DNA from: Fonticula alba ATCC 38817
Taxonomy: Eukaryota; Protista; Nucleariida
Strand: one strand, 5' to 3'
Assembly: GCA_000388065.2 (NCBI GenBank)
Contig: KB932207.1
DNA length: 64,000 nt
Position numbers and translations under genes: made by a program. The notes under the pieces were generated by a model. That model was not told the DNA's origin and did not search any database. It saw nothing but the letters and a program-made list of their open reading frames with translations. Positions within the stretch are counted from its first letter, which is position 1. Each line of letters starts with the position of its first letter. Shown here piece by piece: positions 1 to 64,000 of the stretch.

Positions 1-1
1 G

Positions 2-460
2 TCGTGGGGTGGATCTGAGAACCCCGCGCGCACGCGTGTCTCCCTCCTTTCCTGGGCCACCGAACTGGCCCGGTACTCGGCGGCCATCTGGCTGTCGATC
101 TACCCCGCATTCCTCCTGAGGAGGAATGCCATTCAAGCATGCCATAATCCCCCACGGGGCCGTTCACGTGGGGATCTTGTAATTCAACCTGTGACTTGGT
201 TTATAGAGATTGGGGGATACCACTACACATGCACCGTGGTCATGTGTTTCGGATCATCGACATGTCATGTGACGGCGTCAGCCGCGTTCCCCCTGTTCCC
301 CGCGACCGTGCCTGCCCGCGCCCGCCGGCGTCCGGTCGTCCGCAGCACGTCCCCCCCCCCAGCTGGCGAACGCTTATTGAGACCGCAGGCAAAGCTCCCC
401 CCACCTTGTCTGGAGCACTCGGCCCCCCCGCCCCCCCCCCCTCGTGTTTCGTTGGGATGA
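2..460 (+). CDS. Possible 3' end of a gene entering from the left edge (frame 2 open from base 2 to the stop at 460)
   Basis: Frame 2 has no stop from position 2 through the tracked ORF 191..460 (…LSWATELARYSAAIWLSIYPAFLL…VTWFIEIGGYHYTCTVVMCFG…). No family motif recognised; may be chance in GC-rich DNA. Confidence 0.25.
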   Translation, partial: SWGGSENPARTRVSLLSWATELARYSAAIWLSIYPAFLLRRNAIQACHNPPRGRSRGDLVIQPVTWFIEIGGYHYTCTVVMCFGSSTCHVTASAAFPLFPATVPARARRRPVVRSTSPPPAGERLLRPQAKLPPPCLEHSAPPPPPPRVSLG

Positions 461-552
461 TGATTGCGCTCACTTTGCCAGCTCTCCGGCTCAGTGCGAA
501 TGACGCCCCGCGAGGGAAGCCAGCAGGCCGATCCACATTCACCCATCCGCAC

Positions 553-561
553 GCACACACA

Positions 562-635
<74 letters not shown>
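553..635. repeat. (CA)n microsatellite
   Basis: Direct: about 40 CA units with one interruption, downstream of the MMS19 stop. Confidence 0.95.
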
Positions 636-637
<2 letters not shown>

Positions 638-819
638 GGACGAAGAGGAAAAGGCATATATTGGTGGACCCCGGGGACTCTCGGAGGGCGACGAGTCGTG
701 CACAAGGAAGGGGGAGGGTCTGGCATGACACAGTCAAGGGAGATAGGCCCAGCTCCAAGGAAAACCAACGGGGGGGGGGGGGGGGGGGGGAGGGCACCGG
801 CGCCCGGGGGCAAGCACCA

Positions 820-3800
820 TTACAGGTCCCCAGGGGCGCGGTGCCACGCCTCGCGTGCGGCGACCGCCACCCGCCGGACCGCTCGCGCCGGGTCGTCCAC
901 TCCAAAGCCAGGCCCCTGGACTTGGGAGAACCGCTGGGGAGCCCCATCGCCGCCCTCCAGCAGCAGCAGCTCGCGGTCTTCGTCCATGGCGTCGCCATCG
1001 GGGGTGCTGCTAACCTGAAGCCCGGCCGCCCCGCGCAGGGGATACGACGCCTCGGCGAAGTACCACCGAATAAGCGGCCCACAGCCGCCGAGCATGCGCA
1101 GCAGGCATGGCCGCCAGATGGCCAAGCTGGCACCGACCGGATCGGGTGGACCGCCGGCCGGGCCCGTGAGGGGGGTCACACCGCGAGCGCGGTGCGCCGC
1201 ATACCGCAGGACCGCCATGGCGGTCAGGCGAAGAGGCTTCGATCGCCGAGGAGCGGGGGGGGGGGGGGGGAGAGCGTGAGAAAGGGGGGCGGAGAGACAC
1301 ACACAGAGACAGGGCAAGGGGAAGAGGGAGGAAGGGGGCGAGCTTGCTCGCGCGCGCCCGGCGCATGGACGCACCAGTGACCGGCCCTGCTGGATGGCAT
1401 GCAGCGCGGCCAGCAAGATGACCGCCAGACCGGGGTTGGCCCGGGGGATCTGCAGGCTGAGCATGACCCCCTCGAAGGCCCGGGCGAAACGCTCGGCCCC
1501 GTGCTGCCCGAAGCGCCGGAGAAGGTTGGTGCACAGCACTGACGACGACCCGGGCGCATCGGCCAGAGCCCCCTCACGTCCGCCAGCCAGGCAGGGACAC
1601 AGGGAGGAAACCGACGCCGCGCCCAGGGGGTGGTGATGCCGCGACGACGATGCAGCACCGCCAGGAGGGCCCCCATCGCCGGTCAGCACGGGCGAGCAGT
1701 CGCCCTGGCAGGCGCCCGGCCCGGCACGCGCGCCCACCGAGAACTCCGCCAGCCCGGCCGTCGGCGACAAGATGGCCGAGGCCACCGACGCCGTGACCAC
1801 CGTGTACAGGCGCTCGTCAACCACCTCGCGCGGCAGCATCAAGAAGGAGGCCAGCAATGCCAGGCGAATCTGCGACAAAAGCGAGGGGGCGGCGGGCCCC
1901 GAACCGGAAGAAGGGTCATCTCCGCCCGGGGCGGCACCGTCGTCCCCATCGGTACGCGGGGCTGGCCCGGTCAAGTCTTCGCTGATGGCCGGCGCCAGCG
2001 TGGCGAGCATGCAGAAGAGCGCCACGAATCGGCGCTGCTCCGCCGGCGCAAACAGGCGCTGCTGGTCTGGAGCGTCCGGCACGGGGCGCATGCTCGGCAG
2101 GGCAAACAGCGCAAAGAGATGCTCATCGGCGAAGAGCGACCCCCGCAGGGCGAAGTAGAGGCGCTGCCGGAAGAGAGGCTGACATGGGGGGAGGGAGGGG
2201 GGGGGGGGGGGGGGCACCGAGATCTACACTCGGGGGGGGGGGGGGGGCACGTTAGTCCAAGGAGCTCGGCCCCGAGGAGACGCCACTCCTCCATCCAGGC
2301 ATGCTGACAGAGCACAAGCGCGGCACCTCTGACCGAGGGCGCCCGAGACCACCACCCGCCCCGTGTTTCATCCCAGCGGACAGGAGAGAGCGAGCGAGGG
2401 GGTGCGCAGCATCCGTACCTTGACCACAAAGGAGGGCGATGCGGCCACGGGCCCGGCCGTGGTGCCAGCCGCCGGCAGAGGGGGCGCCGCGCCAGCCGAG
2501 AACAGCAGCCCAATGCGCAGAGCCGCATACACGCCGAGACCATGCTGCGCCGAGGAGAGCGGCCCACATACACGATTCTCCGCCATCTCGCCGTCGGCCA
2601 CCTCGCGCAGGAGGTGCTCGCTATCACCGGAGGTGATCGTCCGACAGAGGCGCGCCAGCAGGGCAACCGGGGCCTGGGCCGCCGCTGCCAAGCCCTGCAA
2701 AGCAAACACCACCAGGTCCACAGCCGCCCGGTGAAGGCGCATCGCGGTGGCCAGGTCCGGTCGGCGGCTGTCCTGCATCAGCCAGTTGTCCGGTAGCCCG
2801 GCGGCCAGCAGGCCGCTGTGCAGAATGCTCTCGAGGCAGGTGCGCAGGCACTCCTGCAAGAAGGGGACCACTGGGAGCGGTGACAGGGGGGGGGGGGGGG
2901 GGAAGCACAAGGCAGGGCAGGGACGGCCATGCAAACATGCGAATGTGGTCATGTGTCAGACGGCCATGGGCCTGTCGGATGAAGGACCCCCAGCGCGCGA
3001 GGCGAGAACCATGGCGGAAGGGACCCCAAAGGGAGAGGCCATGGGAGAAAGACGCACCAGCTGGCTGATCCGGCACCGAGGCGCCGGCCGCCTTGTTGCA
3101 CAGGCTGGAAATGGCCATCAGCGAGCCCGAGGCCAGGAAGCCGGAGGTTCCGCGCTCGGCAGCCCGGTCCGCCACCAGGACCTTGCCACACACGCGCGTC
3201 GGGTCCGGCGCCACGCCGAAGCCGAGCCCCGACAGGTAGGACTCGAAGAGGACATCAAACAGCAGCCCCAGCAGCCCAAGGCGCAGGGTCGGGTGGCCAA
3301 CCAGCGGGCCGAGACTCGGGGGGAGGGACGTTCCAGGCGGGCCACCAGGAGTCATCAGCGCCTCGAACACCGGCACGCCGGCCACTTGAGTCATACTGAT
3401 TAGGAGGGTAGCCTGTGCCATGCGCACCAGCGCGAAAGTGGCCGGGGGGGGGGGGAGTGAAGGGATGTCAGTTCCGGCAAATCCAAAGGGACAAATGTTG
3501 GCCCTGAGCAAGGACAGGCAGGCCGGGAAAAGAAATGGGGAGGGAAAGAGAGGGAAAGAGAGGGAAAGAGAGGGAAAGAGAGAGGGAAAGAGAGGAAGAG
3601 AGAGGGAAAGAGAGGAAGAGAGAGGGAAAGAGAGGAAGAGAGAGGGAAAGAGAGGAAGAGAGAGGGAAAGAGAGAGGAAGAGAGGGAAAGAGGGAAAGAG
3701 AGAGGGAAAGAGAGGAAGAGAGGGAAAGAGAGAGGGAAAGAGAAAAAGGGAGGAAGGAACAAAGAGAAAGAGAGCAAGCATACCGGCACAAAGGTCCCAG

Positions 3801-5516
3801 CGCTCAACCGATCGAAGGGAGTCTCCCCGACCGAGGGCGACGGAGTGGCGGTCGACGACGCCGCGGTCGATGAAGCCGCGGTCGAATGGTCGAAGCTCCG
3901 ACCAAGCAGAGCGACAATCTCCTCGAGCATGTCGCTATCGAAAGAAGAGCCCGAGCATCATTGGGAGATGGCGCGAGGACACATGGGCGAGAAAGACAAG
4001 ATGCCCTGTCAGAGGGGAAGATGTGCCCAAGAGGACATGAGGGCGAAAGGGAAAAAAGGGGCGAGGGAGGCCGGGAGACAGGGCCATCCGGCCAGCCGGG
4101 ACACGCACACATGGCCGAGAAGCACCCCGCAGAAGCGCCCAAGCGAGCCGAGAGACGAGCAGATGACATCGGCGAAGGGACCCCCGGAGGCGACATCCAC
4201 CGCCGGGGTGGCGAGCAGCCCCCGGAGAAGGGCCCGTGCCACTGGCGCCGCGGAGGGCCCCTGCCCGAGGCCCCCATCGATCAGGCCCTCGGTGATGGCC
4301 TCCAGCGTGGCCAGCACCCAGGCCACCCGCGCACTGACCTCGGCCATGGGCCGGCTCTCGGGCACCAGACGCCCGAGGGCCGCCAGAACGGCCTCCGGCA
4401 CGCACGGCCCAAACAGCGGGTCCATGCTCAGGCCGACCAGCAGGCGGCGCAGAGCCAGCGGGGCCTGGAGCGACGCGCGCCCGGCGGACCCGGCCTCGCC
4501 GGTGGGCACGCCGAAGAGACAGCAGCTGATGACCGGCCGGGCGAAGAGCCCCAGAAGCTCGGCCACCACCACACCGGCCAGATCGCCCCAGCGAAGGATC
4601 TCTCCACTGCCATCGAGACCGGAGCAGGGCAGCGCCATATCCGGGCCGGCAAACATCGGCGAATCCTCCGCCGGGGCCCAGCCGGCCAGCCAGCCTGGCA
4701 GGCCGGCCTTGATGGCTGCCGGGGGGAGGGCCAGGCGGCCCAAGTCCAGGCCACCGGTCACCTGCCGGAGGATCGGCAACAGGGCATCCACAATGAAGGA
4801 GGTCACGCTGGCCGGGGCGTCGGGGTCCGGATCGCCGGCGGCCGGCGAGGCGTCGGCAGTGCCGAGGCGCTCGGCCGCCAGGATGGGCCGCGAGATCTGC
4901 CCCGCCAGCAGAGTCAAGATCCCCCGACGCTCGGAGGCATCCAGCAGCAGGACCGCCGGGGCGTCCGGATCGCGCCGGGTCCCCGTCAAGCCCGCATACA
5001 GGTCCACCAACAACAGAGCGCCGAGGCCGCGGATGCCGGTTCGTTGCAGGGCATGGCTTGACGCATGAACANNNNNNNNNNNNNNNNNNNNNNNNNGGGG
5101 GACCAGACTTTGGAAGGGGGATGACCAGATGCAAAGGGCGTACCGTAGAAGGTGGACAAAAGCCGGGACTTAAGCCGCCCGAGGGAGTGACACACCCGGA
5201 AGCCCGGCTCATCGTCGCCAGTGTCCTGCTGCAGCGACCACAGCGGCGACACCGACACCAGCGAGCCGACCACCGCCACAATGGAGGAGGCCGCCACGGT
5301 CCGGCGCTGCTGGGCATTCGGCAGCAAGGACGAACGGGAAGACTTGACGTCGGCCGGGGGGGGAGATCCCGGGGCCGAGGTCAGCGCCCCGGTCGGATGG
5401 AAGGGAACCGAGGAGAAGGCCTCGATGAGCGGGCCCAGGGTGGCCTCCAGGAGCCACCGCGACGAGTTGGCTATGGTTCACATTCGGCGTGAGTGTCATT
5501 GGCGAGGGAAGGATCA

Positions 5517-5557
<41 letters not shown>

Positions 5558-7739
5558 GCAGGTGGGAGAATGCGGGACACCCGAAAGGGGCCGGTCGAAA
5601 GGAGGGGCACGTACGGCTTCCCTGTGCCAGGGCGGCGATGATGCGGCCAACCGAGTCGACCTTCTTCTCGGCTGAATGCGAAGAGAGCCAGGAGGTCAGA
5701 CAAGAGAGGACACAGGACAACGGGCAGGGAGCGTGGGAGAAGGAAAGAAACAGGGGAAAAGACCGGAGCAAGAGCAAAAGCAAAGGCTCACACAAACCAC
5801 CTACCCTGTAGGCTTGACAGACACTCGGCCAGGACCGGCTCAATGAAGGACTCCACAAAGCCAAGGCGCTGACGGGACCCGCCGCGTGAGGGGGCCCGGG
5901 CCGCGGTGCGGACCACCTCGGACAGGGCATGCGACGCGGCCCGACGCTCGGCCGCGTCCTCCTTCTCCAGGCGCGAGACGGTTGCCGCCCCGGCCGGCAG
6001 GGCATCCCCATGCTCCATGGCCACATCGTCCAGCAGGTGCCCCATCAGGGCATCGCGCAGCTCGGCCAGCGCGCCAAAGGCAATGGGAGCCGACGCCGGG
6101 AGCGGACCCCCGGCCGAGGACGCCGCATTGATCCCGGAGCCTGGGCTTCCCGGGCCCAGCAGCCCGGCCCGCAGGCAGGCACAGGTGTCGGGATTGCAGC
6201 CGCAGGTGCCGGGGCTGCCGACACCCGAGGCACCGGTGCCGGAACCGCTGCGACCCTCGTCCATCATGTCGGTGCTGGCATGGAGCGAGCCGACGCTGTC
6301 CGGGGCAAAGCGCCCGAAAGCCGGCAGCGTGCCCCAATTCCAGGCACCGCACACCCGAGCCACGCAATCCAGCACACAGAGGCGGACCTCGGCCACGGCG
6401 ATGGTTGACCCGACCCCGGCGCCGCCGATGCCGCCGAGATCGGCGATCTTCTCGGTCAGCAGCTCGACCAAAGCCAGCAGGACGTCCGGGGCGCCATGGC
6501 GCGCGGCCGCCACAAAGACGGCCGTCAGTTGCTGGCGCAGGGCCGCCACGTCGATGGCCACGGCGCCGGCCCCAGGCCCGGAGGGGGCTGTGAAGGAAAT
6601 CGGGAAGTAGACACTGATGACATCGAAGAGCTCGCCGGCGAGGGCCTCGGCCACGGCCGGAGACCGGCGCTGGGGGCCAGTCCCCTCGGCAGGGGACCGC
6701 GCCAGGGCCAATGGAGCCGGCAGCCCGAGGAACACGCGTTCGGCCAGGGCAAAGCACACGGCCAGGCACCGGGGATCGCGCTCGCCCTTCATCGACCGAA
6801 CAAAGGTATCGGCCAGGTCGACGCCATGATTGAAGAAGTCTTCGTGAAGGGAGGATGTAAGTGGACCTGGCCTCAGAGCGCCCAGGCGTGGCGGCGGGCG
6901 ACAAAGCGGCAGGATGACGAAGCGGCCAGGCAAGACCAATCACGCACAGGCGTCATGGCGGTAGAAGAGCCGCGCGAGCAGGGCATAGGCGAAACGTCGC
7001 GTGCGCATGGGGAACTGACTCATCGGCAGCGAGGCAAGCATGCTTCCAGCAGGGGGAGGGGGGAGGGGGAAACAGACAGGGTCAGCAGAACAAAAGACGC
7101 ATGCGGGGACATGACGAACGAGGGGGAAGGGGGAGGGGGAGGGGAAGAGGAAGGGGGAGGGGGAGGGGAAGGGAAGGGAGGGACAGAGTAGATACAGACA
7201 CAGAGACAGACACAGAGACAGACACAGAGACAGACACAGAGACAGACACAGAGACAGACACAAAGCAAGGGGAAGAACAAGAGAAGAGGAGACATACCCG
7301 GGGACGTGCTCAAGAAGCGGCGCCGGGAAACCGGGGAACTGGTCCACCAGGACCATGAGCCCGGCAAAGAAGCTCCCGGCGAAGATGGGCGCAAACGTCG
7401 AGGCCAGCAGCGCAAAGGAGAGCCCCTGGCGGAAGAGGAAGATCAACGAGGCAACTGGAGCCGGGATTGCAACAGACACGTCAGCAGGCCGATGGGCGGA
7501 CACAGCCGAAATGCTCCATGGGCCGAAGGAAGGAGGGGCAAGGAAACACGGCACGCACATTGCTCCTCGGACACGCGCTCGATGCCCGGAAGCAGACGCC
7601 CGGTGGTGAAGACTCCCGCGCCGGACCCAGCCGCCGGGAGGTTGTCCTCCACAAGGAGGATGAACACCCGTGAGAGGGTTTCAAAAGTGAGCACCAGAGG
7701 CTCGATCAGGAGGCGGAGCTCCGGCGAGTCGTGTGCCAT
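820..7739 (-). CDS. MMS19: MMS19/MET18, HEAT-repeat scaffold of the cytosolic Fe-S assembly targeting complex (multi-exon)
   Basis: The N-terminal exon reads FVRSMKGERDPRCLAVCF…ELFDVISVYFPISFTAP (MMS19 'dGEKDPRNL…ELFEVtsCYFPIdF'). The C-terminus reads GVDDPARAVRRVAVAAREAW (MMS19 'LDD.KRlVRkeAV.aR..W'), with TAA at 820-822. Start ATG at 7739 (MAHDSPEL). The first five introns were traced with consistent phases; one junction falls in the gap at 5073-5096. Confidence 0.9.
3540..3745. repeat. Purine-rich (AGAGGGAAAG/AGAGGAAG)n minisatellite in an MMS19 intron
   Basis: Direct tandem repeat; produces spurious (ER)n and (SL)n ORFs. Confidence 0.9.
7194..7262. repeat. (ACACAGAGACAG)n 12-bp tandem repeat in an MMS19 intron
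   Basis: About 5-6 direct copies. Confidence 0.9.
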
Positions 7740-9160
7740 GTGGAAGATGCTGCTCGGAGGGAGGCAGCTCGGACGCGCGACGTCCAGGAAGCCGGCCAGG
7801 GCGCCGGAGAAATCCACGCGGAAATCTGAACGGAGTCTTAGTCGGCGACCGGTGGGAGGGGGGAATGGGGAAGCCCCTGGGGCGAGGCGATCTGGCTCGA
7901 GAAGGGAGAGGGGGAAGGAAACCGAGGGACAACGCACGGTCGGCCAGCCGGTGAACAATGGCCTGGAAGCCCGGTGCCGAATCAAGCGCCTGTGGGGCAA
8001 CAGCGCAGCTTGGGCCGAACTCGAGCGCCGCAGCATAGAGCTCGGCCAGCCCGGGGCCGGGGGGAGCATGCTGCTCAGCCATCCTCTGGTGCCTGGGTCA
8101 AAGAGCGGGCAATGGGAGGCAGCCGGCGGGGGGNNNNNNNNNNNNNNNNNNNNNNNNNNNNNNNNNNNNNGGGAGGGATCTGGCAGGGGGACAAATCGCG
8201 GAGGGTGTGGGAGAGAGAGGAGGGTGTGGGGGGAGCGCGCTAGCACCCATCTCTTCGACCAGGGTGGGCTTTTCGTCGCACCGGGTCTCACCGTGCGGGC
8301 ATCGCGAGGAGGGGAGGGACTCCCGGCTCGTCGGGCGCTAACCGACACACAATACACCCTTTGAGAAGGAGAGATCTATGCTGCCCGCCTGGGCGGCGAT
8401 CGTCTCCGCGCGGGCAAGCCCTCACCCCCCCCCCCCCCCTGCCTCCGTTTCGGCCCTCGGGAGGTGGATCGATGCTTCCCGGCCCCGGGCCGGGTGGTGC
8501 GCCCCTGCCCTCGCCCCACCGGGGGGCCCGGGGAGCAGGGAGGGGGGCGGAAAGACGGGGGCCTGGCAATAAACTGCGCGCGCGCGTAACACCCCAAGCA
8601 CCAAGACATGCGGAGCCCACCATGGGGTATCCCCACCACACGACGCACCCCCTTTCTCTTTCGCCCTCCTGTCTATGCCTCTCTCTCTCTCCCTCTCTCT
8701 TCCTTGCTCTCTGTTTCGGCCCGGAACATCCGCCCCCCGCCCCCCCGCCCCGCAGCCCCCCGGCGGGGCGGGGCACCACCGCGCCGCCGCACATCGGCCG
8801 GCATGGAGGCAGACCGGCGGAGAGCTGGCGGATTTAAACTAGCCGTCACGTGCACTTGAGACTGTCGTCACTCTGATCCCACAACCATGTGCAGAAAGGA
8901 GCATCTGGATTCTGCGCACTAGAGTGAAATGGTGTTCTGTGTGGGGGCACCGGACGAGGGCCGGGGGGGGTTGGGGGCTGGGGGCGGGTGCTGGGGGGAG
9001 GGGTCTGCCTCCCCCCCCCCCCCCCCCCCCCGCCTGTTCCTTTGCTCGCCGCGCCCGGCGCCGCCAACGGCGTACCTCCGCCCGGTGCCCATCGGCCTTG
9101 CAATGGTCTGGAATCCTCCGCGCCGCCGGCCAGAGAGGCACCCTCGCAGCATGTCTCGAA

Positions 9161-9193
<33 letters not shown>

Positions 9194-10006
9194 AGACCTG
9201 TGCCGTGCTGGCCNNNNNNNNNNNNNNNNNNNNNNNNNNNNNNNNNNNNNNNNNNNNNNNNNNNNNNNNNNNNNNNNNNNNNNNNNNNNNNNNNNNNNNN
9301 NNNNNNNNNNNNNNNNNNNNNNNNNNNNNNNNNNNNNNNNNNNNNNNNNNNNNNNNNNNNNNNNNNNNNNNNNNNNNNNNNNNNNNNNNNNNNNNNNNNN
9401 NNNNNNNNNNNNNNNNNNNNNNNNNNNNNNNNNNNNNNNNNNNNNNNNNNNNNNNNNNNNNNNNNNNNNNNNNNNNNNNNNNNNNNNNNNNNNNNNNNNN
9501 NNNNNNNNNNNNNNNNNNNNNNNNNNNNNNNNNNNNCGAAGGGGGCGGGGGGCGGGGGGGGGGGGGGGGGAAGACCTGTGCCGTGCTGGCCACACGTTTA
9601 CATCCTCGGGTCCCCCGGCCTGACCCTCGCCTGCAAGGCGGAAACCAGACAAGGGCCGTGCAGAGGGCGAACCCTACTGCCCGGCCAGCAAGTCCGCACG
9701 CCCGGACAATTGGTATCCCAGTCCTGCCCCAGTGGGGGTGCGGAGCCGGGAACGCGGGGCGCAGGGAGGCGGGGGGTGGTCCGCCCGGGTGGCCCATTCG
9801 TGCGCCCGCCCACACGCTCCCCCCCCCTCGGCGCCGGGGCACAGGTGTGGGGGCGGGGGGGGGGGGGGGCCGAGGCGCGCGGGTGGCCAATTTTTATCCT
9901 CCCACCCTCGGTGCCTCTTGACCGCAGGTCCCCGGGTACCAAGGAAATTCCCCGACTACCCAGTTGTGCAATCTCCCGTCGCCTCCCCTCCCCCCTCCCC
10001 CCCCCT

Positions 10007-10041
<35 letters not shown>

Positions 10042-10961
10042 ATGTACTCCATTGCCGCTTACTCCTCCATCCGCCGTGCCGGCTTCGGCTTCCGTGGCGC
10101 CGCTGTACGTCACTCTCCGCCCTTATGCCAGGGCGGCAGCCCAGTGTGCCAACCGCGGGAGGACCGTGCGCGCGCGCGCGCAACTATACGCGCGTGTGAA
10201 AGCCGCCGCTTTCTTGTCGGGCGGGGACACCGGCTCGTGCCTTTGCGCACCTGAATAGGGGTGGGCTCTTGCCGTCTCCTCCCCTGCGTGGCCGGGGTCG
10301 TCACGCATGACCGCATGGGTCCTTGCCTCCCCCCTCGCGCCCCCTCTTCCACACACATGTCTTTCGTTATCGCCCCAGTCTCCTGCCTCTCTCTCTCTCT
10401 CTCCTGGGCGCCCGTCCCTCCCCGTCTCCCCCAGCCCTAACACCCACACTCTCCCCCCACCACTGCCCCCGCCGCCCTCTCACCCCCTGCGCAGGCCCTT
10501 CCCCAGCTTTTCTCTCGCGCCTACGGTGCCGCCGCTGGCCTCACCCACGACGAGGTCGAGTCTCGTGTCATGAACACTGTCGGCTCCTTCGGCAAGATCC
10601 AGCCCGAGCAGGTTCGTCTCGAACGCGCGCGCGCGCGCGCCCACCGTGTCCTTCCCCTTGCCGCCCCCCCCCCCCCCAGCCACTCCTCTTGCTCCTGCCT
10701 TTGACTCACCAAATGCCATTTCTCTCGCCTACCCGCTCGGACCTCCGGCGCCCTCCCACCCCCCGCCCCCCACCGGCTCCACAGGTCTCCACCTCCTCCC
10801 ACTTCGTCACCGACCTCGGCCTGGACTCCCTCGACGTTGTCGACCTCGTCCTCGAGCTCGAGGCCGAGTTCAACATCGAGATCCCCGATGCCGATGCCGA
10901 GAAGATCCTCTGCGTCAACTCCGCCATCAAGTACATCGCCAACAACCCCAACGCCCACTAA
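10042..10961 (+). CDS. NDUFAB1: Mitochondrial acyl carrier protein (118 aa, 3 exons: 10042-10104, 10495-10611, 10785-10961)
   Basis: Spliced product [21 protein letters not shown]|[10 protein letters not shown]…[20 protein letters not shown]|[41 protein letters not shown]. It contains the phosphopantetheine DSL motif and an Arg/Ser-rich presequence; all introns are phase 0 GT-AG. Confidence 0.95.
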
Positions 10962-11795
10962 GTGGCTTTCCCCCTTCGCCCCCGCGCGCCCCTCCACTCG
11001 CCTATGGGATGGGTGCCGTCTCCCGCGGCACCCGCTGTATGGGAGGGATGCGGGGGGGCGGGGCCATCCAGCCACCCCTCTCCCTCTTCCCCCTGCGTCG
11101 TTCCCGCGCGCACCACCCCCCGGGGTCAGGGGAGCTGTGTCTCCTCGTGCGCGCGTAGTAGACCCTCCCTCCTCTCATATATATACACACACACACACAC
11201 ACAAATCCCACACCCTCTACCGGCTGTGCGCCCCTGGTATTTCCTCCCTCCTCCAGAGGGCGAGGATGGAAATGGCGCCAGCACACACACACACACACAC
11301 ACGCAGTGCGGCGTACAAGACAAAAATAGCAGTGACACTGGCCGCACATGGCTCGGTATGGATGCGTGCGGTCCCCCCATGTGCACACTGAGGGGCAGCG
11401 GCGCGGGGCTGGGCGGGCAGCGGTGCGGCAGAGCGCAAGTGAAGGCACTTTTTGCGGGCCCCAGGGGCAGGGGAGGGGGCGGGGACCGGGTCCAACGGCC
11501 GGAGCCTTCACCACGGCGCCGGGGGTGGGGGGAGGGGGGGTCGGACGGAGCCCCACTCACGGCGCCCGCCCGCCCGCCCGCCCGCCCGCCCGCACATCCG
11601 CCACTGCATTGGCAGGCGGTGCGCGGCCGGAACGGCGTGACAAATGTATCCTCCCTTTTTTGTATGTGTCTCAAATATTAAGAGCCCATTTACGACGACC
11701 ACCGGGGCGCCTGCATGATGTTCACTTGCAATGTGCTCGTGAATGGACCTGCCTGACGCAATGTGCCTTCACCGGCGACACCCGCCCACACAAAT

Positions 11796-11846
<51 letters not shown>

Positions 11847-12175
11847 GAGGCGCCACCGATCTTTCTTGTTTTTTTGCCTTGCCGATCGCCCCGGCGAGAC
11901 GCTCAGCCCGGCTGCCCGTGTTGCCGGACCGGCGGAGCCCCGGCGAAAGTCGGCGGCGACCGCTCGCGCCCGTGGCCGCGCGCGTCCGGATATCAGCGCC
12001 CACATCGCGCAGGTCAGCGCCCCTCCCCGGGCGTCAGAGCAGGATCCCCCTCTTCCACCTGCCTCCGCCCCGCCTCCCCGCCTCCCCGCCTCCCCGCCTC
12101 CCCGCCTTCGCGCCCTTGCGCCTTCGCGCACCCCTCCCCCGCCTGCACCCGCCCCCAACACGTTCGACCACCGCG

Positions 12176-12798
12176 ATGGTCATCGAGGACGCGTCCATCG
12201 AGCGCTTCTGCCGCGGCTGCCGGGATTATGTCCCGGCCGTCCGACGCCAAGTGGACCAAAACAATCCGCCGATCCGGCGGCCACATGAAGCCATGGCCCA
12301 GGATCCGGGCCTCTCGGATGGTCTCTGCGATGAGTGCATCGTCCGGCTCATGTCCCCGGAAAAGTATGTCACCCGGTCCTTTGCCTCGGCCAGCTTGCGC
12401 ACGGTCCTACACCAGTACAAGAGTGCGTTTGCTCCTTTCCTCTCCTGCTGCTCGCTCTCCTCTTCGGCCACTCACCCGGTTCGCCTCGCCGGACAGTGAC
12501 CCATCTGGTCATGTCCAATCGCTTTGCCAGTTGGATTGGTTTGGCGACCCTGCGCGTCCTTACGTCGCCGGTCCTCACCTGGTCGGCGGCCCGGCTGGTG
12601 TGCTTTGTCCTGCGCCGGCCTCTGCCGGCCGGGACGCCGACCGCCCTGTGGCCGGTCCCGGGTCCCGAGCGGCAGATCATGCCGCGCCCTTTCCCCCTGG
12701 CCTGTGCCGGCCAGCCCTTCACCCCGGTATCCATCTCCAGCCTGCTTCCGCTGATCAGGAGGGTGCGCACTTGTTTCGCCCTCTCTTGCCCTCTTGCG

Positions 12799-12846
<48 letters not shown>

Positions 12847-13828
12847 CTGACCCGGTTTCCCCCCTTGGCGCCCCTTCCCCCCTTTCCCTCGCTTCTTCCT
12901 TCTCCTCCTCCGCACGTACTCATGGTCCACATCCGATTCGCTTTGCCCGCTGCCATCCGCCCCGCCCGCAGGCCATCATCATCTGTGGATATTCCCCTGT
13001 CCTCAATTATGCGCGGAACGCCCTCTGGCAGCAGCAACTCCAGATGTACTTCTACCACACGATGGCCCACACGAGTACCGCAACTATCAGCATCACAGGC
13101 ATGGCCATCTCCATTGCCACCGAAATGTGCGTCCTGCCTTCCCTTCCGTTTGCCGCTCGCCTCGATTCTTGGCTTGGATCCATCCCCCCCCCCCCCCGCC
13201 GACATGGGGCGTCTGCTGCTTCTCCTGACCCGCCTGCCGCCTCGGCGATCGTCCGCATGGCAGCTTTCGTCTTATCACCGGCCCCCCGGACGGCAAGCCC
13301 CTGGTTCGCGGCGGCCATATCCTGTCGGTGGCCAGTCTCTTGAATCAAGCGGATGCCTTCGCCCTGGGGTTCGTTTGGGGCCTGCAAACCTTCGACCACG
13401 CATCTCTCAAGCCCAAGAGCCTGCGCAACTGGGAGCCCCTGGTGCGCACCCTCATCGACTGGCTGATCGTGGGCGCCGAGGCTGGCTTCTTCCCCCGGCT
13501 CTTCCCCCTGATCCAGCAGGATGGCGCCTCGGCACCTGCCGAGCCGGTGTACCTCCTTCAGCCGGCCGCCCCTGGGACAGAGATCTCCCTCTTCCGGCCA
13601 TGGACCTGGTTCCGCCGTGGGCTTACCACCGACGCGGCCTGGTACATGGGTGTCGGCCTCCTGTCCCAGGGAGCCATGCTGTTGACCCAGTATCTCCTCC
13701 ACCGGCGTGTCCGGCAGCTGATCGACGAACGAGCCACGCGTCAGGTGGCGTCCCTCTACAAGCCCCGCGTGGAGATGTCCGACCATGATGGGGATGCCTC
13801 CGGGCAGGGTTCCCCCAAGGACCACTGA
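12176..13828 (+). CDS. Hypothetical ~410-aa protein with an N-terminal CxxC…CxxC pair and hydrophobic segments (4 exons)
   Basis: Donors GTGCGT (12423), GTGCGC and GTGCGT give an in-phase product MVIEDASIERFCRGCRD…LCDECIVRL…YK|MTHLVMSNRF…|AIIICGYS…|IFRLITG…GSPKDH*. No family recognised. Confidence 0.7.
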
Positions 13829-14143
13829 GCCCGGGGTCCTGCCCTTGCCGGGATTTGGAGGGGCGCCAAAAGCAGGCAGCTTTCGCCAGGCCTGCCTCCC
13901 ACCTCTCCGCTTCTCTCTCTCTCTCTCTCCCTCTCTGCCACTCTCCCCCTCCATTCTTCGGCCCCTCGCCGTGTTGGGGCCAAAAATATTACGCCAAGTT
14001 TTTTTTTTGTCTCTTCTTTGTCTATTCATACACGGGCGTATTTTTGGTTGTGCTCCGGAATGGACGGCTCGGCGAGCTCTGGCCGCCGGGTCTCCGAGCC
14101 CCGAGGGAGGCAGGAGCTATGCTGGCGAGGGCAGGGCAGACCC

Positions 14144-15361
14144 TCAGTCATACTCGTGGAAGACAGCATCGGCCGGTTCTGGGGCCGAGGTACCGGAGCC
14201 GATCTTCTGCACTACCGACCCGGTGCGCAGGCGCGCGGCAATCACCTGCAGCGCATCGGGCGAGGTTGGGTCCACGCGCGGCTTGCAGAGCTGGGCGAGT
14301 TTTTTGTTTTGTTTTTTTTTTCCACCACCCCCTCCACATTGTTAGTCAATGGGGCTGGTTCCCCCCCCCCCCCCCCCCCCCCCCCGGACAGGCGAAGGGG
14401 GTGCGAAGGAGGGGGCAAGAAAGAAAAGAAAGAAGGAAAGGAGCGATGCCCAAGCTTGGGAGGATGTACCTGGCCAAGGCGGCGAAGATCGGCCACCTCC
14501 GGCGAGCCCAGGACCTCGAGGCCGTGCAGCTGCGGCGGAGCCCCCTCGGCCGGGTCCGGTCCCGCCAGGATGTGCTCATTCAGCAGGGCGAGAAAAGCCG
14601 CGCGCCCAGGCTCGATGGCGCTTCCGGAGGGCAGAACCTGCACCACGAGAACATGCCGGGTGATCAGCGGCTGGATGCCGAGGACCTTCTTGGAGACAGC
14701 GATCTGGGCATGAGGAGGCCGGGGAGGGGGGGTGGAATAGTGGCGAGGGGCGTGCGCATATTGCGTTGGGTGAGGACAAAGTGGCTGCAGGTGCCTATCC
14801 AGCGGGAGAGGCGCGTGGCGAGGGAGAAGGAGGTGAGAAAGGAGGGAGGGGGGGGGGAGGAGACAGAACGCACGGTGGAGCGCCCGCTGATGGCGCAGAG
14901 GAGCTGATTGCCGAGGGACAGCTCGGTCGACGGGTCCTGCTCCTGGGCATGGCCGACAAGAACCTGCATGAGGGCCACCTTGAGGTTGGACACGTCGGGA
15001 ACCTGAAGGGTGGGGCATGAGGCAGGGGTCGGGAGTAAAGGCGTGTCAGGCGCAATAGCACGACCACCACCGCCGGCAGCATCAGCAGCAGCCGCGGCAG
15101 CAGCAGCACCAAGGACGGAGGCGAGCAAGGCGGGAACATCATTCAATGCATGGGGTGGAGTGTGGCCCAATGGCGTACCATGCCGGCGTCAAGCATGGCG
15201 ACTCGGCTGCCGAACTGGTCGTCGGCCAGCGACTGGCAGAGCTTGCCAAGCACGGCGTCCGAAGCGCCGGAGACCACACACGCAAGGATCGGGCCCTCGG
15301 CCGCGCCGAACGCGCCCAGCAGGGGGATGTCGACCACCGAGATGGCGGCGTCGGTACTCAT
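14144..15361 (-). CDS. TPRKB: CGI121/TPRKB, KEOPS (t6A) complex subunit (4 exons: 15361-15179, 15002-14874, from 14703, and a last exon ending at 14144)
   Basis: Spliced product …VAMLDAGM|VPDVSNLKVALMQVL…ELSLGNQLLCAISGRST|IAVSKKVLGIQPLITRHVLVVQV…|…ALQVIAARLRT. This aligns by eye with CGI-121 (SLINPTVIVDPFQILVAA…[24 protein letters not shown]…SILIV…IICRMST). All introns are phase 0; a CTAAC branch point lies in the last intron. Confidence 0.75.
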
Positions 15362-16210
15362 GGTGGCGTTGTGTGTGTGCGCTCGGGGAGGGTAAAAATG
15401 GGGGGCAGGCAGATGGAAGCGCGTGCAGGGGGCGGGGGGGCAGGGGGGGGGGGGAGAGGAGGGGAGCATGCCACTGGCCTGCATGATGCTGGCACGGCGC
15501 GATCTCTTTTCCAACTTACAGGCGAAGAGCGCGCGGCCCTCTCGTCCCCTCCCCCCCCCTCTGGGAGCGGCGGGCCCCATCCGCGAAACAAGCCCAAACA
15601 AAGAAAAATACACCACCCCCCCCCCCCGCACTCCGCCAGGCGTCCTCCGCCATAGCCTTCTGTCCCCATCCCGGCCTGGGGGGGGAGCGGCAGGGGAGGT
15701 ATGTGCAATATTGCATCAGGCTGAGCCGCCCCGCCCCCCGCCCCCCGCCCCCAACCCCGTCCGGCGGGACGTCTCACAGGCGTCCCTCCAGCGCGGCCCT
15801 CGCTCGTGCTGTCCTCGCTGTTCCGATTCCCCGGGAGCCCGTTCACTTGTGGATGGACCTCGATTGGGTAGGGAGGTTGTCTTGGTTCCTTCGTCGATGC
15901 TGAGCGGTTGGTGCCGGCCCCGGGGCTCTGACATCCGCGATCGGGCGCGATTCCCCCGGCGCGTGCGGATTGGTCCCTCTTCTCCCCCCCCCCCCCCCCC
16001 CAGCAAACACCCCGACCGCCTGGCGCTCGAGCTGGCCCCACCACCGGAGACTGTTGGGCTGGCATCTCAGGCAGAGTCAGCTGGAGCCGGCTCCACTGCG
16101 CTTGCACCTCTCCCGGCCGTTTCCCCCCCTCCTTCTCCTCCTCCTCCTCCGCCACCTTCGCCACCTCCTCCCCGCCGGATTTCCCTGATCTTGGCCCCCT
16201 GCCCTGTGGA

Positions 16211-17396
16211 ATGTCGAGCACGGACGCCCAGCGCCTGGCGCTGTTGCTGGCCGAGGCGCGACGCACCCTCCGGCTGCTGTCTCCTCCGGCCGCAGGCACC
16301 ACCGGCTCGGCGCACACGGCCATCGACAGCGAACATGCAGACCGCCTGCCTGCATTGCGAGCCACCCTCACCGAGGCACAGGCCCTTGGCGCATGGATGA
16401 CTCCGGCCCAGCGCCGAGCCTTCGATGCGTGCGTCCTCCCCCCCCCCTCCCTCCCCCGTATCCTTCTCTTCCCTTCATTTCCGCGTCTCTCTCTCCCCCC
16501 CCCCCTGCTCCCCGGCGAGACCGTCTCCTTCTTTCCTCCTTCATCGGCCTGACTCCCGAAATGGCCCCCTCTGGCAGAATGCTAGACACTTTTGCGCGGA
16601 TTGAGCTGACCTCCGGGGCGCAGTCCTCCGACCGGGCCCCACACCACCCTGCAGCCGAGATCACCCAGCGCGGGGGCAGCAATTCCCACCCCACCCCGTG
16701 CGCTTACTTTCCCTCGCCTCGCCTGCCTCCCTCCGCCCCTTCTATCGCGTGCACTTCCTCCCCGTCCTTCCTCCCACTGACCATCTCGGACCACAGTGCC
16801 CAGCAATCCCTCCACGATGTTGCCCTGAAGAATACCAGCTCCCTGCGCGCCGCGGCCGAAGACCTCGAGGAGAACGTTCGCCGCGCTCGTGACATCAACT
16901 CCATGCTCAGTGCGCTTCGCCTTCTGCCGCCCTTTCCCCCCCTTCCCTCGCGCCTGTTTGCCTCCTGCCGCCACTCGTCCTCTCCGCCCCGGCGCTTTCC
17001 CCCTCCTTTTTTCTCACCCCCCCCCCGCCCCCGGCCTCCCTAGTCACCTCTTCGGAAATGCTCGAATCCACCAGCACGGAGCACCGGACCTCCGGGGCCG
17101 GGGCCACACAGTCAGCCCTCTCGCTGACCCGGCGACTGCGGCTGCAGCTGTCCATGGACCGCATCCTCCTCTGGGTGGCATGTGCTGCCTTCGGCCTTGT
17201 TTGCATCTACATCCTGCAAAAGCGCGCTCGGCTCTGGTGGTGGCGTTGGTTTGGCTGGCTCTATCGCTGGCTGTCCGATCGCCTCTTCCAGGCCACCCTC
17301 GGGGCGGAGATCGGGGCCGCCGCCGGCGGCGCCGGCGGCGGCAACGTGACTCCCGGGGCGCACGCGATGTTCCGCGACTGGCCTGCGGAGCTCTGA
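16211..17396 (+). CDS. SEC20: Sec20/BNIP1 ER Qb-SNARE (4 exons)
   Basis: In-phase splicing gives …ALKNTSSLRAAAEDLEENVRRARDINSML|ITSSEMLESTSTEH…LSLTRRLRLQLSMDRILLWVACAAFGLVCIYILQKR. This is the Sec20 coiled coil plus the 'D.illw.a…f…v.yIl.kR' TM helix, followed by a WW-rich lumenal tail. Confidence 0.8.
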
Positions 17397-17574
17397 ACAC
17401 GTGACGTCTACTGCCGACGGTCGGCGCGCGCCGACCTGTGCCCCCCCCCGCGCAGGCGCCCAGAGAACGGCGCATCCGCGCGGGGGTCTGGCGCTCGCTC
17501 GGCCGGCCGCGGCAGGCTTGCCAGAGCAGGTGCGGGGGGAGGCGGAGGGCCGGGGTCTCTCCGGCTGACTCGTT

Positions 17575-17617
<43 letters not shown>

Positions 17618-17856
17618 GCAGAGTGGGCAAGGGAGTGCCTGGGGTCCTGGCTCTGGCCCAGGTCCCGGTGCGCCCATTCCCCCTGTTCTGCCAGCGGCGG
17701 GCGGCGCGCCCGCCACCGGTCTCTCTAGCCGCGCGCGCGCGCGCGCATGCGCCCGAGGAGACGCGCGGGCGTGCAGACCGTTGCCGCGCCCGGCACCCCA
17801 CGCCTTGCGACCCTGCCCCTTCCGCTGGGGGTTGTTTGTAGCTCGTTTTTTTCTCG

Positions 17857-17887
<31 letters not shown>

Positions 17888-18707
17888 CGGTTCACCCATA
17901 CCCTGCTCCGGTGTGCAGTGGGACTCCCACCGGTCACCTCCGCCGGACGCGCGTGGAGCGCGCCCCCCGCCGGCTCCTGGTGTTTGTCTGCCTTTCTGTT
18001 CCCCGGTGTCCGCTTGTGCCGGCCCCGCCCGGGAAAAGGCCGGGCGCCGGAAACTGGCCCGGTGGTCTCGCCCTTTTCGCGGGACCCCCCCGACGTTCCG
18101 CCCCCTCTCCAACGGGCGCCCCACACAACGGCCCTGTGCTCTCTCACGCNNNNNNNNNNNNNNNNNNNNNNNNNNNNNNNNNNNNNNNNNNNNNNNNNNN
18201 NNNNNNNNNNNNNNNNNNNNNNNNNNNNNNNNNNNNNNCCCCCCCTTCCTTCCTTGTTATCCGCTCTTCCCTCTTGTCGTCTGTTCAGCCCAAGTCTAAG
18301 GGAGAGAAGCTCGCCGGCCGTGCCGTCCCCCCTCCCTCCTCCCCTTCCTTCCTCTCTTCGCCGCCTCCCTCCCACGCCTCGCATGCGGCTGGCCGTCCGT
18401 CTCTCCGACCGCCTCGCTCCCGTCTGCCATACCGGCCGTCCCCCCCGGCGTCCCGACCTACCCCTTCTCCATGCCCGACCCCGACTTGAGCCGCCCCCCT
18501 CGAGTTCCTTGATTCCCTTCCTCCTTCCCCTCGAGTGAGCCCCCATTCCTGGTGCGCCCCTTGTCCTCCTCTCCCCCTGGCCAGCCGGGTGGCCCGGCTG
18601 TCTGTCCGCCCGTCCGCCACCCGTCCGCCCGTCCGCCACCCGTCCATTCACTTACCCCATGTCCTTGCGATTGTCATCGACTACACCGCCCCTCCTCCTG
18701 CCGCCAG

Positions 18708-21700
18708 ATGTCCTCCCCCGTGCCGGCCTCCTTCTCGCTGGCGACCCCCTCCTTCTGCTCGCCCGGGCTCTTCCGTCGCTTCCAGGCGGTCATCCGCGAA
18801 CACGTCTCCTCACATGTGGGCACCAGTGAGTCGGGTTCCGGGTCGACACAACGTCCCGGCCTATCGCCGCCCCCTGCAGTGCGCCGCCTCCGCTTCCATC
18901 CTTGCCCTCTCCCCCCCCCTCCCCCCTCCCTCTTCTGTTGCCGCTCCCTGCTGACACCGGGCGCACATTCACCCATCCACCACCCTCCGCAGGATGACAG
19001 CCTGTACATCCCGGAGCAGGGGGTGGCCTACCCGCTGCCGCCTACATTGCAGGATGTCCCCCTCTTTCTGATCACCCCGCCCCCGGTGGACTACGACTCG
19101 TCCGACGAGATGGACGACTACTTCGACCCGATCCCCTTCGGCAGCGGCGGGTCTTCCTCGCTGCATGGCGATCCGTCCGACGGGGCGGCCGTCACCCCGG
19201 AGCAGCTGCACAACTTCGTCACCTCACTGGACCTCGGCGCCTCGCTGGAGGACCACCCGCCGCCGCTGCCGCCGGTCGCCGGCGCCACCCCCGGGGCCCT
19301 GTCCAAGGTGGATGCCCTGACGCAAGTCCTCTCCGAGCGTTACCTCGGCTCCTTCCGGGTGTTCCTCCGGGACCTCAGCCTAACCGGCGACGATGGGTCC
19401 CACCATGTGCCCAGCATCGCCAGCCATCCCCTCCACCACCACCATCATCATCATCATCATCACCGCCCGGCCGGGCCGATCATCGCCTCCGTGGTGAAAG
19501 CCCCTCCCGGTGCGGCCGGGGCCTATCATCGTGACCGGTCCCCAGGGCCGGCTCCCATCCCCGGGCTTTCCTCGCAATTCGGCTCCGTCCTTGGGCCCGG
19601 TGCGTCACCACCTGCCCGTGCCTCTCGGCCGGGCGCTCTCCCATTTCCCTCGCCCCTCTCCTGGTTCTCTCTCTCTCCCCCTCCCCCTCCTTTGCTTCGG
19701 CGGTGGTGTCATCTCCCGCCGGCAACATGCTCACCGCCCTCCCGCCCGTCTGTCCCGCGCTCCCTGTCCCCCCCCCCCCCCCCGCGAGAAGATGACCACG
19801 CCCGCTATGAGGGCCGCCTGGACTTACGCTCATCGGCCGCCGGGGGGTCGGGCCGACTTGTTGACCCGCGCGACCGGCGCCTCGGCGGGGCCCTTGGCGG
19901 CGATCGGCGCCCCGGGCCGGTGGTCGACCCGCGTGGCGCCGACCGGGACTTCCGTGACCGGCGGCCGGTCGACCCGCGCGACCGGCGGCCGGTCGACCCG
20001 CGCGACCGGCGGCCAAGCATCCCGGACCCGCGAGATCGCCGGTTCGACCCGCGCGGCTCGGAGCGCCCCTACGACCGTGATGGCCGGGACTTCCGCGACC
20101 GGGATCGCCGGGACCGCGAGCGCGATCGGCTGCATGACCGAGATCGCGACCGTGAGCGCGATCGCGACCACCGCTACGAGCGGGACCGTTACGATCGCCA
20201 CGACCGCGGTGGGGACTTGCCGGCCGGTGGCGACCCGTTCGATCTGCGGCGTGGGCCCGGCCGCGCTGGCAGCCTCTCCCCGCCGCCGGGGCCGCCGGCT
20301 GGCCACTCGCCCGGGCCCTTTGGCGGGGGCCCGGTCGACTTGCCCCCGGCACCCCCGCTGTCTTCCTCCACCTCCTCCTCCTCGTCGCTGGTCAGCTCGC
20401 CGGTTCTGCCGACTTCCTTTGCGCCGGCCTCGGTGGCGCCGGTGTCCTTCGCGCCGGCCTCGGTGGCGCCGGTGTCCTTTGCGCCGGTGTCCTTTGCGCC
20501 GGCTTCCTTTGCGCCGGCTTCCTTCGCGCCGGCCTCCGTACCCGGACCGGGGGTTCCCCCAGCCGGGGGGGCACGGCCATCCTCGCCACCTCCAGTCCCG
20601 ACCCCGGCCTCGGCCGCTTCCTTCACATCCCCCTCGCCCCAGCTGCCGGCCGTGGCGCCGGACCTGTCATATCTCCCCTCTCAGGGGGGGAGCCCGGCGG
20701 CCATGGGTCCCGCGGGCGCCGGGTCCCGATCGGCCCGGCCCTCGCGCCCGCACTCCCCCTCGCCGGGGCTCACCTCGACGCCTCCTCGGTCGCCGGGGCT
20801 GGGCTCGGTCCCGACCCCGGCCGGGGTGGCGGCCACGCCGGGAGCCGGTGTCTCCCGGCGGCACTCGCGCACCGGCAGCCGCGATCTCTCCACCGACGAC
20901 CTGGTCAGCGGTGGGGGGCCCTTGGCGTCGGCGGCCGACCGGCGGGCCTCGCTCAGCCGGTCGATCGGCTCTTCGGCGCCCTCGTCGCCCAGCCGCGGCA
21001 GCATGTCACGGCGCCCCTCGCCCCCGGCGTCGGCCGCGGCCGCGGCCGCGGCCCCGGCCACGGCTCCTGTCCCCCCCTCCCAAGCGGAGGACTTGCTTGC
21101 GAGCCTGCTCCCCCCTTTGCCGGCCACGCCGGCGGACTTGGTCCCCTTCATCGGGCCCTTCGAGGCGGAGGCCCGTGCGGCGGCGGCCGCCACCTGGGCC
21201 GCGGCCGACACGGCCAAAGCCAATGCCTCGCGCTCGCAGCGGCTGGGCATCGCCTTCCGCGAAGAGCTGGGCATGGAATGCGAGCTCCGGGCGGCGGAGT
21301 TCCGCACGCTGCTTCTCCAGTGGGAGTTGGAGCGCATCGACCGGCTCATCCGCCTGGCCGAGCTACAGTATGCCCTGTCCGGGGTGGATCTGGAGGACTT
21401 GCTGGCTGCATTGGACAGCGACGAGCGGGCGTTGGAGCTCCTGCGCAAGTTGGCCGACTCCTCGGGGCCGGATGCTCTGGCTGCTTCGTCGGTGATCGCG
21501 TCGCTGACCGGGGCCGGGCATCCGCCTGGCGGTGTGTCGGGCCCTGGCGGCCCGGCGGCCGCCTCCGCCACCGGCGCCTTCACCCTGGCCGATTGCTTTG
21601 TCTCGCGTCCGGCCCACTCGGTGTTGGATGTTCCCCTGCAGGCGGTCCTGCCGGAGGAGGGCGTCTCTGCGTTGGCCAGCGACCCGCATCTTTTTGGCCT

Positions 21701-22256
21701 GCGGTCGCTCATTGACATTGCCGGGGCGGCGGTTCCGTCGTCGGCGGCGGCGGCCACCGCGGCGGCCACCGCGGCGGCTGCTGCGGCTGCGGCTGCCGCC
21801 GCCACCGCCGCCGCCGCCACCTCTTCGGCTCCCCCCGGCACGGTTCTTGGTGGCGGGCTGACCACGGGGCTCGGCTCGCCGGGCCTCCCCGCCGGGGTCC
21901 CGCCTGCCCTCCCTCCCGGGGGTAGTCCCCTTCTGGCGCCGTCGCCGCAGCTGGTCGGATCGTCGCCGGCGCTCGCGCCGGTCGGCGGCGGCTCGACCCT
22001 GCCGGAGGAGCTGTCTCTGCCGCCGGTCACCGCCTCCAGTCCTCCCTCGTCTCCGGCTCTGGTACCTCCCTCTCCTGCGCCAGTTGCTCCCCCGGGCACC
22101 GGGGGGCTCCCGGCCGCGCGGCCGCCCCCGGCCGAGGGCGCGGACGATGCTGCCTCGGCGCCGGTGCCGGCACCAACCCCGGCGGTGGCACCACCCCACC
22201 CTGGCGCCGCCGGATCGTCGGCCAAGCCGCCCGAAGAGCCAGACCCCCGCCAGCAC

Positions 22257-22329
<73 letters not shown>

Positions 22330-22499
22330 CGACGGCGCCCACCGACACGCTGGCCTTCAACCATCAGTCGCCCCTGGGCCAGCTGGCCTCGCTCGCAGTC
22401 ATCTTCGAGGACCCGTCGCTGCTCCTTTCCGGGGGCACTGGTGGAGGTGCTGGTGTGGCCCCGGCCCCCGGCAGTGGGGTACAGCCGCCTCCCTTTTGA
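18708..22499 (+). CDS. Hypothetical ~1,150-1,200-aa low-complexity protein (RD/DPR repeats, Pro/Ala-rich, C-terminal coiled coil, polyQ)
   Basis: Long coding-like ORF 18552..22499 with acceptor CAG before DDSLYIPEQG (18993) and a probable phase-1 intron at ~19600-19788. The 5' start is ambiguous (ATG 18708, or ATG 18814 'MWAP' which is in phase with the GTGAGT donor at 18826). Confidence 0.7.
19921..20055 (+). repeat. Coding 24-bp tandem repeat (VDPRDRRP)n
   Basis: GTCGACCCGCGCGACCGGCGGCCG-like units, about 4-5 degenerate copies. Confidence 0.85.
20414..20540 (+). repeat. Coding 15-bp tandem repeat (SFAPA/SVAPV)n
   Basis: TCCTTTGCGCCGGCC/TCGGTGGCGCCGGTG units, about 8 copies. Confidence 0.85.
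22263..22328 (+). repeat. (CAG)22 polyglutamine tract
   Basis: Direct count of 22 uninterrupted CAG, in frame near the C-terminus of the 18708..22499 gene. Confidence 0.95.
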
Positions 22500-23576
22500 G
22501 CAGCCGTGTTCGATGCCGGTGAGTGTGCGTGCGCCTGTGGGGGGCCGGGAGAACGCGCGTGCGCGCGAATATGTCACCCCGCGCCTCCCACCCCGTCCTG
22601 TGTATCTCCTCCCCATGCCCCTCCGTGTCCCGGCTCCGTCTCGCCGCCCTCCTCAGCGCCTCGTGCGGGCGAGAGCGAGAGCGAGAGAGAGAGAGAGAGG
22701 CATAGGCAGCATGTGCGCATGCAACACAGCATGGCGCCGTGGCGGCCGTACCCGCGCTCATGCGCCGCGGCCCAGAGTGAGAGAGGCCCTACCATCCTTC
22801 CGCGCCTCTCCCCGTGTTCTCGGCGCCCGCGCGCACAGCCGCACCGAAAGCATGCGCCGCCCCTTCTCCCGCTCCCGTGGCGCCGGATGGCGTCCCCCCC
22901 CGCCGCCCCCCCCCCTCCTTGTTTGTGTGTGTGTTTTTTTTCCCGTCCGAATACACCTTCTTATCCACCAGAACCACCGCTGTCAAATCACATGACATCC
23001 CTCTAGGCCGCGCAGGGCTCCTGACGGCGGAACCCGAGATGCGGCGGGCTGAGCGCGCCGGAAGTGATGGCCCGTTGCCTGCATCACACAGCAGCCCCTG
23101 GCCGCCGGGGTCAGGGGGCTAGGAGCCAGGTTCGGGCCGCCCCAGGGGGGGGGGGAAGGTGGGGATCAGCATGTGTCTCCCTCTTCCACATCTCGGGGGG
23201 GGGGGGGGGCGGGCCGGGCGCCCGGCGGCCGGGGGGCGGCCTCTGTGCCGCATGTGTGCGCGCGCGTGTGTGCCACTCTGTGTTTGCAGCCTCATGTCCG
23301 CATTCCTGGCCTTGTCCATGATCATGTCTGTGTTTGTGTTTGTGTTTGTGCGAGGGCGGACCCCCTTCGCGCGGGGCCTCCCGGGCGATGCTCACGACCC
23401 GGCCGGTCTCAAAATGAGCTGCCAAGACGACTTGCCGGCCCTGTGGATCTCGCCAGCCCCCCTCCCTCCCGCCCTTCTTCCCACATACCCCCTGCACTTG
23501 CCTCCCCCACGCCGCCCCTTCCACTCCCCGCGCTCTGTGCCCCTCGTCTGTCCTCTCCTCCCGGCCCACACCTCCG

Positions 23577-24331
23577 ATGTCCACCGAGGCGCCGTCCGCC
23601 GCCTCGCCCCAGGCTGACCCCCACTGCATTATCTATGACGTGTCGGACTCCTCCGAGCTGAGTGCGTTTCGCGGCATCTCACCGGGCCGGCCCAGGCCGT
23701 GCTTTTTGCCCGGCTCTCGCGAGTTCCTTCCCCCCTGCTGACGGTCCTCCTCCCCGGCCACCCGTGGCAGACCTCCCCCGGTCGGTGTCTTTCGTGGTCC
23801 GGCACCCGCTGAAGATCCCCGGGGTGGTCATCCGCGACTTCGCGTACCGGCCGTCGGAGCGCATGTTCCGCGGCGAGAGCGAGCCCACCCCGAGTCGCAA
23901 GGTCGGCGCCTGGAAGGTGCGTAGGCTGGTGTCGGCCGCTTGTCCATCTTCCCCCTCGCCCGGATCGGCCGGCCGGGCTTCCCGCGCTTGGCTGCACCCC
24001 CGCGGCCCTCTCCGCGCCGGTGCTCCATCCTGACATGCCCGTCTCGCCTCCCCGGGAGCAGGTCCGCGGCCTGTATGACTTTGTTGGCAGCAATGAGACC
24101 GAGCTCTCCTTCACCGAGGGCCAGATCCTGAATGTCACCGAGTTCTTCGACAATGGCTGGCTCTCGGCGTCCAATGTTCGTGCTCTCCCTGTCCGCCTCC
24201 TGGAAGATGCCCCGCCCTTGCTGGCCACTAATATGCGCCCCTGCCCTCTCACCCCCCCTGGCTGGGGCCCTCCGCAGGACCAGGGCCAGCGCGGCTTCAT
24301 CCCTACTTCCTTCACCGAGTGGATCGAGTAG
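23577..24331 (+). CDS. Small (~130 aa) protein with a C-terminal SH3 domain (4 exons)
   Basis: MSTEAPSAASPQADPHCIIYDVSDSSEL|NLPRSVSF…KVGAWK|VRGLYDFVGSNETELSFTEGQILNVTEFFDNGWLSASN|DQGQRGFIPTSFTEWIE*. The SH3 signature (LYDF…ELSF..G…GW…GFIP..F) is clear and the introns are GT-AG and in phase. Confidence 0.85.
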
Positions 24332-26967
24332 CTTGCTACCTCCCCTGCNNNNNNNNNNNNNNNNNNNNNNNNNNNNNNNNNNNNNNNNNNNNNNNNNNNN
24401 NNNNNNNNNNNNNNNNNNNNNNNNNNNNNNNNNNNNNNNNNNNNNNNNNNNNNNNNNNNNNNNNNNNNNNNNNNNNNNNNNNNNNNNNNNNNNNNNNNNN
24501 NNNNNNNNNNNNNNNNNNNNNNNNNNNNNNNNNNNNNNNNNNNNNNNNNNNNNNNNNNNNNNNNNNNNNNNNNNNNNNNNNNNNNNNNNNNNNNNNNNNN
24601 NNNNNNNNNNNNNNNNNNNNNNNNNNNNNNNNNNNNNNNNNNNNNNNNNNNNNNNNNNNNNNNNNNNNNNNNNNNNNNNNNNNNNNNNNNNNNNNNNNNN
24701 NNNNNNNNNNNNNNNNNNNNNNNNNNNNNNNNNNNNNNNNNNNNNNNNNNNNNNNNNNNNNNNNNNNNNNNNNNNNNNNNNNNNNNNNNNNNNNNNNNNN
24801 NNNNNNNNNNNNNNNNNNNNNNNNNNNNNNNNNNNNNNNNNNNNNNNNNNNNNNNNNNNNNNNNNNNNNNNNNNNNNNNNNNNNNNNNNNNNNNNNNNNN
24901 NNNNNNNNNNNNNNNNNNNNNNNNNNNNNNNNNNNNNNNNNNNNNNNNNNNNNNNNNNNNNNNNNNNNNNNNNNNNNNNNNNGGGGGGGCGGGGGGCGGG
25001 GGCGATTCCGGCGCAATCGATCCGGGGCCGGGGGCGGGGGAGAGGGGGAGGCGTGTGGGAAACTTGCTGGCCCCTCGCGCGCGCGCGCGCGCCCCTCGGG
25101 GCACAGGCCGCGTCTATCCCCCCCCCCCCGGCTGCCCCGCCTGGCGTCCGGCTGACCGGGTGGGAATGGCGTCGCAAGTGAATGCGAAGCCTCGGGCGCG
25201 ACCGGCCCGGACGGACATTATGCCCCGGTACTGCTGGAATCGGGGGCATGCCCCCCTTCGCCCCGCTCCTGTCGTGTCGAAGTGCCCTCGTCAGGCGTGC
25301 GATGTGGCCTCCCGCATGGCTTACCCTTATGGGGGGGGGGGGGGCAGAGGGGCGGGCGCCCCCCCCGTGGGATGATGCCAGCATGCGCTGTTCTCGCCGT
25401 CTCTTGGCCTCTCCGGGGAAGGGAGCCGACACGCCAGGGGGGCCGAGTTTGTTGGCGCCCCTCGGGCTTGGGCCGGTCCGCTCGACCGGCCAGCTGTGCG
25501 GCCATTCTCTCCCATCGAGGTCCCCTTCGCTGGAGGCCGCACGCCCCTGGGACTTTGGAGGGGGAATGGGGGGCCGCAGGAAAACCGGCCGCAGGGCGCA
25601 TGCCGCCCGCGGGCGTGCCAGCTGAGCTGGAGCGCAGGCACGCGTGGAGGTGCCTCAGGGCTCTGGCGGTGGCCGGTGGCCCGGCTCTCCGGTCACCCCC
25701 TCTCGTCTCCTTGCGCCGGTTGTCCCCGGCTTGTCGCCTCGGTCTGCGCTGCCTCCGCTGCCTCCGCCGCCGCCGCCGCCGCCGCCCCCCGGGCTGCTCG
25801 TCCGTGGGGGTTCTCTCCGGTTGTTGCGCGTGCCAGCGAAAGCCGGGTTTCCCGGCTGGACTCTCATCTCCCCGGGGCGCTTGGCCGGCCTTCGGGTCAG
25901 TCATGGTCGAAGGGCATCCGGCGCGCGGGCGGGTGTGCACCCGCTTGTGAGCACCGTCCCACGCGCGCGAGTGCGCCTCCTTCTGGCCGGGCTTAACTCC
26001 CGACTCGGCGCCGCCTGTCTTCGAATGTGCTGGCAGCCGGAGGAGGCCTGCCCATCGGCGGGGAAGTGCCCGAGCGGGGCCCCCCCCCCCCCCCCCCCGG
26101 GCCTACACAGCTCCATCTTGGGCGACCGGCGGGTTGCTCGGATTCTTTTCTCCTGGCCGCCTCGCCGGGCATGGGCCCGCCAGCGCGAGGCCGGCACATC
26201 GGAGCGTCACGCGGGCGCCACATTCCCCCGACCCTTTCGGTCGCCTGCCGAGGGCTCGATTTCCCGACCTGTCCGGGGCCGGGCGCCATGTTTCAGCAGG
26301 AGGCCCTCGGTGCCCGGTCCCAGGCCGCGTCGGGCCCCTCCGGTGTCCTCGGTGCCGAGGCCGGGGCTCTCGGCGCTCCGGCGGCCTGGTGTCACGGGTT
26401 GTCGGCAACCCGGCCTAATTGGGGGGCCGCCAAACGCCTCGCCTGGTCGCTCTGCCTTCCCGGGCAGTCTGGGGAGGGGGAAAGGGCGCGTGGAGGCGTG
26501 CGTGGGTGCCCCGGCGCATAGTCCCCGCCTCCGGGTCCAGTTGCCATGCTGCCCTCACCGGCGGGGTCCGCACCGGGGCCCAGGGACAAGGCCCAGGTGG
26601 GGGGCCGTGGCTGCCCATGAGGGAACGAGAGGCGTCCGGGGGGGGGGGGGGCCGGGCAAGCAGGGGGCCCGCCCGCTAGGCCGAGGCCCCTGTGTAAGCC
26701 ACGGAGATTGGGGGGTATGAACACCGGGGCCCGAGGGGTGGGCCCAGAGCTCCGACAAAGGGGAGGGGGGGGGGGAGGACGGAGGGCAATGGCACATGCA
26801 GCCTGCACAGCCGGTCCCGCCGTCAGGCCTGTTTTCCACCCCCTCCTATCACGATAGATATCCACTTTGGCCTCGATGGGGTAAATTGCACCGGGCGTTT
26901 TGGCGCCGCGGCATTGTCTCGCGCGATCAGCCCCGAGCGCTCCCCCAGCGAACAAGGCCGCCGCCGC

Positions 26968-26999
<32 letters not shown>

Positions 27000-27309
27000 C
27001 CGTAGCAGTAACAGCAGCAGCAGCAGCAGCAGCAGCAACAGCAGGATTCAGCCTGGCAGTGGCCGTAGGGCGAGTGGCGAAGGGGGTGGCGGGAGGCCAT
27101 CGGGGCCGATCTGGGCTATCAGGAAGACAGGAGGTGCTCGCTGGCCGAGCGGGCTTCGGGTTTCGGGAGGGCGGCGAGGTTGGGCGGCAGCAGCCGTGGC
27201 TGCAGCTGCTACTGCGGCAACTCCCGGGCCCTTCCACCCTTCGGTCATGACCGGTGCCCGGTGGATTTTGGTGCCATTGCCTCGCGTCGGCATGCGCGTG
27301 GTTGTGGTC

Positions 27310-27351
27310 GGGGCCGGGGCCGGGGCCGGGGCCGGGGCCCGGGCCCGGGCC
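27310..27351 (+). repeat. (GGGGCC)5(CGGGCC)2 hexanucleotide repeat, G-quadruplex potential
   Basis: Direct sequence, about 160 bp upstream of a TATA box. Confidence 0.85.
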
Positions 27352-27507
27352 GGCCAAGCGGCCCTCCCCATGCCAGTGGCGCTGGCCCGGGGATCGAGCC
27401 CCGTGTCACCGGCTGATGCCTTTGGTCGGGAGGCACCGACAAGCACGCGTGCCCGTCGGCAACTTGTGCCACGCTGAACACCGGCGCCCGGGCCGGGGCG
27501 AGCGCAC

Positions 27508-27514
27508 TATAAAA
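27508..27514 (+). promoter_or_regulatory. TATA box (TATAAAA) upstream of the GPI-anchored Cys-rich gene; probable 5'-UTR intron at 27773-27916
   Basis: Canonical TATAAAA, otherwise rare in this GC-rich window. A downstream GTGAGA donor, CTGAC branch point and TAG acceptor lie before the ATG at 27957. Confidence 0.6.
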
Positions 27515-27668
27515 GCCGCCGCGCCGTCAAACACCCTCAGTGTCTCATTCAAGCCAAGATTCGAGCAGCCTCTACTCCTTTCTCCCCCTCTCTCTTTCTC
27601 GCTCTCCCTGCAGCCCCTTCTTCCCCTCGCCTCTACTGATTGCACTGTACGCACACACCAGCTACAAG

Positions 27669-27705
<37 letters not shown>

Positions 27706-27956
27706 GCTTCGGGGTGTTATGTCACCCTGCCACGCCCACATGCGCCTGCCCATGCGCGCACATCACCTTCCGGTGAGAATCCCGGCATGCGCGCCCTGCC
27801 GAGGGGGAAAGGCCCCCGGGACCCTCGCCAAGCAGATCGCACGCCCTTTACTGACTCTTGCGCCTCCCGCGCCGGTGGGCGCCGTTTCCGCGCTTTTTCG
27901 CCCTCTTCGATCGTAGAGCAGGCGCACACGCACACACGCACACACGCACACACATC

Positions 27957-29149
27957 ATGTTTACCGGGTCTCACAAGAAGTTCGCCGCTCTGGCCATGGT
28001 CCTGGTGGCCCTTGTCGGTGCGTGCCCCGGCCTTTGCCCATGCGTGCATGGCCCTGTGGCCTGGCGCCTGTCACCTGTCGCCTGTCGCTCACCCGGGACC
28101 TAACCCCGCCTCGCTCTGGCCCCTTCCCCCCCCCCCCCCCCCCCCCCCCCGATGCCGACTTGCTGCTGCCTGCCGGCCATGGGGCCACACGGGCAGCCTG
28201 CGCCTCGCATGGTGATGCCAAGGCCGCCACCCGTCGGTCTCGGCGGGCCCTTAGCCGCGTGCGCCAGTCCCGCCGGGCCCTGGGTCGCCGTGCGGAGGGG
28301 TCCTCCGCCAGCGGGTCGGAGACGCTGGGCTCCGGGGCCCCCGGCTCCGAGGCCCCCGGCTCCGAGGCCCCCGGCTCCGAGCCCTCCTACGATTACACCA
28401 CCCCCGTGGACCTGACCACCTCCTGCCAGGTCGACCGCCTGGACTGGGACGTGGTGGTGGAGACATGCATCGACGAGGACCCCTGCACCACCGAGTGCGT
28501 TTGGGCCTGGTACCAGAGCGCCAACTGCTACCAGCTCTTCGACGAGGAGGGCGGCCCGGAGATCTGCCAGGACGAGCTGGACGAGCTGCGCGAGCTGTGC
28601 CCGGAGGCCACCCAGCTGGCCGAGGCCACCTGCACCACGAACCTGCCCCCGGTGCCGGCGGACTGCACCGACGAGAAGATGGATGACATGCTGCCGGAGA
28701 AGTGCCTGGCCGGGGAGGACACCGCCAGCCGCTGCAGCCAGGAGTGCATCGAGGCCGGCATGAACCTGTACGTGTGCGAGGTCAAGCGCTTCCAGTACAC
28801 CGAGCAGCACTGCTGGGCCGGCGCCGTGGAGACCAGCCTCACGGACCCGGACTTCTCCAACCCCCAGCGGTGCCCGGCTGGCACCTATGGCGGTGACACC
28901 GCCACCGAGGATGTGGCTGCCCAGTTCCAGTGCGCCGCCCCGGCCGACGCGTCCGGCAGCGAGCCGCACTCCGGCAGCGAGCCGCACTCCGGCAGCGAGC
29001 CGCACTCCGGCAGCCAGCCGCACTCCGGCAGCGAGCACAGCGGCGAGCATGGCAGCTCCAGCTCCGGCAACGCGGCTTCCAGCCTGCGCGCCAACGCGGC
29101 CGCCCTGGCCGGCGCGGTCCTGGCCGCCGCGGCCATGATGCTTGCCTAA
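27957..29149 (+). CDS. Secreted, probably GPI-anchored Cys-rich surface protein with a tandem 8-Cys module (2 exons)
   Basis: Exon 1 MFTGSHKKFAALAMVLVALV (donor GTGCGT) splices in phase to ACASHGDAK…, giving a signal peptide. It is followed by an Arg-rich propeptide, (GSEAP)n, 16 Cys, (SGSEPH)n, and a C-terminal SSGNAASSLRANAAALAGAVLAAAAMMLA typical of GPI signals. Confidence 0.85.
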
Positions 29150-30202
29150 AGGCCGGCCGCGGGGGCTGTGTGGACCTGCCACCACCGCCGCGTGTGTCCC
29201 ATGGATCAGCCTGTTGCCAGGCGCAATGTGCCTGGCAATCGGACAGCGTGGGGGCCTCTCCAACAGGGGAAGGCCAAAGCAACCTGGCAGGGAGGGGGAC
29301 CCATTGCCCAATGGGCAACGCGTGTGTCCCCCATGTTCGTGTGTATGCGAGTATCCGTGTAGGTGTGTGAGAGTCTAACGCGTATGTATGTGTAAATGAA
29401 TATATACATGCTTTTTATTGATGTGTGTGCATCATGTGTGTGTGAGAGAGAGTGTGTGTGTGTTAATGTATGTTTCTGCTGTCCTGCTCTCGTAAGGGGG
29501 GGGGGGCACCGGCGAAGGAGCGACAACAACCGGCCGGGGGAGATCCCTCCGCGCGTCATTTCCCGGGAGAGAAGATCGCCGCTTTATGCAGCACTGTGCC
29601 GATCGTGCAGGCGACCTCCGTGTCCCTTTTCCCTCGTACCGGCCCCCCCCCTCCCGAGCCCAGGCACCCAAGGGCCCCACTTGCCACGGCTCCGCTGGCC
29701 CACGCAGGACGCGTGTGGGCACATCTGTCAGGCAAGGGGGGAAACACAATTTCCCACCACCATCACCACCTCTACACCACTCTAAGAATAGACTGATATG
29801 CTCATCCACCATTCGTGCTACTCTCCGGCGCAATGCCGCAGAGAAGGGGGGCAGCAGAGGCACAGGCGTCGGGGAGGCGGCGGCGGCGGCGGCGGCGGGG
29901 GGGGGGGGGGAAAGACCCCGGCGCCGGAAAGAGGGGAACATGTATCCCGGACAGAAAGTACAACAGTGGGTGCATGCACCGGATGTGCGCCNNNNNNNNN
30001 NNNNNNNNNNNNNNNNNNNNNNNNNNNNNNNNNNNNNNNNNNNNNNNNNNNNNNNNNNNNNNNNNNNNNNNNNNNNNNNNNNNNNNNNNNNNNNNNNNNN
30101 NNNNNNNNNNNNNNNNNNNNNNNNNNNNNNNNNNNNNNNNNNNNNNNNNNNNNNNNNNNNNNNNNNNNNNNNNNNNNNNNNNNNNNNNNNNNNNNNNNNN
30201 NG

Positions 30203-30962
30203 TTACGCCAGAAGCAGGTCCTGGGTGCGCATGTCGTGATCGTTCTTGCCGCGCGACGTGGCCGGCGGCCGGGCCGGCTTGTCCAGGTTCTCATACGAGC
30301 GGAGCGGCCGACCGACGATGGCGGATATGCTGATGCCGCTGAGGACATCGGCCGCGGCGATCGAGGCAGCCGCCGCCGCCGGCGAGATGGCCGCAATGGC
30401 CGAGAGCGATGCCTGAGGGCTCCCGGGGCCGGTGCTGACCGCCGAGGCGGCCGATGTGGCAAGCAGGGCGGCATGGTGCGCGCGCGCGGATTGCGTCTGA
30501 ACCGCCTTGCGGAAGCGCCGGGCGGTGTAGTCAATCGACAGATCCGTCCACAGGAAGGGATCATGCGTGTAGGCGCGGAAAAGGGTGGCCTACGGGTGCC
30601 AGAGGACAGCCGCGGCCGGGGCGGGCAGTGGGAGGGAAGGGCGCCACGATGGGGGAGGAGGCGCGCCAGGAAGGGTCCAAGTCAGCGAGGTTCCCAATAG
30701 CTCGAGCAAGTGTCCGGGTTTGCGCGCGGCAACCGGACAACCATGCAAGCGTACCTGCGCATCTAGCTGGGAAAAGAGGTTGGCGTGCTTCAGACGCAGA
30801 TGCTTCTGCACGAAGGGCGGCGCGGAGAAGAGCTTATTGCAAGCCGTGCACCGGTACCGAGATTCCCGCTCCAGAAGGACCCGGTTGCGCAGTGTGTCAA
30901 TCACGGCCGCAGCGCTACATGTGCATGCGCATGTGCATGCGCATGTGCATGTGTGTGTGAGA

Positions 30963-31002
<40 letters not shown>

Positions 31003-34000
31003 GTAAGTGAGGGGGGGGGGGCGTGCGCGTGCTAACACAGCAAAGGGGCTAGATAGTCGGCAGGGGCCGGCCTAGGAAGGCCGGTGAGAAACACGCACGC
31101 GTCACCGATACCGAAGAGGGCCTCCGGCAGGCTGATTGGTCCACCCGAGGTGTCAGGCATGATGGTCCCCGAGGAGGAAGAGGTCTCGGTAAAGGCGTCG
31201 CTCGGCACCGTCGGGAGCGGGGCATTCCAGCAGTGCAGCAGCGACTGCAGGCGCAGGGCGAAGTTGCGCGCCCGCGTGTCCAGCCAATCCATCCACGGGG
31301 CGGAGTTTTCTACATCACCAGCAGCATCGGTCAGAGGGGGCGGGGGGAGAGGGGGGGGGGGGGGCGGATTTGAGGCAGGAGACGAAAACACACCAGTGAC
31401 CATTTCCCCATCAATGCCCGGGGGGATGACCGCTCGGACGATGCCAACCCCACCACAGCGCTGGGCCAGCGCCGAGAAGGACGAGAAGCGCGTCATCGAG
31501 TAGTAGTCCACGAAGTGCACCCGCCGGAGGTAGCTCACCAGCAGGTCCACGGCTTCCAAGTCCGGCATGGCGGCTGCCAGCTCGAGGTCCATGTCAGTGG
31601 GCGCAGGGGGAGCCGCCGGGCCGGGCGAAGCCACCGACCCTGCCGGCGCCTCGAGGAAGGGAGCCGCCGAGGGCTCCATCAAGGCGTCGGCCGCCGGCGG
31701 GGCAGGGGCCTCGGCCTCCGGCGCCGTGGCCGGCGTGACCCCCGGGGCAGGCCCGGCCGTGGCCGCCGAAGAGGACCCGGCGGAGGCGCCGGCCGAGGAC
31801 GCCGGCGAGGCGGGCTGGTTGCTCAGGCTCAGTGACAGCGGCAGGAGCAGGGTCGGCTGGGGGGCTGTGGCGGCAGCGGCTGCCGCGGCGGCGGCCGCCG
31901 CCGCCGCCGCCCGCGCGGCCGCCCGGTCACTGTGGCTCTGCCCGCCGGACATGTTCAGCACCGATGTCAGATCGGTTGCCGGGCGGAAGTAGACGTCCGA
32001 CTCGCGCTCCGGGAAGTAGGTGCCGGTCGAGAAGATGACCGCTCGCGCGGAGGCCGGCAGAGGGTGATGGCCAACCCCCTCGCCGCTGGACGCCTGAAGG
32101 ATGACCTTGCCAGACTTGTCGGTGATCTTGCGCTCCAGATCCAGCAGGCGGACCAGCTGCGACAGCTGCTCGCGGTCGTGGCGCAGACGCTCCGGCGTCG
32201 AGGAGGCCGACGGGACCAGCTGGGCCTGGAATTTGGCCGATGGCAGGACAGTTGCCTGGAGATAGGCCCCAGACAGCTATGGAGGGGGGGGGGGGCAGGG
32301 GGGAGGGGAGGCGGAAGGCAGCCGGATTGCGGATGGGGGAGAGGGTGGCGAGAGGCGGGCAGAAATGCCGTGTTGGATGTCCAGGAAAAGAAGGACGTCA
32401 GTGGGCGGCTGCGGGGATAGAGTGATCGAGGCCCAACGATGAGAGGAGGGCAGAGAAAGAGAAAGAAAGAGAGAGAAAGAGAGAGAGAAGGAGAGAGAGA
32501 GGCAGAGAGAGGCAGAGAGAGAGAGAGAGAGANNNNNNNNNNNNNNNNNNNNNNNNNNNNNNNNNNNNNNNNNNNNNNNNNNNNNNNNNNNNNNNNNNNN
32601 NNNNNNNNNNNNNNNNNNNNNNNNNNNNNNNNNNNNNNNNNNNNNNNNNNNNNNNNNNNNNNNNNNNNNNNNNNNNNNNNNNNNNNNNNNNNNNNNNNNN
32701 NNNNNNNNNNNNNNNNNNNNNNNNNNNNNNNNNNNNNNNNNNNNNNNNNNNNNNNNNNNNNNNNNNNNNNNNNNNNNNNNNNNNNNNNNNNNNNNNNNNN
32801 NNNNNNNNNNNNNNNNNNNNNNNNNNNNNNNNNNNNNNNNNNNNNNNNNNNNNNNNNNNNNNNNNNNNNNNNNNNNNNNNNNNNNNNNNNNNNNNNNNNN
32901 NNNNNNNNNNNNNNNNNNNNNNNNNNNNNNNNNNNNNNNNNNNNNNNNNNNNNNNNNNNNNNNNNNNNNNNNNNNNNNNNNNNNNNNNNNNNNNNNNNNN
33001 NNNNNNNNNNNNNNNNNNNNNNNNNNNNNNNNNNNNNNNNNNNNNNNNNNNNNNNNNNNNNNNNNNNNGGAGAGAGAGAGAGAGAGAGAAGGAGAGAGAT
33101 GCACCTTCATGGAGCTGATCTTGGCGGCGATCAGTCCGGCCGCAGCGAGGAGCTCCGCCTCCAGGTCCGCCTCAGAGGGCGGGGGCGCCTCGACGTCCAG
33201 CCCATCGGAGCCGGCATCAGCCGGAATCCCCGGTCCAGGGACCTCGGCCGGCGTGTCGACGGCCATGCCGGTGCCATCAGCACTGTCAGTGGCTGCTGCC
33301 GCTGCCGCCGCTGCCGCCGCCGCTGCCACAGCCGCCGCCGCCTGGATCTCCTTGCGGCTGGCACGCGTCGCACTGAAGGACACCCAGGCCGAACGGGCCA
33401 GGTGCCGCTCGGGACGCGGCTCGCCCACCTCGATGGAGCCAATCTTGACCAGCAGCTCCCCGAAGAGGACATCCCCACCATCAAGCAGACCCTGCTCCTG
33501 TTCGGCCTGCGCGCGGCCGCGGGCATCACGGCCTCCGACGCCACTGGCGCCCAGCATTCCTGGACGGGGCGGGGCCGCCCCGAGCAGGCCGATGGCCGCC
33601 GCTGCCGAGGGGGTGGCCTCCATGGTGCAGGCCACCACCGCTGAGGACACCAGCTCCCAGAGGGCCGAGCTACCGGCATCCGGCCGGATCCCATGGATCA
33701 AGACCAGTGCCTCGGCCGTGGGGCCGGCGCCATCCGAACCGCCGGCCGGGCCGCCGAGCGCTCCCCCGGCTCGCATCGTGTCCACCAGCCCGGGAGTCAC
33801 GTCCGTGGGCTGGGGAAAGGCCCCGGACAGGGGGATCAGCTCCTCCCAAGAGCGCGCCCGGTCGGAGATCTCCTTGGCCGTGGGGGTGGCCATGACCGCG
33901 CGTGAGGCGTCCACCAGAGCGTCAGCCGGATTGTAGGCCAGCGGCTGGCTCGGGTCAAAGGCCTTGAAGGCCAGGTGCACCACCTCGGCATCGGCCACAC

Positions 34001-35889
34001 CGCACCGGCGATAGCGCTCCTGGAACCTATGAACGGGAGGGGGGAGGGGGGGGGGGGNNNNNNNNNNNNNNNNNNNNNNNNNNNNNNNNNNNNNNNNNNN
34101 NNNNNNNNNNNNNNNNNNNNNNNNNNNNNNNNNNNNNNNNNNNNNNNNNNNNNNNNNNNNNNNNNNNNNNNNNNNNNNNNNNNNNNNNNNNNNNNNNNNN
34201 NNNNNNNNNNNNNNNNNNNNNNNNNNNNNNNNGGGGGGGGCGGGGAGGCGGGATTAGAAGCCGGCTCAAGACAGGGGACGCAGCACCGCCCGGCGAACAG
34301 GCCACATACCACTCGGTGTTAGACCACTTCTCAAAGAAGTCCAGGGCGCTGCGCTTGAGCACCCGTTGGTAGTAGCGCTGATGCGCCACCGTGGGGTTGG
34401 TGTTCATCGAGTGGGCCTCCTCCTCGATAAAGCGCTCGAGGGTGATGATGCCATCCGAAGTGTACTGCTCGGCTCTGCATGGGCCGAGGGGGGGGGGGGG
34501 GGCGTGATCGAAGGCATGTCAGAGTCGTGGGAGAAGGGGGGGGGGGGGGGGGGGAGCACGGGCGGAGCCACGGGTCGTACTGGCCCTGGGAGGTGGAGGC
34601 GCCGGCCGGCGCTCCAGCAGGCTTGGAGGAAGTGCCGCTTCCAAAGCGAGAGGGGGGAGGGGGGGACCGAGACCGGCTGCGAGGCCGGCTCGGGAGACCG
34701 TCGCCTGGCGAGATGGACCGGCGCCGGCGCTTACTGCTCGGCGATGACAGGGCGAGCGGGTGGGCGGGAAGGGACGGAGTCAGGGGCAGAGCGAAACACA
34801 AGAACCGAAAGTGCCCACAACCTAGCCAGCACGGACCCAGCCTCAATCAGGGTGCGGCCAAACTCATCGGTCTCGGGCATGAAGTGCCGGCCATGCATGC
34901 CACTGCCAGAAGCATGGAAGCCCCCGCTCAGTGAGGAAGCCTCATGGTGGTAAGAGGGACCCTGCTGGTGGGAGGGGAAGCCACCACCGGCATGGGCACC
35001 ATACCCGGCCACTTGGCGGGAGGACGATCCGGAACTGGAGCTGGAGAACCCGCCAGAGGAGGGATCAGGCCGACGGTCGGACCAGCGGCCTGCAAGCGGG
35101 CGAGAGGGTTAGCAGGGAAGAGTAACTCGAGGGGGAAGAAGGAAAAGGAAGAGAGGGGGAGAAAGGGGGGAAAGGGGAAGAGAGGGGGAGAGGGGAAGAG
35201 AGGGGGAGAAAGGGGGGGGAGGGATGGAGAGAGGGAGAGAGAGTGGAGAGGAGACGTAAGAGGGAGGAGAAGGGAGAAAGAAAGAGAGGGGGAGAGGGGA
35301 AGAGAGGGGGAGAGGGGAAGAGAGGGGGNNNNNNNNNNNNNNNNNNNNNNNNNNNNNNNNNNNNNNNNNNNNNNNNNNNNNNNNNNNNNNNNNNNNNNNN
35401 NNNNNNNNNNNNNNNNNNNNNNNNNNNNNNNNNNNNNNNNNNNNNNNNNNNNNNNNNNNNNNNNNNNNNNNNNNNNNNNNNNNNNNNNNNNNNNNNNNNN
35501 NNNNNNNNNNNNNNNNNNNNNNNNNNNNNNNAGGGGGGAAAGGGGAAGAGAGGGGGAGAGGGGAAGAGAGGGGGAGAGGGGAAGAGAGGCGATAGACGAA
35601 AGAAGGAAGGTGGGTCCAGCAAGATGCGCGAAGACCCGTGAAAGGTTGGGAGGAAGGGCCAGAACAAGGGACGGGAGGAGATGGACGTACTAGAGCCAGT
35701 GGAACCGCTGCCACCGCGGCCACTTCCGCCTGTGGAGAAGCGTGAGCGCCCGGAAGACCGATGTCCAGCTGGTGAGATTGACCGAGACCGGGACCGGGCG
35801 CGGAAGTCCGCGCGCGAGCGCGAACCTGCCGAGGGAGACCGGCCGCGCGACGACGAATCACGGTCCGAATCGGAGTTGTACGAGTCCAT
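30203..35889 (-). CDS. SRRT: Serrate/ARS2 (SRRT) RNA effector (multi-exon, interrupted by gaps)
   Basis: RS-rich N-terminus; DFFEKWSNTEW|FQERY (ARS2 'FF..HK.EEWFkekY'); VSYLRRVHFVDYYS ('YLRiVHslDYY'); C2H2 finger YRCTACNKLFSAPPFVQKHLRLKH; C-terminal RPLRSYENLDKP ('Y.DLDAP'); TAA at 30203-30205. An alternative start lies at 35916. Confidence 0.92.
35150..35590. repeat. Purine-rich (AGAGGGGGAGAGGGGAAG)n minisatellite spanning a gap, in the first SRRT intron
   Basis: The same 18-bp unit occurs on both sides of the gap at 35329-35531. Confidence 0.8.
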
Positions 35890-36465
35890 CGCTGTGCTGA
35901 GGATGGGCGAAGGCAAGGGGGGAGCGATGCCCGTGGGCCCGTTGATAACTCCGAGGAATCAACCGGCGGGGGAAGGGAGGCGGAGAGAGAGAGAGAGAGG
36001 GGAGGGGGGGAGGGAGGGAGGAACGGGCGCGCAAAGTCCAGGCAAGACGAAAAGAGCACAGAAAAACGAGGAAGCGGAGAGGAGTAAGGGGGGGGGAGAG
36101 AGGGAGAGACAGACAGACAGAGGACAGAAGGGCGCTGACGGGTGAACCACATTGCCGGAGAATGTTGGCCCGGCTCAAAAGGAGACCCACTTCTCCTCGC
36201 CCAGAAAGGCGGGTACAGACGAGGGACCCGCGCCAACCGCCCCGGCAGAGGCATTGCCGTGTTTCCGGCGGGCCCGCGCAAGGTTCCGCCTCGCACGGCC
36301 TCCACACCGGCAAGCACAGACACACACGGCCGCGCACAGCCGCACTGACCGAGAAACGCGCGTGTGCTGTTGACCCTCTCCGTAATGGCCTCAGAACGTA
36401 ATCCGTCCGATTAAGTGTGTGTTTATTTGGATTAAGTCCGACGGCAACACGACGATCACCCGTCT

Positions 36466-37377
36466 CTATCCAAACACCATCCCTTTGGGGCAACAATTCG
36501 GCCACGAAGACCAGACCGGAAGGGGGGCGGAGGGGGAAGTGCAGGGGGAGGGGGAGGGGGGGGCGACATGCAGGCAGGGGGAGGCAGGGGACAAAACGCG
36601 GAGGGGCGTTTCAGTTGGACAGAGAGTGAAGGCCGGCGTATGGTGTCAGTATGATGCATCACAGGTGTGGCAGCATGCGATCTTTTCCCGGGCCCCGGCC
36701 GCGGCGGTGGCCTGACACCTGCGCGTCGCCGGCTCGGGGCCCGAGCGCGAGGCCAAATGAGGGAGATACACGCACAGAAGAAGAAGGCCAGGAACACCAG
36801 AATCAGGAGGCCGATCATGAGGCGAATCTGCCGGATCGAATGGGGGGGGGGGGGGGGGGNNNNNNNNNNNNNNNNNNNNNNNNNNNNNNNNNNNNNNNNN
36901 NNNNNNNNNNNNNNNNNNNNNNNNNNNNNNNNNNNNNNNNNNNNNNNNNNNNNNNNNNNNNNNNNNNNNNNNNNNNNNNNNNNNNNNNNNNNNNNNNNGG
37001 GAAAGGGGACCTGGCAGAGGCCAGGCTTCCCGGCGGCCAGGGCGGGCAGGGGGGCAGGGGCGCACTTTCATCTTTTTCCAACGCATCTCCCTCCGGAGAG
37101 TGCGAGCCCGGTCGTTGAACTGACTTGACGTGTCGGCCAGATGGTCCGTCTGGGCGGCGATCTCCTCGAGCTGCTCGCCACGTCGGACGGCGCCCAAGAT
37201 ATTCCGCCGCATGCTGTCTGTCACCTCGGCCAGGTTGGATTGGATGTTTTCGATGAGCTGGTCCCCGGGGCCCGGGGCCACGGGCGAGAGGACATCCGAG
37301 TCGCTGAAGTCATCCTCCTCGTCTGTCGGGTGGTCGAGGAGATTGCGACTTTCGGCCGAGGTGCCGGGGGCGGACAT
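36466..37377 (-). CDS. R-SNARE of the synaptobrevin/VAMP family, VAMP4-like (3 exons)
   Basis: SNARE motif IENIQSNLAEVTDSMRRNILGAVRRGEQLEEIAAQTDHLADTSSQFNDRARTLRREMRWKKMK (zero-layer R in RGE). The TM helix IRLMIGLLILVFLAFFF|WMVFG* is completed by a 17-nt last exon (36482-36466). The N-terminus has ESRNLLD..DEEDDF. Confidence 0.9.
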
Positions 37378-38130
37378 GGGGATTGGAGCTGGGGCGAGGG
37401 AGGGGCTAGGGCCGGGACCGGGGCAAAGAGAAGTTGGTACGCGGAAGAGAGGCCGAGATGAGGTGGGGGGGGGGGAGGGGGGCAAGAGGAAACAGCAGAG
37501 GAGCAGGTGGTGGCCGACCCTCGGGCTAAGTGCCCCCTGGATCGGCCCTTCTTCAGACCAGGCCCAGGGGGGGGGGGGGGGCTACTCGCGTCCGGGCAGA
37601 TCGGGGTACTGTCCGGCTGTTTGAGATGCGTGCCGCCGCGCGCCTGTCTCTCCCGCGGGGGCCCGAGCCCTTTGGGGCCCATTTCTCAGTTAGTCACAAT
37701 TGGGGAGGAATAATAATAGTGTCTATATTTCGGGCGGCTCATCGGCTGCCGCACTTTTCCACCCAGTCCCCTCGTCTCCCCCTGGAATCGGGGGACCGAT
37801 TTTTGTGGCAGACGTCGCGAACAGGCGGCACACCTAATGCCAACGGACGGCGCCCCTGGCCGGTGGCCAGGCCTCCGCGGTCGAGATGCCGGGTTTTCTC
37901 CCGGCCCCTTTGTCCCCCCCCCCCCCCCTCGACTTGCCTGCCCCCCTGCCCCGGCCCCGCCCGCGCGCCGGCACAAAAAGCGAGGGCGGGCGCCTGGCCG
38001 AGGCCCGCCCCGAGAGGGCACCCAGCCTCGTCCCCTCTCGTCCCTCTCCCCCCCGCTCGCCGCTCCCCCCCCCCTGTCCCCTCGCCGCCCTTCTGCCCCT
38101 CTCCGCGTCTCCCCTTCCCCCTCGCCGCCC

Positions 38131-41100
38131 ATGTCGGTTTCTCCCTCTCCTGCCAGTGCGGCTGCGGCCGGCAAGGGCCCGCTTCCGGCGGGGAGCAAGT
38201 CCATCTCCTTCACCCGCTTTGCCCCATGCCCGGACGATGCGAACATCGGTGCGTGCTTCCACGGCCGCCGAGCCCTTCTCCCCACAGCCTTTGGCCCTCT
38301 CCTCCTGGGCGTCCTTGCCCCGCCCGGCCATCTGCCACGGTTGCGCCTTGGCCATCGAGCAACTTAGCGCCTCTGACCCCCCCCCCCCCCTTCCTCCGGG
38401 GCCGTGCCCTTCCCCTGGTCGACGGTCCCCATGTCGGCCCAGATGTTCTGACGATCTCCGGTGCGTCTTCCCGGGATCGCCCATGCTCTCAGCCCAAAGC
38501 ACGGTCCACTTCGCCAGGACACCTGCGCCACTTGTGCCACTTACACCGGCCCTTTGCCCCTTGCCCTGCCCATCTCCCAAGGCCTCACTCTGGATCAAGA
38601 CCAGGTGGAGGCCGTCGTCGGGCATCTGCGCTCGTCGTCCCCAGACCGCTCGGTCACCATTTCCTTCCACTGTGCGTCGCCCGCCCCGCCAGCCTCCGCC
38701 TGTCTCTCCCCCCGCCCGAGCGGGCTCGTGCTCACCGTGTCCATGTCTTCCCTTGCAGCGTGTCAGATTCGCGGCACCAAGGCCCATGCCTTCTTCACGC
38801 GCTTGGTCGAGGAGATCCGCGAGCATCGCATTCACACCCTCAATATCCACACTCTGGAGCTTGAACGTACGAAACGTCTCCCTGTCCTTTTTTTTTCCCC
38901 CCCGGCAACTCCCTCCCTCCATGTGCCCGGCCATGAAAACACCCTGGTCTAACTTCGTTTTGGCATTTTTCCCCATCCCCCGCTGGCAGGCAATACATTC
39001 GATCCGCTGGGCTTCCGGTTCTTTGCCTCGAATATCAGCCACATTGCCCCGGCCCTGGTCACTCTCTCGCTGCATTGTACGCTGCTCGCTCCAACGCGCG
39101 CATCTGCCCCGCATGCCGGGCCATTCACCTCCCTGCCTGTCGCGGTTGACACCTCCCCCCTCGTCGACCCACCCCAGTCAATCGCTTGACGGACAGCTGC
39201 CTGTCGCAGCTCTCGCGTTATGTGTTCGCCGCTGCGCGTGCCACCGTCCAGCACCTTTTCCTCAGTCGTGCGCGGTCCTCCCTCCCGTTCGCTTGCCCGC
39301 CCACATGCTGGCTTGTCTTGCTTCCTGGTGTTTGCCCTTCTCTGCCCTCCCTTCCCTGATGCTAACTGTCTGCCCGCTTCTCCGTCTCCCCCCTCCCCCC
39401 TTGCCCTCTTGGCCGACCAACGCGAACGTGAACATGTGCATAGAAAATGAGATTGGTGACTATGGTGTGCAAGTGCTGGCAGCCTCGCTGGGTCCGCATC
39501 TTCCCCTGCGCTCCCTCTCGCTGGCTGGTACGGACACACACACAAACACACACACACACACACATACACCCGAGCATGCTTTTTCCGCCCTTCCCTCGGA
39601 TCCCGCGCGCCATTCTGCTCTGCCCCTCAGGCTCTCGCCCTCTGACTTCGTATTACCCAAGGCAATGAGATCACCGACAAGGGCTGTGTGGCCCTGGCGG
39701 CCGCCTGCAGGTCGCTTGGCCAACTCCAGCTCCTGGACTTGAGCAGTGCGTCATCCATGCGATCTTTCCCCGGTTTTCTGGCCTCCCCCTGCTGACCCCC
39801 CGCCGGACTGCTCACCTCTATCGCCGGTGTACGCCCACAGCCAATTCCATCGAGGAGCAGGGCATCGCCGCCTTGGCCATGCTGCTGGATGCCTCGCCCT
39901 CCCTTTCCTGCCTGCGTCTGGCTGGCAACGATTGTCGGAATCGGTCGGCCCTGCAGGGGCTTGTCGACGCGGCGACCAAGCACCGCGCCCGCGTCACCGA
40001 GCTGGACATTTCCAGTACGTCGTCACCGGCCCCCAGCAATCGCCCCTCTTCACGCGCGCGCCTACACACACACACGCACACGCACACGCACACGCACACG
40101 CACACGCACACNNNNNNNNNNNNNNNNNNNNNNNNNNNNNNNNNNNNNNNNNNNNNNNNNNNNNNNNNNNNNNNNNNNNNNNNNNNNNNNNNNNNNNNNN
40201 NNNNNNNNNNNNNNNNNNNNNNNNNNNNNNNNNNNNNNNNNNNNNNNNNNNNNNNNNNNNNNNNNNNNNNNNNNNNNNNNNNNNNNNNNNNNNNNNNNNN
40301 NNNNNNNNNNNNNNNNNNNNNNNNNNNNNNNNNNNNNNNNNNNNNNNNNNNNNNNNNNNNNNNNNNNNNNNNNNNNNNNNNNNNNNNNNNNNNNNNNNNN
40401 NNNNNNNNNNNNNNNNNNNNNNNNNNNNNNNNNNNNNNNNNNNNNNNNNNNNNNNNNNNNNNNNNNNNNNNNNNNNNNNNNNNNNNNNNNNNNNNNNNNN
40501 NNNNNNNNNNNNNNNNNNNNNNNNNNNNNNNNNNNNNNNNNNNNNNNNNNNNNNNNNNNNNNNNNNNNNNNNNNNNNNNNNNNNNNNNNNNNNCGCGCGC
40601 GCGCGCGCACACACACACACACACACAGTCCGCAGTCGGTCAAGCTCTCGCTTCCATCATCGGACTGACCCTTTGTCCTGTACTGCCCTCCTGACTTCTT
40701 GGCACGCGTGCCCCCGTCGTCCACAGACACCGGCCTCGATGGGGAGGTGCAAATCCCCGAAGGCACGGGCAACATCCTTAGCAAGGGCAGCAAGCTCCAG
40801 GCTGCCGAGCCGGGCCCGACGTCCGAGCCGGCGACCCCGGGCCCGGGGCCCATGTTTTCCGAGCTGTCCATCATGCGCGGGGCCGGAGCTCCGGGCCCGG
40901 GGATGTCGGCTGCCGCGGCGGTGGCCACCCCGCCCCTGGGGCCACTTCCCTCTGAGCGGTTCCTTCGCCGGCGGACCAAGAGCCAGGCCGGCGCACGGAG
41001 CATGTCCCGGGAGTTCCTTCGTCGGCTGACTAACGACGGGACATTGGAGCCGCCACCGGGCCCCCCTGCCACGCCGGCCGCCTTGGCCACTGTCACCGGA

Positions 41101-43541
41101 CCGGCTGGCTCGGCTGCCAGCCACCCGGCCGCCGCGCCATCGCCCGTGCTCCCGGGGCTGAAGTCCGCCACCGAGCCGCTGGGCGATCGCATTAGCGTCG
41201 GCATGCCGCTCTTTTCCACGGGGCTCCTGTCGAGCTCGGCTTCGGGGGCCGCTCCCGAGAGCCTGCTGGTCATCGGTGGCGGTGGTGGAGGGAGCTTCTC
41301 CGGTGTGAAGAATGGCATCGTGCGTGTCTCCTCCTCCTCCTCCTCCTCCTCCCTCCTCCCCCGGCGGCCGGCCTGCCGCCGAGTGGCGTTTTCTCTCCCT
41401 CCCTCCCGCCCCCTCCCTTTTGCTTTTGCCTTTCTCCCTCATGGTCGCCCCGGGGCCCCTTTTTTCATTTCTTGCCCGCTTGATTCATTCACTTACCTAT
41501 TCCCTTGTCTGTTGGCCTTCCCTCCCCCCCCCCTCGCCTCCCCTCCTTCGCCCTGCGCTCTTCCCCTGTGCAGATCTCCCTCGACGTGTCGGAGGCCGAG
41601 GCCGTGGCCAATGGCGCGCGGTCCCACGTGAAAGCCGGCTTCCGGACGTCCACCGGCAGCCAGGTGGTCCAGTGCATGGCGGTCAGCGATGAATGCCAGT
41701 TGGTGGCCTGCGGCCTGGATGCCATGCTCCAGCTTTACGCCTACTCGCCAAGCGGGTGCGCAAATCCCTCTCCCCCTCCTCGCCTGCCGCTGATTCCCTG
41801 GCCCGTGCTCACGGTTCCCCTTCTCCCCTGCCTCTCGCCGGGCCTCCTCTGATCTCTTCCCCCCCCCCTCTTGGCGGTACGCGCAGTATGAAGAGCATTG
41901 GCATGGCTCTGGCCAATCAGGAGGTCCACCAGAAGAACACCTCCGGCTATTTGGTGCGCATCGGTCACACGGCCCTCGGGCGGGTGGATGCTTCGCCCTT
42001 CTTCCTGGCCTGGCGGCCGCGCACACGCTGACCCGTGCACCCCCCNNNNNNNNNNNNNNNNNNNNNNNNNNNNNNNNNNNNNNNNNNNNNNNNNNNNNNN
42101 NNNNNNNNNNNNNNNNNNNNCCCCGCGCGGGCGGATCCTGGCCACGGGCGGCACCGACGGCAAGGTGTCCCTCTGGCTGTGCAACAACACCACCTCGCCC
42201 GACTACCAGGGCCACGACCCGGCCCTGCACCTGCTGGTTCGGCTGAGCCTGCCGGAGGCCGACGGGTCGGAGACAGCCGCCCCGCTGGAGATCGACCATC
42301 TGGCCTTTGCCGCGGTGCCGACCGCCTCGGGAGCCGGCCCCAATGATCCGGACTCGCCGCTGGGCCGGACAGCCGAGGAGCTGGTCCTGGTGGCGGTGAC
42401 GCGGCACTTGCAGCTCTTTTGGCATGTGCGGTCCTTCTTCCCGGAGGGCACGGACCCCGAGGCCCGGGCATCTTGCCTGGCCCCCGTGGAGTCGGTGCAA
42501 ATCAGCTCGCTGATCTTCCGCATGGCCATCCCGGCGCTGAAGCCCGGCCAGTCGACCAGCAGCCGGATGTGGATGCGCACGTGCAGCCTCATCCCCGGGC
42601 CCTACCCGGACACGGTGGATGTGCTGACCGCCTTCAACCGGGCCGACCGGAAGTTCAGCGAGCTGACCCTCTCACGGCTGTCCCTGCGCCGGCAGGTGTC
42701 CGCCCGGACCATCTCCGTGGCCGGGCCGTCGCCGGAGATCCGCGGCCTGGACCCGGATGGTCACCCGACCCAGCAGCCGGCCCTGGCACCGGTCCTCCAC
42801 CAGGAGGATGTCGTCATGAGCATGGCCCCGGTCACTTCGTGCGCCATCCGGTCGAAGCTCATCTCGGCGGCCAGTGTGCCGCGCCTGCTGGCGGTCGAGT
42901 CACTGGCGGGTGGCGGCATCCGCCGGGAGTACTACGCCGGGCTGGGCTTGAGCGACGGGTCGGTTAGCCTGGCCCGGCTGGTGGTCGATGCTCCGGCCTG
43001 GCAGGCCTCCTTTGTCGAGCGTGGGTGGGTTGTCGGCCAGGCGTCCATCGAGCTGGTGGCCTCGAAGCTGGGCCTGCACGACCTGCCCATCAGCTCTGTG
43101 GCCATGCGGCCTCGGGTCGTGGGGCTGGGGAAGAGTGCGCCGCCGGGGGCCGCCGGGGCCGCCGAGGCCGCCACCGCCGCCACCGCCGCGTCGCTGACCC
43201 TGGAGCGCTTCGATGTGGCCCTCTTCACGGTGTCCCCGGACTCGACCCTCCGGCTGACCGAGCTGTCGGTCCCCGGGTACCGGGCAGATCGGCGCCGGGC
43301 TGCCCTCCTGCGCGCGGCGCTCTACACTCTGGTGGGGCTGCTGGTGTTGGGGCTGGTGGTGGCACTGGTCCTGTTGGTGGCCGCCGATCCCGAGGGCGTT
43401 GGGGCCCTGGTGGCGGCTGCGCGCTCGGCTCTCGGCTTGTCGGCTGGCACCGACATCGCAGGGCCGGTCTCCCCGGTCCCCACCCCGGCCCTGGCCCAGC
43501 TGCCTGGCTTCGATGCTGGCCATCTCCACGCGGAGCTCTGA
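38131..43541 (+). CDS. SEC12: Sec12/PREB (Sar1 GEF, WD40 + TM), apparently fused to an N-terminal RI-type LRR domain
   Basis: Sec12 part: GMPLF…LLVIGGGGGGSFSGVKNGI (K-loop GGGGxxxxGxxN), LATGGTDGKVSLW, TM LYTLVGLLVLGLVVALVLLVAA, lumenal tail ending HAEL*. The LRR exons (38131-40014) contain NEIGDYGVQVLAASL, NEITDKGCVALA and NSIEEQGIAALA. The phase-1 donor at 40015 matches the phase-1 acceptor at 40726. Sec12 identity is high confidence; the fusion is moderate because the intron contains an N gap. Confidence 0.8.
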
Positions 43542-44090
43542 ATCACACTTCCAGGCCGGGAAGTCGGACCCTCCAATGGGCGAGAAGCAGGCACACACAC
43601 TCAGGCACACACACACGCAGACACACACACAGACACACAAACACACACACACACATACGTGTGCATGTGGGCAATTCGGACCTCAGCCTGGACTTCTGCG
43701 CCCCTCCTGGCGTTTAGATGCACCTCTCCCTGCGTTTGTCACCGCACTGTGCTGTCGCCCGCCCGGCTCGCCCTTCGGAAATGGATAGTAATAGTTTCAC
43801 ACCCCTCCCCGCGTGTACTTGTGTGTGTGTGTGTGTATGTACAACCAGGGGAAACAAGGATGCGGGGAACGCCAATGGGATGGCATGTGCAGAGCAGGTA
43901 ATTAATTCAGGGGCCAGGACCGCGGCGGCCGACCAGGAGGGGGAGGGGAGGGCAGTCTAGGCAGCGGGAGTGGACCCTGGTGTGACAGGAAGGGGAGGAG
44001 GGGGGGGGGGGGGAGTACAGGAAAGCCGATCGCCGGCCGGGGGGCGGACCACCGGGCGGCCGCACACCAGCGCGCCTCCCCGAGCGGCAT

Positions 44091-45786
44091 CTAGTCCTTG
44101 ATCATCTCGCGGCCAACGATGACCTTCATGATCTCGTTGGTGCCCTCAAGGATCTGGTGGACGCGGGTGTCGCGCATGTACTGCTGCACCGGATAGTCCT
44201 TCAGGTAGCCGTAGCCGCCATGGAGCTGGAGAGCCTCATTGCAGATGTCGAAGCACCGGTCGGTGGCAAACTGCTTGGCCATGGCGCAGTAGGCGGTCAC
44301 ATTGATGGAGGGCGCCGAGAGGCTGGCGTCCGCGGCCGCGGCATTCTTCTCATCCAGAAGCTGGGCCGCGCGGTGAACCATCAGCCGCGAGGCGGTCAGC
44401 TGGCCGGCCATCTCGGCCAGCTTGAACTGCGTGTTCTGGAAGGCCGCCACCGGGCCGCCAAACTGCTGGCGCTCCTTGGTGTAGGAGACCGCCGCGTCCA
44501 GGGCCGCCTGGGCGCCACCGAGCGAGCAGCTGGCGATGTTCAGCCGCCCGCCATCAAGGCCGCTCATGGCGATCTTGAAGCCGGTCCCCTCGTCGCTCAG
44601 GCGGTTGGCCACCGGGACCCGGGCATCCTCCAGGGTGACCGTGCGCGTCGGCTGGCAGGACCAGCCAACCTTGGCCTCCAGCCCGCCGAAGGACAGGCCC
44701 TGCTCCATCTCGGTGCGGTCGACCACCACGCAGGAGATGCCCTTGGGGCCGGGCTGCCCGGTACGCGACATGATCACATAGATGTCGCTGAAGCCGGCGC
44801 CACTGATGAACATCTGGGCGCATGTGCAGATGGCCGGTCAGTGGGGGGGGGGGGGGGAAGCAGGAGGAGGGAGGGCCGGACAGCGGGCAGACATGCGAGC
44901 ACATCGGCACGCGGTACGCCTCGGTGCACGGAAGACACACGGGAGTGGGGGGACAGCGCTACCCGAGAGTGGAAAGGCCAGGAGGATGAATGTGAAAGGC
45001 CCTCCGGCAGGGGCGCACCTTGGAGCCGTTCATGATGTAGTGGTCGCCATCCCGCTTGGCCGAGAGCTTCAGATTGCCGGCATCACTGCCATTGCCGGGC
45101 TCGGTCAGGCAGTAGGAGGCGAATTTCTGCGCATGCACATGGGGAATGGGTGAGTTTTCCAGAACGGCCCAAGAGAGCCAGCATCGCGGGGCGCAGGTGC
45201 CAACCGGCAGGGAAGCCAAGAGAGCAGGCCGCCGGACGTGTGGTGCGCACCTTCATAGACACAAGATCCGGCAGGTACTTGGCGCGCTGCTCCTCCGAGC
45301 CGAAGGCATCAATCATCCAGACGCACATGCTGGGAGGCGGGAAGAGATGGGAGGCCGAGGGGACAACGAGGGGGAGCCGGGGCAGGAAGAGGAGGCGGGG
45401 GAGCAGACAAGCAATCCAGAGGGTTAGGATGGGGGGGGGGGGGGGGGGGGGATGGGGGGGGGGGAGGGGGGGGGGGGGGGGGGGGGGGGGAGGAGCAAGA
45501 TGAAATGTGGGTAAGTATGGCGAGCCGATCGTCGAGCATTCCAGGCCCTCCACCACGCCCGGCGGGGGGGGGGGGGGGGGGCGGGGATCGGGGTGATGGC
45601 ACAGCAATGCCGGCAGCCAGCATGGCGCACTTGTGGATCGACAGGTAGGCCGAGGTGGCAACACAGCCAGTGGACAGGGCCTCGAAGATGATTGAGGCAT
45701 CAAGGCGACTAAGATCCGACCCGCCGTACTTGCCGCTGGCGTAGATGCCTGAAGGGGGGCGATGGTCAGCAAGAGGGCTGCATGGC

Positions 45787-45826
<40 letters not shown>

Positions 45827-46313
45827 GGAGAGAGAGGGGGGGGGGATAGAGCAGGCAAAGAGGGCAAGGAGGGCCCTGGCCGCACCGCCGAACCCCATGC
45901 TGGCCAGGGTGCGCAGGGTGTCCACGGGGAACTCCTCCTTCAGATCCCAGCGGGCCATGTTGGGGGCCATCTCGTTGCGGGCGAAGTCCAACGCCAGGTT
46001 CTGGATGGACAGCTGCTCCTCGGTGAGGCCATCGCTCACTGTGTAATGCGGGTGTTGCGTTTGGAAAGCAGGTGGAGGGGGGCCAAGCCCGGCGGATGGG
46101 GTCAGTCTCTCGAGGGCAGGGCCGCGGGGCGGGCCAAAGGCAAAGAGAGGGCCCGGGGATGGGATGCCGGCGCTTGGAAAGCCCAGCGCCCCGGGAGGGG
46201 AGCAGAGACGCACGGGTGCTCAGGGAGCGGGTGGCCACGGCGGGGCGGGCGAGGGCGAGGGCGGCGCGCGCGCCAGTCGTGCGGGCGAGGCCAGAGACAG
46301 AGCGCGAAAGCAT
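44091..46313 (-). CDS. ACAD8: Isobutyryl-CoA dehydrogenase, mitochondrial (6 exons)
   Basis: Presequence [16 protein letters not shown]…, then [108 protein letters not shown]. All splice phases are consistent. Confidence 0.95.
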
Positions 46314-46868
46314 GATCAGGTGCGAGGAGGGGAGCGGGGCAAGGGGGAAAGAGAAATCCGTGCGGCGAGGGGAAGAGAGCCGAGGAGGGGGGTGCCACAA
46401 TATGCCACCCGGCTCCCGTGCCCTGCCCCGGCTCTTGAGAAGGCGCTTGCGGGGCGTATCGACCCGGAGGACCGACAAGACCCGGGGCGCGCCGGGCGGC
46501 ACATCGCTTCCGGTGGGGGGAGGGGGGGGAAGATGAGGCCCAGCCCGGCAAGGCGCTTTCTCCCTGCGGGTGGGGTGCATACGCACGGGCCCCCGAGCTG
46601 CCAACCGCAGGGCGGTCCCCTTGGTGAAAGGAGGGGCCCGGGGCGCGGGGCCATTTGCGGAGGATTTGCCGCTCGCCAGCGAACAATCCATTGGGACCCG
46701 GCCGATGGACGCCCGGCCAGGGCACGCCTGCCTGCAACACTTGCCGGGGCCGGGGCTGGGGCCACCCTCGAAAGGACTCACGGAGCGCACACCGGGACGG
46801 AGATTATCCCCACCAAAGACGCCTGATCTTCGAGGTGGGGGGTGGACCGGGCACGGAGCGTGATCTAA

Positions 46869-46873
46869 CCAAT
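46869..46873 (+). promoter_or_regulatory. CCAAT box in the ACAD8/Duo1-like divergent promoter
   Basis: AACCAATCG. Similar CCAATC motifs occur at 58786 and 63092, and a reverse ATTGG at 15969, in other upstream regions. Confidence 0.4.
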
Positions 46874-47137
46874 CGGCGGGCTCACCACTTTTGATGGCGA
46901 TCCAAACGCCCCCCTCAGGGGATGCTGGCCGCTCGGCCGGCCCCACTCGAGAGGCACTTCCCCGAGATCCGGCTCCCGACACCGCCACCACCATCACTAT
47001 CACCACCTCGCCCTCTCCTGCCGCCGGACTCCGGCTGCTTGCTTCGATTCTCCCCGTTCCCGCCGCTGCGTGCATTCCCCGCGCGGTCCTTTTTGCTCGT
47101 TGCGTGCGCGACCGGTGCACGCCCACCGCCATTGGCC

Positions 47138-47523
47138 ATGGCCACCCCCCATCGCGAGCCCCCCCTACCGGGTGAAACCATCGTGGCCACCACGGGCAGC
47201 GAGCAGCGAATCCTGCAGGAGCTCGACCTGGTGCGGCATGCTCGCCATCCCCCGGCACCCCCCCCCCTCGCCGAGATGCCCGTGCACCCTGCATGTCCTC
47301 CCCGGCTCCCGGCGCCTCCTGTCTAACATCAGTTGCCCCCCCCCTCCCCCCGCAGCTGACCAAACACACGACCGCCCTGCTTGAGGCCGTTGTGACGCAA
47401 ACCCGCTTGACGGATGCCCTGCTGGACCGGATGACCAGTGCCCGGACCCTGACCGCCAGCTGGCAGCGCTTTCTTTCGGACAATGTGGCTCGCGCGCCGG
47501 CCGGCCCCATGGCCGACCCCTAG
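47138..47523 (+). CDS. Small 86-aa coiled-coil protein, Duo1-like (DASH/Dam1 kinetochore complex) (2 exons: 47138-47230, 47356-47523)
   Basis: [31 protein letters not shown]|[13 protein letters not shown]…[19 protein letters not shown]…*. The intron is a phase-0 GTGCGG…CAG. 'A.TL…W.R.LS' matches the Duo1 core (e.g. NASTLLNTWTRILS) by eye. Confidence 0.65.
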
Positions 47524-47957
47524 CCGGGCATGCTGGAGGACTTGGCACGACAAGAAGAAACAAAGGCCAGGAAGAAAGACACGTCTATCTGTGTGGCACA
47601 CACACGCACACATAGCCAAAAGAAAACACCCACCAGGGGCCGAAAATACATCTAAAAATGAGTCCACCAAAGGCGGGACGGAGCCGCGCGAGACCGCATA
47701 GGTGGGGTGGAAGGTGGTTGTTTTTATTCCGGAAAGGCGGGGGACAGGTTGGGGGGGGGGGGGCAAAGGAGAAGCGGCGGCGACAGCGGCAGCAGCGGAA
47801 GCGACAACAGTCGCAGGGAACGGGGGGAGCCTCGCACTTCGGGGGACCCCGATGACGCCGGAGGGGCGGCGAAGGAGGGGGGCGAGCGCGACAGCGGCAC
47901 CCACATGTGTGCGCAGGGATGCAGGTGCGCGGGGCAGGGGGGGGGGGGGGAAGAGAC

Positions 47958-50311
47958 CTAGTGCGCCTTCCGCTTCGCTGACGGCCGGGCGCCATCGTCC
48001 ACCTGCTTCGCCTCCTGGACTTGCCCGACGGACGCCGGGTGCAGCAGGAAGAAGAGCGTCACCAGCACGGTGGCGGCGGCCATCACCCAAATGGCGGCGT
48101 AGGAGAAATGCCCCGAAGGGAGGAAGCGCTCGTACTGCGAATAGCGCAGCGGCCGGATGGCCACCACCTCCGGGACATTGATGAAGCTCAAGCCCGGGGA
48201 CATGAGCGACAGGCTGAAGGTGAACACGCCATAGGCATTGGGCAGGGAGAAGGTGGCGGTGAAGTGGCCATCGGTCGTGGGCTCGAGGGCCGCGCGCAAA
48301 AATGGCTCAAGCATCTTGACCTCGACGCTGTGCGCGGGCGCGGAGCGAGTTGCGGGCCAGTGTGGCCAGGAGAGACCGGGGGGGGGGGGGGGGGGTGAGT
48401 CACCGGATCAGGCCAGGGGAGGCGACCAAAAGGGCGGGCGCGGGGGTGACAGGGGGCGGGCGGTGCACGCACAAGGGGGCGATGCCGGTGGCCGGGATCC
48501 ACGTCCGGCCGTCGTCAGCCAGCTGCTGGATCTCCGCTCGGAAGGTGATCCGATCCCAGATGGTGTACTCCGAGGGTCGCGGCCCGGCGGGGCCAGCCGC
48601 AGAGTCGGCCAGGTGATGCGTGGTAGATACGACGCGCAGGAGCCCAGCGCGGTTGACACCCCACCGGAGGACGTTGCGCGCGAAGGCGCGGTTGCCGGCC
48701 TCGAGCGCGTGGTTGGAGATCATGCTGGTGGATCCGGCCAGCAGGGCGCGGGTGTTCTTGCGAGTCTGCATGCCGGCCACCAGATCCAGCGACCGGCCCA
48801 TCACCGGGAGGGTAGCTGGCGCGCGGGACAAAGCCCGTGGCAGAAAAGGGGAGGAAGGGCGGACAAGGGTCAGCCAATGTGCCAGAGGGTGAGGAAGGAG
48901 AGTGCGCCCCGCTCCCTGCCTTAAGACCCGGGGAAGGGTGCGTACGGGGGACATCGTAATTGGTGACATCGGCCACAAAGGTGGTCGGGTTACCCCGAAG
49001 GAAGGACACCACCTGCAAGGAATCCAGGTTGAAGGCGGGCGAGGAGGTCATCGACGTGAAGGCAGTGCCTGGAAGGGGGGGGGGGGGGGGCCGAGGGGAG
49101 TCAGCATTGGAGGCAGCCGCAGGATCATACTTCCGGAAGGTGGAAGCGCATGCACTCGTACCACTGTACAGAGTAGGCCCGGCGCTCCGAGTGCCGAAGA
49201 GCTTGCGATATGTGTCGGACACCTGGTCCACGCGGAAGGAGAAGGGGAAGTCCCCCTCCTCGAGCGGGCGCTCCGGCGTGGCGTAATCGAGGGCACGGAA
49301 GTTCGTGGCCTTGCCGCGGAACTCGAAGCCAATCTGCGTTGTTTGGTGTGCCAGGAGAGGCGGAGGAGTGAGCATCCGGACTGGAGGGGGAGGACGGGGG
49401 GGACGGGGGGGGGNNNNNNNNNNNNNNNNNNNNNNNNNNNNNNNNGGCTGGGGGCAGGGGGCAGGGGGCAGGGAGCAGGGAGCAGGGGGGGGAGATGGAA
49501 GACACGCACCTGGTAGCCGAAGGCATGGAGGAAGCTGGGCTCCTCGGTGGGCCCGAAGAAGGCCAGCACATTGCCGCCGCGCTCCATGAATTTGATCAGG
49601 TTCTTGTGGTTGTAGAAACTCGGCAGCCCGGCGAAGTCCGTGCCCACGAAGATGAGGTTCCCGAAGGCGGGGAGCCCGTCGTGCGACAGGAAGGGAACGC
49701 TCGAGTCGCCGAAGGCCACGGACGTCTGGAGGCCGATGTCTGTGCCGAGGCAGGCCGGGAGGGAGCGCAGGCAAAGCCGGGGCGGGTGAGCAAAGTGCGT
49801 GCGGGGTGCATGCATGACAGCGTTCCGGAGGGGGGGGGAGGCGGGCAGGAGGCCACCCGGTTGGCGTACCCTGCAGCATGGCCAGGAACTGCGAGTGCGT
49901 TTCGGCCAGATCGGCTGTCTGCAGCAGAACCAGCGTACGCGGGTCAGGCAGGGCCCGGACACCGGGGACCGCCAGCCGGGCCATGCTCGGCTCATTGGCC
50001 AGGATGTATTGCTCGGCGGTGAAGCGGTCGGCCGGCAGCGAGGAGCCGATCCAGTCGCCGGACGGGCGCTCGGCCTCCGAGAGGGCGGCATGCAGTGGCC
50101 CGCGGCCCTGCGCCGTGGTTTGGCTCAGGGTGCGCGGGGGAAGCCCATCGCCGGAGATGAGCGGCGCGACCGGGACCCGAGTCAGCATGTCCGCTTGCGC
50201 GGCCACCCGGGCCGTCGGGGCCAGGAGGGCGCCCAGCAGCAGGGCGCAGAGCAGCACAAGCAGCCGGGAAGCGCCCCTCCCGGTGGGGAGGGCGCCCTGG
50301 AGGAAGGCCAT
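47958..50311 (-). CDS. DDOST: Oligosaccharyltransferase 48-kDa subunit (OST48/WBP1), multi-exon
   Basis: Signal peptide; RTLVLL…ETHSQFL; NLIKFMERGGNVL; NHALEAGNRAFARNVLRW; EYTIWDRITF; FSLPNAYGVFTF…GLSFI…VAIRPLRYSQYERFL; C-terminal TM; cytosolic KRKAH* (KxKxx ER retrieval). Confidence 0.93.
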
Positions 50312-50627
50312 GGCTGGGGCGGAGGGAGGGGAGGACCGGGGCGGCGACGATGCAGCGAGGGGAAGGAGGGGGCGGGTGCGGGAGGAGGCAGCAGGGCAAG
50401 ATGGCGCAGGCGAGCGGCGTGGTGTGGAGGAGGTGCTGTGGTGGGAATCCCTGACCGATCGGGCCCCCAGCCGAAGAGAGCTGCCCCGACGAAAATGTGG
50501 CCCCTCGCGCGGGGGTGTCTAGTGTCCTGTCCTCGCGCCGGCGCCCATCATGCCCACTCGCCGGGGCCACCTGCCAATGAGGCTTGGGAGTGCGAGCGCA
50601 TCAGAGGACGAAGGTCAAGCAAAGCGA

Positions 50628-50794
<167 letters not shown>

Positions 50795-51317
50795 GCGGCG
50801 AGAACAGGTGTAAATCGCCTGGGACAACGGGCAAGACCCAGGGAAAGCCTGGAGACATTTGTCGGGAGGGCGCAGGAAAGAGGAGCCGGATCAGGTGATT
50901 CGAATTCCGGTGCGGCGGCACCTCGCCTGAACATGCATCTCAAGCGCGGCGAAAGACATCGCCGATGTGCGTGTGTGTGTGTGTGTGTGGAGGGAGGAGG
51001 GGGGGAAATGTGCGGTTTGTGTCTATTTGCATGACAAGCCCCCACCGAATAGGGGGAGCACGAGAAAGGGAGGGGCCAAAAAAGAGCCGGCCCCCTCGCC
51101 CGATCCCCGTTTCACGATGTCAGGGGGGGGGGGGGAGAGAAAGAAGGAGAGGGACAGAGAGGGNNNNNNNNNNNNNNNNNNNNGGGGGGGGGGGCGAGAA
51201 GTAGACTCAAGGAGAAGAGACGCGAGCAATAGCCGCTTGCCTCTGTTGCCGCCCGCCCGCCCGCCCGTCCCCCCCCCCCCGCTTAGGGCGATGCCCGCTC
51301 TGCCCATCTCTCTCCCC

Positions 51318-54300
51318 TCACTGGCTGCCATTGGGGGGAGACCCACCGGCAGAGGAGCCGGACCCGGGCGAACGCGGGCCAAAGAGCATGGCCACACGGG
51401 CGGACTGCTGACCGGGGGGCGGCGAGCCGCTGGTCGACGAGTCGGTGGGGCTTCCGCCGGCGCCCGGGGGAGCGGGGCGCTGAACCAGGCGCCCGGGGGC
51501 CGCCATCGGCGAGGCCGACTGCGACGCCGTCAAGGACGACTGCACAAGCGGGGACTTGCCAAACACATCCACCAGGTTGGGCTTCGACGCCCGGGAGGCA
51601 TGTGAAGCCCCCTTGAGGAACTGCGGCTGCGACTCCGTGGCGAAGGTGGGGCTGGTGGCGGCGGGCCCGCTGGCAGGGGCCGGAGCGGGATCGCCGCCGC
51701 CGCCGGAAGGACCCTTGCCAGCCGGGCGCGGCTGGCGACGGGACGAGCTCCCCCCATCGCGGGTGACCAACTTCGGGGCGAAGGGGCGCTGCTGCTGCTG
51801 CTGCTGCTGCTGTTGCTCGGAGACCGGGGCACCAGGAGCAGCAGCAGGGGCAGCAGCAGGGGCATCCCCATCGCCGGCGCCGACCGGGCCATCATCACCG
51901 TCATCATCGTCATCGGAAAAGCCATCCGAGGACTTGGCCCCGGCATTGGCACTGGCCAGGTTCAGGTTGGAGATGGACTCCGGGATGTCCAGCCACAGCT
52001 GGAAGGGGTCACGGTCGGGGATGAACTCGCCATCCGGATCGCCAGCCAGGGCGGTGCTCCGGAAGCGCGAGTACAGCACCGGCATGGAGCTGGAGCTGAC
52101 CAACTCCGAGACACTCAGCGACCGGGGGGACAGGTAGTTGCCCCCACGCGCGGCCAGCAGGCTCTGGATGCTGGGGGTCAGCTTGACCGCACGGCTGTAC
52201 TCATTCAGCCCGGGGAAGAGCAGTGGCCGGCCCTTGTGGCGGACCTCCACCTGGCGATTGCTGCTGTAGTACAGCAGCAGCAGCTTGCTCCAGGGAACCG
52301 ACACCAGGCTGTAGGAAATGTGCGTCAGGCTCTGGACACTCTCCACACACTGGCCCAGCAGGGCGAAGGACCCGGCGGCGCTCGGGCACAGGTGATTGCT
52401 CAGCAGATCGACCGAGTCGATGTCCGACGGCTGCTTGGTGGCGAAGGCGCGCGTGGCGTCCAGCGGCCGGTCCAGCAGGATGATGGATGTCCGGTTGAGG
52501 GGGTTGTTCACCACCACGGTGCCCACCGTGCCGAAGGGCACCGACCGGTTGGGCACCGTCCCGACAATGGCCACACGCGTCAGGAGGTACGGCATGGGCT
52601 GGTACACCGACCAGGGGGCCAGCTCATTGTCCGGGTCCACCATCAGCGAGGGGTAGACAATGCGATCCTCGTCGACCTGCTCCTGCGACAGGAGGTATGC
52701 CGCCGGGACCGACACCAGCGGGCGCTGGTGCTGGGGAAGGGTCGGGGACATTTGGCTGCCAAGGAGGAGCGAAGCAGGGGCCGCAGAAGGGCGGACAGGC
52801 AGAAGGGAGGGGACGGCACAAGTCAGCGCGTGCGCGCGACAGAAAGAGAGAGAGGGAGAGAGAGAAAAGGAAAAAAGGAAAAAAGGAAAAAAGGAAAAAA
52901 AGAAAAAGAGAGAGAGAGAGAGAGAGAGAGAGGCAGAGCGGGCGAGCGCGGCCGCCGCCAGCGAGAGATGGACGGAAGTGACCAAGCGCGCGCATCATAT
53001 GGCGGAAGAGAGGGGGAAGCCCGGCCAAGGGGGACACACGTACAAGACACTCCGGCCATCGGCCAGCCGTTGGATGTCCCACGAGCTGAGAGACTGCGAG
53101 CCGACCGCCACGCGGAAGTGCGAGTTGAAGGAGGTGTTGACCCAGGTCTGGAAGAGGCGCGCCGACTCGATGTTCGGGAAGAGCGCATGCAGCGGGACCG
53201 AATTCTTGTCGATGCGGATGCTGCGCAGGTCCACGCGCGGCGACAGCCGGCGGATGTTGGCGAAGTAGAGGGCCAGCAGGCCCAGCCCGGGCTTGGTGAA
53301 GAGGTACTCCACATTCTTGAGGCTCAGGGCCGGGACCGTGCCACTGGCCCGAGCCCGGCTCAAGGCCTTGATGTAGTTCGGGGTCGGCAGCAGGAACAGC
53401 GGCGAGTACTCGTGGATGAAGGAGTCCCGCATGTTGAGGCCGATTTCGATGGACCGGTGGGAGCTGCGCGAGCTGCCGGACCCGCCGCCCTCATTCGGGA
53501 GGACCAGCCGCAGGCGGCTGATCACACGCAGAATCAGCGACGTGGACACATTCAGCAGCTGGCCCACCTTCATCAGCGGGAAGAAGGAGGCCCAGTGCTG
53601 GTTGGTGTCGACCTTCGGCTCGATGGAGGCATCCCACGGCAGGTAGCTCGGCGGCGGGGGGGTGTACAGCTCCACCGCCACATGGCCATTCTTCAGGTAG
53701 CCCAGCACCGTGCCCAGCTGGCCGAAGGAGGCCGTGACATTGTGCTTCGGCAGCTGCACATTGTAGGAGAGCATGTGCGCGCGGCGGTTGTTCCGCTGCG
53801 GCGAGCTGCCCATCAGCAGCACCGTCGACCCGATGGGGAAGGCCTGGTCAATGGTCTTGGGCGGGCGCGCCAGGAACCGGCTGTCCGACCAGTCGCTCCC
53901 GAGGATGACCGACTGCAAGGGGGACACCACCAGCCGGGACACATCGGCCGAGAAGGACGGCGAGAAGACCGTCGACAGGGACCCCGAGGGGGACGACCCG
54001 GCGCCGGTGACGCCGGCGGCATTCCCGGCCGCCTCGGCCCCCTCGCCGGCTTCGGCAGCCTGGCTCGCCCCCGCCAGCCCGGCCCCCTCGGTGCCGTCGG
54101 TCACCAGCAGGGCATTCGAGGTAAATGGCCGGATGACGGCCAGCTGAACCACCTGCTCGCCGGCCAGGATGGCCAGGTCATTGTAGGCATTGCTCAGGAT
54201 GGCCGCGTGGTCCTGGAAATGGCGCAACCGCTCCGGGCAAAGCTGGAAGCAATAGACCGGCGGCTGCTTCTTAGTGCCACCGCCCAGGGGCCGGGCACTG

Positions 54301-57300
54301 GCGTCATCCGAGCCACTGCCACCCTCCTCCGGGGCCCCGCTGGCGCTCAGCCCGGAAAGGGGATTCACCGCCGACGGGGTAAACAGATGGCCACTGCTGA
54401 TGTCCACGATGCCCACCAGCTGGCCGGCACGCAGCACCGGCCACGAATAGTAGCACAGGCTCCCCAGCCCGGCCAGGTGGAAGTTCCGCTGGCTGGACAT
54501 GAAGGCCCCATCCAGCGGGGCGGCCGGCGTCGACTGGCCAGGCCCACCGGTGCCCAGGGCCCCGGCGGCGCCCTGCTCCTGCGCGGCCTCCTGGAAGTCC
54601 GACCGGGCGGCCCCGGTGCCGGGCAGGATGAACTGCAGCGTCGGCAGGCGCAAGGCCAATGTCTCATTCTTGGCGGTCTGCCCACGCCGAGACATGAAGA
54701 TCATCTGCTTGCGCACGGCCAGCGAGTGGAAGGTCGGCAGGCCGAGCGGCGCATCGGCACCCAGCCGGACCCCGGGCAGCAGGCCAAAGTGCCGGATCGG
54801 CGTCAGGCGATTGAGCTCGGCATAGCGCATGACATGGCGCTGGACCGCGATATTGGACACCATGGTCTGGATGGTGCCACCGAGGATGCCCGGGGCCGGG
54901 GCCGCGCCATCGGCCGCCGACACCCCGGTGTCCAGCAGCGCCAGCTCATACGACACAGACGGATCATGACGGAAGACAAAGTACTCCATGGAGTTCTGGT
55001 TGCGCGAGAGCACGGCATTCGGCAGCCGGGACATCGGAAGGGCCATCACCTCTCGCAGCCGGTCGATGTCGATGAAATTCACCAACACCACCGACTCCCA
55101 GTCATTCATCTTGCCATTGAGATCCACATGGAAGTCGGCCGGGAAGAAGTCCGCCACCGGCGACTGGGCCGGGTCACTGCTCATCAATGGCCGGAGGCCC
55201 TCCGGCACCAGAGCCGCCGAAGCCGGCGGCAGCACCGACAGCAGCTGCTCGAAGGGGTCCAGCGGACGCTGCAAGTCAAAGTGCGAATAGTACCGCAGGG
55301 CCGGCTCCTGGAGGAGCTCCACCCGGGCCAGGTCCGAAATCAGCGGCGAATAGTACATCGGGAAGAACCAGCCCCAGCTGGGAATCCCATGGTAATAGTA
55401 GTACAGGACCCACTGCAAGCCGCGGTAGTACTCCAGCGACACGCGGTCCACCAGGGCCCGGTAATCCGGCCGGCGCTCCAGGTCCCGGTACTGGCTGGCC
55501 GGCAGGTAGTGCAGCCCCTGGGTGAAGGGCCCGGCGATGTTCTGCCCATCCGGCAGGCGGATGGACGGCAGATCGGCCTGCAGGTCGGCCAGATCCCGGC
55601 CCGGGGAACCATCCACCGTGACCAGGGCCTCGGCGATGGCCGCGTCATCCTGCGGCACGCCGAGGCGCGTCAGCCGGTAGACACACCGCGACCGGGCATA
55701 CGCCAGGGAGAGGCGCTCGGCCGCGGCGGCCGGCGTGGCGGTGAAGGTGCGCGACCGAATCGGCGCATTGAGGTACGCCGCAAAGACCGCCTCATAATAC
55801 GTCCGCATGAGGGGCATGATGCCGACGATGAGCTCCGGCACCTTGATGATCACTTGGCGATCGTCCCGCATGTACGACAGGCCGAGGTCACTGCACGCGC
55901 GCATCAGGAACGCCATGTCCATCGGGGTCAGCGTGGCCGGGAAGGCGATCTGCTGGTTGGCCTGGCGGTATTCATCGAGCGCCGGCTCGGTCAGGCCGTG
56001 CAGCAGGAAGAAGCTGCGCAGGCGCTTGAAGATCACCAACTGCGAGGGGGTGATGAAGGTGACCGTGCGCTTGTAGGCGGTGCTGGAGTCCGGGGCCGAG
56101 GCGTGGCGCGGCTCCGACGCCAGGGCCGACTGGATGGCCTGCATGAACTCCGGCGAGAAGCTCTTCATGGAGGCATCGCCATCATCGTCATCCTCGCTGT
56201 CGTCGGTGTTGTTGGCGTTGGCGGCGTTGGTGTCATCGTCGGCCCCCGGGAGCTCGGCCAGGGGAGCAGCACCGCCGCTGCCGGCGGCGGTGGCCGAGCT
56301 GCCCAGGCCGTCGCCCTCGGAGGTGGCCCCGCCGGCCGCCCCGGCATCCGAGACCGAGGCATCACTGCGCGCCTCGACCAGCAGGTCGTGCGACACGTCC
56401 GGCGGGAATTGACTGGCCGACGCGGCACGCACCGCCGACAGCCGAGCATCCTTCCGAGAGGAGGAGGAGGAGGAGGAACCCCCGGCCCCGAGGGCCGACA
56501 GGGCGGCCGCATGCTCCGGCGAGTCGACCGCCTGCTGGACCATCAGCCGGTCGCGCGGGTCGATCGAAATCAGACTGGCCTGGTTGGCCGAATCGAAGTA
56601 GGCCGTCTCCAGGTCGGCCAGCTCGATGAAGATGCGCCGCAAGCGCGCGGCATTCAGCACGCCCGATTCATTGATGTAGCCACCCAGGTGGGGGCGCACG
56701 CGGCGGTAGGTTTCCAGGATGACATTGAGCGAGCCCTCCGGGATGTAGAGCGACGGCAGGTTCGGGAGGAAGTCATTGCCCACCAGCATGCAGAGGGCCA
56801 CGAAATCGTCGTAGATGGCCTCCGGGTTGTACCGGTCGGCCGGGTTGGGAGAGTGCTCGCGAATCAGCGGGTCCAAGTCGCGGAACTCCAAATCCAGGGT
56901 CTCCCGCAGGAGCCCCACATAGAAGAGGGTGTACTGGTCGCCGCCGGCCACCGGGGGGAGGGGCTGCTTGGCGGCGCTGCCGCTCAGGGTCGATGCCACG
57001 ATGCCGGCATTGGTGGGCCGGTTGAAGGGCGGAGCATGGAGCAGCTGCTCGCGCAGCAGGCAAAAGTGCGGCTCATGCGTGACCAGACTCAGCATGATGA
57101 GATCCGAGTCCAGGCCGTACAGACAGTGCGAGGTGTTCGGGTCGTGGTCCGGCGACTGGCGCAGCTGGCGGATGTAGGACATGATCTTGTGCTCACCCTC
57201 GCCCGGGCAGTCGGTGCCGGAAAAGATGACCTGGACATTGCGCCAGACCGGGTCCATGTTCATGTTCAGGTTGATCAGGTGCCGCAGGCGCCGGCCGAGG

Positions 57301-57767
57301 TCGTCCATCAGCTCGGTGCCCGGGGTAACGGAGTTCGTGTCGAAGACCGGCGCCGGGGCGCCCTCCTCGTCGTCATACTGGGGGGGGGCCTTGGTGAAGC
57401 GACGCGAGCGCTGCTGGTTGAGCTTGGCACGAGGGGCCACACCTGAGGCGTGGGGAGCGGGGGCGGGGGCGGGGGCGGGGGCGGGGGCGGGGGCGGGGGC
57501 GGGAGCGAGAGGACCGGGAGCAGGGCCACGAGGGGGAGGGGGTGAGCAAGCGCCCGGGCGGTGTGCGGCGAAGGGGCGCGCAGGGAAAAAAGAGCACACC
57601 ATCAAGGGCCAGGTAGATCATCTTCCGCGGGCGGATAAGATGCGCCAGGCGGTTGACAACCGCGAAGACGCCGTAAGCCAGCTCGTCATCGGAGAGGAGC
57701 GGCGCGTCGGAAGTATTGTTGTGGGAGCACTGGTGGATGATGCCGTTCATGTCGAAGTAGAGGTTGT
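51318..57767 (-). CDS. XRN1: 5'-3' exoribonuclease 1 (first exon probably inside the gap at 57800-58294)
   Basis: DNLYFDMNGIIHQCSH, ALDG|VAPRAKLNQQRSRRF, FDTNSVTPGT, PGEGEHKIMSYIR, HCLYGLDSDLIML, LVGNDFLPNLP, YYRGLQWVLYYYYHGIPSWGWFFP, PFEQLLSVLP, DLNGKMNDWESVVLVNFID. A phase-2 intron joins a C-terminal exon with the XRN1 SH3-like domain (VPFGTVGTVV). The long C-terminus indicates XRN1 rather than XRN2. Confidence 0.95.
57462..57505. repeat. (GGGGGC)n repeat in an XRN1 intron
   Basis: About 7 direct copies; produces the spurious (PA)n ORF. Confidence 0.85.
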
Positions 57768-59587
57768 CTATGTGGTGGTCGAGGGGGGGGCGGGGGGGGN
57801 NNNNNNNNNNNNNNNNNNNNNNNNNNNNNNNNNNNNNNNNNNNNNNNNNNNNNNNNNNNNNNNNNNNNNNNNNNNNNNNNNNNNNNNNNNNNNNNNNNNN
57901 NNNNNNNNNNNNNNNNNNNNNNNNNNNNNNNNNNNNNNNNNNNNNNNNNNNNNNNNNNNNNNNNNNNNNNNNNNNNNNNNNNNNNNNNNNNNNNNNNNNN
58001 NNNNNNNNNNNNNNNNNNNNNNNNNNNNNNNNNNNNNNNNNNNNNNNNNNNNNNNNNNNNNNNNNNNNNNNNNNNNNNNNNNNNNNNNNNNNNNNNNNNN
58101 NNNNNNNNNNNNNNNNNNNNNNNNNNNNNNNNNNNNNNNNNNNNNNNNNNNNNNNNNNNNNNNNNNNNNNNNNNNNNNNNNNNNNNNNNNNNNNNNNNNN
58201 NNNNNNNNNNNNNNNNNNNNNNNNNNNNNNNNNNNNNNNNNNNNNNNNNNNNNNNNNNNNNNNNNNNNNNNNNNNNNNNNNNNNNNNNNNNNNNCCCCCC
58301 CCCCCCCCCCCCGGGGTTGGCAGGCCGACACGGCTGTTCGGCCGGGTGTGGAGGCGACAACGGCGGCCGGGGCCCGCGTCTCCGCAACATGCCCGGTGCC
58401 GGGACATGGGTGCCAGCAAGACACCGGGGGTTCGTGCATCGATGCCAGGCCACTCGCACCAGTTGATCGGGTGGCCGGAAACTCGCGTGTCTGTCAAATG
58501 CGCGCGCGGCCGTGGGCGCACCAGCGCGCTCGCGCGCGCCCAGGCCACACGGGTGCACGCATCCCCCCCCGCCCCCCTGCCGCCGGCCACACGGAGGAAC
58601 TTCATCTCAAAAAACGACGACCAAGCGAGTTCCCCGTTTTTTTCGCCCCCTTTCCCGCCCTCCCAGGGGTGGGGCCCGCTCGGGCAGCCCCCGGGGCGAC
58701 GCACACCCGCCCGGGAGGACGCCCCCGGCGCAGGGGCGAGCGCCAGGACGCTTGCGCAAGCAGCAGCTCCCGGCGAGGCCGCTGCCCAATCACCGGCGAT
58801 CGGCCCCGCCCCTAAAAACACCACGACGGAAGGCGACACGGCCCCCCTCCCGCCCCCGGCCCGGCCCGGCCCGGCGCAGGCCCCCCCTCCCCCCGGGTCC
58901 TGGGCCCCACATCCGAGCCCAAAGGGCAAGCGGAGCCCAGCGCTCAATTAAAATAAGCCCGGGCGCTTCTCACCCCCCCCGCTCCCCGTTCCCCGCTCCC
59001 CGTTCCCCGCTCCCCGCTCCCCGCTCCCCGCCTCGGGAAGGTATTTTTGGCGTAATTACCCCTCCATGTCCAGAGGAATATGCCCACACCCGGCCACGGA
59101 CAAGATGGACCCAACGCCCGGGGAGGGGGGGGGGGAGCTCGGCCAGGCCTAGACGCGGGCACCCTCCCGCAGGAGCCGCCCGGGGTGACATGAGCCCGTT
59201 GCAGAGTAGACGGGAGGTAGGGTCCCCCCTCCCCCCCGCCCCCCCGCCTCCCGGCACCGGGGCGTACGTGCCCGCCCTCCTTCGCGCCCCTCCGGCCCGC
59301 AAGCGGACGCGGAACCTCAGTTCGTCTGAAGCGGCTAACGCGCACACGGAAGTGCTCCACTTTCAGAACAGGGCCAGGGAGCGCCCCCCGCTCCAACACA
59401 GTCTGTCGCCATTCCAGACCGGTCATTCCGAAGGGCACCACGTGATGCGGCTCTCGTCGATCGGCCAGGATCCCGTCCCCTGGCCAGTGTATTGTTTGTG
59501 GAAAGGCGAAGCGGGGAAAGGAGGCTTCGGAAACGAGGATGGCAGGAGGCAGAGAGAGGGAGGGGGGGGGGGGCGGGTCCTGTGGGG

Positions 59588-59632
<45 letters not shown>

Positions 59633-59854
59633 GGAGACAGAGAGTGAGCGTGCGCACCAGAGACCCATGCTCCACCAGCGCGAAGGGACGGAGCAGAGAC
59701 ACAAAACAGGAAGCACACACTCCCCGGCTCGTGCGGGCCAGCGCCCCTTGGTCCATCCAAGGGCATCCGCCCGGCAATCGATGCCACCTGCTCCTGCCCT
59801 GCGCGCTCTTTCTCTCTCTCTCTCTGTGTGTGTGTGTTTATGTGTGCGTGTCTC

Positions 59855-62192
59855 TCACAGGCCCACCACGCCAGAAACGTGCTCCAGCACGAACGGAGTG
59901 ATGACAGCCCGCGTGACGAAGAAAAAGATGATGCCAAGGACCAGGGAAATCGGGAGGGCAGGGAGGGCCCGCCGAAAGAAGGCAAGGAGGAAGATGGTGG
60001 ACATCAGGCCAGCTGACACCGCCACCAGGCAAGTGACCGTCGTCGTCCAGTCGGACAGGGCCGCGCGGCCCAGGAGGACGCTGTAGAAAACAAAGTCCCC
60101 AAGGCCAAGCTTGAGGCCGTCGCGCGCCTTGGCCTCGGCCGGGGGGGCGTCCTCATCTTCCTGGGCCCCGGTGTCGGCGGCATCCGGATCGGCATCCGCC
60201 AAATGGGGATCCACATCGGCCGCTTCGGCCTCGGTGCCGGACCGGAGGTCCCCCTCGGAGGCGGGGGCATGTTCAGGACTGGCCGGCACCGGGCCGGTCA
60301 GATCGTGCAACTCCACTCCCTCATCGGTGAGCAGGGCCCCTCGTGGGGGGGTGGATTGGCGCCGGCGGCCGCCTCCATTCCCCCCGTGGCGGCCCCCCGT
60401 CCGGACAGGAGCGAGCACCTCGTCCGACGAGTCGACCGGCGAGGCGTCGCTCGACTTGCCCCCACCAAGGATCCCATGCTCCGGATCGTGAGCCATGAAC
60501 CACACCATGGTGACTGAGCGGGGGGATGCCGCACATACAGGTGCATGCATATGCATACACAAACGCCGGAGGGGGGGGAGGGGGGGGGAGTGAGGCACCT
60601 GATTAGCATGCAGCCCGTCGCCACAGGGGGGAAGAACTAATGCGTGTGTGTGTGTGTGTGTGTGTGGAGGGAAGCGAATGGTTGCCGGCGCACCACTATA
60701 CAAAAGCGCCGGGATGTCCTTCTGGTGGCGGCGACTGGCTGCAATCAGCAGCTTCAGCGGGCCACAGGGCGTCAGCACGGCGATGATATCCCAGATGACC
60801 AGCAGCCCGAGCAACACCCAGGTGGTGATCTCGTTGATGCGCGTGAGGGACCAAGCCTGAGGTCCGGACCGAGAGCAAGCAAGAGGACAAAGCTGGGGTC
60901 AGTGGAAGTGCCAGGAAAGAAAAAGGGGCACCGGAGAGAGGGGCATGGGCAAAGGGCGCAAGGCATCGAGGCGTCCGCCGACGCACCAGGAGCGCGCTCA
61001 TGACCGTCAGGTACGCCTGCTGCAGGCGCAGGTGCGAACAATAAAACACCAGGACCAAGCCGCCGACGGCAAAGTTGACTGCTGCAAAGACAATCGTAAT
61101 ATAGTCCATCGGGATATTGAGTGCCAAAGATTGCGAGCTGCCGGCGTTGCGCCAGGGGGGCGGGGGCGAGACGGGGGAGACGAAGCATGAGCTGAGGGTC
61201 GGGAGGTGACACGGAAGAAAGAAAGAGGCAAAAAGGCCCCACGAACACCCGGAAGAGGATGCGAAGTGCCAAAGGAGAACGCACATGGCAAACAAGGCGC
61301 CCATGCCACCAAGCAAGACGCCGGTACTGAAAATCAGGTATCCGAAGATGATCTTGAATAGGCCAAACCAGAACATGACCGCCAGGATGATGGTCATGAT
61401 GATGACCGCCGAGATGATGATGATGGCGTCGATGATGAAGCCGCCAATGTTGTCGCCGGTTTCGACCGTGGAGAAGCCGAAAAGCCTGCCCGCCAGCGCG
61501 GGGAACGCCCGGGGGGTTAGGATGGAAAGCCGACGGACAGACGAAGGAAAGGTGGAGGGCGGGGGAGGGCGGGGGAGNNNNNNNNNNNNNNNNNNNNNNN
61601 NNNNNNNNNNNNNNNNGGGGCACAGAAGCAGCCCAACGCACCGCATGCCATCCGTGTCGGCACGCATCACGGCCTCCACCTTCACCCACCAGATGACCAG
61701 GCACATGCATATCAGCACCGGCCGGAAGATGTGGTCGATCTGGCGAACGTAGTGTCGAACGTCCTCAACAGTCATGCCACCGCCGCCGCCGCCGTCACCG
61801 CCATCGGCGCCAGGTTCCTCGCCGGGCTGCGTCTGTCCGGGATCCTCCTCGTCATCGAGGACCAGCGGCGCGACGAAAAGCTGATCCGTCGAGTCGACGG
61901 TCCCCCCGTAGCCCGGGTCCTGGCCCGAGGAGTCCGTGGGCGATGGCTGCTGCATGTCGGCCGATTCGGCGGCCCCGGGCATCGGTCCGGACAGTGGATC
62001 TTCGCTGGCGGTGTACTCCGACAGGGGCACCACGCGCGGGTCGGCCGGCGGCCCGGGCCCCAGGCGGCTGTTGTTGATTGCCGCGCCGATCCCCTCGAAG
62101 GACAGATCGTCATAGAGCACCTCGCCCTGGCCAGTGGGGTGGACTGGCCGGCGGCCGGCCAGCGGGTCGCCAGCACCGGGTGGGTCGGCCAT
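59855..62192 (-). CDS. PSEN: Presenilin (gamma-secretase catalytic subunit, GxGD aspartyl protease), 5 exons
   Basis: HIFRPVLICMCLVIW (TM1); MDYITIVFAAVNFAVGG; LQQAYLTVMSALLA; TWVLLGLLVIWDIIAVLTPCGPLKLL (catalytic Asp1); LKLGLGDFVFYSVL (Asp2); ALPALPIS (PAL). Splice phases are consistent. Confidence 0.96.
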
Positions 62193-63432
62193 GCCCGGGG
62201 GTCGGATAGAAAGCGCAAGGGAGGGCAGAAGGGTCGGAGGGAGGGCAGAGGCGGGAGAGGGGGAGCCTCGGGCTGAGGGGCAATTAAGCAGACGCGATGG
62301 CCGGCAACCGGGCAAGGGTCTTGGCCAAAGGGGTGGGCCTGTGTGCTGATGCGCCTGGGGATGAGCAAGGGCACCTGCGATCGGATGCGCACTCACCCGT
62401 GCGTCCTTGTGTTAAGGACCTGAGAGGAAGCACAAACTCACTGGCAACGGCCAAGCAACAGACCGGGGGCCGGAGCGGAGAAAAGTGGGGGAAAGGAAGA
62501 GGAGGAGGGGGAGGAGAGGATGTCTCGCTGGGCCCTGGGCTCGGACAGCTGGGCGGGGCCCCTTGAGGGTGGCCCGGCTGCTGGCCATTGATTTTGGCTA
62601 GACGCCAGTCCGCGGCGCGCGAGGCTGAACCCGGCGGATGGTGGCCCCGCCCCGCCCCGCCCCGTTTCCATGATGCCCCCCGGCTGGCGAGGGATCCGGG
62701 GGATCACCCCGATTGCCCCTGAAATGGAGTCTGCCCCCCCCTCTGTGAAAGGTGCCCCTCAGACCAACCCGGGGGGTATTTTACGCCGCGCACTCCCGCC
62801 CGCATCCCCCCCACTCATTCCACCACGCGCGAGCACAGCCCGGCCCGGCCCCTGCTGGGGCCTTTGGCCCAGGTGTCAGCCTCACGCGCCAGGCAGGCAG
62901 ATTCGCCGGGCCCGGAACCGGTCCCCGCCTCCCGGGCGCGCCCGGCCCCGCGTCCCATTTTCCAGATGAGGCCAGCCCCGGCCGCCGCGCTGTTGGCGGC
63001 CCCAATCTTCGGTATGTTAAGGCGCGCCGGCGCGTTCCCACCCCCGGCCGCCCGGCCCAACGGGAAAGAAGCGCCGGAGCTTTGCTCGAATCCAATCACG
63101 CGGACGCGCCGAAGGGCGACACTGCTTCGTTGGCAATCCGGCGTCGTCAGGCTCTCGCCACACGGCGATCGAAGCCGCGCCCGGCCGGGCCCCGGACAAG
63201 GAGCAGGACCGAGGGGGCGCGACAAGGAACGGGGGCATCCGGCGCGGGGCCGTCCCCCTCCCCCCCCCGCCCCCCCCGGGAGGGAGAGATCTCGGCCGGG
63301 TGGTCTTCATGGCGGGCCGGACCACCGGCGTGAGCACGCCAGCATGCCCGCCACTCCCCCACGCGCGTGGATTTACCCCTCCCTCTTGGCATCCTCCCTC
63401 CCGGGATTGACCCCCCCCCCCCCGCTTCCCCT

Positions 63433-64000
63433 ATGAGCGCGTCTGATGATACGCTGCTTATCCTGTATGGATCGCAGACCGGCACGGCGGCCGCCCATGC
63501 CACACGCCTGGCTATGGCCGGTCGGCGCCTCTGCCGACAGGCTGGCCGGCCGGCTGATCGCATTTCCCTGCGAAGCCTGGAACACTTTGACATGGTGCGC
63601 AGGACATCGGCCTTCTGGTTGGAGTGCTCTCGGCAGCCACTCACTCCTCCTCCTCCTCCTCCTCCTCCTCCTCCTCGACCGCGATCCCATCATCGCAGGA
63701 CACCCTGCCGGCGCACCCACGCGTGGCCATCGTCATGGCGACCACTGGCGCCGGGGAATTCCCGGTGCCCTCGCGCGTGCGTCTACTCCTGCCACTGGCC
63801 GATGGATTGACCCCGGGCGGTGGTCTGTCCCGCGGGCGAGGTCCCTCCTCGTGTGCTTTTTCCCTCGCTCACCCATGCTGCTCACCCTGCTTCGCGCATT
63901 TGGCCAGGCTGCCTGGCGACGGCTCCTCCGGGCCAGCCTCCCTCGGACTTGGCTCGCCGCGCGCGGCACCCGCATCTCGGTCCTCGGCCTTGGCGACAGC
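63433..64000 (+). CDS. 5' part of a diflavin reductase with an N-terminal flavodoxin domain, most like NDOR1/TAH18 (runs off the window)
   Basis: MSASDDTLLILYGSQTGTAAAHATRL… (FMN loop), then intron GTGCGC…CAG and DTLPAHPRVAIVMATTGAGEFP. The lack of an N-terminal membrane anchor argues against POR; MTRR cannot be excluded. Confidence 0.75.

What the first reader, a model, noticed from the sequence alone, without database searches (positions are those of the whole stretch)
38131..43541. Apparent fusion of an RI-type LRR domain to the COPII GEF Sec12
Seen in the sequence: the LRR gene has no stop before its phase-1 donor (…VTELDIS A|GTACGT, 40015). The next good acceptor (branch CTGAC at 40691, CAG at 40724-40726) is also phase 1 and yields VTELDIS-N-TGL, which fits the LxxLxLxx[N/T]xL consensus. 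That exon runs without a stop through a ~150-aa Pro/Ala linker into GMPLF…GGGGGGSFSGVKNGI, the Sec12 K-loop. Established: Sec12/PREB normally begins almost directly with this propeller, and RI-like LRRs form the RanGAP fold. Inference: this is a cytosolic LRR-WD40 Sar1 GEF, an architecture I do not recognise, which might add a regulatory or GTPase-binding module to ER exit.
Basis: partly seen in the sequence, partly recalled or inferred. Interest (0 to 1): 0.85.

Follow-up and report, generated by a model that had tools for sequence, protein, structure and literature searches.

The report
LRR domain fused to Sec12 GEF
In the slime mould Fonticula alba, one spliced gene joins a ribonuclease-inhibitor-type leucine-rich-repeat domain to a very divergent Sec12, the protein that starts ER export; a published survey could not find Sec12 in this organism.

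Summary
cDNA contigs from four runs (two samples, one study) show the predicted GT..AG splice 40014->40727. It joins the last LRR exon in frame to the exon carrying the Sec12 K-loop. The first gap (40112-40593) lies inside that intron and does not matter. The second gap hides 16 exon letters, which the cDNA supplies in frame.

The result is one 1043-aa ORF:
- about 9 RI-type LRRs, mostly one per phase-1 exon;
- a linker of about 150 aa rich in Pro, Ala and Gly;
- a Sec12-like region with an exact GGGGxxxxG(phi)xN K-loop;
- a short linker, one C-terminal membrane helix, and a 50-aa lumenal tail ending HAEL.

The window is Fonticula alba. The public model H696_04501 ("hypothetical protein", 1023 aa) already fuses the two parts but lacks 20 aa at the second gap.

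The LRR assignment is solid (RI E=7e-22, LRR_6). The Sec12 assignment rests on the motif, on human PREB being the only PDB hit (E=1.2), on language-model neighbours, and on topology. HMMER finds no homologue at all.

Schlacht & Dacks 2015 reported no Sec12 or Sec16 in F. alba, so this is the likely missing Sec12. I found no other LRR-Sec12 protein. What the LRR does is unknown.

The parts
38033..38130 (+). 5' UTR (minimum extent)
   Evidence: Small cDNA contigs cover 38033-38190 (X3) and 38061-38235 (X1).
38131..38248 (+). Exon 1: start codon and 39 aa of Ser/Ala/Pro-rich N-terminus
   Evidence: Start of public model P0001. Covered by cDNA contigs to 38235. Donor GTGCGT.
38443..38460 (+). Exon 2: 18-nt micro-exon (DVLTIS), phase 1-1
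   Evidence: Present in P0001. AG and GTGCGT signals. Not covered by the cDNA contigs laid.
38582..38671 (+). Exon 3: LRR 1
   Evidence: In P0001. Its last 13 letters are the loose end of the X2 contig before 38759.
38759..38866 (+). Exon 4: LRR 2
   Evidence: cDNA contig pieces; joint 38866->38990 GT..AG.
38990..39076 (+). Exon 5: LRR 3
   Evidence: cDNA joints 38866->38990 and 39076->39178.
39178..39267 (+). Exon 6: LRR 4
   Evidence: cDNA joints 39076->39178 and 39267->39444.
39444..39527 (+). Exon 7: LRR 5 (28 aa, QNEIGDYG...)
   Evidence: cDNA pieces. Pfam LRR_6 hit region.
39662..39745 (+). Exon 8: LRR 6 (28 aa, GNEITDKG...)
   Evidence: cDNA pieces; joint 39745->39841.
39841..40014 (+). 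Exon 9: LRR 7 and 8. It ends ...VTELDIS with no stop codon, phase 1.
   Evidence: cDNA pieces in all four runs; translation.
40015..40726 (+). Intron 9, the fusion intron. Donor GTACGT, CTGAC at 40691, acceptor CAG. It contains assembly gap 40112-40593, flanked by (CA)n/(CG)n repeats.
   Evidence: Joint 40014->40727 GT..AG in X1-X4; zero contig depth inside.
40727..41319 (+). Exon 10: start of a ninth LRR (NTGLDGEV), the Pro/Ala/Gly/Ser-rich linker (about aa 293-440, with two FLRR[R/L]T motifs), the first propeller strand and the K-loop
   Evidence: One uninterrupted cDNA piece of 593 letters; translation.
41278..41313 (+). K-loop motif GGGG-GSFS-G-V-K-N (aa 469-480)
   Evidence: Exact match to GGGGxxxxG(phi)xN. 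It is the only match in 128,000 aa of six-frame translation of the window, and 1 of 20,000 shuffles matches. It aligns to the PREB K-loop.
41574..41755 (+). Exon 11: propeller blades 1-2 (...QLVACGLDAMLQLYAY)
   Evidence: cDNA piece 41574-41754. Aligned to PREB 5tf2.
41887..41953 (+). Exon 12
   Evidence: cDNA joints 41754->41886 and 41953->42121.
42046..42120 (.). Assembly gap 2. It hides the end of intron 12 and the first 16 nt of exon 13.
   Evidence: The cDNA contigs carry 16 letters between 41953 and 42121 (table 5c). The frame is kept.
42121..43541 (+). Exon 13 (visible part): the rest of the propeller-like region with low-complexity inserts, the membrane helix, the lumenal tail and the stop
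   Evidence: One cDNA piece 42121-43590; translation.
43299..43388 (+). Single hydrophobic membrane helix (aa 964-993), preceded by RADRRR
   Evidence: Kyte-Doolittle scan: the only stretch above 1.6 in the protein. Coordinates.
43527..43541 (+). C-terminal HAEL and the stop codon
   Evidence: HDEL ends Sed4 and P. pastoris Sec12 (PMC10184828).
43542..43590 (+). 3' UTR (minimum extent; the contigs run on about 155-220 letters beyond, past a CA repeat)
   Evidence: cDNA piece to 43590 at record position 156/223.

Best explanation
Window 38131-43541 is one Fonticula alba gene, H696_04501, with 13 exons. Its mRNA encodes a 1043-aa membrane protein anchored by a single helix near its C-terminus.

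Order of parts, N to C:
- a short N-terminus;
- eight and a half RI-type leucine-rich repeats (aa 40-292);
- a disordered Pro/Ala/Gly/Ser linker (about 293-440);
- a very divergent, insert-laden Sec12/PREB-type propeller with an intact potassium-binding K-loop (aa 469-480);
- a roughly 10-aa juxtamembrane stretch and one membrane helix (964-993);
- a 50-aa lumenal tail ending HAEL.

Shown: the splice that fuses the two halves, the single open frame, the LRR family, the K-loop motif and the hydrophobic helix.

Inferred:
- The protein sits in the ER membrane with both the LRR and the propeller in the cytosol.
- The propeller is this organism's Sar1 guanine-nucleotide exchange factor, working as in yeast: the K-loop pushes into the Sar1 nucleotide pocket.
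- The LRR horseshoe, on a flexible tether, is a protein-binding module. It either concentrates or regulates the GEF at ER exit sites, or holds a partner such as Sar1, the coat or cargo next to it.

This is probably the Sec12 that a published COPII survey could not find in F. alba.
For: Fusion:
- The joint 40014->40727 (GT..AG) appears in one cDNA contig per run in X1-X4, with long perfect flanks and no contig depth in the intron.
- The LRR exon has no stop before its donor. Exon 10 begins NTGLDGEV, the start of a further repeat.
- The whole CDS has one stop.
- The public model P0001 has the same fusion.

LRR:
- Pfam LRR_6 at 3e-8, 33.6 bits against a cut-off of 23.4.
- Ribonuclease inhibitor 7e-22, NLRP14 1e-12, RanGAP1 1.5e-9.
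- The AF2 model has 9 beta/alpha units, pLDDT 73-94 over residues 141-300, with Foldseek probability 1.0 to NLRP3, RI, NOD2 and rna1p.

Sec12:
- Exact K-loop motif, unique in the window and expected 3e-5 times per protein by composition. PMC8703528 calls the motif highly diagnostic of Sec12.
- Human PREB is the only PDB sequence hit among 177,635 sequences, aligned over the K-loop and the next blade.
- About the first 47 language-model neighbours are SEC12/PREB/SEC12-like clusters at 0.90-0.94, then a drop to 0.78 for other WD40 families. The pattern is the same for residues 500-1023, which lack the K-loop.
- One C-terminal helix with basic residues on its N-terminal side, a short linker from the last blade, and an HDEL-like end as in Sed4 and PpSec12.

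Context: Schlacht & Dacks 2015 list F. alba Sar1, Sec13, Sec23, Sec24 (three) and Sec31 but no Sec12 or Sec16, and attribute the absence to divergence.
Against: - No statistically significant sequence homology to any Sec12. PREB scores E=1.2. Pfam finds no WD40 or other family in the C-terminal 580 aa.
- An exhaustive phmmer of the last 470 aa against 1.84 billion representatives found only the protein itself and one short 30-residue match to an unrelated 3960-aa protein. The PDB gave nothing for that part.
- The propeller fold could not be modelled (pLDDT 36.5).
- All cDNA evidence comes from one 2012 study, whose kind is guessed as 'RNA?'. It is probably the same data that produced the public model, so the two are not independent.
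- Contigs cannot exclude minor LRR-only or Sec12-only isoforms.
- The architecture is seen in one species only.
- Nothing tested here bears on what the LRR binds.
Confidence: 0.75

Rival explanations
1. The C-terminal half is not a Sec12 homologue. It is a lineage-specific, low-complexity, membrane-anchored protein that carries a GGGGxxxxG(phi)xN string by chance, so the gene is an LRR membrane protein unrelated to COPII.
For: No significant HMMER or Pfam hit for aa 430-1023. The AF2 model failed. The genome is G/A/P-rich, so glycine runs are common.
Against: The motif is unique in 128,000 aa of six-frame translation, and 1 of 20,000 shuffles matches. The only PDB hit is PREB and it aligns beyond the motif. 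Sec12/PREB clusters are the nearest neighbours even without the K-loop, and other WD40 families fall to 0.77. The topology and the HDEL-like end fit Sec12.
Confidence: 0.1
2. The fused mRNA is a minor conjoined (read-through) transcript of two neighbouring genes. The main products would be a stand-alone LRR protein ending in or after the gap and a conventional Sec12 translated from its own promoter and ATG 40852.
For: Intron 9 is by far the longest intron of the gene (712 nominal, against 87-254 for the others). It holds unread sequence that could hide a terminal exon, a poly(A) site or a promoter. Contigs drop rare variants and show presence, not absence (tool note).
Against: All four runs give one contig with the joint at full depth (13-16), and no contig ends or starts in the readable parts of the intron. 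The LRR ORF has no stop before the donor. The 125 coding nt of exon 10 upstream of ATG 40852 are in frame and begin a further LRR. The public model is fused.
Confidence: 0.07
3. It is a Sed4-like paralogue: a Sec12-family protein that binds Sar1 or Sec16 but is not the GEF. The real Sec12 would lie elsewhere in the genome.
For: Sed4 keeps a predicted K-loop yet lacks GEF activity (PMC4419792). Sed4 and this protein both have HDEL-type ends. I could not search the rest of the genome.
Against: Sed4 is restricted to a subset of Saccharomycotina, and no Sec12 was found in F. alba by BLAST/HMM survey. The K-loop Asn and hydrophobic residue are intact. Notes on this genome hold no other Sec12.
Confidence: 0.08

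Closest known systems
Sec12 / PREB (S. cerevisiae Sec12p; human PREB, PDB 5tf2), the ER-anchored Sar1 GEF
   Same: [quoted passage not shown] The cytosolic domain joins a single C-terminal membrane helix through a short linker, and the tail is lumenal. The nearest language-model neighbours are Sec12/PREB clusters.
   Different: The K-loop is at residue 469 instead of about 30-50, because about 440 aa (LRR plus linker) precede the propeller. The propeller region is about 500 aa, against about 345 in yeast, owing to low-complexity inserts. No significant HMMER similarity. No WD40 Pfam hit.
Sed4 and Pichia pastoris Sec12 (Sec12-family members with C-terminal HDEL)
   Same: A Sec12-type cytosolic domain with a C-terminal H-x-E-L type ending on the lumenal side (PMC10184828; HAEL here).
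   Different: Their lumenal domains are long and O-mannosylated, while this tail is 50 aa. The ending is HAEL rather than HDEL, and whether the retrieval receptor recognises it is untested. They have no N-terminal LRR.
Ribonuclease-inhibitor / NLR-type (RNI-like) LRR domains, including the RanGAP1/rna1p LRR
   Same: 28-30-aa alpha/beta repeats (xNxIgdxGaxaLaxaL...LxxLxLs). LRR_6 above its cut-off, RI at E=7e-22, and a horseshoe model matching NLRP3, RI, NOD2 and rna1p. Most repeats occupy one phase-1 exon each. From my own memory, that exon pattern is also typical of RI and NLR genes.
   Different: Only about 8.5 repeats. No NACHT domain, F-box or acidic tail. It is tethered to a membrane-anchored GEF. 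The similarity to RanGAP is generic to the fold, and no GAP feature was tested.
Other LRR + beta-propeller proteins (LRWD1/ORCA; plant DHU1_N+WD40 proteins; LRRK2)
   Same: An N-terminal LRR followed by a WD-type propeller. These are the nearest whole-protein language-model neighbours.
   Different: Scores are 0.80 or lower, a level the tool says shuffled proteins reach a third of the time. They are soluble, their LRRs are of other types (LRWD1) and their propellers are unrelated. None has a K-loop or a membrane anchor.

Membership tests
Sec12/PREB family (Sar1 GEF) | [quoted passage not shown] | tested here: met
   GGGG-GSFS-G-V-K-N at aa 469-480 (window 41278-41313). Unique in the window's six-frame translation; 1 of 20,000 shuffles matches. 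Motif definition from PMC8703528.
Sec12/PREB family (Sar1 GEF) | Significant sequence homology to characterised Sec12/PREB | tested here: inconclusive
   The only PDB hit is human PREB 5tf2, E=1.2, 77 query residues over the K-loop and the next blade. Nothing in Pfam, the exhaustive phmmer or the word-index searches. The literature notes that yeast and human Sec12 themselves need PSI-BLAST iterations to connect.
Sec12/PREB family (Sar1 GEF) | Seven-bladed beta-propeller cytosolic domain | tested here: inconclusive
   The single-sequence AF2 model is unusable (pLDDT 36.5). Indirect support: about seven WD-like 'D-x-x-phi-x-phi' strand groups read by eye, and nearest language-model clusters that are WD40 Sec12/PREB families.
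Sec12/PREB family (Sar1 GEF) | Single membrane helix close to the C-terminus, with the catalytic domain on the cytosolic side | tested here: met
   One hydrophobic stretch, aa 964-993, preceded by RADRRR and followed by a 50-aa tail. The orientation is inferred from the positive-inside rule.
Sec12/PREB family (Sar1 GEF) | K+-dependent nucleotide exchange on Sar1; ER localisation | not testable with these tools
   Needs biochemistry and imaging. The HAEL ending is only suggestive.
RNI-like (ribonuclease-inhibitor type) LRR | Repeats of 28-29 aa matching the RI-type LRR profile | tested here: met
   Pfam LRR_6 at 33.6 bits against a cut-off of 23.4. Porcine, mouse and human RI at E=7e-22 to 5e-20. 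Repeat register shown.
RNI-like (ribonuclease-inhibitor type) LRR | Alpha/beta horseshoe fold | tested here: met
   The AF2 model has 9 strand/helix units, pTM 0.65 and pLDDT 73-94 over residues 141-300. Foldseek gives probability 1.0 to NLRP3, RI, NOD2, DRC5 and rna1p. The N-terminal repeats are modelled with lower confidence (52-64).
RanGAP | GAP-competent surface for a small GTPase, and the Ran-specific context (acidic region, SUMO/WPP targeting) | not tested
   Only generic LRR similarity (RanGAP1 1.5e-9, rna1p 6e-6, both weaker than RI and NLRs). I do not file it as a RanGAP.

The most novel reading that the evidence does not exclude
In a lineage where neither Sec16 nor a TANGO1/cTAGE5-type organiser has been found, the tethered LRR horseshoe is a built-in organiser or switch for COPII initiation. 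It would either cluster the GEF at ER exit sites by binding coat or cargo-receptor proteins, or dock on Sar1 or on its own propeller to gate exchange. The two FLRR[R/L]T sites in the linker could act as a phospho-switch. [quoted passage not shown]
Probability: 0.2. Interest if true: 0.75.

Novelty: new variant of a known kind. Interest (0 to 1): 0.55.

Why it matters
Sec12 starts COPII budding. It is notoriously hard to recognise by sequence, and its apparent absence from many eukaryotes has been an open point (Schlacht & Dacks 2015 name F. alba as lacking both Sec12 and Sec16).

This gene is a concrete, testable candidate for the missing GEF in Fonticula alba, which that survey lists with the Fungi (it is usually placed as a close relative of fungi). 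It shows that motif plus topology can recover Sec12 where HMM searches fail.

Every Sec12 described in the papers I read has its K-loop close to the N-terminus. A 440-aa cytosolic LRR and linker in front of it is, as far as my searches reach, undescribed. It offers a natural experiment on how the GEF can be localised or regulated.

The caveat is that it is a single gene in a single sequenced species, with no functional data.

Tried and rejected
- Pfam on single exons: nothing; the pieces are too short or too divergent.
- Exhaustive phmmer of the last 470 aa against 1.84 billion representatives: only the protein itself, plus a short 30-residue match to a 3960-aa protein that I did not follow up.
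- Word-index searches of aa 430-1023, of aa 444-569 alone at E<=10, and of the LRR part: self only, plus two generic RI-like LRR proteins (P0003, P0004). So no orthologue and no donor of the LRR could be named.
- PDB search with the last exon: nothing.
- AF2 of aa 440-970 without an alignment: pLDDT 36.5, so I ran no fold search on it. I had no tool-derived Sec12 sequences to build an alignment, and I did not type any from memory.
- Two 2026 RNA-seq runs listed under 'same species label' (X12, X13): zero reads from about 1.8 billion letters each. No test; they probably do not contain this organism.
- Atlas search with the whole protein: only generic LRR+WD families at 0.80 or lower, so there is no LRR-Sec12 cluster of 50 or more members.
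- Literature: no paper joins Sec12 to an LRR domain. The co-occurrences do not describe an LRR domain in Sec12. No paper mentions H696_04501. PMC3527946 is not held.
- RanGAP-like GAP function for the LRR: considered and not adopted. The similarity is weaker than to RI and NLRs, and no catalytic feature was testable.

Full report
**What the sequence shows**

The window is GC-rich eukaryotic DNA with short GT[AG]CG...AG introns. From ATG 38131 a series of small exons encodes 28-30-aa leucine-rich repeats. From exon 2 to exon 9 every exon starts and ends in phase 1. Exons 3-8 hold one repeat each and exon 9 holds two. Exon 9 ends ...VTELDIS plus one base at 40014, without a stop, followed by GTACGT. 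After assembly gap 40112-40593 come a CTGAC at 40691 and a CAG acceptor at 40724-40726. The exon from 40727 reads N-TGLDGEV..., then a Pro/Ala/Gly/Ser-rich stretch, then ...LLVIGGGGGGSFSGVKNGI up to the donor at 41320. The only correction is that the first in-frame ATG of that exon is at 40852.

**The gaps and the splice, tested first**

Four small 2012 runs hold the stretch as Logan contigs. They come from two samples of one study, and their kind is guessed as "RNA?". In each run a single contig of about 3.1 kb lies on the window as a chain of pieces. The pieces are separated by GT..AG joints and have no mismatches:
- 38866->38990
- 39076->39178
- 39267->39444
- 39519/39527->39661 (blurred by a masked repeat)
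- 39745->39841
- 40014->40727
- 41319->41574
- 41754->41886
- 41953->42121

It has 174 and 593 perfectly matching letters on its two sides, and contig depth inside the intron is zero. A precise, in-frame GT..AG deletion is a splice, not the kind of chimera that assemblers make between neighbouring genes.

Gap 1 is therefore intronic and irrelevant to the frame. At gap 2 the contigs carry 16 letters between 41953 and 42121 (table 5c). With them the sequence reads ...GYL-KSMAFS-PRGRILATGGTDGKVSLW..., a textbook WD-type strand set.

Joined this way the CDS is 3132 nt (1043 codons plus the stop), with one stop at 43539-43541.

Limits of this evidence:
- The joints among exons 1, 2 and 3 were not seen. 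There are only small contigs over 38033-38235 and a 13-letter loose end matching the end of exon 3.
- All cDNA comes from one study.
- Contigs cannot exclude rare isoforms.
- Two 2026 runs offered under the same species label gave no reads and test nothing.

**Identity of the locus**

The exhaustive protein search returned a 1023-aa protein identical to the last exon. The word-index search names it hypothetical protein H696_04501 of Fonticula alba, on scaffold KB932207.1 of GCA_000388065.2.

The public model already contains the fusion. It differs from the cDNA-based protein only by lacking the 20 aa KSMAFSPRGRILATGGTDGK, because it splices around gap 2. So the fused model is not new. What is new is reading it as LRR plus Sec12.

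**The N-terminal half**

- Pfam LRR_6 is above its gathering score.
- PDB sequence hits are led by ribonuclease inhibitors (7e-22), then LRRC34, NLRP14, RSP15, DRC5 and RanGAP1 at 1.5e-9.
- A single-sequence AF2 model gives nine strand/helix units, with pLDDT 73-94 over residues 141-300.
- Foldseek matches NLRP3, RI, NOD2 and rna1p at probability 1.0.

This is an RI-type (RNI-like) LRR horseshoe of about 8.5 repeats. The similarity to RanGAP is generic to the fold.

**The C-terminal half**

Sequence methods are almost blind here:
- No Pfam family.
- No homologue in 1.84 billion representatives for the last 470 aa.
- Nothing by word index, even at E<=10 for the K-loop region.
- Nothing in the PDB for the last exon.
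- The AF2 model failed.

Four lines nevertheless point to Sec12:
1. The motif GGGGxxxxG(phi)xN, which PMC8703528 calls highly diagnostic of Sec12 homologues, is matched exactly at aa 469-480. It occurs nowhere else in 128,000 aa of six-frame translation of this G-rich window, and in 1 of 20,000 shuffles. Joiner & Fromme (bioRxiv 10.1101/2020.10.08.331793) show that this loop disrupts the Sar1 nucleotide site. They single out the hydrophobic residue (Ile38 in yeast; Val478 here).
2. The only PDB sequence that phmmer reports for aa 430-1023 is human PREB. The alignment covers the K-loop and the next blade (lvacgldamlqlyay against ILAAGQDAHCQLLRF), E=1.2. About one chance hit is expected at that score, but only a handful of the 177,635 PDB sequences are Sec12 or PREB, so a chance hit would rarely be one of them. 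This is my estimate, not a computed value.
3. In the ESM Atlas, roughly the first 47 neighbours are clusters named SEC12, PREB or SEC12-like, or unnamed fungal, diatom and green-algal WD40 clusters of Sec12 size. They score 0.90-0.94, after which scores fall to 0.78. The same holds for residues 500-1023, which lack the K-loop.
4. Topology. There is one hydrophobic helix (aa 964-993), about 10 residues after the last WD-like strand and preceded by RADRRR. A 50-aa tail ending HAEL follows. Sed4 and P. pastoris Sec12 end in HDEL (PMC10184828).

I put Sec12-family membership at about 0.85.

**Context in the literature**

Schlacht & Dacks 2015 (PMC4419792) surveyed COPII in 74 genomes. Their table lists F. 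alba Sar1, Sec13, Sec23, three Sec24 and Sec31, but no Sec12 and no Sec16. [quoted passage not shown]

No paper in the library mentions H696_04501. None links Fonticula to a Sec12 or describes an LRR on Sec12. No Atlas cluster of 50 or more members combines LRR with a Sec12-like propeller.

**How it most likely works**

- Shown: one mRNA and one ORF, with the LRR, linker, K-loop region, membrane helix and tail in that order.
- Inferred from the family: the helix anchors the protein in the ER with the N-terminal 960 aa in the cytosol, and the propeller's K-loop catalyses GDP release from Sar1 (H696_05008).
- Inferred, weakly: the LRR sits on a flexible tether of about 150 aa and binds a protein. 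It could localise or cluster the GEF, recruit substrate or coat, or fold back to gate the GEF.

The linker carries two near-repeats, RFLRRRTKS and EFLRRLTND. They look like basic-kinase sites, but this is only a lead.

**Rivals**

The rivals are a chance motif on a non-Sec12 protein (0.10), a minor conjoined transcript (0.07), and a Sed4-like non-GEF paralogue with the real Sec12 elsewhere (0.08). Their evidence is set out in the Rival explanations section.

**Verdict**

This is a new variant of a known kind: a Sec12 with an N-terminal RI-type LRR, and the likely missing Sec12 of F. alba. It is known from a single species, and the role of the LRR is untested. Interest is moderate (0.55).

Noticed in passing
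window 42046-42120 and P0001 residues 565/566: The public protein model H696_04501 splices around the assembly gap and lacks 20 aa (KSMAFSPRGRILATGGTDGK) of a WD-type blade. cDNA contigs supply the 16 hidden exon letters and restore it.
   Followed up: yes
window 36466-37377 (-), from L001 8336-9247: A 126-aa synaptobrevin-family (PF00957) R-SNARE gene lies head-to-head with the LRR-Sec12 gene, about 750 bp upstream. That makes two membrane-traffic genes on a possibly shared divergent promoter. It contains gap 36860-36998.
   Followed up: no
window 40960-40971 and 41014-41025: There are two near-repeat motifs in the disordered linker, RFLRRRTKS and EFLRRLTND (FLRR[R/L]T). They could be basic-kinase or 14-3-3-type sites, or a short amphipathic element.
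   Followed up: no
window 43168-43301: In X1 and X2 a second contig overlaps the GCC/Ala-rich stretch. It has a back-joint 43301->43168 with 17 other letters and loose ends at 43190 and 43281. It is probably another transcript sharing low-complexity sequence or an assembly artefact. Unexplained.
   Followed up: no
window 40050-40111, 40594-40628, 39530-39565, 43595-43660: (CA)n/(CG)n microsatellites sit in introns and the 3' UTR and flank gap 1 on both sides. They are the likely reason the assembly broke there.
   Followed up: partly
window 43527-43538: The C-terminus is HAEL, one residue off HDEL. Sed4 and P. pastoris Sec12 end in HDEL, where it is dispensable for ER or ERES localisation (PMC10184828).
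   Followed up: partly
window 44091-46313 (-), 47958-50311 (-), 51318 onward (-), 30203-35889 (-): Neighbouring called genes are an acyl-CoA dehydrogenase, OST48 (an oligosaccharyltransferase subunit), an XRN 5'-3' exoribonuclease, and a 1110-aa protein without any Pfam family.
   Followed up: no
runs X5-X24 ('organism B'): The runs of 2026 offered under the same species label carry a different coded organism name. The two I tried gave zero reads on this gene. They probably do not contain Fonticula.
   Followed up: partly
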